A stretch of DNA of 64,000 nt from an uncultured Gammaproteobacteria bacterium (GTDB lineage Bacteria; Pseudomonadota; Gammaproteobacteria; JABDGN01), in assembly GCA_963975985.1 (NCBI GenBank), contig CAXBIY010000010.1, positions 6,476 through 70,475 of the forward strand, given 5' to 3'. The translations under genes were made by a program, and so were the position numbers. Of the stretch, positions 1 to 64,000 are shown piece by piece. The notes under the pieces were generated by a model, which saw only the letters and a program-made list of their open reading frames with translations, searched no databases and was not told the DNA's origin. How positions within the stretch are numbered: position 1 is the first letter of the stretch; every line of letters begins with the position of its first letter.

Positions 1-977
1 CAGCCGACGCTAATACCGCTAATTTAAGCTATCAAGATGCATTAGGCTTAAGCAAATTGCCGAATGTTGATAAATCCGCACCCTACACATCCAGTTTTTT
101 TAACGTGTCTTACAATGGCCAACAACTGAATGCCTCGACGATCGGTATTACCTTAGGCTTAACAGATGTAATTAAATTGAAGGTGTTAAAAGGCCGATTT
201 GTTTCCGAGCTAGACCATTATTCCATGTTCTGTGACATTGGTTATGGGCTATATCAAAAAATTCAGCAAATGGGCGTTCATAATCCCGTCGGCACGCAAA
301 TTCGTCTGGGCAACAATGTCTTCACCATTGTCGGTGTATTAGCTCATTGGCCTGAAAACTCTTTCTTTGATCAGGATGTCAATAACTCTATATTAATCCC
401 TATCCAAACATCGATGCTGTTAAGCAAATATACTGACATTAATAACGTTGCCTTTCGCTTAGCACCGGACAGTGATATTGATAAAGTTAAAAAAGAAATC
501 ACTGACTACATCAACACAAAAGTACCAGGCAAAAGCTTGTTTATTCGCAGTGCAAAACAAATTATTCAGAAAATGCAGGCGCAAGAAAATACCTTCACCA
601 TTTTACTAGGTGTCATCGGTGGCATTTCATTACTCGTCGGCGGTATTGGTGTCATGAACATCATGTTAGTTTCGGTTGTAGAACGACGACGTGAAATTGG
701 TATCCGTCGTGCGATTGGTGCTAAAAAACGTGATATCGAAACCTTGTTTTTAATGGAAGCCATCGCGCTCTCATTATTCGGTGGTGTATTAGGTGTTGTT
801 TTTGGTGTAGGCACTTCATACATCATTGCTGATTTCTCCCATTGGGAATTTTCACTCTTCATGACGCCTCCCCTCATCGGCTTTGGTGTATCCGTCGCCA
901 TCGGTGTATTCTTTGGCTTCTACCCTGCCCGTCGCGCATCGAAGCTTGATCCGATTGAAACCTTACGGTCCGATTAA
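1..977 (+). CDS. ABC transporter permease, MacB/FtsX family (C-terminal part; 5' end lies outside the window)
   Basis: The frame of ORF 57..977 stays open back to base 3. A large periplasmic domain is followed by TM helices and an FtsX-type C-terminus (FYPARRASKLDPIETLR). Confidence 0.8.
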   Translation, partial: ADANTANLSYQDALGLSKLPNVDKSAPYTSSFFNVSYNGQQLNASTIGITLGLTDVIKLKVLKGRFVSELDHYSMFCDIGYGLYQKIQQMGVHNPVGTQIRLGNNVFTIVGVLAHWPENSFFDQDVNNSILIPIQTSMLLSKYTDINNVAFRLAPDSDIDKVKKEITDYINTKVPGKSLFIRSAKQIIQKMQAQENTFTILLGVIGGISLLVGGIGVMNIMLVSVVERRREIGIRRAIGAKKRDIETLFLMEAIALSLFGGVLGVVFGVGTSYIIADFSHWEFSLFMTPPLIGFGVSVAIGVFFGFYPARRASKLDPIETLRSD

Positions 978-980
978 TTA

Positions 981-1619
981 TTAAGCTAGCGCTAATAAGG
1001 ATGTCACCTCTAGCGACTTTGCTTGCCAGACATTTTCATCAGGATGCTCCTCCTGCCATTCGGCAATCACTTCGTCACGCAACTCCAGCAATTCAATCAA
1101 TTGTGGCTGAAACAATTGTATCATTGCGGTTACCCACTGACTGGTCACATCATATTGCACATGTTCGATATGAAAATTATCTAAATGCGGCACAATGTCT
1201 TTCGCATGAAACCATTTTCCTTGCACAACCCAATGGTTCAGCGTAAACAGCGCCGTGGGATAGCCATATTCATTCATCGCTATAGCAGCAATATGACATA
1301 AATTATCTTTACTAGGGTCATCAATATGCTTTTTCGAAACGACTATAGGCGCAAGTTCGGAAAATGAATGCGTACGTAAAAAAACATGAAAATGCCCATG
1401 TTCAACAAGTCTTTCAGAATCATGTGAGATATGGGTATGATAAAAATATTGACTATGGTGGATCTTATCGATGACATCACCCTTCGGATAATGCTGCCAC
1501 TCAAACAACGTTTCATTTTGTGGTAACACTGCAGCTACCATATTAGAATCTTTAGCAACAATAGTTTGATAACATTGTTGAATATTTTCTGCAGCCTGTT
1601 GCTGCTTAGTACTTAACAT
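981..1619 (-). CDS. Conserved hypothetical His-rich (cupin-like?) protein
   Basis: Long ORF with a His cluster (HHSQYFYHTHISHDSERLVEHGHFHVF). The ATG at 1619 is preferred over the TTG at 1640. It lies 57 nt downstream of, and co-oriented with, the Cys-rich peptide gene. Confidence 0.6.
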   Translation of the reverse strand: MLSTKQQQAAENIQQCYQTIVAKDSNMVAAVLPQNETLFEWQHYPKGDVIDKIHHSQYFYHTHISHDSERLVEHGHFHVFLRTHSFSELAPIVVSKKHIDDPSKDNLCHIAAIAMNEYGYPTALFTLNHWVVQGKWFHAKDIVPHLDNFHIEHVQYDVTSQWVTAMIQLFQPQLIELLELRDEVIAEWQEEHPDENVWQAKSLEVTSLLALA

Positions 1620-1640
1620 ATGGGATGTTGATAGAACCAA

Positions 1641-1660
1641 GGGATATTAAGCAATATCCC
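1641..1660 (-). terminator. Intra-operon hairpin (possible leaky terminator or attenuator) between the Cys-rich peptide gene and the His-rich protein gene
   Basis: Perfect 8-bp stem GGGATATT-AAGC-AATATCCC. On the minus-strand RNA it is followed by a moderately U-rich stretch (UUGGUUCUAUC). Confidence 0.3.
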
Positions 1661-1676
1661 TTGACGCTCCAACACA

Positions 1677-1940
1677 TTATTCGTCGCCAGCACAACCGCT
1701 GCAACCACTACAACCGCCACAGCAACCGCTGCAACCACTGCAACCACTGCAACCACTGCAACCACTGCAACTACCCGCGCAACAACCACCGGCACAGCAA
1801 CCACTGCATGCAGCAACCGCTTGAGTTTTCACTGTTGGTGTCGCATTAGTTTTACCGCTCACTACATGATTTGCCATCGCAAGATTACAAGCCATTACAG
1901 CCGCAACACTTGTTGCTAACATAACTTTCTTACTCATCAT
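1677..1940 (-). CDS. Exported Cys-rich (CSG)n peptide, 87 aa; metallothionein-like or CxxC-repeat protein
   Basis: A strong SD (AAGGAG) lies 4 nt before the ATG. A Sec-type signal peptide (MMSKKVMLATSVAAVMACNLAMA) is followed by a 45-residue C-terminal tract with 15 Cys in overlapping C-x-x-C spacing. Confidence 0.6.
   Translation of the reverse strand: MMSKKVMLATSVAAVMACNLAMANHVVSGKTNATPTVKTQAVAACSGCCAGGCCAGSCSGCSGCSGCSGCSGCCGGCSGCSGCAGDE
1692..1775. repeat. 9-bp tandem repeat GCAACC(A/G)CT encoding the (SGC)n tract
   Basis: There are four perfect consecutive copies at 1731..1766, flanked by degenerate copies. The reverse complement AGTGGTTGC encodes Ser-Gly-Cys. Confidence 0.9.
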
Positions 1941-2013
1941 GAACTCCTTTATAAAAAACAGTTAATTGACTTAAAACCTATACCCAAACCGTATCTTTAA
2001 AAATACGATGGCA

Positions 2014-2043
2014 TATTTACGCTCTTTTTCGATTAAAAGTCAA
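2014..2043 (-). promoter_or_regulatory. Candidate sigma70 promoter for the Cys-rich peptide gene
   Basis: On the minus strand, TTGACT (2043..2038), an 18-nt spacer, then TAAATA (2019..2014). The site lies between the czcD stop and the peptide start. Confidence 0.3.
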
Positions 2044-2050
2044 AGCAATT

Positions 2051-2944
2051 TTAGTGCTTGTGATGCGTTTTATCATCTTGACATTTTTCACCCTGTTCGA
2101 CCTGAATGGTCGCATGATGAATATGATATTCCTTTTCCAACGCCAAATGAACGTTATGCAATTCTTGGTCAGACAGACCTTGTGGCGCAATCAAATGAAC
2201 GGTTAAAGCCACCTCTTGTGTACTCAAGCCCCAAATGTGTAAGTGATGCATATCACTGACACCTGAGATATTTTTCAAATAGTTTTCAACAGCTTGGCGA
2301 TCAACATTATGTGGCACCGCATCAAGAATTAAATCCGTCGCATTGCGTAACAAACTCCAGGTACCCCATAAAATCATCGCCGCGATGATTAAACCCACCA
2401 ACGGATCTAACCATGTTTTCTGAGTCCACAACACTAATGCTCCCGTGATGACGACCCCTAATGAAATGACAGCGTCATAGGCTAGATGTAAAAAGGCACC
2501 TTTCACATTTAAATCATCATGTTGGCCTTTCATGAATAACAAGGCTGTGCCGCCGTTAATAGCGATACCTACCGCGGCAACAATCATGACAGTGGCTTCA
2601 TGCACAGCGACAGGATGTAATAGACGGTGAATCGATTCAACAACAATGAGCACTGTTGCAGCAACCAAGATAATGGCATTCATCAACGCCGCTAAAATAG
2701 TCGTACGTTTAAAACCATAGCTGTATTTCTGTGTGGCCTGACGTTTGAGCAATAGCATCGCGCCCCATGACATGGCTAAACCTAATACGTCACCTAAGTT
2801 ATGACCGGCATCGGCCAATAAACTTGCTGAATTAGCGTGCAGGGCATAAAACGCTTCAATAATAACGAAAGCTAAGTTTAAACCAACAGCTAAGCCATAA
2901 GCGAAATTGAATTGGTCGGCATGATGATGGTGATGATGCCCCAT
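2051..2944 (-). CDS. czcD: Cation diffusion facilitator (CDF) family Zn/Cd/Co efflux transporter
   Basis: Six TM helices with CDF motifs (SLLADAGHNLGDV, HLAYDAVISLGV). It has a natural N-terminal His6 (MGHHHHHHAD) and a His-rich C-terminus. Confidence 0.9.
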   Translation of the reverse strand: MGHHHHHHADQFNFAYGLAVGLNLAFVIIEAFYALHANSASLLADAGHNLGDVLGLAMSWGAMLLLKRQATQKYSYGFKRTTILAALMNAIILVAATVLIVVESIHRLLHPVAVHEATVMIVAAVGIAINGGTALLFMKGQHDDLNVKGAFLHLAYDAVISLGVVITGALVLWTQKTWLDPLVGLIIAAMILWGTWSLLRNATDLILDAVPHNVDRQAVENYLKNISGVSDMHHLHIWGLSTQEVALTVHLIAPQGLSDQELHNVHLALEKEYHIHHATIQVEQGEKCQDDKTHHKH

Positions 2945-3519
2945 TAGCTAAGCTCCGCGTGTCGAAAGCAATCTACCGCATGGTCATTGACCATCCCTAC
3001 CGCTTGCATGAAGGCATAACATATCGTTGATCCCACAAATGTAAACCCGCGTTTTTTTAAATCTTTTGCCATTGCGTTTGAAATAGCCGTTGTCGCTGGC
3101 GCGTCTTCTGACTGCTTGTAATCATTTTGTTGTGGCTCGCCATCCACAAACTGCCAAATGTAATCATTAAAACTACCAAATTTTTCTTGCACCTTCAAAA
3201 ATGCTTGTGCGTTTTTTCTCGCACCGAATATTTTCAAACGATTGCGGATGAATGCCGGATTATGCAGCATACTTTCCAATGTTCGGTCACTAAATTGTGC
3301 GACTTTTTCAGGGTCAAAATTGGCGAAATGTTCACGATAAGCTTCACGTTTTTTCAGCACAGTAATCCAACTCAAACCAGCTTGCGCACCTTCCAAAATC
3401 AAGAATTCAAACAAAACATTATCATCGTGTACAGGCACGCCCCATTCTGTATCGTGGTAGTCCTGATAAAGGGGTAAATCGGAAACCCAACTACATCGTT
3501 TTTTTTCTACATGTTGCAT
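2944..3519 (-). CDS. tag: DNA-3-methyladenine glycosylase I
   Basis: Strong similarity to Tag (DYHDTEWGVPVHDD, LILEGAQAGLSWITVLKKR). The ATG at 3519 is preferred. The stop overlaps the czcD start (TAATG). Confidence 0.9.
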   Translation of the reverse strand: MQHVEKKRCSWVSDLPLYQDYHDTEWGVPVHDDNVLFEFLILEGAQAGLSWITVLKKREAYREHFANFDPEKVAQFSDRTLESMLHNPAFIRNRLKIFGARKNAQAFLKVQEKFGSFNDYIWQFVDGEPQQNDYKQSEDAPATTAISNAMAKDLKKRGFTFVGSTICYAFMQAVGMVNDHAVDCFRHAELS

Positions 3520-3595
3520 TCTACATCCCAAGGGTTAGTCTTGATTTCAGTCAGGCATTATCATACCATAGCGATAACAAATTAAGGAATGACTC

Positions 3596-4390
3596 ATGCG
3601 CCGTATTATTATGTTACTCACAAGCTTAGTGATCGCAAGTTCAGCCATGGCTGCTGAAAAAGCGACACCCTTTGACGGCTTTTATGTGGGCGCCAGTGGT
3701 GGTGTTAACATCACACAATTTGATAACTTAGGTTACAGCACAACAGGTAATCGATTTGTCACAACAGGCACCGCGCACACGCCAACATCAGCTTCTGCTC
3801 ATAATGAGAAAAGCTTTACTAACACCGGCGGTGTCGGGCTAATTGATTTGGGTATCGGCCAAACATTCGATTGGTTTTATTTAGGCGCTGAACTTTATAC
3901 AAGCTTTGGCAACAGGACAACCGAATCCGTTAGTGCAAGCGCGACAGCTGAAGGTATTCACGCCCAGGGAACAGGCACCGCAGCACTCAATAGTTTTAAT
4001 TACGGTCTCGATTTTAAACCCGGTGTTGTTATCGGAAAAAACACATTAGCGTACTTACGCATCGGTGCAGCTTTCGCGAATTACACATTGAGTGCCGCCA
4101 GCACTAGCAGTAATGCGGCAACCGGCCAAACCTATATATCAACATCAGGTTCGCATTCAAACACCGTATTAGGCTGGCGAATTGGTCTCGGCGTTGAAGA
4201 AATGCTCACAGCTCATATCGGCATCAATTTTGACTATATATACACAATGTATAATGGTAACAATGCCACCACGTTTGTCACCACCAATGTTAATACGGAA
4301 GGGACCAACACCCAAAATGAAGTGGCAGGTAATACATCTCTACGTTTTCAAGACCAACAAGTGTTATTAGGCATTAATTATCATTTTTAA
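3596..4390 (+). CDS. Outer-membrane beta-barrel protein (porin/OmpA-like barrel family)
   Basis: Signal peptide (MRRIIMLLTSLVIASSAMA), alternating amphipathic strands, and a C-terminal LLGINYHF with a terminal Phe. Confidence 0.75.
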   Translation: MRRIIMLLTSLVIASSAMAAEKATPFDGFYVGASGGVNITQFDNLGYSTTGNRFVTTGTAHTPTSASAHNEKSFTNTGGVGLIDLGIGQTFDWFYLGAELYTSFGNRTTESVSASATAEGIHAQGTGTAALNSFNYGLDFKPGVVIGKNTLAYLRIGAAFANYTLSAASTSSNAATGQTYISTSGSHSNTVLGWRIGLGVEEMLTAHIGINFDYIYTMYNGNNATTFVTTNVNTEGTNTQNEVAGNTSLRFQDQQVLLGINYHF

Positions 4391-4442
4391 TTTCAACTTT
4401 AGACAAAGGAACTGTTCATGTAATAAGGGCAGTATTTCTGCT

Positions 4443-4874
4443 TTGAGCACAACCAATGGTGTAAAGCTTAATTCCACGGGTTCAGCATCAATTAATAATG
4501 TCATGTTTGGTTTTGATCTGAAACCCGGTTACGCAATCACCGATCATATCTTAGTCTATCTACGCGGTGGTCTAGGCTTTGGCTCAATGAAATTATTTGC
4601 TGACAATGATATTGCCGGTCACAACTTACCTAGTTATAGTGATACACAAAATGTCATGACCTACCGGTTGGGCGTCGGTGCTGAGTATAAATTCACTCAA
4701 CATTTCAGCGTTCACGTTGACTATATCATTAACTTCTTTAGTCAAAGCAATTACAGCATCGAAGGTGCCGGTGTCAATATTCCTACTTTACCAAGCGGAA
4801 ATATAACGTCTAACTCTATTTTTGCTAACCCACAATCACAGTCTGTATTAGCGGGTGTAAGCTACTACTTCTAA
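4443..4874 (+). pseudogene. 5'-truncated paralog of the preceding OMP (C-terminal half only, no signal peptide)
   Basis: It aligns with the C-terminal half of 3596..4390 (FGFDLKPGYAI.. vs YGLDFKPGVVI..; ends VSYYF). Only 52 nt separate it from the preceding gene, and there is no ATG or signal sequence. Confidence 0.6.
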
Positions 4875-4903
4875 ACGGCGAAAAAGCATTTGTATAGCAA
4901 TAA

Positions 4904-4937
4904 TGCCGGTCAGTTAAGCACTGACCGGCATTTTTTA
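4904..4937 (+). terminator. Rho-independent terminator
   Basis: 11-bp stem TGCCGGTCAGT / ACTGACCGGCA with loop TAAGC, followed by TTTTTT. Confidence 0.85.
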
Positions 4938-4970
4938 TGTGTGGTCTTCGTTAACTTCATATGTTAACTC

Positions 4971-5058
4971 CGTCATTGTGCGGCTTGACCGCGCAATCTA
5001 GAGAATATCGACGCGTTAAGGGATGCGCTGGATCCCGCGGTCAAGCCGCGGGATGACG
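4971..5058. repeat. Double-hairpin palindromic element, family 1 (CGTCATCCCGCGGCTTGACCGCGGGATC type), copy A
   Basis: The left arm is CGTCATTGTGCGGCTTGACCGCGCAATCTAG. The right arm is CTGGATCCCGCGGTCAAGCCGCGGGATGACG. Each arm is itself a hairpin, and the arms are mutually inverted. Confidence 0.85.
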
Positions 5059-5090
5059 ATACGGCATTACTACATTGCGAGCTATTTTCT

Positions 5091-6506
5091 TTAAAATTTA
5101 CTTAGCAATTTAACAATATGTTTAGCACGCTGGCTAAATAGCTTTGGAGCGTAATAGGTGTTCACCACACGTCGGTTAATTTGTGCAAGTGTGGGGTAAG
5201 CATGAATGGTCGCTGAAATTTTATCAATCCCGAGATTAGCTTGCATGGCTAAAGCGATTTCGGCAATCAACTCACCCGCATGTAACCCTAAAATACTAGC
5301 ACCTAATATTTTACCTTTATAGATGACTAGCTTTACCATCCCTTCAGGCGCGATTTCGGCTAGCGCGCGGTCGACATCTTTAAAGGGGAAACGTAACACT
5401 TGGGCTTTTAAATTCCATTGTTTCGTTTGCGCTTCCGTCACACCTACCATCGCAAATTCAGGGTCAGTGAAAACAACAGCTGGAATAACTTTATGATCCG
5501 CTTTTTTAGGAAATTTGAATATCGCATTGCTAATGACAATACCGGCTTCGTACTCAGCCATATGAGTAAACTTGTATGGATTATCGATGACATCACCCAC
5601 CGCATAGATTTTCTTATTGGTAGTTTGGCATTTAGCGTTGGCTTTAACACCCCGCGGTGAATATTCAACTTTGGCTGCTTCTAAATTCAAATCATCAACA
5701 TTGGCTTTGCGGCCGGCAGCAATCATCAACCGTTCGCCGTGAATGGTAATATCGCCACCGGTTTTAGTTTCACAATAAAAAACAATATCGTCTTGCTGCT
5801 CAACCTTATTTATTTTGCTAACGAAATGAAAATTAATACCTTCATTTATCAGGTGTTGCTGTAGTAAGTTTGCCACCTCTTCATCTGCCATTGGCATAAT
5901 ACGATCAACAATATCGATCACTGACACTTTGCAGCCGAACCGATTAAATGCTTGTGCCATTTCCAACCCAATCACACCCGCGCCTAAAATTAACAAATGC
6001 TTAGGCAGCTGTTGTTGCTGAAAAAGGGTTTCGTTAGTTAAATAATCAATGCTATCTAGGCCTGGAATAGGTGGTGCACTGGGTCGCGAGCCGGTTGCTA
6101 GCACAAAACGTTTTGCTGTTAATTGCTCGCCATTTAATTCAATCGTTTTTTTGTTGATAAACTTCGCTTCACCAAATAACACTTCACAACCATAACCACG
6201 GAAACGTTCTGGGTCATCATGCGGTTGAATCTGATCAATCACTGATTGCACATGTTGATTAATTTTGGCTAAATCAATTTTGGGTTCGTGCGCGGTTAAA
6301 CCATACTTATCGGCGTGTCGCATTTCATGTGCGATAGTCGCGGCTTTAATTAAGGTTTTACTGGGCACGCAACCAAAATGCAGACAGTCACCACCGAGTT
6401 TTTCTTGCTTTTCGATTAGGGCCGTTTTTAAACCCAGTTGTGATGCAACACTGGCAACTGTTAAGCCACCGGCTCCGCCACCGATAATAATCAGGTCATA
6501 TTTCAT
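5091..6506 (-). CDS. FAD-dependent pyridine nucleotide-disulfide oxidoreductase (dihydrolipoyl dehydrogenase / mercuric-reductase-like)
   Basis: It has GGGAGG FAD fingerprints and a redox-active CLHFGCVPSK disulfide motif. The pairing with a downstream DedA/TVP38 gene is a known association. Confidence 0.8.
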   Translation of the reverse strand: MKYDLIIIGGGAGGLTVASVASQLGLKTALIEKQEKLGGDCLHFGCVPSKTLIKAATIAHEMRHADKYGLTAHEPKIDLAKINQHVQSVIDQIQPHDDPERFRGYGCEVLFGEAKFINKKTIELNGEQLTAKRFVLATGSRPSAPPIPGLDSIDYLTNETLFQQQQLPKHLLILGAGVIGLEMAQAFNRFGCKVSVIDIVDRIMPMADEEVANLLQQHLINEGINFHFVSKINKVEQQDDIVFYCETKTGGDITIHGERLMIAAGRKANVDDLNLEAAKVEYSPRGVKANAKCQTTNKKIYAVGDVIDNPYKFTHMAEYEAGIVISNAIFKFPKKADHKVIPAVVFTDPEFAMVGVTEAQTKQWNLKAQVLRFPFKDVDRALAEIAPEGMVKLVIYKGKILGASILGLHAGELIAEIALAMQANLGIDKISATIHAYPTLAQINRRVVNTYYAPKLFSQRAKHIVKLLSKF

Positions 6507-6522
6507 GGTTCATTCCTATAAA

Positions 6523-6609
6523 TTTAGGGCTTAGAAACAGCATAAGCTGTTTAAGACAATTGTCGCCCTCACGCGACAACAAGAAACATCTAAGCCCTAA
6601 TACCTAAGC
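6523..6609. repeat. Small inverted-repeat element bounded by TTAGGGCTTAG heptamer-type termini
   Basis: TTTAGGGCTTAG at 6523..6534 is matched by CTAAGCCCTAATACCTAAG at 6590..6608. Internal hairpins are AAACAGC-ATAA-GCTGTTT and TTGTCGC-CCTCAC-GCGACAA. Confidence 0.6.
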
Positions 6610-7263
6610 TCTTCTCATATATTTTTTCACAAAATAGGGAATCAAACCCACAATCACTAATAACCCAACACCAATAGCGATTTTCGTCACTAACTGTGTG
6701 CCGCCGCCTTGAATAAAGGCTTCGCCTAAAGAGCCAACATAAGTGTAAGCAATGGTGCCAGGCAACATAAACACGGCACTAGCGATGATGTATTCCCAAG
6801 CAGGGATTCGCGTTAAACCCAAGGCGTAATTAAGCAAATTAAATGGCAATACTGGTACTAAACGCACGATAGCGACGAATCGCCAACCTTCGTTGTTGAC
6901 ACCATCAATTAATTTTTTCAAACGCCCGCCGGTTTTATTCGCCACCCAGTCAGAGGCTAGGTAACGCGAAATGAGAAAAGCGATACTTGCACCAATCACA
7001 GCACCAATTAAGTTATACACAACACCCCAAATTGGGCCGAATAATAAACCGCCGGCTAGCGTAACAATTAACCCAGGCAAGAATGCAACGGTCGCGACGA
7101 TATAGATTAAAATAAAAATGACCGGCGCCCACATGCCAAACCCTTGAACGGTGGTTTGAATATTTTGTAAATTAAGTTGATCACGGTACGAAATACCCAC
7201 CCAAACAATAACGGCGATAATAATAATAGCCAGTAAGATACGAAGTAAAGTTTTACGTTCCAT
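6604..7263 (-). CDS. DedA/TVP38/TMEM64 family membrane protein
   Basis: Multi-TM protein with SNARE-associated/DedA-type motifs. The start at 7263 is preferred because AAGGAGGA lies 5 nt upstream. Confidence 0.8.
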   Translation of the reverse strand: MERKTLLRILLAIIIIAVIVWVGISYRDQLNLQNIQTTVQGFGMWAPVIFILIYIVATVAFLPGLIVTLAGGLLFGPIWGVVYNLIGAVIGASIAFLISRYLASDWVANKTGGRLKKLIDGVNNEGWRFVAIVRLVPVLPFNLLNYALGLTRIPAWEYIIASAVFMLPGTIAYTYVGSLGEAFIQGGGTQLVTKIAIGVGLLVIVGLIPYFVKKYMRRA

Positions 7264-7281
7264 GAAATCCTCCTTGGCCAT

Positions 7282-7338
7282 CGTCATCCCGCGACTTGAC
7301 CGCGGTATGACGGCATTCTAGTCACGGGATGGCGACAT
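7282..7338. repeat. Palindromic element family 1, copy B (second arm truncated)
   Basis: CGTCATCCCGCGACTTGACCGCGGTATGACG is followed by CTAGTCACGGGATGGCGAC. Confidence 0.75.
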
Positions 7339-7447
7339 TGCACTTGAGTATAAATTATCACATATAATAGAAACTGCCTACTTGTAATTGCCAGGATTTG
7401 CCCCATAATAATAGTATATTTAAAGCGAAAAATGGAGAATCCAAAAC

Positions 7448-7786
7448 ATGTCTACTGCTGAACATATCACGAACGTTACCGACGCTAACTTTGAAACCGA
7501 AGTTCTCAATGCTGACACGCATGTCATTGTCGATTTATGGGCAGAATGGTGCGGCCCTTGTAAATCATTTGGTCCAACCTTTGAAGAGGTTGCCGGTGAA
7601 TACGTTGGCACAGTGAAATTTGTTAAAATCGATGTTGATGCCAATAAAGAAACGCCCACTAAATATGGCGTACGTGGTATTCCAACTATTTTATTCTTTA
7701 AAAAAGGCGATGCTGACCCTATTACTAAAGTCGGCGCTCTAAGTAGCTCACAGTTAAAAGCCTTTATTGTAGAAAACTGTCAATAG
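7448..7786 (+). CDS. trxA: Thioredoxin
   Basis: It has the WAEWCGPCK active site, is 112 aa, and shows the classic trxA-rho synteny. Confidence 0.95.
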   Translation: MSTAEHITNVTDANFETEVLNADTHVIVDLWAEWCGPCKSFGPTFEEVAGEYVGTVKFVKIDVDANKETPTKYGVRGIPTILFFKKGDADPITKVGALSSSQLKAFIVENCQ

Positions 7787-7982
7787 GCCCTAAATGACGG
7801 GTGTTCAACCCTTTGAGCGCCCGCACAAAAAGCTTGCAACTTATTATAAACACTGGCAGAATGGCTTTGTTGTTCATACAACAGCCCAGAATTCCTAGCT
7901 AATATCGGCGAATTCCTCTTACGAAACAAACACATACATAAAATCAGTGATTATAAATTTCATTAACAAAAGGTAAATTAAT

Positions 7983-9242
7983 ATGAATTTGAGCGATCTC
8001 AAACTCAATCCTGTATCCGAACTCGCCAAAATGGTCGAAGAGATGGGTATAGAAAACTTAGGCCGTACGCGCAAGCAAGACATGATTTTTGCGATTCTCA
8101 AGGCGCATGCCCAAAAAGGCGAAGATATCTACGGCAATGGCGTATTAGAAATTTTGCAAGATGGCTTTGGCTTCTTGCGTTCAGCATCAGGTTCATACTT
8201 AGCGGGGCCAGATGACATTTACGTTTCACCAAGCCAAATTCGTCGTTTTAATTTACGTACGGGTGATAGCATCGCCGGTAAAATTCGCCCACCTAAAGAT
8301 GGCGAACGTTATTTCGCGATGTTGAAAGTCGACACGATTAACGAAGAAGAGCCTAACGTCACTCGTAACAAAATTTTATTTGAAAACTTAACGCCACTCT
8401 TCCCTGAAGAACGTTTACGCATGGAACGTGGTAACGGCAGTAAAGAAGATATTACTGCACGTATCATTGATTTAGTTGCACCGATTGGTAAAGGCCAACG
8501 TGGCTTAATCGTTGCGCCGCCTAAGGCCGGTAAAACGGTGATGATGCAAAACATTGCGCAGTCTATTGCAGCCAATCATCCTGATGCACATCTTATCGTA
8601 CTATTAATTGATGAGCGTCCTGAGGAAGTCACTGAAATGGAACGTTCGGTACGCGGCGAAGTGATCGCCAGTACATTCGATGAGCCTGCAACTCGTCATG
8701 TACAAGTGGCTGAAATGGTGATTGAAAAAGCTAAACGTTTAGTTGAACACAAACGTGATGTGATTATTTTACTCGATTCTATCACGCGTTTAGCGCGTGC
8801 TTATAACACTGTCATACCGTCATCAGGTAAAGTGTTATCCGGTGGTATCGAAGCGAATGCATTACAACGTCCAAAACGTTTCTTCGGTGCAGCACGTAAA
8901 GCTGAAGAAGGTGGCAGCTTAACTATTATTGCTACTACCTTAGTTGATACTGGCTCTAAAATGGATGAAGTCATCTATGAAGAGTTCAAAGGTACCGGTA
9001 ACATGGAATTGCATTTAGATCGCCATATTGCTGAAAAACGCGTATACCCGGCTATTAACGTTGCTCGCTGTGGTACGCGTCGTGAAGAAAAAATCACAAC
9101 GGCTGATGAATTACAAAAAATATGGATTTTGCGTAAAATTCTTCACCCGATGGATACCATTGCCGCCACTGAATTCCTCATTGAACGTTTATCTCAAACC
9201 AAAACCAATGATGAATTCTTTGAGTCTATGAAACGGAAATAA
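7983..9242 (+). CDS. rho: Transcription termination factor Rho
   Basis: Full-length 419 aa protein with the Rho N-terminal RNA-binding domain and the Walker A motif PPKAGKT. Confidence 0.97.
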
Positions 9243-9297
9243 TGATGTAGAGTGGGTGAGCCCAAGTCTAGCTTGGACTCACTCACCATTAGCCAGT

Positions 9298-10269
9298 ATG
9301 AAGATAGTCCAAATAAAACCTAGTAATTACTTAGTGTTTGTCAACGAAGGCGAAACTGTCCTCGATGCTGCCATTCGTCAAGGCTTCGACTTTCCTTATA
9401 GTTGCCGCAGTGCAACTTGTGCAACTTGTATGGGTAAAGTCTTATCAGGCTCAATTAATTACGGTGACATTGAACCTTATGCTTTAGATGACGATGAACA
9501 AAAAGACGGTTTAGCTCTATTTTGTTCGGTGCATCCTGAAACCGATTTAGTGATCGAAATTGAAGATGTGTATGGGCCTGAGTACCAGCCTATTCGTTCT
9601 TGCGACTATCAAGTTGATTCACAGCAGTTGCTGGCTGATAATTTACATCAAGTCATACTATCCCCTGTTACTGATAAAAAAATTCGTTTTACTGCTGGGC
9701 AATACCTCAATGTCATCACCGATGAAAACATTCCTGTGCCATTTTCCATTGCGAACGCACCGAATGACGAAGGTAAAATCGAATTACACATTCATGACGC
9801 CGATGATTTTCAATACACCAAAGAAATTATTGGAAAAATCACATCTAAAAGCCATTTAAAATTGCGTGGCCCCTATGGCAAAATGGTGTTACAGCCACAA
9901 CCTGATTTACCTATTATTTTCATTGCTGGCGGCACCGGCTTTGTGCCCTTTAAAGCGATGGTTGAAGATATGATAGCTAAAGGCTTTGAGCGTGAAATTC
10001 ATATTTATTGGCGTGCAAAAAGCACCGAACGTTTATACTTGAAAACAATGTGTGAACAATGGGCGCAACAAGATAAAATCACCTTTCACGGTTTAACCGA
10101 TGGTGCCGTGTATGATGCTGTGCTCAACGATTTTTCTGACTTAGCTAACTACCAAGTATTCGCTAGTGGTCCACCAGAAATGGTTTATGCGGCCAAGAAA
10201 GTGCTCGTCGCTAATGGGCTAAATCCTTTCTTTATTTATTCAGACGCGTTTGAGTGTTTTCCTGAATAG
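9298..10269 (+). CDS. 2Fe-2S ferredoxin-domain / FNR-type NAD(P)H-flavin oxidoreductase
   Basis: It has a plant-type Fe-S motif (CRSATCATC...C), an FAD-binding motif (RFTAGQYL) and an NAD-binding motif (IAGGTGFVPF). The ATG at 9298 is preferred over the GTG at 9256. Confidence 0.75.
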   Translation: MKIVQIKPSNYLVFVNEGETVLDAAIRQGFDFPYSCRSATCATCMGKVLSGSINYGDIEPYALDDDEQKDGLALFCSVHPETDLVIEIEDVYGPEYQPIRSCDYQVDSQQLLADNLHQVILSPVTDKKIRFTAGQYLNVITDENIPVPFSIANAPNDEGKIELHIHDADDFQYTKEIIGKITSKSHLKLRGPYGKMVLQPQPDLPIIFIAGGTGFVPFKAMVEDMIAKGFEREIHIYWRAKSTERLYLKTMCEQWAQQDKITFHGLTDGAVYDAVLNDFSDLANYQVFASGPPEMVYAAKKVLVANGLNPFFIYSDAFECFPE

Positions 10270-10359
10270 AAAAGATACCCAAAGCGCTTGAATTTTAGGT
10301 ATGATAGCGAACACGTATTTCAAATATAACAATAACAACACTTACATGAGCACATAGCG

Positions 10360-11430
10360 ATGAAGATGAAAATAATCCCTATTGGTTTGTTGCTACTGCT
10401 GCACATCACAACAAGCCTTGCGGCTGTCGATTATTTCGTCGGCGCTAATCAAGTCATCGGCACACTAAAAAGCCCCTCCGAATCAAGCACGGCAACCCTA
10501 ACGAATACAGCCAATTCCGGTCAGCTCAATACTATTAACTTATCCAATAATAAAACGGGGATAGATTTTCACGGTGGCGCTACTTTTTTCCCAGAAGGGA
10601 AATTCCATGTAAGCACGAGCGCACAATTTCTTTGGCTGTTTGATTCGTCACAACAATTCGATACACCCATTCATTACGCGATCCCATCGAGCCTAACCAG
10701 CAACAGCCTGAACACTCAATTAGAGACTTATAGTTTGTTTTTTAATGTGCAACCTGAATATGAGTTTGTTCAGGGTTGGAAATTATTCGCCAAAGTTGGC
10801 TTAGGCTTAGCGGATAACAGTACGGACACAAATTTCACATTAAACCAAATAACTGAACACCAATCTGTTAACAACATTAATTTTGCTTGGCAAGCAGGTA
10901 TTGGCATGGCCGTTGCTATCACCCCACATTGGCAATTTTCCGTTTCAGAGAACTACATGAACTTTGGTCAAAGTCATTATGGCGATCATTACTTTGCTGG
11001 CACCAATGCACCATCAGGCTTTAATCTGCAATCGAAGAATACCTACGCTTATATGTTTACCATAGGGTTTGATTACCTTTTCAAAAGTGAGCCATCCTCC
11101 ACAAGTCAAACAACTACCTTGCACGCGGGATCAACAACTGCCAGCAAAGTCACTGTAAACCCCGTATTACCACCATCGACACCCGCGAAGCCACCCACTT
11201 CGCCCATAAAAGCCTCTGCTACCACTGCGATAACCACGCCAGCTAGCGTCATCACACCTCAAACAACGACAATAGGCAAACATGATTACCACAAAAAACA
11301 CATAGCCGAAACAGGCTGTGGCTTAAGCCTAAAACCTCGAAAACTCAACGGCGACAAGACCAATCCACCGTGTGTGAAAAGTCACAAACCACGGACGCTC
11401 GGCAAAAAAACCACACCACCACAACACTAG
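10360..11430 (+). CDS. Outer-membrane beta-barrel protein with a 115-aa Ser/Thr/Pro-rich and basic C-terminal extension
   Basis: A signal peptide is followed by a small barrel that ends at GFDYLF (aa 241). This is followed by a low-complexity STP-rich and then Lys/Pro-rich tail. Confidence 0.65.
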   Translation: MKMKIIPIGLLLLLHITTSLAAVDYFVGANQVIGTLKSPSESSTATLTNTANSGQLNTINLSNNKTGIDFHGGATFFPEGKFHVSTSAQFLWLFDSSQQFDTPIHYAIPSSLTSNSLNTQLETYSLFFNVQPEYEFVQGWKLFAKVGLGLADNSTDTNFTLNQITEHQSVNNINFAWQAGIGMAVAITPHWQFSVSENYMNFGQSHYGDHYFAGTNAPSGFNLQSKNTYAYMFTIGFDYLFKSEPSSTSQTTTLHAGSTTASKVTVNPVLPPSTPAKPPTSPIKASATTAITTPASVITPQTTTIGKHDYHKKHIAETGCGLSLKPRKLNGDKTNPPCVKSHKPRTLGKKTTPPQH

Positions 11431-12623
11431 AAGTTCATACCCAACACAACGTTGTAACCGTCAAAATGCGGGGCAAATTGATAATCAACACCGAGCGTTA
11501 AGAAATCATAACGTGTGCCATTGTGTTTGGCCGTGTTAATAAAATTAAAGCCAACTTCATTGTAATCAGGGATATACCATTTGTCGCCAAACATAACCGC
11601 GTACGAATAACTTAGGCCTAAAGCAATGGGGACATTTTTAAAATGGTATTGGCCATCTAAACCATTTTTAAAACCCCAGTTAGTTAAGTCATAATTAATG
11701 TTGTACGCACCGGTTTGAACATTTTGTGTTTTCAACCAATCAAATGTATTCGTCATACCAACTTCAAATTGCCCAATGGGTATCTCCGTGCGACTGCTCA
11801 AGGAAGCATCGTAAACCACTGTACCGCTACCTAAATCAACCGAGCCCACTGCACCAACATGGAAAGCAGGAATCAAAGACCAAAATTTATTAATCGCTTG
11901 TGCAAATGCCAAGCCTAACTGTGCAGAATACGTTGAAGTACCATCTTCATCGATATACGTAATCGGCATATCAAAAATAAAGGCTGATTTACCACCATTA
12001 AAATAGAGGCTATCTTTAATAGGTATATTGTACTGATGAACATTTGTGCCACCGACTGTATAATCAGAATATGTGGGAGCAAATGAAAATAAATTATAAC
12101 CGTGTGTAATACCGGCATAACGACGCAAATGTGCCTGTGTCGCGATGTCAAAATCATTATCTAACATGCGCGCCATTAAACTAGTCGGGTTACCTGCAAC
12201 GGGATCGTAAGCCGTATTGCTGACAAAGCCTTTGAATAATTTCGTAACTTGCGCGTCGCCCTCGCCTTTTAGCCAGTTATTGAATTGATTCTCTGCCGCA
12301 TCACGATTATCGCCCGTAAACACTTCATGAATACCCAAAGATGGAATATCAATATTTAACGTTGTACCCACATAATCAAAACTAATGGGAATACCGCGTA
12401 CGTTTAAATCTCCATTCACATTGGAGTTATCGTTATAGCCTGGAAATTCTTGAGCCAGCTGACCATCACTCAAGCTATCCACCGCCTCTTGAATCGTTTT
12501 AAAGGAATAAGTTTTTTGCTGACCATCGACAGTCACCGTACCACCAAACAAATTGGCATAAGCGGAAGTCATGAGACTGAGGCAGGCAAAACTAATGATG
12601 AATAAACGCGAAATCCAACGCAT
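11427..12623 (-). CDS. Hypothetical secreted/outer-membrane protein
   Basis: AAGGAGA lies 5 nt before the ATG at 12623. It has a signal peptide (MRWISRLFIISFACLSLMTSAYA) and a beta-rich C-terminal half ending in GMNF. Confidence 0.6.
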   Translation of the reverse strand: MRWISRLFIISFACLSLMTSAYANLFGGTVTVDGQQKTYSFKTIQEAVDSLSDGQLAQEFPGYNDNSNVNGDLNVRGIPISFDYVGTTLNIDIPSLGIHEVFTGDNRDAAENQFNNWLKGEGDAQVTKLFKGFVSNTAYDPVAGNPTSLMARMLDNDFDIATQAHLRRYAGITHGYNLFSFAPTYSDYTVGGTNVHQYNIPIKDSLYFNGGKSAFIFDMPITYIDEDGTSTYSAQLGLAFAQAINKFWSLIPAFHVGAVGSVDLGSGTVVYDASLSSRTEIPIGQFEVGMTNTFDWLKTQNVQTGAYNINYDLTNWGFKNGLDGQYHFKNVPIALGLSYSYAVMFGDKWYIPDYNEVGFNFINTAKHNGTRYDFLTLGVDYQFAPHFDGYNVVLGMNF

Positions 12624-12760
12624 GGGTATCTCCTTGAGCAACATGAATGTGAGGATTGTACCAAATGTCAGTCACGAATAAAGTAAGCGATTCACCTTAT
12701 TGACCGTCAACAATAGGCCTTTTTTACAATGTCCCCATCGCACATCAAGATGCATATGAC

Positions 12761-14059
12761 TCAATGGCGAATTCTTTTCAATAAAGAGAGAACCATCAAT
12801 GCGCCCCGCATAATAAAAAAAGCATAAAAAGCGAACCACAAGCCATTATTCCCCCAACCGCGAGTCGCATACCAGACAAGGAAATAAAATAAAACACTCA
12901 ACACCATCACATTTCGCATCGCTTTGCCCCAGGTGGCACCAATAAAAACACCATCAGCCCAAAAACTCAACACTGATACTAGAGGCACGAAAATTGCCCA
13001 TAAAAAATAGTGTTTAACTGTCTCACGTACGGACTCAATGCTCGTCAGCAAATGTACTAAGGGTATACCTATCACGAAGTACACCACACAAATAGCCGCA
13101 GCAATTAGCACTGACCAATACAGTGTATATCGAATTGATGCGAAAAAATCTGAGCGAGATTGCTTGCCTAATGCCTTGCCTACTAATATTTCGGCTGCAT
13201 TAGCAAAGCCATCCAATGCATACGCCGATAAAATCGAAAAGTTCATCAAGACAACGTTTGCCGCCAAAGTTAAATGACCTAATCGCGATCCGAATGCTGT
13301 AAAAGAAAAAAACACAGACATCAAACAAATCGTGCGGATCATAATGTTTTTATTTAAATGTAATAGCGCCTTAATCCTAGTGAAATCCGTAAAAATATCG
13401 CGGACATATTGGTATAGACTAGGATGAACACGCGCCGCTTGCCATACGGCATAAGTGAGTGCCATATACTGCGCTACTACTATTGCTGCTGCAACGCCGC
13501 CAACATTCAGCTGCAAGCCATACACGAATAAAAGACTTAAAGCTGTCGCAATAACATTAGTAATGAGCATCAAATAGAGTGCATAGCGTGGCCGATGAAT
13601 ACCAATAAACCAACCCACAAATGCATAAACACACAACGTTGCTGGTGCGACATAAATACGAATTAAAAAATAGCGTTTTAATAATTCAGCGACGGTATTA
13701 TTTGGATGCATAATCGTAATGCTTAACTGCAATAATGGTTTTTGCAGTACGATTAACAGCACACCAATCAACAGCGCTAGAAAAATCCCGCGCAACAAAT
13801 ACAGCGCCACCTCACGCTCTTCACCACGTCCATGCGCCTGTGCCACAACACCCGTCGTTGCCATACGCAAAAAATTAAAAACATTAAAGATAGTATCAAA
13901 AATAATAGCGCCAATCCCAACTGCCGCCAAATAGTTTGCACTCGATAAATGCCCCATCACAGCTGTTGTCACTAAACCCAATAACGGCACCGTTAAATTG
14001 GAAAGGATTAACGGTAGTGCAATAACAGGAATTTGTTTAAATAAATATTTATCTTTCAT
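12761..14059 (-). CDS. MATE family efflux transporter (DinF-like)
   Basis: It has 12 TM helices and a typical MATE N-terminus (ALPLILSNLTVPLLGLVTTAVMGHL). Confidence 0.85.
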   Translation of the reverse strand: MKDKYLFKQIPVIALPLILSNLTVPLLGLVTTAVMGHLSSANYLAAVGIGAIIFDTIFNVFNFLRMATTGVVAQAHGRGEEREVALYLLRGIFLALLIGVLLIVLQKPLLQLSITIMHPNNTVAELLKRYFLIRIYVAPATLCVYAFVGWFIGIHRPRYALYLMLITNVIATALSLLFVYGLQLNVGGVAAAIVVAQYMALTYAVWQAARVHPSLYQYVRDIFTDFTRIKALLHLNKNIMIRTICLMSVFFSFTAFGSRLGHLTLAANVVLMNFSILSAYALDGFANAAEILVGKALGKQSRSDFFASIRYTLYWSVLIAAAICVVYFVIGIPLVHLLTSIESVRETVKHYFLWAIFVPLVSVLSFWADGVFIGATWGKAMRNVMVLSVLFYFLVWYATRGWGNNGLWFAFYAFFIMRGALMVLSLLKRIRH

Positions 14060-14089
14060 CAGTTGAACACTACACCCAAAGCGATTGAG

Positions 14090-15259
14090 TTAGTTTGCCG
14101 TGAATAACAGGCCTTTTTTATAATATTGATTGGCTTTATCCGTATCACCGAGCGATTCCAATAGCTGTGCCAATGCAGAATAGACATGGGCCGCTGGCTT
14201 AATGGCTAGGCATTTTTCAAAATAATCGCGAGACTGGCCCCATAGCTGCTGCCTTTCAGTTAACTGACCAAGGGTAAATAACAATGCGGCATCATCGGGG
14301 CGACGCTGCAACCAAGTTTGGGCTGTAGCAAGTTGCGCTTTTGCGTCAATATCTAGCTGTCCGTACATCACTACCAAAGCTTCACACCAATCACGTTTTA
14401 ATTGATGATGAATGAAAGCTTCAGCATCAGACAGTGCGGTGAAACTGATAAGTTGTCGCGCATAAACCTCAACCATGTCGGTTGATTTTTTTAAGCTTTG
14501 CGGTACTTGCTGCCATTGCAATTGTAATGACTCAAGCGATGTCGATTTTTGGATTAAACCCAAATAAACGGTTTCTGTTAATGATTGTAATTGCTCCGCC
14601 ATACAAACATAATGTCTTTTTAATTCTGGCAACAAAGTTGATAGGTTATGCCAATCTTCAAGCTTAAGATAAATACGCATTAATAATTTGAGTACGAAAG
14701 TATGTTGCGGTGCGATCGATCGCAAATGGCTTAAAGTTGCCAAGGCTTGCTCATATTGTTTATGCCGAAACTGTAATTGCGCTTGTGTTAAGCCAACAGC
14801 AACTTCTGCATCAGGCTCAATATCATGAGCTTTATGAAGGTATTCATCACGACGGTCATAAGCATGTTGTGCTTGAGCCGCTTCAGCCAAAGCCAAGTAA
14901 TTAACCAAAGGTTCCGACACATGCTCCAAACTTTTTAATAATAATTTTTCAGATCGCGCCCAATTGCCTTCGGCTAAATCAATTAGCCCTCGGCTGGTTT
15001 GCTTGGCTGCTTTTTTCTTCGTGCGCTTATTTGACCAACGGTGTAAACGACCACCAACACTGCCACCAAAATACAAAACATTTGCCACTAAATATAGCGC
15101 TAAAAGTGCTACCACAACGACGACAACAGCAAACCACAGAGGTGTCTGAAGTGTCCATTGTTTCAAAACGATAATCACATAAGCGGGATCTTGCTTGATG
15201 ACAAGCCCTAACCACACAGCAAAAATTAAAACAATCAAATAAAATATTGCGCGTTTCAT
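14090..15259 (-). CDS. hemY: HemY (heme biosynthesis-associated TPR membrane protein)
   Basis: It has an N-terminal HemY TM domain plus TPR repeats, and it is the last gene of the hemCDXY cluster. Confidence 0.85.
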   Translation of the reverse strand: MKRAIFYLIVLIFAVWLGLVIKQDPAYVIIVLKQWTLQTPLWFAVVVVVVALLALYLVANVLYFGGSVGGRLHRWSNKRTKKKAAKQTSRGLIDLAEGNWARSEKLLLKSLEHVSEPLVNYLALAEAAQAQHAYDRRDEYLHKAHDIEPDAEVAVGLTQAQLQFRHKQYEQALATLSHLRSIAPQHTFVLKLLMRIYLKLEDWHNLSTLLPELKRHYVCMAEQLQSLTETVYLGLIQKSTSLESLQLQWQQVPQSLKKSTDMVEVYARQLISFTALSDAEAFIHHQLKRDWCEALVVMYGQLDIDAKAQLATAQTWLQRRPDDAALLFTLGQLTERQQLWGQSRDYFEKCLAIKPAAHVYSALAQLLESLGDTDKANQYYKKGLLFTAN

Positions 15260-16257
15260 TATTGGCCTATTCCCTGTTGTGCGTTTTCAATTGCAACTAA
15301 TGCCGGCTTAATACTTGGCAAGTTTGGCGCAATCGTAGCGGCTTGCAATTGAGCTAAGCTCGTTAACATCGCTTGCGTACGAGGATTAGGCACGGAATAA
15401 TAACGTTTTAATAAGAATTGAATTTGCTTCAGACTTGCATGGTAAACCTGTTTCTGACGATGCAACACTGCCCACTGTGCCTGCGAATAGAGCTGCATGA
15501 TTTGCACTTGTAAGCTTGCACGCTGTGATTTCTTCAAATAAATGGGCATGCCCGCCGTATTACGTTCAATCAATACCACATTTTTTAATTGCTCTACAGT
15601 TTTTTGCCAACCAGTTTGCTGAGAGTTACGATCAGCTAAATGCTTCATATTTGGTGCTAACATCGGTAAGCCCACGGTTTGCTGACTCAAGGCTGATAAC
15701 TTCAACACTAAACCTTCTCTATCGACATGTGGTACAGCATCTAACTGTGTCATGCTAGTGATAATGGCTTTGCGAGCAGAAACATACATCGGTGTTTTTA
15801 ACGAGGCAATTTGTTTATCAGCTGTTTTTAACAAGCTGATGGCGACAGGCACATTATGTTCGAACTGCAATTGGTAAATAGCAAGGCGAGTCAGATACGC
15901 GGCATCCGCTAACATCCAACGTGCATCGCTACTTTTAACAATGCCTTGATGAGCCGTTAAATGCTCCACTTGTTGTTGCAGGCTTTGCAGCTGTTGTTGT
16001 AATTGCTGAACTGAAGCAGCAACGATCGCATGTGATTGCTGATGCTGTTGCTTTGCCACATTCATAGAACCGAGAGCTTTCGTCACTTGGTGTGCGAGCT
16101 TATGTCGTGGTGATGCATGAAAGTCATTGTTTTGAATAAAATACATCACAGAAAATGCGGCGAGGACAATCAGTAATACTCCCCATAAAAATAACCGGCG
16201 TTTAGGTGAAGTTTTTTTTGGCTGACTTGATTCGGTTGTCTCTTGCTCTTCAGTCAT
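15259..16257 (-). CDS. hemX: HemX membrane protein
   Basis: It has a single TM helix and a coiled-coil Gln-rich region, and it lies between hemD and hemY. Confidence 0.8.
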   Translation of the reverse strand: MTEEQETTESSQPKKTSPKRRLFLWGVLLIVLAAFSVMYFIQNNDFHASPRHKLAHQVTKALGSMNVAKQQHQQSHAIVAASVQQLQQQLQSLQQQVEHLTAHQGIVKSSDARWMLADAAYLTRLAIYQLQFEHNVPVAISLLKTADKQIASLKTPMYVSARKAIITSMTQLDAVPHVDREGLVLKLSALSQQTVGLPMLAPNMKHLADRNSQQTGWQKTVEQLKNVVLIERNTAGMPIYLKKSQRASLQVQIMQLYSQAQWAVLHRQKQVYHASLKQIQFLLKRYYSVPNPRTQAMLTSLAQLQAATIAPNLPSIKPALVAIENAQQGIGQ

Positions 16258-16978
16258 ATGATTCTTTCCATTGATTTAACGCATGAATAATATCATCATC
16301 ATGCGCTGTTGCGGCTTGTATAATGGTATGAAAACCCAAATGCTCCGCTAAGTTTAGCATATTCTTACTGATCACGAGCAATGCCTTATCAAACAGCTCT
16401 TCACCCAATTGTGGATGTAACAAATCTATTAGGTTGTTCAAACTTTCGCCGCTGGTACAAACGATGGTGCTGATATTTGACCATTGCGTTTTTAATTCAC
16501 GCGTATCAATTTGTGGTTTGCTACGTTGATACACTGCCAATTTTTCAACCCTGGCTCCACGCTGCGTGAGTTCTGTTTGCAAAGTCTCCTTACCACCAAG
16601 CCCTGCAACAATGAGAATATTTTGTTGCTGTATCACTTGCAACTCATGCAATGTCAACACTCCTTCACTGTTTTGCTCAGCAGGTACAATGACATTGTTT
16701 ACGCCATGTAGCGTCAACAATGCCGCTGTTGCACGCCCAACAGCAATAACATCCCCCGTGTAACCAGACAAACGGGTATGCTGGAAAAAATGTTCCACTG
16801 CCGATTGGCTAATAAAAATAAGTTTTTTGAATAAAGCCAGATCAGGCGTCACAACAGGCATAATAGGTTCTATAGTAATAGTTGGGAATAAAAACGTTTG
16901 ATAATTGGCTTTCAATAACTGGCTGGCTAATTTTTTGGCGAATTGCTTGGGACGTGTGATTAGGATCAAATTATTCAT
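16250..16978 (-). CDS. hemD: Uroporphyrinogen-III synthase
   Basis: The size, HEM4-like sequence and operon position after hemC all fit hemD. Confidence 0.85.
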   Translation of the reverse strand: MNNLILITRPKQFAKKLASQLLKANYQTFLFPTITIEPIMPVVTPDLALFKKLIFISQSAVEHFFQHTRLSGYTGDVIAVGRATAALLTLHGVNNVIVPAEQNSEGVLTLHELQVIQQQNILIVAGLGGKETLQTELTQRGARVEKLAVYQRSKPQIDTRELKTQWSNISTIVCTSGESLNNLIDLLHPQLGEELFDKALLVISKNMLNLAEHLGFHTIIQAATAHDDDIIHALNQWKESYD

Positions 16979-17001
16979 GTTTATCCACTGTTAATGCCTA
17001 C

Positions 17002-17901
17002 CTACAATAAATCTCGTGCGCCCTGGGCGATTAGTTGTTCGGCTAATTGTGAGCCTAAGGTTATATCAATCTCGCCGATCAACTCTCCACTGAGAACTTC
17101 ACTGCCATCTATGTTAGCAACACAACCTTTAATTAGCATTTTTTCTGCTTCAATCACAGCATGTACACCGATGGGTGAATGACAATCACCATCTAGTACT
17201 TCGGTAAACTTGCGTTCAGCTAACACGCATTGCTGGGTTACAAGATGATTCAGTGGCCCAATTAATTGTTTAATATTTTCATCGGCACTGCGACATTCAA
17301 TGCCAATCACACCTTGTCCAACTGACGGTAACATTTCATCATCAGAAAAAGAATGCTGAATGCGATCTTGCCAACCTAAACGGATTAAGCCAGCAGCGGA
17401 AACAATAATAGCATCGTACAACCCATCATCTAATTTTTGTAACCGCGTATTTAAATTGCCACGCAGAAATTTCACTTCAACATCGTCTCGCATCGCTTTT
17501 AACAATGCCGTACGTCGCACACTAGAGGTACCAACCACACTGCCTGCTGGCATTTCTTCGATAGTTTTATATTGCTGACTCACCAAGGCATCGCGCGCAT
17601 CATCTCGTTCACATATGACAGAAATCTCTAAACCGGGAATCACATCATTGGGCACATCTTTCATCGAGTGTACGGCAATATCAGCTTCACCAGCCAGTAA
17701 GACTTGCTGCAGTTCTTTTAAGAACACACCCTTCCCACCTAATGATTGCAAAGGTTTATCTTTAAATCGATCGCCAACCGTCGACACCCCCAGCAACTTA
17801 ACTGTTAAATCTGGATATAATGCTTGAAGCTTATCTTTCACAAAATTAGCTTGCCATAAGGCTAAAATGCTTTCGCGTGTGGCTATCGTCAGTGTTTTCA
17901 T
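17002..17901 (-). CDS. hemC: Hydroxymethylbilane synthase (porphobilinogen deaminase)
   Basis: Strong similarity to HemC (IATRESILALWQA, GTSSVRR, GQGVIGIE). Confidence 0.95.
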   Translation of the reverse strand: MKTLTIATRESILALWQANFVKDKLQALYPDLTVKLLGVSTVGDRFKDKPLQSLGGKGVFLKELQQVLLAGEADIAVHSMKDVPNDVIPGLEISVICERDDARDALVSQQYKTIEEMPAGSVVGTSSVRRTALLKAMRDDVEVKFLRGNLNTRLQKLDDGLYDAIIVSAAGLIRLGWQDRIQHSFSDDEMLPSVGQGVIGIECRSADENIKQLIGPLNHLVTQQCVLAERKFTEVLDGDCHSPIGVHAVIEAEKMLIKGCVANIDGSEVLSGELIGEIDITLGSQLAEQLIAQGARDLL

Positions 17902-17987
17902 GGGTAAGATGATACATGAAAAGACTATCGTAATAAACGCCAGTTCATCTATAATGATAACTATACTCTGCTAGTAAGGAAACTATT

Positions 17988-18833
17988 ATGTGTCGTTTTG
18001 TCAGCTATATCGGTAAACCCCTGCAGTTAAGCGAAGTCATTGCGAAACCGAAGGATTCATTAATTAAGCAAAGCCAAGCCGCTCGCGAATCACTTTACGA
18101 ACTCAATGGTGATGGTTTTGGTGTGGCTTGGTATAAGCCAAAACTCACTGAACAACCCGGCTTATATAAATCCATTGAACCCGCATGGAATGATGAAAAC
18201 TTAAATAGCCTGGCTCATCACATGTCATCCTCTTGTTTTTTAGCACACGTTCGCGCCGCTACAGCTGGGTCATTAAGCCGTTACAATTGCCACCCCTACA
18301 CGTACAAACAATACAGCTTTATGCACAATGGTAGCATCGAAGGTTTTCGTCATTTAAAACGTGACATGATCAATATGATGCCTGAAGAATTATTTTTAAA
18401 TATTAAAGGCCAAACTGATTCAGAACATTTTTTTCATTTACTGCTAACGACATTACTACAAACAAAAAAACCCGATTTTATCAAGGCAATTAAAACGACC
18501 TTAGATATCGTCGCAGAACTACAAGCTAAATATAAAGTCAAAAAAGCCAATGCCATCAACCTAGTGCTCAGCGATGGCAAACGTTTAATTGCCATGCGTT
18601 ACTCTAGCAACCCTAAACAACACAAATGTCCAACGCTCTATTATTCCGCCGGTAGTGTATTCACACACACCCAAAAAGGTTGCCATATGCTGCCGCCTAA
18701 ACACGGAAAAAATGAAGCCATTATTATCACCTCAGAAAAACTCACTGATTTTGCAGAAGAGTGGCAAATGGTCGAGCCGAATACCATTGTGATGGTGGAT
18801 GCGAAAAAGCAGTTAACCTTTAAAGCTATCTAA
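17988..18833 (+). CDS. Class II (Ntn) glutamine amidotransferase, YafJ/EgtC-like
   Basis: It has the N-terminal nucleophile MCRF... and GATase_2-type motifs (NGDGFGVAWY, HVRAAT, NCHPY). Confidence 0.75.
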   Translation: MCRFVSYIGKPLQLSEVIAKPKDSLIKQSQAARESLYELNGDGFGVAWYKPKLTEQPGLYKSIEPAWNDENLNSLAHHMSSSCFLAHVRAATAGSLSRYNCHPYTYKQYSFMHNGSIEGFRHLKRDMINMMPEELFLNIKGQTDSEHFFHLLLTTLLQTKKPDFIKAIKTTLDIVAELQAKYKVKKANAINLVLSDGKRLIAMRYSSNPKQHKCPTLYYSAGSVFTHTQKGCHMLPPKHGKNEAIIITSEKLTDFAEEWQMVEPNTIVMVDAKKQLTFKAI

Positions 18834-19252
18834 TTGTCCCAGGGATTTAAAATAACCAGATTATTCAACATAGAAAAATCTTTCACATTACGCGTCACTA
18901 GCATTAAATTATTTGATAATGCCGTTGCGGCAATCATACTATCGATTAAGGCAATGTTTTTTCCACTGGCTTCAGTGTCAGCTTTTATTTCGCCCCACAA
19001 TTTAGCTGCTACTTTATCGAAGCTCAACACATGATCACGTTGCCAAGAATAGACTTCTTCAAACCAAACCTCTAATTCTACTCGTCGCTTTGATATAGCT
19101 AAACGCTCGATACCTTTGCGTAGCTCCCCTATTGTTAATACACTAATAAACATTGATGATTCTTTAGTGTTAAGCAACCAATCAACAACTTGCTGATTCG
19201 GCTCAGGTTTCATTGCTTCAGATAACACGCAGGTATCAATCAAATAACTCAT
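18830..19252 (-). CDS. vapC: Type II toxin VapC (PIN-domain ribonuclease)
   Basis: It has the PIN signature (MSYLIDTCVLSE, a conserved acidic residue set). It overlaps the upstream antitoxin gene by 4 nt. Confidence 0.85.
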   Translation of the reverse strand: MSYLIDTCVLSEAMKPEPNQQVVDWLLNTKESSMFISVLTIGELRKGIERLAISKRRVELEVWFEEVYSWQRDHVLSFDKVAAKLWGEIKADTEASGKNIALIDSMIAATALSNNLMLVTRNVKDFSMLNNLVILNPWDN

Positions 19253-19503
19253 AAATCAACATCACGCATATTCGTTGTTTTGTCACGCGTGACATCCAGA
19301 GCAAAATCACCAGGATAACTCGCCAAAATAGCGTACAAGGATTTATGTGGTTGAGTTTCTTGTTGGTACTGTTTCATGGACACGACGACCACCGTATCCT
19401 CACCATGGCGCGTCACAATTTGCGGCCCATGTAGCACAGCTTCATTAACCACGTGACTAAAACGATTTTTTGCTTCTTGTAATTGCCAACGATTGCTCAT
19501 CAC
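19249..19503 (-). CDS. Type II antitoxin, Phd/YefM family
   Basis: It has an N-terminal Phd/YefM motif (WQLQEAKNRFSHVVNEA ... GEDTVVVVSMKQYQ), is 84 aa, and lies upstream of vapC. Confidence 0.85.
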   Translation of the reverse strand: MMSNRWQLQEAKNRFSHVVNEAVLHGPQIVTRHGEDTVVVVSMKQYQQETQPHKSLYAILASYPGDFALDVTRDKTTNMRDVDL

Positions 19504-19590
19504 TCACCTCCTACAATCTAGACAGACTAGACTTAATTATAGCCGGTAAATAGGATAAGTCAATGAACAAGAAACAACAGTAAGAGTTAT

Positions 19591-19625
19591 CTAGCAACAC
19601 ACAAATGGCATCTATGTGTTGCTAG
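19591..19625 (-). terminator. Hairpin downstream of fba (possible terminator; no clean U-tract)
   Basis: 11-bp stem CTAGCAACACA / TGTGTTGCTAG, located 15 nt after the fba stop. Confidence 0.3.
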
Positions 19626-19639
19626 AAATAGACAATAAT

Positions 19640-20704
19640 CTAGTTCACTCGCGGATCTAAATCACCACTAGCATAACGTTGATCCATGGCTTCTAATGAA
19701 AGGACTTTGATTTTGTCAGCATTGCCGGCAGTGCCAAAGGCTTCGTAGCGGGCGATACAGATATCTTTCATCGCATCGATGGTTTTCTTGAAGTATTTAC
19801 GCGGGTCGAACTCAGCGGGATTTTCTGCTAAGAATTTGCGGATGGCACCGGTTGAGGCCAAGCGTAAGTCAGTGTCAATATTGACTTTGCGGACACCATT
19901 CTTAATGCCTTCACAAATTTCTTCAACAGGCACACCATAGGTTTCAGGAATTTCGCCACCGAAGTCATTGATGACTTTCAACCATTCTTGCGGCACAGAA
20001 GACGAACCGTGCATCACTAAATGCGTGTCAGGGATTCGTTTGTGGATAGCTTTAATACGATCGATAGCTAAAATGTCGCCAGTAGGTGGGCGTGTGAATT
20101 TGTATGCACCATGGCTTGTGCCAATCGCGATCGCGAGGGCATCGACTTTGGTTGCTTTCACAAAACTAGCCGCTTCTTCAGGATCAGTTAATAGTTGGTC
20201 GTGCGACAATACACCGGCAGCACCTGAACCATCTTCTTCACCGGCTTCGCCCGTTTCTAGCGAACCTAAACAACCTAACTCACCTTCAACCGATACACCA
20301 CACGCGTGTGCCATTTGCACTGTGCGTAATGTCACATCAACATTGTATTCATAACTTGATGGCGTTTTCATATCACTCATCAATGAGCCGTCCATCATCA
20401 CTGATGAAAAACCTAACTGAATCGAACGTTGGCAAACATCCGGCGACGAACCGTGATCTTGATGCATACACACGGGAATATGCGGGAACTCCTCTGTCGC
20501 TGCTAAAATTAAATGTCTTAAAAATGGTGCACCGGCATATTTACGAGCACCGGCTGACGCTTGCACAATCACAGGACTATTCGTGGCATCTGCGGCTTCC
20601 ATAATCGCGCGCATTTGCTCAAGATTGTTAACATTGTACGCCGGAACACCATAACTGTGTTCTGCTGCATGGTCGAGTAATTGTCGAAGTGAAATAAGTG
20701 CCAT
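19640..20704 (-). CDS. fba: Fructose-bisphosphate aldolase, class II (CbbA/Fba type)
   Basis: Full-length similarity ([20 protein letters not shown]). Confidence 0.95.
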
Positions 20705-20824
20705 TTTTACGTTCCTTGCGGTTGCTGTGAGAATTGCTCCATATTATACTTGCTTCGCATCTGTTTTAACAGCAGACATGGATGTGGCTAAAAAATTACA
20801 ATTAATTAAAGAGGAGCCTCAATA

Positions 20825-21247
20825 ATGCTTAAAACCGTTTTAACCTGCCTATTCGGCCTTTGTCTAATCAGCACAGCCATGGCAGACACACAATGTCCCA
20901 GCCCCACCTTAATCCAATATAATTCAACCACACAAAAATGGAGTTTTAGCGGTGACCATGGTAAATGGGAGCTTTCTAAAGATTTGCCCCCACCAAGTGG
21001 TACGCCTTCAGCTCACCCATTTTTTCTCGGTGCAGTGTGGAATGAATATCATAACAAGCAAGTAATTTGCTATTATGTTGACAAGTGGACTGAGGGTAGT
21101 TTTCAACCGATGGTATTAACATCAACACACGCCATCACACAAAAACCTGTGACAGCTAGCTGGCTAACTAACTCTGACTACATGCAATGTGGCTTCCCCG
21201 ACACCATGGAACCATTTCCTATCAACGCTTGTCCATTCAATTATTAA
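20825..21247 (+). CDS. Hypothetical secreted Cys-containing protein
   Basis: It has a good SD (GAGGAG), a signal peptide (MLKTVLTCLFGLCLISTAMA) and six Cys in the mature part. It lies on the opposite strand to the flanking glycolytic genes. Confidence 0.6.
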   Translation: MLKTVLTCLFGLCLISTAMADTQCPSPTLIQYNSTTQKWSFSGDHGKWELSKDLPPPSGTPSAHPFFLGAVWNEYHNKQVICYYVDKWTEGSFQPMVLTSTHAITQKPVTASWLTNSDYMQCGFPDTMEPFPINACPFNY

Positions 21248-21258
21248 GTATGCTAAAT

Positions 21259-21281
21259 GGGGTAGACGTCTCGCCTACCCC
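21259..21281. terminator. Hairpin between convergent genes (candidate bidirectional terminator)
   Basis: 7-bp stem GGGGTAG / CTACCCC with a 9-nt loop, and weak T/A tracts on both sides. Confidence 0.35.
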
Positions 21282-21290
21282 GCGCTTAAA

Positions 21291-22727
21291 TTATTCAACT
21301 TCTAAAATCTTCAACACATTCGTTTGCCCACCGACACCGACTTCATCACCACCGGTCACCAAAATGCGATCGCCTTTGGCGATTAAACCTTTGGCTAATA
21401 CAGTTTTCATGGCTGCTTGATAGGCTTCAGGTGCCTTCATACCTCTGGGATCAAAGGCTAAAGGATACACACCACGATACATGCACATTTTGCGACGCGC
21501 TTGTTGGCTGCGGCTTAAGGCATAAACGGGGATACCGGAACGAATACGTGACATGAGTAATGGCGTATGGCCTGATTCAGTTAACGCAATAATCGCTTTA
21601 ATATTTAAATGATTGGCGGCATACATGGCGGACATCGCAATAGTTTCATCAATGCGATCAAAATGACATTCGACACGATGACCTGACATTTTAGCTAAAG
21701 GTTGTTGCTCAGTACCATGACAGACGCGATCCATTGCAGCGACAACTTCAAGTGGATGTTTGCCGGTTGCGGTTTCAGCTGAGGTCATCACGGCATCGGT
21801 ACCATCTAACACAGCGTTAGCTACGTCAAAGACTTCTGCACGAGTCGGAATATTATTTTCGATCATCGATTCCATCATTTGTGTTGCGGTAATAACCGCT
21901 TTATCTAGAGCACGTGCGCGTTGAATAATATATTTTTGTGCGGCTGGTAATTCAGCATCACCAATTTCTACACCTAAATCACCACGCGCGACCATAACAG
22001 CATCTGACGCTTTGATAATCTCATCAATCACGCCTTCTTCTACCGCTTCAGCACGTTCAATTTTAGCGACTAAACCACAGGTACCATTGGCTTCATGCAA
22101 TAATTTACGGGCATAATTCATATCCGCCGCGCTGCGTGGGAATGAAATAGCGATATAATCAGACCCCATGTCGACAGCGGTAATTAAATCTTCTTTATCT
22201 TTATCGGTTAAGGCTTCAGCCGCTAAACCGCCACCTTGTTTATTAATGCCTTTGTTATTAGACAAAGCGCCGCCGACATCCACGGTGCAAATAATTTTAT
22301 TGCCTTGAACTTTATCGACTGTCATTTCAACACGGCCATCATCTAACAATAAACGATCGCCCTTGCCGACTTCTTGTGGCAGTGTTTTGTAATCAATACC
22401 GACTTGGGTTTCATCACCGGCTTCACTATCTAAATCAGAATCGAACGTAAAGGTTTGACCCACAGCCAACATCACTTTGTCATTTTTAAATCGCGAGATG
22501 CGAATTTTAGGGCCTTGTAAATCAGCCATGATAGCCACTTCCGTTTGCAAGCTTTCAGCCGCCTCGCGGATATACACCGCACGTTGACGATGGTCATCAG
22601 CTTTACCATGCGAAAAGTTCAAACGAAATACGTTTACACCGGTTTCGATCAATTTTTTGATCGTGGCTAAGTCACTGGTGGAGGGGCCTAAGGTTGAAAT
22701 GATTTTAGTGCGTCTGGGTGATGACAT
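21291..22727 (-). CDS. pyk: Pyruvate kinase
   Basis: Full-length similarity (RRTKIISTLGP, MVARGDLGVEI). Confidence 0.95.
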   Translation of the reverse strand: MSSPRRTKIISTLGPSTSDLATIKKLIETGVNVFRLNFSHGKADDHRQRAVYIREAAESLQTEVAIMADLQGPKIRISRFKNDKVMLAVGQTFTFDSDLDSEAGDETQVGIDYKTLPQEVGKGDRLLLDDGRVEMTVDKVQGNKIICTVDVGGALSNNKGINKQGGGLAAEALTDKDKEDLITAVDMGSDYIAISFPRSAADMNYARKLLHEANGTCGLVAKIERAEAVEEGVIDEIIKASDAVMVARGDLGVEIGDAELPAAQKYIIQRARALDKAVITATQMMESMIENNIPTRAEVFDVANAVLDGTDAVMTSAETATGKHPLEVVAAMDRVCHGTEQQPLAKMSGHRVECHFDRIDETIAMSAMYAANHLNIKAIIALTESGHTPLLMSRIRSGIPVYALSRSQQARRKMCMYRGVYPLAFDPRGMKAPEAYQAAMKTVLAKGLIAKGDRILVTGGDEVGVGGQTNVLKILEVE

Positions 22728-22873
22728 AGTGGTTCCTTATATGAAGGACCGTATTGTAACGGTTGGCGTAAGAATTCACGAGTAACTTGAAAAACAAATA
22801 AAATCACCCGTGAAAAAGCATTTAATAATACCGTTCGGGATTAAAAATTACGCTCTGTAGATGATACTTACCA

Positions 22874-23872
22874 TTAGATCTCTGAGATACGGGCGGTGGG
22901 TACTGTTGATGTTCGACAAAAATACCAAGTATAAAAAAGCAAAAAGAGAAGCACTTCCAACCCTTGAGTGATAAGAAAGGTGACCATCCCGGCGATATTA
23001 CCATTAGCAACAGCATCACCATCAACATGCGGGCCTCGTACCACAACCCATTTAGCCGCCTGCTGCGTAATCAAGGCACCAGACAATAAAAAACCGGAGA
23101 CAAAAACAAAAGCTATCCGTAGTAAAGCATTATTGTGAAGTTTAGCTGCCGCTACTCTCGCCAGGGAACCTAGTGACCGAGCATTAGCATCAACCTCATC
23201 AAGGCTAGCATAATCATCATGGTTCTCTCTTACAGAAAGCGCCGCTATAAACGGCACGGCGCTGGCCCCGGTTGCCGATACAAGTGCCTCTAATGGTATT
23301 GAATGCAAATAGTTTGTCGCGACTGTGAACGCTCCGCCAAAAGATAAAATACCAAGACCGCTGATCAGTGCATGACTCAAGCAGTGACGATCCGCTGGAG
23401 CACCTGCACGTCGTAAAAATCCATATCGGTTATGCAATTGATCAAACATATAAACAATCAAACTATAAATGGGCGCAGTCGTTGCTGTTGCCACATAGCC
23501 TGTATAACGACCAGTGATGCCAGCCAAATAGAGACTATTCGCGGGCCACAGAAAAACACTAAGCAATAGAATAAGCTTAATAATTTCTTCATATACATGT
23601 TTAGCTGTATCACAAGTTAAGAAAAGGCGTATGCATTCTGTCAATCGCTGACAATTCGCACAAGCGGTTGCATCACTACCATTATCTCTTACAGCCTTTG
23701 CGATATCAGGCATGAGGCCATTGAGATATTCAACGAAAGTTCTTTCAGGGGTTGCTGTGGCACCAGCGGGTACCTGAACTCCAGGACTAGCTACAGCTAA
23801 CGGGGTATCCTGACCAGGCTGACCAGGAGTAAAGGGTACAATAGAACTTTCATCAACACCTGCTGTATTCAT
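22874..23872 (-). CDS. Hypothetical multi-pass membrane protein with a Pro/Gly/Ala-rich N-terminus
   Basis: This 332-aa ORF sits between pgk and pyk on the same strand, with an AGGTGA SD. It has several hydrophobic segments, and I recognise no family. Confidence 0.55.
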   Translation of the reverse strand: MNTAGVDESSIVPFTPGQPGQDTPLAVASPGVQVPAGATATPERTFVEYLNGLMPDIAKAVRDNGSDATACANCQRLTECIRLFLTCDTAKHVYEEIIKLILLLSVFLWPANSLYLAGITGRYTGYVATATTAPIYSLIVYMFDQLHNRYGFLRRAGAPADRHCLSHALISGLGILSFGGAFTVATNYLHSIPLEALVSATGASAVPFIAALSVRENHDDYASLDEVDANARSLGSLARVAAAKLHNNALLRIAFVFVSGFLLSGALITQQAAKWVVVRGPHVDGDAVANGNIAGMVTFLITQGLEVLLFLLFYTWYFCRTSTVPTARISEI

Positions 23873-23923
23873 AACATCACCTATCTTATTATCTTGTTTA
23901 CTACTGTACGTATTTTACGCTAT

Positions 23924-25084
23924 TTACTTCAACACTGCTACGCCTGGCAAAGTTTTACCTTCGAGAAATTCTAAAAACGCACCACCGGCGGTGGAAATAT
24001 AACTAATCTGATCGTTTACGTTATATTGTTCGATGGCAGCGATGGTATCACCCCCACCGGCGATTGAGAAGGCAGGGCTTTCGGCTATAGCCTTGGCTAA
24101 GCTGTGTGTGCCTTCGCCGAATTGCGGGAATTCGAACACACCAACAGGGCCATTCCAGACGATGGTTTTGGCTTGGGCTAGCATGTCGGCGTATCGTTTG
24201 GCTGTGTCGGGGCCGATATCAAAAATCATGTCGTCGTCAGCGACTTGGTCGACGGGTTTGACTACAGCTTCGGTGTCAGCAGAAAAGGCTTTGCCAACCA
24301 CAACATCAGTTGGCACAGGGATGTCGGCGCCGCGCGCTTTCGCTTGTTGCATTAACGTTTTGGCTTGTTCGATTAAGTCGGGTTCGTAAAGTGATTTGCC
24401 GACGTTGTAGCCGCAAGCGGCGATGAAGGTGTTGGCGATGCCACCGCCTACGATGAGTTGATCGACTTTTTCAGCTAAGTGTTCGAGCACCGTGAGTTTA
24501 GTTGAGACTTTAGAACCACCGACAATGGCTAATAATGGATGAGCAGGATTTTCTAATGCGCTGCCTAAAGCGTTTAATTCTTTTTGCAACAAGGGGCCCG
24601 CACATTTTTGTTTGGCGAATTTAGCAACACCGTGCGTTGACGCTTGAGCGCGATGCGAGGTGGCGAAGGCATCCATGACGAAGATATCGCCTAATGCAGC
24701 GTATTGTTTGGCTAAAGCGTCGTCGTCTTTTTCTTCGCCTTTGTTGAAGCGGACGTTTTCGCAGAGGATGACATCGCCGGGTTGTGCGTCAATGCCATTC
24801 AAGTAATCTTTTACAAATGTAACATCATGACCTAATAATTCTTGTAAGCGTTTGGCGACGGGGGCTAGTGAATATTTTTTGTCGTATTCGCCTTCGGAGG
24901 GTCGGCCTAAGTGTGAGAGTAAGATCACGGCGGCACCTTGTTCCAAAGCGTATTGAATGGTGGGTAATGCGGCTTGGATGCGCAAATCGCTGGTGATGTC
25001 GCCGTTGTCGTCTAGCGGGACGTTTAAGTCTTCGCGGATAATGAGGCGTTGGTTTTTTAAGGTTAGGTCGGATAGGGTTTTCAT
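23924..25084 (-). CDS. pgk: Phosphoglycerate kinase
   Basis: Full-length similarity (RxDLNVPL, STGGGA-type C-terminal motif [15 protein letters not shown]). Confidence 0.95.
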
Positions 25085-25106
25085 GAAATTTCCTTTTTAG
25101 TCTGAT

Positions 25107-25172
25107 ATTGCACAGCCAAGCTGCACAATGACGGCATGTCGTCATCCCACGGCTTGACCGCGGGATCCAGAG
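25107..25172. repeat. Palindromic element family 1, copy C (arms in head-to-head order)
   Basis: ATTGCACAGCCAAGCTGCACAATGACG is followed by GCATGT and then CGTCATCCCACGGCTTGACCGCGGGATCCAGAG. Confidence 0.8.
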
Positions 25173-25195
25173 AACAGCCTTTCACTCATCATAAT

Positions 25196-25216
25196 CTTCT
25201 CCCAGAACGGGAGAAG
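25196..25216. repeat. Hairpin family 2 (CTTCTCCC-N5-GGGAGAAG followed by an A-run), copy 1
   Basis: The sequence is CTTCTCCC AGAAC GGGAGAAG AAAAAG, located in the gap-pgk intergenic region. Confidence 0.7.
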
Positions 25217-25242
25217 AAAAAGAATGGAAGAAGGATATAGAC

Positions 25243-26247
25243 TTATGCGTTTTTCATCGCAATCGCAGTGTCTAGCATACGGTTACTGAAGCCCCACTCG
25301 TTGTCGTACCATGACAAGACTTTAACCGTGTTACCAATGATTTTTGTTTGCGTAGAATCAAAGGTTGATGATGCCGGGTTGTGATTGAAATCGATCGAGA
25401 CTAACGGTAATTCGTTATAGCCTAGCACATTTTTCAATTCACCGTTGGCCGCTTCGCTCATCAGTTTGTTGATTTCCTCAACGCTGGTTTCGCGACTGGC
25501 AACAAAGGTTAAATCGACGACTGAGACATTAATAGTTGGCACGCGAATCGCGAAGCCATCTAACTTACCTTTTAATTCAGGTAGAACTAAACTCACTGCG
25601 GCAGCTGCACCAGTTTTAGTCGGGATCATAGAATGCGTGGCTGAACGAGCGCGGCGAATGTCGGTGTGTGACACATCAGTCAATACTTGATCGTTAGTAT
25701 AAGCATGCACTGTGGTCATCAAACCATTTTCAATACCGATATTTTCATGCAACACTTTTGCGACAGGCGCTAAGCAGTTAGTCGTGCATGATGCGTTGGA
25801 AACAATGGTGTCATCGGCTGTTAAGGTCTTATGATTAACGCCATAAACAATCGTTTTCACATCGCTACCGGCTGGTGCTGAGATTAAGACTTTTTTAGCG
25901 CCTGCTTCTAAATGGGCTTTAGCTTTATCTTTCGAGGCGAACATGCCGGTGCATTCGAACACCACATCGATGTCTAAATCACCCCAAGGTAATTCAGCAG
26001 GGTTACGGTTAGACACCATTTTGATTTCGTCGCCATCAATCACTAAGTTACCATCACGGATTTCAACACTGCCATGGAAAGGACCATGTGTGGTATCAAA
26101 ACGCGTTAAATGTGCAGCGATTTCTAAATTGCCTAAGTCATTGATAGCAACAATTTGAATATCACCTTGACGTTTCGCTTCATAAATCGCTCGCAAACAA
26201 TTGCGACCAATACGACCATAACCATTAATTGCTACACGGACTGACAT
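25243..26247 (-). CDS. gap: Glyceraldehyde-3-phosphate dehydrogenase
   Basis: It has the INGYGRIGR and SNASCTTNC active-site motifs. Confidence 0.95.
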
Positions 26248-28241
26248 ACTTCTTCTCCTAATAATTCTTTGGCTTGTTCCACAATGTTATCGACGGTGAA
26301 ACCAAACTCGTTAAATAAAATATTTGCTGGCGCTGACTCACCGTAATGATCAATCCCCACCACTTTACCTTCTAAGCCGACAAAGCGATACCAATAATCC
26401 GTGACACCCGCTTCGATGGCAATTCGATTCGTCACTTGGCAAGGGAAAACGCTTTCACGATAATCGGCATCTTGCAGCAAGAATAATTCCGCACAAGGCA
26501 TGGAAACCACACGAACCTTTGCATCTAACTGTTCAGCGGCTTGCATCGCTAACTGCACTTCTGAACCGGTGGCAATCAAAATCATATCAGGCTCGCCATC
26601 GCAATCTTTTAAGATATAACCACCGCGTTTAATATTTTCAACCGTTGCAGTATCGCGCATTTGGTGCGGCAAACTTTGGCGCGTTAATAATAATGCGCTC
26701 GGTGTGGCCTTCTCTTCGATAGCTGACTGCCACATCACAGCCGTTTCGACTTCATCACAAGGACGCCATACATGCAGGTTAGGGATTAATCGTAATGATG
26801 ATGTATGTTCAATCGGTTGATGCGTGGGGCCATCTTCACCTAAGCCAATTGAATCATGACTTAAGACATAGATCACACGTTGCTTCATAATCGCCGCCAT
26901 GCGAATCGCGTTACGCGCGTAGTCGCTGAACACGAGGAAGGTGCCACCAAAAGGAATATAACCGCCGTGCAAAGCTAAGCCATTCATAATGGCACACATA
27001 CCAAATTCACGCACTCCGTAGTGAATATAATCAGCATCGGTCACTTGCTCAGTCAATACACGAGCATTAGCGAATTTCGTGCAGTTGGAACCACTTAAAT
27101 CAGCAGAACCGCCTAATAATTCGGGTAATGCTGGTGCGAGCACATTCAAACAATTCAATGACCCTTTGCGGGTAGCAGGGTTGTCAGCACGTGTATTCGT
27201 TGCTGCAATCATCGCGGCCACTTGCTTTTGCCAATCGGCAGGTAACTCACCGCTCATGCGACGTGTGAATTCAAGCGCTAATTCAGGGTGTGCAGCCTGA
27301 TAAGCCGCAAACAATTGTTGCCATTCTGATTCATAGCTTGCACCTTCGTCAACCGCAGACCAAGAATCACAAATCGCTTGAGGAATTTCAAAGGGTTTAT
27401 GATCCCATTGTAATTGCTTTCGCACTTGTGCAATCTCATCATCACCTAGCGGAGCACCATGGGCACTGGCTGTGCCGGCGACTTTAGGTGAACCATAACC
27501 AATTTGGGTTTTACAACAAATTAAACTGGGGCGCTTGTGTTCTTTTTTCGCTTTAATAATAGCGGCGTTAACAGCATCAGCATCATGCCCATCGATATCA
27601 CGAATCACATGCCAACCGTAAGCTTCAAAACGTTTCGCAGTATCGTCAGTAAACCAACCCGTGGTTTTACCGTCGATAGAAATACCATTGTCATCCCAGA
27701 AACAAATCAATTTACCTAATTCCCACGTACCAGCTAATGCACAGGTTTCGTGCGAAATGCCTTCCATTAAGCAGCCATCACCGAGGAAGGTATAAGTAAA
27801 GTGATCGACAATAGTCAAATCATCACGATTAAAATGTTCGGCTAGCATTTTTTCAGCTAACGCCATACCAACAGCATTACTCACGCCTTGGCCTAATGGG
27901 CCGGTCGTGGTTTCAATACCCGGCGCATAACCCAGCTCAGGATGCCCTGGTGTTTTTGAATGCCATTGGCGGAAATTCTTCAAATCATCCATCGATAAAT
28001 CATAACCGCTGAGGTGCAACAAGGAATAAAGCAACATCGAACCATGACCATTCGACAACACGAATCTGTCACGATTTAACCAATTAGGATTTTTAGGATT
28101 ATGACGTAAATGATCATGCCACAACACTTCTGCCATATCCGCCATACCCATCGGCATGCCAGGATGACCTGAATTGGCTTGTTGAACAGCATCGATACTT
28201 AAAAAACGAATAGCATTTGCGCGGTCTTGACGTGAAGGCAT
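26232..28241 (-). CDS. tkt: Transketolase
   Basis: Full-length similarity (SGHPGMPMG, the [11 protein letters not shown] motif). Its 3' end overlaps the gap start by 16 nt. Confidence 0.95.
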
Positions 28242-28288
28242 GTGGGCTCCAGTTGGGATTATTTTTTGCAGAGCGAATTATATCTCAT

Positions 28289-28323
28289 TTAGGGCTTAGG
28301 TGTTAGGGCTTAGGGCTTAGGCA
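28289..28323. repeat. Tandem heptamer repeat (TTAGGGC)n
   Basis: There are five consecutive units: TTAGGGC TTAGGTG TTAGGGC TTAGGGC TTAGGCA. The last unit contains the stop codon of the adjacent transporter gene. Confidence 0.85.
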
Positions 28324-29507
28324 GCCAATTGCGCAATCACCACCAATATCGATAACACCATCACCAACACCAATGCTATTTTGCCGCCAATCGTTTGGTA
28401 GCCAAATGCGATTTGTTTTCGGTAACGTCCCCACCACACCATGCACGCGGGTAATGCGCCGAGCAAAACAGCAATCCAAATGCCCGCATAACTTAATGCC
28501 ATGATAAAACCTTTGGGATAGAAAATGGCAAAAACAAAGGGCGGAATAAAAGTAATCAACGCCGTGGCTAACTTACCGAAATGGGTTTTCTCAATATCAA
28601 ATCCATCGGCTAAGAAATCGAACAAACTAAACGCAACGCCCAATAATGATGTACCCATCGCGAAGAATGCGAACCAGGTAAACCCTTTGCCAATCCATAA
28701 GGTGTGCGTCATACTCGCAAACGCTTGCGCCAAATAGATTTGTGGCTGACCGGTTTTGCCAATGGCCATCAAACCATTAGCACCGTGCAGCGGAATCACA
28801 CCAATGACGATCAATTCCCATAAGATATAAACGAGTAATGGCACCGTACTGCCGACAAAAATCGCTAAACGTAATTGCTTAACATCACTATTTAAGTAGC
28901 TACGCAAACCGGGGATTACCACATGAAATCCAAATGATGTCACCACAACCGGCACTGCCAACCATAGATGGCTCACCGCTTGATATTTCAAATGTTCAAT
29001 AGCGACATGAGGCGCTAAAATAAATAGTAACGTCACATAAGTAATGATTAAGCCAATCACAAAAATTCGATTCAAACCATCGACAAACTTCACACCGAGA
29101 TAAATCACAAAACCGAATACACCAATAAAAATTAACGCACCAAACCAAACCGGCAACACTGTGTGACAATATTGATTAATCACCGCCACCGTCAAGCCAC
29201 CGAGGCCCGTCATATACGCAGCTAATAACGAGTACATCAACAATAAATAGCTAAACCACGCAACCGCTAAACCGGGTTTACCCAAGGTTAACTTGGCCAT
29301 GGAAATCATATTGGTTTCTTTGGGTAGCCATAACGTGGTTTCTAAAATCAAAAATGCGGTATATGTCAGATACGCCCATGTCGCAACAAACAAAACCGTT
29401 GCCCACATAAAACCATAAGCGGCAGTCACCACAGACAGTGCCAACATACCAGCACCAATTGATGTGCCGGAAATAAGGAAAATCGCGCCGAGGGTTTTCA
29501 TATTCAT
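28317..29507 (-). CDS. Aromatic amino acid (tyrosine/tryptophan) permease, HAAAP family
   Basis: It has 11 TM helices and an N-terminal HAAAP motif (GAIFLISGTSIGAGMLALS). Confidence 0.8.
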   Translation of the reverse strand: MNMKTLGAIFLISGTSIGAGMLALSVVTAAYGFMWATVLFVATWAYLTYTAFLILETTLWLPKETNMISMAKLTLGKPGLAVAWFSYLLLMYSLLAAYMTGLGGLTVAVINQYCHTVLPVWFGALIFIGVFGFVIYLGVKFVDGLNRIFVIGLIITYVTLLFILAPHVAIEHLKYQAVSHLWLAVPVVVTSFGFHVVIPGLRSYLNSDVKQLRLAIFVGSTVPLLVYILWELIVIGVIPLHGANGLMAIGKTGQPQIYLAQAFASMTHTLWIGKGFTWFAFFAMGTSLLGVAFSLFDFLADGFDIEKTHFGKLATALITFIPPFVFAIFYPKGFIMALSYAGIWIAVLLGALPACMVWWGRYRKQIAFGYQTIGGKIALVLVMVLSILVVIAQLAA

Positions 29508-29547
29508 TGGCGCATGATACGGGAATCATGCGCAAAAAGGAATCATT

Positions 29548-38236: not shown

Positions 38237-40483
38237 TCAGACATCGACTTCCATGGCGCTGACGCGTTGGTAGCCACGTGGTAATTTGTTGCCGCGCTGG
38301 CCGCGTTGGCCGTGGTAGTGTTCTAAGTCTTTAAATTTCAAGGTCATGTGGCGCTGGCCTGAGTGGATGATGAGGTCTTGTTTATCGTGTAACACGGCGA
38401 CATCGACCACGAACTCTTCGCGCGTTTTGTATTTCGCGGTGGGGATATTCATGATTTTGTTGCCTTTGCCTTTGGCAAGCTCAGGCAGCTCTTTGACCGG
38501 GAACACTAATAAACGACCGATGTTACTGACGGCAACAATGACATCTTTTTTCAGATTTTCAACAGGGCAAATAGTTAAGGCGTGACCTTCGTCTGGCACT
38601 TTGAGTGCTGACTTACCGCTTTTGTTTTTCGTGTACAGATCTTCAATCTTCGCGATGAAGCCATAACCTAAGTCAGAGGCGACTAATACTTTATTTTCCA
38701 TTGGGCCGATGATTAAGCCATCGAATTGGCCAGTGGTAGATTTCACTTTACTGCTTAACGGATCGCCTAGACTACGTGCTGATGGCAAGGTATTGGCAAG
38801 CAATGAAAATGCACGGCCGGAGGAATCCATAAAGATCGCGGGCATATTGCTTTTGCCTTTGCAGGCGGCTTTAAATCCATCGCCGGATTTGTAATTTAAG
38901 GTTTTGGGGTCAAGCTCATGACCTTTGGCAGAACGAACCCAACCTTTTTGCGATAATACAACTGTGACAGGTTCGGCAGGTGTTAATTCTGACACATCAA
39001 TAGCGGCTGATTCTTCACGTTTGACTAAGGGTGAGCGACGTTTGTCACCAAATTCATCAACCGCTTCTTTGATTTCTTTTTTGATCAAAGTTTTCATACG
39101 CGCTTTTGAGGAAAGTGTTTTTTCAATGTCAGCTTTTTCTTTTTCTAGCTCATCTTGCTCGCCTTTGATTTTAAATTCTTCAAGTTTCGCTAAGTGACGT
39201 AATTTTAATTCTAAAATCGCTTCAGCTTGTTCATCGCTGAGCTTGAATTTCTTCATCAACTTTTCTTTAGGCTTTTCTTCTGTGCGGATGATGTGAATAA
39301 TTTCATCGATATTCAGATAAGCGATCATCAAGCCATCTAAAATATGTAAGCGCTTGGTGACTTTATCTAAGCGGAATTCTAAACGCTTTGTCACGGTAAT
39401 GGTTCTGAATTCCAACCATTCTTTTAATAATGGCAGCAAACCTTTGACTTGCGGACGACCGTCTAAGCCAATAATATTCATATTCACGCGATAACTGCGC
39501 TCTAAATCAGTGGTGGCGAATAAATGCAACATCATCGCTTCAACGTCGACACGATTGGAACGTGGCACAATCACTAAGCGCGTGGGGTTTTCATGATCTG
39601 ATTCATCGCGTAAATCTTCAACCATCGGTAATTTTTTCGCATTCATTTGTGCGGCGATTTGTTCGATGATTTTATTGCCCGACACTTGATAAGGTAATGC
39701 CGTGATAACGATATCGCCTTTTTCTTTTTGATATAGCGCGCGCATTTTCACTGAACCGTTACCAGTTTTATACACTTCCGTTAAATCGGCTTTAGGCGTA
39801 ATGATTTCGGCTTCGGTTGGAAAATCGGGTGCAGGCACAATTTTATTGATGTCGGCTAACGTCGCTTTCGGGTTTTCTAATAAATGAATGCAGGCGTTAC
39901 CGACTTCGGTTAAGTTATGCGGCAATAAATCGGTCGCCATACCGACTGCAATACCGGTTGAACCGTTCAATAATACATTCGGCAAGCGTGCAGGCAAGAC
40001 TTTCGGCTCATCCATGGTGCCATCAAAGTTAGGCTGCCATTCGACAGTGCCCAAGCCTAATTCAGACAATAACACTTGCGCATAATGCCCTAATCGCGCT
40101 TCGGTATAACGCATAGCGGCAAACGATTTCGGGTCATCCGCCGAACCCCAGTTACCTTGACCATCCACCAACGGATAGCGATACGAAAAATTCTGTGCCA
40201 TTAACACCATGGCTTCATAACAAGCAACATCACCATGCGGATGATATTTACCCAACACGTCACCAATCGTACGCGCCGATTTTTTATGCTTAGCCGTCCA
40301 ACGCAAACCTAACTCAGACATCGCATACACGATACGACGTTGCACAGGCTTCAAGCCATCACCAATATGCGGCAAAGCTCTGTCCAAAATCACATACATG
40401 GAATAATTCAAATACGCTTGTTCAGTAAACGCGTTTAACGATTGCTTTTCTACGTTATCAATATAGGCAAGATCGGCCATCAA
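38237..40483 (-). CDS. parC: DNA topoisomerase IV subunit A
   Basis: Close match to the ParC N-terminus ([38 protein letters not shown]). The protein is 748 aa. Confidence 0.95.
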
Positions 40484-40571
40484 AAATTTCCTTAACTGTT
40501 CATGGGCGGTAATATATCATATTAATTTTGCTTCGGATAATATTTGATATTTAGCTTCATAAACATCCATG

Positions 40572-41174
40572 CTACGATCTAATGAAACCTAGCAACTGAG
40601 CATAATCACCTTTATCTGCTGACCGAAGACTAGCAATATATAATTCTCGTGTTTGGGAAGCATTAACCAAGCTTTCTCGCCCCCAGGAAAACCTTGGTAG
40701 CGCGAGTACCTTTATTAATAACATATCGGTCGCTAATCGTGAATGCCGACCATTACCATTTACGAAAGGATGAATAGCCACGAACCGATGATGAAATCTA
40801 GCTGCAATTTCATCGAGCTCAAAACTTTCATGTTTAATTTGAAACCTGACATCATCTAATAATAGCTTTAATTGCGTTGGTATTTGTTGCCACTCAACAC
40901 CTATGTTTTTATTGCTTTTTCTAAACTGGCCTGCCCATTTCCAAGTGTCAGAAAACATTTTTTTATGTAATGTCTTCATGAATTTTTCTGTTAACAACAG
41001 TTCAAGCCGAATGATTCGCGATATCAACCATTGTTCAGCTTGTAATATATTGTCTTGCTCCCATTCATTTAACTGTGCTTGGATTGTCATATGCTGAGGA
41101 ATTAAGCCTTCAACCTCATCAGGATCAAGAGGGGTTGCACCGTCAGCATATTCAAAATTAATGTTCGCTACCAT
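40572..41174 (-). CDS. Fic-domain protein ('mobile mystery protein B' type)
   Basis: It has the Fic motif HPFVNGNGRHSR. The ATG at 41174 overlaps the upstream gene's stop (ATGGTAG); the alternative GTG start is at 41186. Confidence 0.8.
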   Translation of the reverse strand: MVANINFEYADGATPLDPDEVEGLIPQHMTIQAQLNEWEQDNILQAEQWLISRIIRLELLLTEKFMKTLHKKMFSDTWKWAGQFRKSNKNIGVEWQQIPTQLKLLLDDVRFQIKHESFELDEIAARFHHRFVAIHPFVNGNGRHSRLATDMLLIKVLALPRFSWGRESLVNASQTRELYIASLRSADKGDYAQLLGFIRS

Positions 41175-41611
41175 AAATGTTTCCACGGTTTATTCAACAG
41201 TTCGTGCTGCAGTGTTTCAATTTGTTCGTGCTGCCAATGAGTGCTCACACCTTGTTGCTCTAATGTCATCGAGTGACTGACTGTTGTCACTTGTTGTTTC
41301 GCTAACTGCTGCGCACGCTGTGTAATCGTTGTTTGTAATGACTGACGTGGTACGAAAGCATAGACCACATGACAATCTAGAGCATCTGCCACTTTTCGCA
41401 ATGACTTCAATGTCACACCACCATCCATTTCTGATGTTTCGAGTTTAACCACCCGCGAAGGATCAACGGCAAGATGTTTTGCTAATTGCTTTATTGTCAT
41501 ACCCAGCGCTTTGCGCAATGTCCTGATCCAACCTTGCTTGGGCATACTAAAGCCCTGCAAATCACCTAACTGCTGATCAAGTTGTTTTAATGCCATCCAT
41601 TCTTTACGCAT
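41168..41611 (-). CDS. HTH-domain partner of the Fic protein ('mobile mystery protein A' type)
   Basis: It has an XRE-like HTH (LRKALGMTIKQLAKHLAVDPSRVVKLE) and is translationally coupled to the Fic gene. Confidence 0.75.
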   Translation of the reverse strand: MRKEWMALKQLDQQLGDLQGFSMPKQGWIRTLRKALGMTIKQLAKHLAVDPSRVVKLETSEMDGGVTLKSLRKVADALDCHVVYAFVPRQSLQTTITQRAQQLAKQQVTTVSHSMTLEQQGVSTHWQHEQIETLQHELLNKPWKHLW

Positions 41612-41625
41612 CTAACTATCCTTTC

Positions 41626-41687
41626 ATAGGTAAAACTGTAATATATTGATTATATATAAATAGGTAATATTTTCAAGCTTTACCTAT
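41626..41687. promoter_or_regulatory. Candidate operator: three ATAGGTAA boxes upstream of the HTH/Fic pair
   Basis: ATAGGTAA occurs at 41626..41633 and 41660..41667. The inverted copy TTACCTAT lies at 41680..41687, after a 12-nt spacer. Confidence 0.3.
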
Positions 41688-41736
41688 ATAAACATAGTTG
41701 AATTTTAAATGATTAGCATTATGGCACCATTTTAAT

Positions 41737-41860
41737 CCCTTTCAGGAATAAATTTGACAATTTGATCAATGATAGTTTTAACAGGGAGAACGGCATCAAT
41801 ATGCTTGACTGCGTTACCGGCAAAAAATCACCTGCAGCCGTGGTTAAGTGGCACCTTTAT
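41737..41860 (-). pseudogene. Relic of the 3' end of a nitronate monooxygenase paralog
   Basis: The minus-strand translation FAGNAVKHIDAVLPVKTIIDQIVKFIPERD matches the C-terminus of the intact NMO (FAGESVEKIETILPAKTIIDQIVNYIPEEN). The nucleotide alignment to 43768..43870 is clear. The frame is broken at the A6 run (41822..41827). Confidence 0.7.
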
Positions 41861-41987
41861 TTCCCTTTCAGAAGTAAAGTGGCCCAATAGTCGTTAACTC
41901 GCTAGCTGCTAACTCACTAGAGCCCATACAATTTAATGATGCCATGGTTAAATTGCATGATATACCCAAAGCGTTAACTTAATCCTT

Positions 41988-42728
41988 TCATGAATGTTTC
42001 TTGTTATCTTTTGGTGCTTCAAAAGGAACGAAGGTGCTATCACCCATATAAACTTGATCGCCACCTTTGCGATTAACCCCAATGCTAGATAACCACCACG
42101 TCTTAAGCTTATGATGATGGATGTAACCTAAATAACTAACCGTGTTGGTTGTGAAACTAATAACATTATTATGCACAAAACCAATGGTGGGAATCACTTT
42201 ATTTTGTCGCGTGATAAGTGTTGCTTTAAACTCACCACTTTGTTGATTAATATTCGTAATTTGCATATGAGTGCCATACTGATTAACTAGTGCTGTTTTT
42301 AATAATGTTAGATTTTTAATATTGATACTTTTGGGATGAGTGTTTTTCTCAAACGTATGATTTTGCAACTGATAAATAATTAAGTTGCGCATGTATTGTA
42401 TGTAAGCTTTAGCTTGTGCTTTAAGGCTTTTATCCTGCGCTAACTTAGCAAGCGCTTCTATCGCCATGATACGCGTATCATCATCCGCATGATTTATTCC
42501 AAGCAAGAGCGCATAAGTATAGCGAACCATCACCGTGTTATTCGGGTCCATTGCCATCGCCAATAAATGTTCATGATGCTTCTCGAGCGCATCCTTATTA
42601 TCAAATTTTTCGACTGACAATTGCAATGGACCTAAACTAGCAGCTGACATTTTTGCAAAAGTTGCAGCTTGAGTACTTAGAATAAAAGAGAATAGGATGA
42701 CGCTGGCGATGAGTTGTAAAAATTTCAT
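41988..42728 (-). CDS. Hypothetical secreted protein
   Basis: The ATG at 42728 has an AAGGAAA SD, and the signal peptide is MKFLQLIASVILFSFILSTQA. The gene is divergent from the LysR gene. Confidence 0.6.
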   Translation of the reverse strand: MKFLQLIASVILFSFILSTQAATFAKMSAASLGPLQLSVEKFDNKDALEKHHEHLLAMAMDPNNTVMVRYTYALLLGINHADDDTRIMAIEALAKLAQDKSLKAQAKAYIQYMRNLIIYQLQNHTFEKNTHPKSINIKNLTLLKTALVNQYGTHMQITNINQQSGEFKATLITRQNKVIPTIGFVHNNVISFTTNTVSYLGYIHHHKLKTWWLSSIGVNRKGGDQVYMGDSTFVPFEAPKDNKKHS

Positions 42729-42836
42729 GGTAAGTTTCCTTTTGTAATTTGTGCTTGCAGCATAGCATGTTGTCAAAAATAGCATGATAGGGTAAAGTGC
42801 AACGTCAAGTTGCAATAAATGCAACACAAGGCAGGC

Positions 42837-43730
42837 ATGAATAAACAACTACAGATATTTCTCACCGTGGCACGTTTGCTTAACTTAAGTAAGGCTGCTG
42901 AATCATTAAAGATATCGACGTCACAAGTCAGTCGTAACTTGAGCCAGTTAGAAAAGCAGTTTAAACATACTTTGGTCCAGCGTAGCCCTCAAAAAGTGAG
43001 TTTAACGGAGTCAGGCAAAACGTTTTATGTTTACGCCTCTCAGATTGAAGAAACCTGGCTAGCCGCACAAGAGGAATTTCATGAAGAGTCTAGCGACATC
43101 ACAGGATTAATCAAACTGAGCTGTCCTCAAACGTTTGGCATGAAGCACGTTTTACCCAAAATCCAGGCGTTTGCAAAATCGAACCCACAGATTGATTTCA
43201 ATGTTGATATGAGCAGCTCTTTGCGTAATGTTGTGCTTGATGACTATGACATCATCATCCGAAGCGCCACCCAATTACCTGATTCAGACTTAAAAATGCG
43301 TAAAATGCTCTCTTATAAAATGGTGACTTGTGCTGCTCCCAGTTATTTAAAAAACCACAAAACACCCCAAATACCCGATGATTTAGCACAACATGACAAC
43401 ATCAGCAATATGGCTTATACCGAAGCCAACAATAAAAGCGTGTGGCAATTTTATGATAAAAATAACGCCTTACAAAAACTTAAGCTAACATCACGCTTTT
43501 GTGTAAGCAACTATGAGGCACAACTACAACTGGCCTTAGATGGCCTTGGGATTGCGCAATTGCCTAATCAGCTTATTGAGCAAGAGATAAAAAAAGGGAC
43601 TTTAGTGTCTATTCTTAATGCTTATCGAACGCCAGAATATGCTTTGTGGTTGCTGCACCCTTATCCCTATTCTGTACCTAAAAGAATACGCCTATTAATC
43701 GAGTATTTATGCGATAACCCTAGCCAATAG
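42837..43730 (+). CDS. LysR-family transcriptional regulator
   Basis: It has an N-terminal HTH (LQIFLTVARLLNLSKAAESLKISTSQVSRNLSQLE) and a LysR substrate-binding domain. Confidence 0.9.
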   Translation: MNKQLQIFLTVARLLNLSKAAESLKISTSQVSRNLSQLEKQFKHTLVQRSPQKVSLTESGKTFYVYASQIEETWLAAQEEFHEESSDITGLIKLSCPQTFGMKHVLPKIQAFAKSNPQIDFNVDMSSSLRNVVLDDYDIIIRSATQLPDSDLKMRKMLSYKMVTCAAPSYLKNHKTPQIPDDLAQHDNISNMAYTEANNKSVWQFYDKNNALQKLKLTSRFCVSNYEAQLQLALDGLGIAQLPNQLIEQEIKKGTLVSILNAYRTPEYALWLLHPYPYSVPKRIRLLIEYLCDNPSQ

Positions 43731-44682
43731 AATGACCAGAATTTTTGACTATATTATTCTCCTCAGGAATATAATTAACAATTTGATCTATGATCGTTTT
43801 GGCAGGAAGAATGGTTTCAATTTTCTCTACAGACTCGCCAGCAAAAACAGCCGTAATATCATAATCTTTGGTTTGCGCTGCTGCTTGGTAGGCTTCACGA
43901 TCTTGCTCGGTGATTATCGTGGAAGCTAAAAATTGCTCGAGGAAATTGTTTTTAATGGCATGGCCGGTGTAAGCGTTAGGCCAAACTGTGTTACGTAGTT
44001 TATCGATGGTGTCAGTGTAGGTTAAATCACTCGCCTTGGCATCAACGATTTTTTGTTTGGCAGCATCAACGCCTAATGCTTCCGTGCTGGCGTAAAAACG
44101 TGTGCCCATCATGATGCCGCTTGCGCCAGCCGCCAATGCGATTTGATAGCCTTGTGCGTCGGCGATGCCGCCAGCAGCGACAACGGGAACGGTGACTTGT
44201 TCAACCACGGCCTTCACTAATGTCATAGTCGATTCTGCTTGCGCTGCGCAATGGCCTCCCGCTTCACGACCTTGTGCAACGATGGCATCCGCACCTAATT
44301 TTTCTACTGCTATGGCTTCTTGCACATTTGTTATTTGGCAAATCACTTTGCTGCCAGCAGCTTTTACTTGTTTGATAAACGGTCCGGCATCACCAAACGA
44401 TAACATTACAGCTTTAGGATTCACCGCTAAGGCACAATCGAGTAGTTCAGGATGCTCCGCTAAATACCAATTAATAAAACCTACGCCAAATTCCGTATTC
44501 TCAACCAGGGCTAATTGCTGTTCTAACCATTCGGCAGAGCTATAACCCACACCAATAAAACCTAAACCACCTGCCTCGGTTACCGCTTTAGCTAACTCAC
44601 CGCCCGATACATTCGCCATGGGTGCTGAAAAAATGGGATATTGAATATCGAGCAATTGGCAAATGGGGTTATTATGAAACAT
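43720..44682 (-). CDS. Nitronate monooxygenase / NAD(P)H-dependent flavin oxidoreductase (NMO family)
   Basis: It has NMO motifs (PIFSAPMANVSGGELA, GREAGGH, AAGGIADAQG). Confidence 0.85.
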   Translation of the reverse strand: MFHNNPICQLLDIQYPIFSAPMANVSGGELAKAVTEAGGLGFIGVGYSSAEWLEQQLALVENTEFGVGFINWYLAEHPELLDCALAVNPKAVMLSFGDAGPFIKQVKAAGSKVICQITNVQEAIAVEKLGADAIVAQGREAGGHCAAQAESTMTLVKAVVEQVTVPVVAAGGIADAQGYQIALAAGASGIMMGTRFYASTEALGVDAAKQKIVDAKASDLTYTDTIDKLRNTVWPNAYTGHAIKNNFLEQFLASTIITEQDREAYQAAAQTKDYDITAVFAGESVEKIETILPAKTIIDQIVNYIPEENNIVKNSGHSIG

Positions 44683-44688
44683 GATTAT

Positions 44689-44988
44689 TTATTCCTGTAA
44701 ATACTTAGCAATATCGGGATGAACCATATGGCCATCAAAAGCAATAATCTCATATTTAATGCTACCCGTTTTATAGAAAGGATCGCCTTGGATAATGTCC
44801 TCAAATGCTTCTTTAGAATCAGCGCTAGCAATGTAGACGCCGCCTTCATGTGTATCTCTACGTCCACCATAAAATAAAACATCTTCGTCAATCAACTTTT
44901 GTAGGTAATCGACATGTTCATCCAAACATTCAGCATGAATTTCTTCAACCGGTCGCAAATACGTTGAATACATAATAAATAGTGACAT
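44689..44988 (-). CDS. YciI-family protein
   Basis: This 99-aa protein has a YCII-like pattern (HVDYL ... GG ... DPF). Confidence 0.7.
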   Translation of the reverse strand: MSLFIMYSTYLRPVEEIHAECLDEHVDYLQKLIDEDVLFYGGRRDTHEGGVYIASADSKEAFEDIIQGDPFYKTGSIKYEIIAFDGHMVHPDIAKYLQE

Positions 44989-45049
44989 ATCTTATCCCTA
45001 TATTAATCAGTGTTTATGCTAGAATAACACATAAATCTGGAGAGTCATC

Positions 45050-45385
45050 ATGTCATTAACTGAAAAAAAATGTGTGCCTTGCGAAGGCGGTGTGGGAAAG
45101 TTTGATGCGGCAAAAGTAAAAGAATTATTACAACAGTTGCATAGCGATTGGCAAGTTAATGCTGACAGCACTATCATTACCCGAAAATTTGAATTCAAAG
45201 GTTTTTATAAAACCATGGCATTCGTCAATGCCTTGGCGTGGATTGCCAACCAAGAAATGCATCACCCCGATTTTTCTGTCACTTATAACTCTTGCACCAT
45301 CAACTTCACGACCCACGCCATTAATGGCTTAAGTGAAAATGATTTTATTTGTGCCGCGAAAGTGGATGCACTATTAGCCAATTAA
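45050..45385 (+). CDS. phhB: 4a-hydroxytetrahydrobiopterin (pterin-4-alpha-carbinolamine) dehydratase
   Basis: It has the HHPD motif, the family-typical C-terminus and a length of 111 aa. Confidence 0.9.
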   Translation: MSLTEKKCVPCEGGVGKFDAAKVKELLQQLHSDWQVNADSTIITRKFEFKGFYKTMAFVNALAWIANQEMHHPDFSVTYNSCTINFTTHAINGLSENDFICAAKVDALLAN

Positions 45386-45400
45386 CAAAAAAGTGAGTTC

Positions 45401-45545
45401 TTCGTTTCTTCTCTGCGTGCCGTTGGCATGCTCTGGTTTCAAACTCTCAGCCGCAGGGATGCGGCTGCGAAGCGCACATGGACGTATTCACAGCGGGTTT
45501 GAAACCAGAGCATGCCATAAGAGCACATAAGCAGAAAAGAAACAG
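45401..45545. repeat. ~145-bp structured inverted-repeat (MITE-like or sRNA-like) element
   Basis: A perfect 20-bp inverted repeat joins GGCATGCTCTGGTTTCAAAC (45425..45444) to GTTTGAAACCAGAGCATGCC (45497..45516). There are imperfect outer arms and an internal hairpin CAGCCGC-AGGGAT-GCGGCTG. Confidence 0.75.
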
Positions 45546-45562
45546 CGCTGCAACGCAGCGCC
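45530..45562 (-). terminator. Rho-independent terminator of parE
   Basis: On the minus strand, the stem GCGCTGC-GTT-GCAGCGC is followed by TGTTTCTTTTCTGC. Confidence 0.6.
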
Positions 45563-45572
45563 CATTGCAACA

Positions 45573-47483
<1,911 letters not shown>

Positions 47484-47620
47484 CTATTGTGCCTCTAATA
47501 GCCACATGAAATCAACTACAGAAAGCTAACCATTTGATTTTTATACCCTATTAGCCATACAGTTTTTTGGCAGAATACTGTACATAAACTATACTTATAG
47601 AGTATGAACAAGGAAGTGTC

Positions 47621-48112
47621 ATGAACAGCTTAAAACAACAACAGGGAGTCGCGGTCATTATTGTCGTTCTGGCATTGTTGATTATGATTTCTGCGACAAT
47701 TACCGCATTTGTCCATACCAACCTCTTAGCACAGCGCAGCTATGTAAGTGAGCAACGTCACCAACAAGCTTTTTATGCCGCAACAGCCGGCATTAATTTT
47801 TCGAATCAATGGGCGCGAGATAATTACAGCGACGTAGGTGATGTTTTTTTAATTAGCGATATCTCGGCTGCTGATTTGGCAGCACTCAATACACAATTTC
47901 AAGCCGATGGTAATTTTGGCAGCATTATTTCGATTACTTACACCCCACTCACTGCGCAAGAAGATCCGACTTCACAATTATATCGCACCACTGTTGTAGG
48001 CGAAAGTGCCGACACAATTACACAACATACTGCTAGCGTATTAATCAATCGCAATCGCGCCAATGCCATTGCTATACCCAAACCTGTTCGATATAGCCGG
48101 AGTAATTTCTAA
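47621..48112 (+). CDS. pilX: PilX-like type IV pilus minor pilin/assembly protein
   Basis: It has a PilX_N-type hydrophobic N-terminus (QQGVAVIIVVLALLIMISATITAF ... AFYAATAG). Confidence 0.6.
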   Translation: MNSLKQQQGVAVIIVVLALLIMISATITAFVHTNLLAQRSYVSEQRHQQAFYAATAGINFSNQWARDNYSDVGDVFLISDISAADLAALNTQFQADGNFGSIISITYTPLTAQEDPTSQLYRTTVVGESADTITQHTASVLINRNRANAIAIPKPVRYSRSNF

Positions 48113-48543
48113 TGTTACGCAAACAACGTGGATTTAACATCATTGAAGTCATGGTCGCTATTTTTATTATTAGCGTTAGTTACGTGGCGTTTATGTCATT
48201 GCGTATTTATGTGATGAAATCTGCTGAATTAGTTGAACAAAAACATCATGCCTTACTTTATGCGGCTGACAAATTGGATGAATACATCATTATGTCAGCT
48301 GAACCAACACAATACGGCAATATTGTTGATAACAGCAGCTGGTATTTAACCAGCACGCGCACGACGAATGGCATGACTTATACCGCGACATCCACTATCG
48401 ATAATAACGTGACAGTAGGATCTGCTTACAAGCGTGCTATTGCCAACATTAGCTGGACCGATAGTGATGGCAATAATCATCAAGTTGGCTTATCAACCAT
48501 CGTGGCAGATATCTCCACTGAACATGGCGTCGATAATCGATAA
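48112..48543 (+). CDS. pilV: Type IV minor pilin PilV-like
   Basis: It has a prepilin leader and N-methylation site (MLRKQRG/FNIIEVMVAIFII). Its start overlaps the preceding stop (TAATG). Confidence 0.7.
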   Translation: MLRKQRGFNIIEVMVAIFIISVSYVAFMSLRIYVMKSAELVEQKHHALLYAADKLDEYIIMSAEPTQYGNIVDNSSWYLTSTRTTNGMTYTATSTIDNNVTVGSAYKRAIANISWTDSDGNNHQVGLSTIVADISTEHGVDNR

Positions 48544-48554
48544 AGGTGAGGACA

Positions 48555-49517
48555 ATGAATAAACAACGCGGTATTAGCTTAGTTGAATTAATGGTAGCCA
48601 TGTTATTGGGCCTATTAGTTATTCTTGTTGCTAGCAACATTTACATTAGCTTGAACGGCACCAATTTAAAGCTGAAGCAACAAACCTTTTTGCGTCAGCA
48701 GTTAAATAATTCGCTGTTCTTAATGGCACGTGACATGCGTCGAATATTTTATTGGGGAAAAGCATATGTTTTTCCATATCAAGGTGGTGAGATGGTAGCG
48801 ACTTACAATGGTGGCAACAACTACACGCTGTCCATTACCAATGGCCGGAATTTCTTTGATGTTACCAGCGGCCAACCCAGCTTTTATTTACACATGCGTA
48901 AAGCAGATAGCTCTGACATGTTGACGTATATTGACTCAGCTAGTGGTGCCACTGCTCAGGCTGATGTGATCTGGACAAACACATCACTAACAACATTTAA
49001 CGTAAAACGCTATCTGGTTTACAACCCTTTCCAACAGTTATATTTAAATGAAAACACTAATTGGTGGCGCTTATACATGACTTTTCCCTATGACCGCCAA
49101 ACCAACACTAGTTTTACCTGGGATAATGGCACATGGCCGTTATATGCTAACGATAGCGACTGCATGTTATTTACGTATGATAAAGATGCTGATGGTTTCT
49201 TAGATATTGAATCCGCTGCCAGCAATAATGATGAACGTATGGGTTATCGTTGGAACCAAACCACAGATGCTATCGACATGCGTGTTGGCGGAAATGATTT
49301 TAATTGCACACCGAGTGCTAGTAATTTTTGGGAGCCCGTTACTGACGATGCGATTGAAATTACGGATGTAAAATTTGATTTTACTGAATTGTCCCGTCGT
49401 GCAGGCATCATCTTTTCGGTACCGTATCACACGGTCACAGTGACCATTAGCGGTCGAATGGTGAAAGATCCCAGTGTGTCTTTGACGGTAACGCGGACAG
49501 TGCCGTTGTTACAATAA
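48555..49517 (+). CDS. pilW: Type IV minor pilin PilW-like
   Basis: It has a prepilin leader (MNKQRG/ISLVELMVAMLLGLLV). The ATG at 48555 follows an AGGTGAGG SD. Confidence 0.7.
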   Translation: MNKQRGISLVELMVAMLLGLLVILVASNIYISLNGTNLKLKQQTFLRQQLNNSLFLMARDMRRIFYWGKAYVFPYQGGEMVATYNGGNNYTLSITNGRNFFDVTSGQPSFYLHMRKADSSDMLTYIDSASGATAQADVIWTNTSLTTFNVKRYLVYNPFQQLYLNENTNWWRLYMTFPYDRQTNTSFTWDNGTWPLYANDSDCMLFTYDKDADGFLDIESAASNNDERMGYRWNQTTDAIDMRVGGNDFNCTPSASNFWEPVTDDAIEITDVKFDFTELSRRAGIIFSVPYHTVTVTISGRMVKDPSVSLTVTRTVPLLQ

Positions 49518-49524
49518 ATTAGAA

Positions 49525-49553
49525 CACCTTCTCTCGACAATCGGGAGAAGGTG
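49525..49553. repeat. Hairpin family 2, copy 3 (variant)
   Basis: The sequence is CACCTTCTCTCG ACAAT CGGGAGAAGGTG, located between the convergent pilW and barrel genes. Confidence 0.6.
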
Positions 49554-49561
49554 AATAAATC

Positions 49562-50404
49562 TTAATCGAAGAGCTGACGATTCTCATCCATCATATGCCA
49601 TTCCATACCGGTCAAGTCTTGCTTACCGAGACCCACTGTCCAGCGAATACCACCGTACCAAGAAAAGTCATTAGGCTTATCATAGCTAGTACCGACTTCA
49701 AAGGCGACATTACGCGCCAAGAAAGCCATGATACCACTGAAACCAAAGGGATTTTGTAGGCTAAAAACAATATGTGCTTGTGGGCCTGTCACTGTTTGTG
49801 CGCCGTGGGCACTAAAATAATAACCGCCAAGATACGTTTCTAATGCGACATTGCGGCCGATGCGATAACCCACTTGCGCATCAAAACCCGGCATGATTTG
49901 TTCTAGGCCATCACGCAATTGTACGTTCTGAAAACTTTGCATGCTCGGCCCACCGACTACCTGCACATGCGTATCGACCACAGGTTGATACACATGTGCC
50001 TGGTAAACCCAATGCGTGGTTTGCGCTTGCGCACCGACAATGACTTGACTGAATAGTTTGCTATCAAAACTTCTTAGACGATCATAAAACGCATTCACAC
50101 CAAAAATCGCTTGGCGACCTTGAGTTAAATGATTCCACCCCACGCCGAAGCCGATTGTTTGTCGGGGCCCTTCACGCATGTAGTTTTGTAACTTAGCGTA
50201 TGTCACGTTACGTTCATCTTCCCAAAATGGCACCATCATGTTGGATTCAATAAATGAACTCTTGCGATTTTGATACATGATATGAGCATAGGTGGTTGGC
50301 GTGTAAATCCAGCCCGATTTTTTCAGCTTGCCATCATCATCAGTATCGGCAAATGCCGCTGATGTAATAAGCGTTAAAAGCAGAATGATACAAATTTTGC
50401 GCAT
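49562..50404 (-). CDS. Passenger-less paralog of the inverse-autotransporter-like beta-barrel
   Basis: It has a signal peptide and aligns with the barrel of 50606..53365 (PGFDAQVGYRIG.. vs PGWDSEIGYRIPG..; SYDKPNDFSWYGGIRWTVGLG vs QYDKPRGTNWYVGLRLRVGFG). It stops right after the linker. Confidence 0.6.
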   Translation of the reverse strand: MRKICIILLLTLITSAAFADTDDDGKLKKSGWIYTPTTYAHIMYQNRKSSFIESNMMVPFWEDERNVTYAKLQNYMREGPRQTIGFGVGWNHLTQGRQAIFGVNAFYDRLRSFDSKLFSQVIVGAQAQTTHWVYQAHVYQPVVDTHVQVVGGPSMQSFQNVQLRDGLEQIMPGFDAQVGYRIGRNVALETYLGGYYFSAHGAQTVTGPQAHIVFSLQNPFGFSGIMAFLARNVAFEVGTSYDKPNDFSWYGGIRWTVGLGKQDLTGMEWHMMDENRQLFD

Positions 50405-50605
50405 ATTTATTCCTCAAACAGTTGCGCGCATTATACATGATGGGGGACTCTTGACCAGCTTGTGCGGCGTATATGGCCATGTCGCATGGGTTTCGCATAG
50501 AAAGTTTGCCTTAGACGAGGCAAAGGTAAAATCTCAAAACAAAAAAAAGCCGCGGATAAACCGCGGCTCAACGTTACATAGTAGGGCGTCTACTACTTAC
50601 TTGGG

Positions 50606-53365
50606 TTAAGCATTGAAAGTGATGTGTGTATCAGTCGGCACATCGACATTATCCGTTGTCACACCATTAGCGGCGGCTAAAGCGGCGGCGTTGGCACTGC
50701 CGTTAACGGTAATGCTAGGGCCGATCAACGCATCGGTTTTAAAGCTAAAGGCAGTCGCGGTGGTATCGCCAGCAAAATCAAATTTATTATCCTTGATATT
50801 GTTCAACGTCATCACCACACCTCTTCCTTCTATTCCCTCAAATTTGAAACCACGGTTTTTATCGTCAGCCGTTTGGAAGGTAACATCGTTATTAGTCACA
50901 TCAGTGATATTCACTTCTACCTTAGGCTTAATGAGGAGATCAGGGTTAAACGCGACAGCATCCACATCCATCACATGGCCTTCTCGATTAAAATCAAAAG
51001 TATTGCCATTGAAACTATCAATGTCTACTTTCGCTTCATCCACTACTGTACGACCAGAATGGTAGACATCACCAGAAGCATTCAGTACTTCCACACCTTT
51101 ATCTACCGTTTTACCGGATAACACGCTCACATCATGAAACTTGAAGTGATTACCGTTAACTTCTTTCAACTGAATAGTGCTTGTTGCGCCAGAATGATGT
51201 TCCTCGGTCAAGACAGCGTTATCAATACTCATACCAATACTTGGCCCGGTTGAAATATACGGCACATTAAGCGCGGTAAACGTAAAGTCGTTACCTGTCA
51301 CACTATTCACTACAACATTAGCATCGCCACCCTCTGATAAACCAGAGAAATGGAAACCAACTGCTCGACCTTTAATAGGCAGATCAACATCTGGCACATT
51401 AGCCGTTGTGAAATTAACGGTATTACTATTAATGTTAGTCGCAGCGACTGTCGCTTTACTGTTATCATCTTGAGAATGTGCGCCAACGTGTAAACCGGTT
51501 ATATGATGGAAGACACCGAGTGCTTTAAAGTGGTTATCATTAAAATTAGTGATATTAACCGAAGCTTGCCCACCATTTTCAGCCACTGCATCGACATAAA
51601 CCAAATTCATTTCTTTACCGACTAATGTTTCATCAACATCGGTGCTCATATTAAAATGGTTACCTGTCACCGTTGATAAAGTTAAGGTTGAAGTGACATC
51701 AGTACCATCAGGATTCAAACCATCGGCATGGGCAATAAAACGTACCAAATCACCATCATCAGGATTAACTTCATAGCTACGTGTGAAGGTATTGCCTGTC
51801 ATATTGTTAACGGTGAAAGCACCATTTTGCACTTCAACTTGCATGCCATAAGCATATTGGTCAACCGCGATAGTACTATTAGTTAAATTTAAGACAGAGT
51901 TAGTGGAACCATCGCTGGTTAACAAGTCGATACCACCATTGGTCGTATTAACTGTATCAATCGTTAACGTGCCCACTGAAGCACCTGTTTCACCTGCGCC
52001 AAGCTCAAGTGGTGGTGTCGCTACTCTATTGGTAATCACGGAAGTGCCACCGGCTCCACCGCCACCATTTAGTGTAATATTAGTGATAGTATTGTTAGCA
52101 CCGAGCTGTAACATTGATGTGCCAGCCGGTCCATTCAACACACCACTGCTACCTACTTGCACATTGTAACTATGGCCATCACCCGGATTAAAGTTTAAAT
52201 CACCACCGGTGAGGTATTGATCGTTAAGGAGCTGTTTTGTTGCAGTTAAACCAACCGTACCGTTCACACCAATCACATCGGCATTGGCCAATCCATAATC
52301 GAGCTGCGCTTCATTGCTCACTTCCGCAATAGTGTAAGCAGAGCCATCGGCTTTGTTCCAACGCTTGTAATCCGTCTGCATTTTACGGCCTGATACAATG
52401 CCTTCACCACGGTAAATGTAGTCAAGCATACGTTGCTCAACACCTTCAAGATGGCTGTTGTCGCCAAAGCCAACTCGCAAACGCAAACCGACGTACCAGT
52501 TGGTGCCGCGAGGTTTGTCATATTGCACTTGACCTTCTAAACTGATGCGTTGGAAAATGGTTTGCCATAGTTTATCTTGGAAATAAAATGGGTTGTCGAA
52601 ATCAAATACGACGCGACCACGTGGGCCAGCAATCGATTCAACGCCAGGCGCATTAAACCAGTAACCACCGGCATAAAACGTGACACTGTGTTGACCGGGA
52701 ATACGGTAACCGATTTCACTATCCCAACCCGGCATCGCGGTTTCTTCACCCGCAATATAATAAGCATTATAGATACTGTTAGCGGGATCAACGGCTTGTG
52801 TCTTGGTTAAATCCCAACCGTTAACGCGCTTAGTGGTTTTACCAATAGGGATATAACCATTACCGGTAATTGACCAATGGTTAGTTTTCCACTCACCACC
52901 AATTGTTGTTTGTTGAAAACTATTGCTCTGTGCTGAATTAGCTAAATCATAAAAACCGTAAAGCCCCCACAACCATGATTTTTCAGCATTCATACCACGA
53001 TAACCTAAACCGAAGTTACCTTCGACAGCTGGGCCGGATTGTTTCACACCGCGAATGTCGGTAAAGAATAAGTTATGTGTGTTTTGGTAAAGCGGCATGA
53101 AGATATCGCCTTGACCATAACCATTGGTGCCTACGTTATCACCGCTAAAGCCACCACCAATATCCACGTAACCATTATAATAGGCGTTAGAGTCGGCTTT
53201 GGCCTGTGCGACCGTTTGCTTAATCGTTGCTGTTGCTGACGTTTTGGCTTTCTTTGATTCAACGGCATCATCATTTTCGGCGGCAAATCCTGCAAAAGGT
53301 GTTAGGCCCAATGCCAAGGATGTGGCAACTGCTAGTCGCTTGAAAGTATGTGTCGTTTTCGCCAT
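50606..53365 (-). CDS. Inverse-autotransporter (intimin/invasin-type barrel) adhesin-like protein with a repetitive C-terminal passenger
   Basis: A signal peptide precedes an N-terminal barrel with IAT_beta-like motifs (NFGLGYRGM..WGLYGFYDL..IGGEW..NGYIPIG). The ~580-aa passenger contains about nine x-G/N-N-x-F-x-F repeats. Confidence 0.6.
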   Translation of the reverse strand: MAKTTHTFKRLAVATSLALGLTPFAGFAAENDDAVESKKAKTSATATIKQTVAQAKADSNAYYNGYVDIGGGFSGDNVGTNGYGQGDIFMPLYQNTHNLFFTDIRGVKQSGPAVEGNFGLGYRGMNAEKSWLWGLYGFYDLANSAQSNSFQQTTIGGEWKTNHWSITGNGYIPIGKTTKRVNGWDLTKTQAVDPANSIYNAYYIAGEETAMPGWDSEIGYRIPGQHSVTFYAGGYWFNAPGVESIAGPRGRVVFDFDNPFYFQDKLWQTIFQRISLEGQVQYDKPRGTNWYVGLRLRVGFGDNSHLEGVEQRMLDYIYRGEGIVSGRKMQTDYKRWNKADGSAYTIAEVSNEAQLDYGLANADVIGVNGTVGLTATKQLLNDQYLTGGDLNFNPGDGHSYNVQVGSSGVLNGPAGTSMLQLGANNTITNITLNGGGGAGGTSVITNRVATPPLELGAGETGASVGTLTIDTVNTTNGGIDLLTSDGSTNSVLNLTNSTIAVDQYAYGMQVEVQNGAFTVNNMTGNTFTRSYEVNPDDGDLVRFIAHADGLNPDGTDVTSTLTLSTVTGNHFNMSTDVDETLVGKEMNLVYVDAVAENGGQASVNITNFNDNHFKALGVFHHITGLHVGAHSQDDNSKATVAATNINSNTVNFTTANVPDVDLPIKGRAVGFHFSGLSEGGDANVVVNSVTGNDFTFTALNVPYISTGPSIGMSIDNAVLTEEHHSGATSTIQLKEVNGNHFKFHDVSVLSGKTVDKGVEVLNASGDVYHSGRTVVDEAKVDIDSFNGNTFDFNREGHVMDVDAVAFNPDLLIKPKVEVNITDVTNNDVTFQTADDKNRGFKFEGIEGRGVVMTLNNIKDNKFDFAGDTTATAFSFKTDALIGPSITVNGSANAAALAAANGVTTDNVDVPTDTHITFNA

Positions 53366-53578
53366 GTGTTAACCCCTAGGTGTTTTTCGTTGTAAGGAAG
53401 TTATAGGCCATACTGTAGAAAATGCCAGTCGGTTTGAACTGTTTGCTTATTTAGCTATCAACCTGTTAGGTTATTTATCAACTCATTGTGTAAATAGCTT
53501 AAAAAACAGACAAATACGGATTCACTAATGGGCTTAATACACTTATAATGGTCCTCTTTATATTAAGGCTTGGCAAAG

Positions 53579-54247
53579 ATGAATCTGACAGTAGCAAAAA
53601 CGAATATGATGAAACAGCAGCTCCGCACAGCAGGTGCAACTGATCATGATTTATTGCAAGCTGTTGAAACCATCGCGCGCGAAGATTTTATGCCGCAAGC
53701 CTATCGCGAAGTCGCTTACTCTGATTTACGCATTCGTTTGGAGCACGATCAAATGATGTTGCCGCCCGAACAGCAAGCGATGTTGTTGCAACACTTAGCG
53801 TTGCAAGCAAGCGACCGTGTGCTAGAAATTGGCACCGGCACTGGCTACTTAACTGCATTGTTAGCCCGCCTAACGCAACAGGTCACTAGCGTTGAACAAT
53901 TTAGCGATTTTACTGATGCTGCGAAACAACGTTTAGCCAAGTACAATATTGATAACGTGACCTTGCTCACGCGTGATGCGTTTCATGATTGGGACAATTT
54001 AACGAACCATGAAACATTTGATATAATCTTATGTACTGCAGCGCTTTACCAATACCCTGGTGAACTATTGCAAAGCTTGGCCGTTAATGGCCGTGCGATT
54101 GTCATTGTGGGCAAAGCCCCTGTTATGTGTGCTTATTTATATGTGCGCACTGGCACGGATGAATGGCAAGAAACTAATTTATTTGACACTGCTGTGCCTT
54201 ATGCAGCAGGTATCACTCAACCCGAAACTTTTAGCTTTGAAGGATAA
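53579..54247 (+). CDS. Protein-L-isoaspartate O-methyltransferase-like (PCMT family) protein
   Basis: It has the SAM motif VLEIGTGTGYLTALLA. Its position directly upstream of tolC is recurrent in gammaproteobacteria. The alternative TTG start is at 53570. Confidence 0.75.
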   Translation: MNLTVAKTNMMKQQLRTAGATDHDLLQAVETIAREDFMPQAYREVAYSDLRIRLEHDQMMLPPEQQAMLLQHLALQASDRVLEIGTGTGYLTALLARLTQQVTSVEQFSDFTDAAKQRLAKYNIDNVTLLTRDAFHDWDNLTNHETFDIILCTAALYQYPGELLQSLAVNGRAIVIVGKAPVMCAYLYVRTGTDEWQETNLFDTAVPYAAGITQPETFSFEG

Positions 54248-54251
54248 CACT

Positions 54252-55952
54252 ATGCGTTTAAAAAAATGGATGACTATATTAATTGCCGGTATCGGTATCA
54301 CGGCCACTGCATCAGCGGCTGATTTAATGCAAGCGTATCAAGATGCGTTACAAAACGATCAACAATATAAAGAAGCGCAAGCGCAATATTTAAGTGATAA
54401 AGAAATTCTCGCGCAAGCACGCTCACTCGTCTTACCGGATGTTGTCGCCAGCGGTAACGCAGGGGTTAATTGGAATAATCAACACAGTTCCGGTGCTTAT
54501 ACGGCACAAGCTGAGCAGCGCTTCCAAGGTTATGGCTATAACTTACAATTAACCCAAGCCGTTTTCGATTGGTCAGCATTTGCCGGTTTACGCTCAGCCA
54601 AAGCTTCTGTACGCCAAGCCGCTGCTAGCTTTGCTTCGGCACAAGAAGATTTAGTTGCTCGTGTAGCCAATGCTTATTTCAATGTATTAGAAGCCGAAGA
54701 AGTCATGCGCGCCAATGAAGCACGCCAAGAAGCGACATTAGGTCAGTTAAATGTCGCACGCCAACGTTACCGTGTCGGCTTAGATGCTATTACCACGGTT
54801 TACCAAGCGCAAGCCGGTTACGATACCGCGCATGCTAGTTACATCAGCAGTCAAAACCAAGTGTCTGTGCAACAGGAAAATTTACGCGTTATTACCGGTA
54901 AACTTTATCCTGAACTAGCGCCCTTAAAATATGATTTCCCATTGGTTAAACCAACGCCTGCCAACATTGATACATGGACGAAAGTGGCTGTTGAACAAAA
55001 CCTTTCATTAAAATCAGCACGCTTTAACTCGATTGCCGCGCAAGAACAAATCAGTGTGAATTCAGGTCAACGCATGCCTTCTTTAAATTTAGTTGGTTCA
55101 TTTGGACAAAATCAAAACACTTTAAAACAAGGTGGTCCAGGCACAGAAGTGGATACTTCCGGTCAAGTCGGCTTAGATTTAAACTTCAACCCTTATAAAG
55201 GTGGCTTAATTACGTCACAAGTCCGTCAAGCGCAAGCTAACTATGAATTAGCGGTTGCACAAATGGATCAAAGCTATCGTCAAACGGTCGCTAACACACG
55301 TCAAAATTATTTAACGGTCATTTCGGACATTAGCTTATTAGAAGCTGATCGCCAAAGTATTAAATCAGCACAGTCTGCATTAGAAAGTACGGAAGCGGGT
55401 TATAAAGTGGGTACGCAAACCATTATCGATGTCTTGAATGAACAACAAGTGTTATTCGAAAACCAAACCACTTACGCGCAAGATCGCTTTAGCTACCTCA
55501 ATACGACATTGTCATTAAAACAAAATACTGGCATGTTGAAACCACAAGATTTACAGGAAATTAATCAGTGGTTAGTGATGGGTAAAAACGCATCGAAGAA
55601 AATGTATCAATCGCTTATTAAACGTTCTAAATCGCCCGCTGCGAAAAAAGCCATGGCGAAACGTGCAACGACGATTACTAAGCCAACGGCTAAAAAGACT
55701 GCAGTTGCAAAAAAAGCTGCTGTGAAAAAAGCTCCGGTTAAAGCTAAAACAGCTGTAACGAAGAAAGCGAAACCTGCTGCAGCTAAGGCAGCGACTAAAA
55801 CTAAGCCTGCTGCAGTTAAAAAAACGGTGGCAAAAAAAGCAACGCATAAAGCTACTGCACCTGCCAAACAAACCGTAACTGCGAAGCCACCTGTAGCTAC
55901 AGCGCCTGCTGTCACGGCGGTGGCTCCTACAATCACTAGCGCTAAATCTTAA
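54252..55952 (+). CDS. tolC: TolC-family outer-membrane channel with a Lys/Ala/Pro-rich C-terminal extension
   Basis: An AAGGA SD precedes the ATG at 54252. It has a signal peptide (ITATASA/ADL), duplicated OEP repeats, and then a 123-aa AKKA/KPAA-type tail. Confidence 0.85.
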   Translation: MRLKKWMTILIAGIGITATASAADLMQAYQDALQNDQQYKEAQAQYLSDKEILAQARSLVLPDVVASGNAGVNWNNQHSSGAYTAQAEQRFQGYGYNLQLTQAVFDWSAFAGLRSAKASVRQAAASFASAQEDLVARVANAYFNVLEAEEVMRANEARQEATLGQLNVARQRYRVGLDAITTVYQAQAGYDTAHASYISSQNQVSVQQENLRVITGKLYPELAPLKYDFPLVKPTPANIDTWTKVAVEQNLSLKSARFNSIAAQEQISVNSGQRMPSLNLVGSFGQNQNTLKQGGPGTEVDTSGQVGLDLNFNPYKGGLITSQVRQAQANYELAVAQMDQSYRQTVANTRQNYLTVISDISLLEADRQSIKSAQSALESTEAGYKVGTQTIIDVLNEQQVLFENQTTYAQDRFSYLNTTLSLKQNTGMLKPQDLQEINQWLVMGKNASKKMYQSLIKRSKSPAAKKAMAKRATTITKPTAKKTAVAKKAAVKKAPVKAKTAVTKKAKPAAAKAATKTKPAAVKKTVAKKATHKATAPAKQTVTAKPPVATAPAVTAVAPTITSAKS

Positions 55953-56018
55953 TCTATATTTAATCAGTGGCGAGTGCTCTGCTCGCTAATAAACAAACTA
56001 CTTTCATTATATTCGACA

Positions 56019-56052
56019 CAAAAAAAAGGGCTGCAAACTGCAGCCCTTCTTC
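56019..56052. terminator. Bidirectional rho-independent terminator
   Basis: The stem GGGCTGCA-AAC-TGCAGCCC is preceded by A8 (a U-tract for the minus strand) and followed by TTCTTC. Confidence 0.7.
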
Positions 56053-56264
56053 ACGCTTTGGACACTCAATACTAAGAAGTCCTGTACAAACATTCTCAGT
56101 GGAACGTAACTATAGACGACCCTTTTTATTTTGCAAATGTTTTTAAGGTTGGGAAAGAATCAAACGGATTTTGGCTCTATACTGACCGGCATCTAAATGT
56201 TGATTCTGATATTGTTGATGTTAATGAATAGTCGAATGCCTATTACACGTAGCGGCCATGACAT

Positions 56265-56987
56265 TTAAATTTCTACTTTTTGGCTAACACTCAATTGATT
56301 AGCTGCCAGCTTAATATCGCTGATATTATTTACCGCTTGCAATTGATAACTCACCATCGAATCAGCAGCTGGCAATGTGACCTCCCAAACATTACCCGCA
56401 TAAACACGCTTAACCGGTAATTCACTGCATTTATCTTTCACGCAAGCTTGGCCATTAAACATCAGCGCATTACTATTACCGGTGTTTTTAATCGTTAAGG
56501 TTTTACCATCGCGCTTCATGCTAATGTTTGCAACAGGATCTTTGGGTAACTGAATGAGCAACACCTTATATGCCAACAAAATTTGTACACCAACTTGCCT
56601 ATCATCGCCGTTTAATTTATCCGTCACAGGCTCAACTAAAACACGAAACACACGATCAGTTTTTGCCGGTGGCTGTGTTAACAACACACGTACTTTTCGA
56701 AACTGAGAACCTGGGATAATGAGTTTGGCGGGTGAGGTGACGACACCTCTTTTTTGACTCCCCGTCATAGGGATCTCTTTTTGTTGTTTCATCCCAGGCT
56801 CAACCACCTTCGAGGGGGTAACTTGCACATAAGCTTTTAACTTGGCATCATCATTCACCACCTTAATATCGACTGGTATTCGCGTTTGCGTGGCGCGCAC
56901 ATCAATGGTCATGGGGGTGACTTTAATGCCTGCGACAGTAAAAGAACTGCTCAACAATAAGCTCAAGAATAATAGACAACTTTTCAT
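56265..56987 (-). CDS. PapD-like periplasmic chaperone-like protein (orphan)
   Basis: It has a signal peptide (MKSCLLFLSLLLSSSFTVA) and a two-lobed Ig-like pattern (VTPMTIDV...IKVVN; VRVLLTQPP..RVFRVLVEPV; LTIKNTGNSNALM). Confidence 0.45.
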   Translation of the reverse strand: MKSCLLFLSLLLSSSFTVAGIKVTPMTIDVRATQTRIPVDIKVVNDDAKLKAYVQVTPSKVVEPGMKQQKEIPMTGSQKRGVVTSPAKLIIPGSQFRKVRVLLTQPPAKTDRVFRVLVEPVTDKLNGDDRQVGVQILLAYKVLLIQLPKDPVANISMKRDGKTLTIKNTGNSNALMFNGQACVKDKCSELPVKRVYAGNVWEVTLPAADSMVSYQLQAVNNISDIKLAANQLSVSQKVEI

Positions 56988-57100
56988 AACAACGGCCCAA
57001 TTAAATATTGAGGCATTATACCCTCCACCTCTCAAGACACACAAATATGGCAACTAGAAACTCATGGCTTATTAAGGGTAGGGGGGATACCCTATGAAGC

Positions 57101-57132
57101 AAAAAAAACATCCGAGCTTTCACCCGAATGTT
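57101..57132 (-). terminator. Rho-independent terminator downstream of the small acidic ORF
   Basis: On the minus strand, an 8-bp stem (AACAUUCG / CGGAUGUU, one G-U pair) is followed by U8. Confidence 0.6.
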
Positions 57133-57160
57133 CTGTGCGTGTTTCATCATTAAGAAAGAA

Positions 57161-57352
57161 TTAAACAGGTGATACTGTAAATTTCATATCACTACTATAA
57201 TAGGCATCTGATTCCACTGCATCAACTGCTGCCTGATCCGTATCCACACTTTCATCACCAGCGAGACAATTTTGACTGACGGCTGCTGATTGAATAGCAC
57301 TTGATTCAGCAAGATGCGTTAATGCTGTCGCTACTGTTGTTAATAGCTTCAT
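57161..57352 (-). CDS. Small acidic hypothetical protein (63 aa)
   Basis: The ORF is followed by a good terminator. I recognise no family. Confidence 0.35.
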   Translation of the reverse strand: MKLLTTVATALTHLAESSAIQSAAVSQNCLAGDESVDTDQAAVDAVESDAYYSSDMKFTVSPV

Positions 57353-57575
57353 ACATTATGCTCTCATTTTCTTGTTTTTTTACCCATAAAAAAGCACCTG
57401 AAGATTAGAGATTCCCGCGTGTCGGATCATCCATAATCTTCAAGTGCTTTCAAATTCAGTATAGCCAAGGTTTTCAATTGCGCAAACACAAATGATGAAT
57501 TATTAGACAGAGCAAGAGATAATCCTTATTTTTCAAAGGGTTACTATTTGCAAGAATCGCGTATAATAAGCGCCT

Positions 57576-64000: not shown

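Follow-up and report, generated by a model that had tools for sequence, protein, structure and literature searches.

A conserved two-gene module that pairs a predicted exported poly-cysteine peptide with a DUF6969 protein

INTRODUCTION

What does a short gene for an exported-looking, extremely cysteine-rich peptide do directly upstream of a gene for a histidine-rich protein, and do the two belong together? The question was raised by a locus in a 64-kb stretch of DNA from an uncultured marine gammaproteobacterium (hereafter the window, meaning the whole stretch that was analysed). Inspection of the letters without database searches (the sequence-only reading) had proposed either a periplasmic metallothionein-like metal buffer or thiol-redox peptide, tied to the metal exporter encoded next to it, or a ribosomally made peptide processed by the product of the downstream gene. 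Cysteine peptides modified in the cytoplasm and exported by Sec, the bufferins described in 2024, are reportedly a major, long-overlooked route of periplasmic metal homeostasis.

RESULTS

The poly-Cys peptide gene and its surroundings

On the minus strand of the window, tag, a CDF exporter gene, the poly-Cys ORF, a stem-loop and the gene of a DUF6969 protein were found in this order and in the same orientation (Table 1). The genes named in the sequence-only reading were all present, namely the 87-aa ORF with a strong Shine-Dalgarno (SD) site (AAGGAG), a signal peptide of the Sec type and a 45-residue tail with 15 Cys, the co-oriented 212-aa protein with a His cluster downstream of it, and tag (TIGR00624) and the His6 czcD-type exporter (TIGR01297) upstream on the same strand. 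Pfam and NCBIfam scans of the five genes surrounding the peptide also showed a MacB-like permease near the pair.

Table 1. Positions of the features of the locus within the window
Feature	Position	Strand	Remarks
DUF6969 protein gene	981..1619	-	212 aa from ATG; 219 aa from TTG inside the hairpin
Stem-loop between peptide and DUF6969 genes	1638..1663	-	perfect 11-bp stem, 4-nt loop
Exported poly-Cys peptide gene (predicted export)	1677..1940	-	87 aa from first ATG; 86 aa from ATG at 1937
Imperfect 9-bp / 39-bp tandem DNA repeat encoding the (CSG)n core	1693..1808	-	period 9, 8.4 copies, 82% matches
Shine-Dalgarno AAGGAG of peptide gene	1944..1949	-	6 nt upstream of ATG 1937
Candidate sigma-70-type promoter of peptide gene	2014..2043	-	TTGACT, 18-nt spacer, TAAATA; read directly; low confidence
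CDF (ZitB/CzcD-like) metal exporter gene	2051..2944	-	N-terminal MGHHHHHH; TIGR01297 E 7e-66
tag	2944-3531	-	TIGR00624

The second ATG (MSKK...) is the likelier start of the peptide, because it is properly spaced from the AAGGAG and because all homologues begin with M-x-K-K. In the product, a signal peptide of ~22 aa is followed by a pro-region (~21 aa) with a motif of the type A-x-A-N-x-x-P-T and then by a core of 43 aa with 15 Cys. Its N-terminus exhibited a KK n-region, a hydrophobic core with a mean Kyte-Doolittle value of ~2, and an A-M-A that precedes the predicted site of cleavage, which strongly suggested that the peptide is exported via a Sec-type signal peptide. The final 45 residues comprised 15 Cys, 14 Gly, 9 Ser and 5 Ala, with nine overlapping CxxC and three CC motifs; the runner-up 45-aa stretch among all ORFs of the window had 9 Cys. 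Such a size and Cys content fit a metallothionein-like profile, with metal binding being putative. The 9-bp repeat that encodes the core was identical in an independent metagenome contig (L081). That the Cys frame is the genuine one follows from its SD site, its start codon and signal peptide, and its conservation in relatives with diverged DNA.

No Pfam or NCBIfam family matched the peptide at E values up to 1, metallothionein models of Pfam included, except for a sub-threshold match to TIGR03601 (E 0.16, 12.6 bits against a cut-off of 35 bits). Sequence searches returned chance low-complexity matches only (E > 0.5), for example FeoB-associated Cys-rich proteins. PADLOC had no match for either protein and PHROGs none for DUF6969, and for the peptide PHROGs listed only a functionally uncharacterised family, at a weak E of 0.007. 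The module does not correspond to any known defence system or phage element. Neither Rfam nor a tRNA scan gave a match anywhere in the window, and no riboswitch or known RNA lies in the leader or the spacer.

The downstream gene encodes a DUF6969 protein

The protein with the His cluster (HHSQYFYHTH...EHGHFHVF) matched PF22308 (DUF6969) over its full length with an E value of 1.1e-62 (211.7 bits, cut-off 27), profile positions 2-199 of 201 being aligned with residues 15-216 of the 219-aa ORF. The same family was precomputed for 19 of 19 close homologues. DUF6969 comprises about 1000 clusters (50% identity), with Thalassospira lucentensis, T. profundimaris, Terasakiella brassicae and Aestuariispira insulae among its cultured carriers, and in the literature searched it had no assigned function, structure or papers. 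An AlphaFold2 model was obtained with a pLDDT of 88.8 and a pTM of 0.87. Foldseek matched this model to no PDB entry (best E 1.7, TM not above 0.21), and a profile search of PDB sequences found no relative; the modelled fold is apparently new. A cupin metalloenzyme, to which the HxH...E...H pattern had pointed, was rejected for want of a Foldseek PDB match and of a cupin Pfam match.

Among 153 DUF6969 members, H43, H61, H63, H76, H78, H109, D51, E73 and D182 were 92-100% conserved, and a conserved Cys was not found. The conserved His alternate on neighbouring predicted strands, and, as judged from the model, the invariant six His and three acidic residues in all probability resemble a mono- or dinuclear metal site. 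The protein lacks a signal peptide, and in natural fusions DUF6969 is followed by a coiled coil, a transmembrane segment and SH3, in that order. Both features strongly suggested that DUF6969 is located in the cytoplasm. The only fusion partners were SH3_3 and DUF2007, which inform on topology and not on chemistry.

Conservation of the pair in Legionellales-type loci

It was found that the peptide gene lies directly upstream of the DUF6969 gene, in the same orientation, in all 11 Legionellales-type (gamma-type) loci; a metagenome scan contributed at least two of these (L089 and L090) among the matches listed, which were mostly alpha-type. Conservation of the ORF in relatives had been named beforehand as a test, and positional homologues were present at 11 of 11 loci. 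The relatives with the pair were 45-58% identical, and the flanking genes of the 10 related loci were unrelated to one another. The signal peptides of all 11 were homologous (M-x-K-K-hhh-x-G-A-A-A-hh-A-S-S), and a pro-region motif was common to them as well. The cores were hypervariable (CSG, CGG, CC, CxGxC), yet always contained 8-15 Cys, and several of them ended in GCGGCGG-like strings. Cys positions as well as the signal peptide were conserved between, for example, L086 and L169, or L082 and L090. The sequence-only reading had named no known family with this exact design, and the results here agree: nothing was found in Pfam, NCBIfam or the literature searched, and a link between DUF6969 and exported poly-Cys proteins occurred in no text searched. 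The peptide and DUF6969 thus form a conserved two-gene module that is undescribed.

The proposed tie between the peptide and the neighbouring CDF exporter did not hold. A CDF gene was beside the pair in 0 of 10 related loci, so the exporter is a neighbour only, outside the conserved module, and the CDF/tag neighbourhood was dropped as functional context. A ferritin and a YHS-domain gene were near the pair in L086, and ferritin was seen again in its close relative L169; together with the CDF gene here, this makes the metal link from gene context weak and inconsistent. No protease, exporter, immunity or RRE-type gene accompanied the pair, and in the related loci no DUF692 or DUF2063 was found among the called genes. 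Genes for cytochrome P460, SoxA-like, FGE or DUF2336 proteins were likewise not called beside the pair in related gamma-type loci.

Promoter, stem-loop and translation signals

Similar to the candidate promoter in Table 1, a TTGACA...GCGTAAATA arrangement was observed upstream of the peptide genes of L082 and L090, and those of the remaining relatives had their own -35/-10-like boxes. A consensus promoter scan did not list the candidate and gave another weak one at 2076-2048. No conserved operator was found among the promoters of the 11 peptide genes; an inverted repeat was common to L082 and L090 only.

The hairpin reported earlier between the two genes was present, though the 8-bp stem at 1641..1660 proved to be too short a description (Table 1). 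The local fold had a dG of -23.4 kcal/mol and a z of -2.5. Since a U-tract is absent, this stem-loop is not a canonical intrinsic terminator, and it may act as an attenuator or a stabiliser of the mRNA 3' end. Equivalent stem-loops (dG -13 to -27 kcal/mol) were located between both genes in 8 of 10 related gamma-type loci, and the spacers of the other two were just 2-5 nt. Hence the RiPP-like layout of precursor, hairpin and downstream gene, which had been pointed out from the letters, was strongly supported. In alphaproteobacterial loci, stem-loops with U-tracts were found in four of four checked. In contrast to the AAGGAG of the peptide gene, no SD-like sequence was seen before the DUF6969 ATG at 1619. 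The stem-loop and this difference in SD sites fit an abundant substrate and a scarce catalyst.

Cys-rich proteins at alphaproteobacterial DUF6969 loci

Of 127 alpha-type loci, 54 had a low-complexity ORF in which a stretch of 24 residues holds at least 6 Cys. The density of such ORFs was 0.23 per kb within 2 kb upstream of DUF6969, with 0 in 110 kb at 2.5-4 kb upstream and ~0.03 per kb downstream; this positional enrichment covers 158 loci beyond the Legionellales-type set. The alpha-type proteins were either predicted-exported (CNPCNPCAAKK)n peptides or proteins in which such repeats were fused to cytochrome P460 (PF16694, E 9e-7) or to a cytochrome c domain of the SoxA/TsdA type (PF21342, E 4e-6). 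Near DUF6969, class I cytochrome c was encoded at 12 of 80 loci and an FGE-sulfatase at 29 of 80. When the window was searched by tblastn with FGE-sulfatase, cytochrome P460, SoxA-like and DUF2336 proteins, no homologue was found, and no papers were found on CNPC/cysteine/periplasmic repeats or on repeats rich in cysteine together with cytochrome P460. Roughly half the alphaproteobacterial loci had no Cys-rich gene within 4 kb; there, the synteny of DUF6969 with genes for DUF2336/SpbR and a TRAP transporter was conserved. DUF6969 may therefore have a more general role.

DISCUSSION

A possible mechanism and its relation to known systems

We tentatively favour, at somewhat less than an even chance, a bufferin-like logic assembled from unrelated parts, in which a metal-dependent cytoplasmic DUF6969 would act on the precursor before export and the product would be a periplasmic thiol or metal ligand. 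The first gene, with its own candidate promoter and strong ribosome-binding site, would give the precursor, consisting of the signal peptide, the short conserved pro-region and the hypervariable Cys/Gly/Ser/Ala core, and the second gene, behind the stem-loop and with a weak ribosome-binding site, would give small amounts of DUF6969. The latter would recognise the precursor in the cytoplasm, probably via the conserved pro-region or the first Cys, and chemically alter its cysteines, or keep them protected, ahead of Sec export. Signal peptidase would release the periplasmic peptide, whose many sulfur ligands could bind soft metals (Cu, Zn, Cd) or buffer thiol-reactive stress. A role as peptide-modifying enzyme is suggested by the invariant His/Glu/Asp residues, the predicted cytoplasmic location and the weak ribosome-binding site of DUF6969. 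That it modifies cysteine is speculative, and so is metal handling by the product. Against an enzyme, DUF6969 resembles no known one, and the extreme variability of the core would be unusual for an enzyme substrate unless recognition takes place outside the core. The absence of protease, exporter, immunity and RRE-type genes beside the pair, the alphaproteobacterial loci with no Cys-rich gene nearby and the inconsistent metal context likewise count against the proposed mechanism.

Such a mechanism would parallel that of bufferins, Cys peptides on which an iron enzyme acts in the cytoplasm and which are exported by Sec. Their precursors have Sec signal peptides, Cys modification precedes export, and the modified motif is also found on some large proteins (PMC11626156; PMC12452194). 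Like the bufferins and oxazolins modified by MNIOs, the peptide is a small precursor with a Sec signal peptide (here predicted) in place of a leader; Cys would be the functionally important residue and the product would be periplasmic, and the precursor gene lies directly upstream of that of a cytoplasmic non-haem metal protein (predicted here). The differences are as follows. Bufferins have an MNIO (DUF692) and a DUF2063 partner, whereas the neighbours here are DUF6969, CDF, tag and the MacB-like permease, and the peptide matched none of the precursor families DUF2282, BUF_6/12Cys and EGKCG/oxazolin in Pfam or NCBIfam. Whereas bufferins are small folded proteins whose 4-12 Cys are spaced apart, the peptides here have a predicted unstructured, low-complexity core with 8-15. 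MNIOs are TIM barrels, while DUF6969 is a beta-strand-rich protein of ~210 aa here, with no detectable structural relative. In bufferins, Cys is converted to 5-thiooxazole and copper is bound; the likeness of the present module lies in gene logic read from sequence. The module would thus share the logic of bufferins yet no part of them, having an unrecognised precursor family, whose low complexity sometimes leads gene callers to pass over it, and a partner without a known relative in sequence or fold.

Bacterial metallothioneins of the SmtA/BmtA and MymT types are cytosolic, with a zinc-finger-like fold, and Csp1, a Tat-exported four-helix bundle, shows that Cys-lined copper stores can be exported. 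The peptide resembles them in its low molecular weight and high Cys content, which makes soft-metal binding plausible, but it differs in the predicted Sec-type export, the low complexity and the dedicated partner gene. The phrase 'periplasmic metallothionein' was found in no paper of the literature searched.

Alternative explanations

The peptide might be an unmodified periplasmic metallothionein-like or thiol buffer, with DUF6969 as a non-enzymatic cytoplasmic accessory, either a holdase keeping the precursor reduced, metal-free and export-competent, or a His-rich protector of the cytosol. Conservation of the gene pair would fit this equally well, DUF6969 is rich in invariant His yet similar to no enzyme, the conserved signal peptide and pro-region could serve as a binding handle, and a CDF exporter, ferritin or YHS-domain gene is near some members. 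We nevertheless regard it as unlikely. A stoichiometric chaperone would be expected at client-like levels, but the DUF6969 gene follows a stem-loop without an SD site and the peptide gene has a strong one; the strictly invariant six His and three acidic residues are more suggestive of a catalytic metal centre than of a binding surface; and free poly-thiols are unlikely to remain reduced in a periplasm containing DsbA. The probable oxidation of unmodified poly-Cys by DsbA argues for modification but is no proof of it. It is a good deal less probable that the peptide is a periplasmic sulfur/redox carrier (persulfide, polysulfide, thiosulfonate or nitroso on Cys; cf. the SoxY GGCGG arm), served by haem proteins and prepared or recycled by DUF6969. 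The fusions of alphaproteobacterial Cys repeats to cytochrome P460 and SoxA/TsdA-type cytochrome c, the class I cytochrome c and FGE-sulfatase genes near alpha-type loci, and the GCGGCGG-like ends of several gamma-type cores are consistent with such a carrier. However, P460, SoxA-like, FGE and DUF2336 homologues are absent from the window and were not called beside the related gamma-type pairs, the SoxY likeness consists of one short low-complexity string, and the chemistry would be periplasmic while DUF6969 is probably cytoplasmic.

A secreted antimicrobial thiazole/oxazole RiPP (LAP, heterocycloanthracin, microcin B17), with DUF6969 as a new maturation enzyme, is improbable. The Cys-Xaa-Xaa, Ser/Gly-rich low-complexity core does resemble that of heterocycloanthracin/sonorensin and microcin B17-type peptides, repeated Cys-Xaa-Xaa with Ser and Gly being the heterocycloanthracin design (PMC2674419), and the weak TIGR03601 match points the same way, but its score is far under the cut-off. 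Linear azole peptides have a leader, YcaO or a cyclodehydratase-dehydrogenase, and dedicated export, whereas the peptide has a predicted Sec-type signal peptide. An HMM scan of the five genes around it found no YcaO, cyclodehydratase or dehydrogenase gene, and the adjacent genes (CDF, tag, MacB-like permease) include no immunity gene or dedicated exporter. Moreover, the alpha-type repeats inside large cytochrome proteins are a poor fit for a toxin. It is hardly credible that the genes adjoin without any functional relation, or that a tandem repeat in the DNA gave rise to a poly-Cys ORF that has no function: the core is indeed encoded by a 9-bp repeat and the peptide has no statistically significant sequence homologue, but against this stand the invariable adjacency across diverged relatives with unrelated flanks, the conserved signal peptide and Cys positions (L086 versus L169, L082 versus L090), the strong SD site and own promoter-like boxes, and the positional enrichment in the 158 further loci.

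Implications

The two-gene module may be a new way to make periplasmic thiol- or metal-binding peptides. If DUF6969 modifies cysteine, both its enzyme fold and the class of peptide would be new, a function would be assigned to a Pfam DUF of about 1000 clusters (50% identity), and the poly-Cys repeats on cytochrome P460/SoxA-like proteins of marine Alphaproteobacteria could be explained. If it is merely accessory, a dedicated Sec-exported poly-thiol peptide would still be a new kind of periplasmic metal/redox buffer. A bolder proposal, which we consider doubtful, is that DUF6969 represents the first enzyme of a hitherto unknown class of ribosomal peptide and protein modification, metal-dependent and with a new fold, which would turn Cys runs into oxidation-resistant sulfur or heterocycle ligands, both in Sec-exported peptides and in N-terminal repeats of periplasmic cytochromes, for widespread handling of metals or reactive species in the periplasm of marine Alpha- and Gammaproteobacteria, spanning about 1000 sequence clusters. 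The low-complexity precursors of heterocycloanthracins are often missed by gene callers (PMC2674419), and the peptide gene described here was overlooked by automatic gene calling in two of the 11 loci.

Gene organization of the window locus

The whole set from tag to the 212-aa ORF was found on the minus strand of the window (see table). The elements described by the sequence-only reading (an exported poly-Cys ORF, a hairpin, a His-rich ORF, a CDF gene and tag) were all confirmed in the sequence. The hairpin was perfect, as claimed, but its stem was 11 bp long instead of 8 bp, with a 4-nt loop; the local fold had a dG of -23.4 kcal/mol and a z of -2.5. There was no U-tract after this hairpin, and no SD-like sequence before the window DUF6969 gene. 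Scanning of all 64 kb (1-64000) for tRNA, tmRNA and Rfam families (gathering threshold) returned none. The window's proteins were found in Tara data, and the cluster mate of one relative carries the annotation 'Legionellales bacterium'; the host is therefore probably an uncultured marine gammaproteobacterium of Legionellales-like type.

Features of the window locus
Feature	Coordinates	Strand	Remarks
tag	2944-3531	-	TIGR00624, E 2e-70; first in transcription order
CDF metal exporter gene	2051-2944	-	TIGR01297, E 7e-66; N-terminus MGHHHHHH
Spacer between CDF gene and peptide ORF		-	110 nt; holds candidate promoter and SD site
Candidate promoter	2014-2043	-	TTGACT, 18-nt spacer, TAAATA
Shine-Dalgarno site of peptide gene	1944-1949	-	AAGGAG
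Peptide ORF	1677-1940	-	87 aa from first ATG
Stem-loop between peptide and DUF6969 genes	1638-1663	-	
DUF6969 ORF	981-1619	-	212 aa
MacB-type permease gene	57-977	+	convergent with DUF6969 ORF

The poly-Cys peptide

The second ATG (86 aa, MSKK...) is a more probable start than the first, because it is better spaced from the SD site and every homologue begins M-x-K-K. The final 45 residues comprise 15 Cys, 14 Gly, 9 Ser, 5 Ala, 1 Asp and 1 Glu, while the maximum of any other ORF in the whole 64 kb was 9 Cys per 45 residues. The N-terminus exhibits a KK n-region, a hydrophobic core of ∼12 residues and A-M-A ahead of the predicted cleavage site; the peptide is very probably exported through Sec. 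A lipobox-like A-V-M-A-C was also observed within the signal peptide (V14-M15-A16-C17 of the 86-aa form, window 1890-1901). Two homologues have Cys at the same position (LLAC at locus L085, LFAC at L090), and the other eight have Ser. Cleavage by signal peptidase I after A-M-A appears more likely than lipidation of the window peptide, which could still take place at the lipobox-like Cys.

The DNA coding for the (CSG)n core is an imperfect 9-bp tandem repeat of 8.4 copies (window 1693-1808), whose copy number could be altered by slippage. The sole other assembly of this locus, the independent metagenome contig L081, was 100% identical across 2807 bp, tandem repeat included.

Conserved pairing in gamma-type loci

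Conservation was checked in all closer relatives (45-58% identity) with fetchable upstream DNA, namely the loci L082, L085, L086, L087, L088, L090, L169, L170, L171 and L172 (n = 10). It was found that in 11/11 loci, window included, a co-oriented ORF of 64-96 aa, coding for a signal peptide and a tail rich in Cys, lies directly upstream of the DUF6969 gene. An exported poly-Cys peptide and a cytoplasmic DUF6969 protein constitute a conserved, undescribed module. Two of the peptide genes (L171:514-729 and L172:641-928) were present yet overlooked by automatic gene calls, so that public data probably list too few members of the family.

The N-terminal parts of the peptides are homologous (M-x-K-K-hhh-x-G-A-A-A-hh-A-S-S-h-A-x-A/G) and are followed by a pro-region in which a motif resembling A-x-A-N-x-x-P-T is often present. 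Core sequences are hypervariable, with (CSG)n in the window and CGCCGCCGCCGGCGG, CCAAATG repeats or CGGC-K-A-K repeats elsewhere. Every gamma-type core contains 8-15 Cys, an acidic or Gly/Ser tail is frequent, and Cys positions are kept within the close pairs L086/L169 and L082/L090.

Upstream of every peptide gene there are separate -35/-10-like boxes together with a strong SD site. In 8/10 related loci the intergenic spacer (51-191 nt) contains a strong stem-loop (dG -13 to -27 kcal/mol), in some cases with a U-tract behind it; at L082 and L090 the spacer is just 2-5 nt. Canonical terminator hairpins occupy the same intergenic position in all four alphaproteobacterial (alpha) loci checked that have a co-oriented small peptide. 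Such a layout would suit a structural product made in quantity, with a scarce partner behind it that is expressed by read-through. At L082 and L090 the promoter, TTGACA...GCGTAAATA, is located ∼60-30 nt ahead of the start codon of the peptide gene. Its -35 and -10 boxes enclose a perfect inverted repeat, CATTC-N3-GAATG, a possible operator that was seen neither in the window nor in the other loci.

The flanks are unrelated between loci, with transposase, DUF155, ferritin, YHS-domain, catalase and MFS transporter genes among them. A CDF exporter adjoins the pair in the window only, among the 11 loci, and is therefore placed outside the module. Of the two interpretations proposed by the sequence-only reading, the link to the CDF exporter was thus lost, whereas the RiPP-like layout was borne out by the recurrent pair and stem-loop.

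The DUF6969 protein

The window protein was assigned to Pfam DUF6969 over its full length (PF22308, E 1.1e-62), with no NCBIfam model. A literature search for the term 'DUF6969' found no paper, and a search of PDB sequences with a profile of 19 homologues gave nothing at E up to 10. The AlphaFold2 model built on the 19-homologue alignment had a mean pLDDT of 88.8 and a pTM of 0.87, and its best Foldseek match among 350,542 PDB chains reached only E 1.7 and TM 0.21. Within the reach of these tools, the predicted fold appears new relative to the PDB.

Exhaustive HMMER searching yielded 972 DUF6969 clusters (50% identity) at E up to 1e-3, almost every one single-domain and of 200-290 aa. Over 153 members, H43, P45, D51, H61, H63, E73, G75, H76, H78, H109, N128, W130, R181 and D182 were 92-100% conserved; there was no conserved Cys among them. 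In the AlphaFold2 model, three predicted beta-strands carry H61/H63, E73 with H76/H78, and H109 at alternating positions, a pattern suggestive of a metal site on one sheet face. DUF6969 most probably holds a His/carboxylate metal centre.

No signal peptide was found in DUF6969. In the rare fusion proteins P0076 and P0149 (625-633 aa), DUF6969 is followed by a long coiled coil, one transmembrane segment and a periplasmic bacterial SH3 domain (SH3_3), an order which places DUF6969 on the cytoplasmic side. Another fusion, P0135 (306 aa), joins an N-terminal hydrophobic segment, DUF6969 and DUF2007 ('putative signal transducing protein'). The fusions suggest that some members are membrane-tethered or signalling.

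DUF6969 loci beyond the gamma-type relatives

DUF6969 genes come mostly from Alphaproteobacteria (Rhodospirillales, Thalassospiraceae, Sneathiella, Terasakiella, Kiloniellales, Hyphomicrobiales), with >589 genome loci matched. Taking at least 6 Cys within 24 residues of low-complexity sequence as the criterion, a Cys-rich ORF was observed in 54 of the 127 alpha loci with enough upstream sequence; a looser threshold gave 46/80. The density of such ORFs was 0.23 per kb over the first 2 kb upstream of the DUF6969 gene versus about 0.03 per kb downstream, and none occurred in 110 kb at 2.5-4 kb upstream. Among the other half of the alpha loci no Cys-rich gene lay closer than 4 kb, and DUF6969 kept a conserved synteny there with TRAP and DUF2336 genes. 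Judged by adjacency, the association is therefore a strong one that some loci do without.

Two kinds of alpha Cys-rich ORFs were found: small exported peptides such as MLKKTVTAIGVAALAGA...IIELAQCKPCNPCAAKKGCNPCNPCAAKK..., and periplasmic proteins of 260-655 aa in which the same (CNPC...AAKK)n repeats adjoin a cytochrome P460 (PF16694) or SoxA/TsdA-type cytochrome c (PF21342) domain. No Pfam or NCBIfam model covered the alpha Cys repeats. The P460 or SoxA/TsdA-like fusions at L008:2182-3318, L066:2513-3487, L001, L004, L043, L052, L060 and other alpha loci contain as many as 95 Cys in extended (CNPCNPCAAKK)n or (CGACGAC)n regions, whose blocks are often separated by a conserved C-V-[IV]-P-R-L motif.

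Recurring neighbours among 80 alpha loci were signal-peptide FGE-sulfatase-family (29), DUF2336/SpbR (21), TRAP transporter (20) and class I cytochrome c (12) genes. The FGE-sulfatase-family protein (PF03781, E 3e-44) adjoins Cys-repeat genes at L052:1320-2198, L022:3025-3894, L024:2031-2900 and others. C-x-P in the repeats (CNP, CMP, CHP) is reminiscent of the opening half of C-x-P-x-R, the motif of formylglycine-generating enzymes, which hints at a second, periplasmic modification. No FGE, P460, SoxA-like or DUF2336 gene was found in the window.

In the metagenome-assembled Legionellales bacterium UBA7366, the poly-Cys peptide's usual place directly upstream of DUF6969 is occupied by a 216-aa exported protein (L003:3299-3946) made up of (K)MMDAHPCMPE(E/K)AKG repeats with CHPC, CMPC and CIPE motifs. 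Such richness in Cys, His and Met is characteristic of Cu(I) ligands and Cu(I)-binding proteins.

Possible function of the module

The module probably represents a Sec-exported cysteine peptide with a dedicated cytoplasmic metalloprotein. The peptide fell outside both SmtA-type metallothioneins and TIGR03601 bacteriocins (12.6 bits versus a cut-off of 35); the sole family membership that held was DUF6969. The overall working outline is like that of bufferins, whose precursors have Sec signal peptides and are modified at Cys before export by a cytoplasmic multinuclear iron enzyme, enabling copper binding in the periplasm (PMC11626156; PMC12452194). However, of the bufferin features looked for, the module has the Sec signal peptide only; DUF692, DUF2063 and a DUF2282 / BUF_6/12Cys / EGKCG precursor were all missing from it.

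The most likely mechanism, put forward tentatively, is a cytoplasmic step in which DUF6969 would act as a catalyst on the precursor. Four points suggest this: the asymmetry in expression, the invariance of the residues at the putative metal site, the conservation of the pro-region, which might serve for recognition, and the precedent of the bufferins. Since no residue other than Cys occurs in every core, Cys would be the likely target; the periplasmic product might be a sulfur-based soft-metal ligand or might buffer against thiol-reactive stress. Should DUF6969 turn out to be an enzyme of new fold that modifies cysteine, the module has a real, though less than even, chance of being categorically new. 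A metallothionein-like peptide that stays unmodified, with a holdase or guard role for DUF6969, is somewhat unlikely, and a periplasmic sulfur or redox carrier working with haem proteins is improbable. Slightly less probable again is an antimicrobial of the linear-azole type: the Cys-Xaa-Xaa design recalls heterocycloanthracins (PMC2674419), but the TIGR03601 score is low and YcaO-type genes are absent beside the peptide gene. That the two genes are neighbours by coincidence, with no connection, is hardly credible.

Other genes of the window

Two adjacent plus-strand ORFs (3596-4390 and 4443-4874) have no Pfam or NCBIfam family, and both have beta-barrel-like aromatic C-termini (...INYHF, ...VSYYF). 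The latter has a TTG start and no signal peptide; the two could be tandem paralogues of an outer-membrane protein, of which one is truncated or mis-started. The minus-strand gene at 5091-6506, ∼3 kb away from the peptide gene, encodes an FAD-dependent pyridine-nucleotide disulfide oxidoreductase of the PRK06370, MerA or RclA-like group (every match under equivalog cut-offs) with a CLHFGCVPSK active site, and is possibly linked to thiol, metal or chlorine stress.
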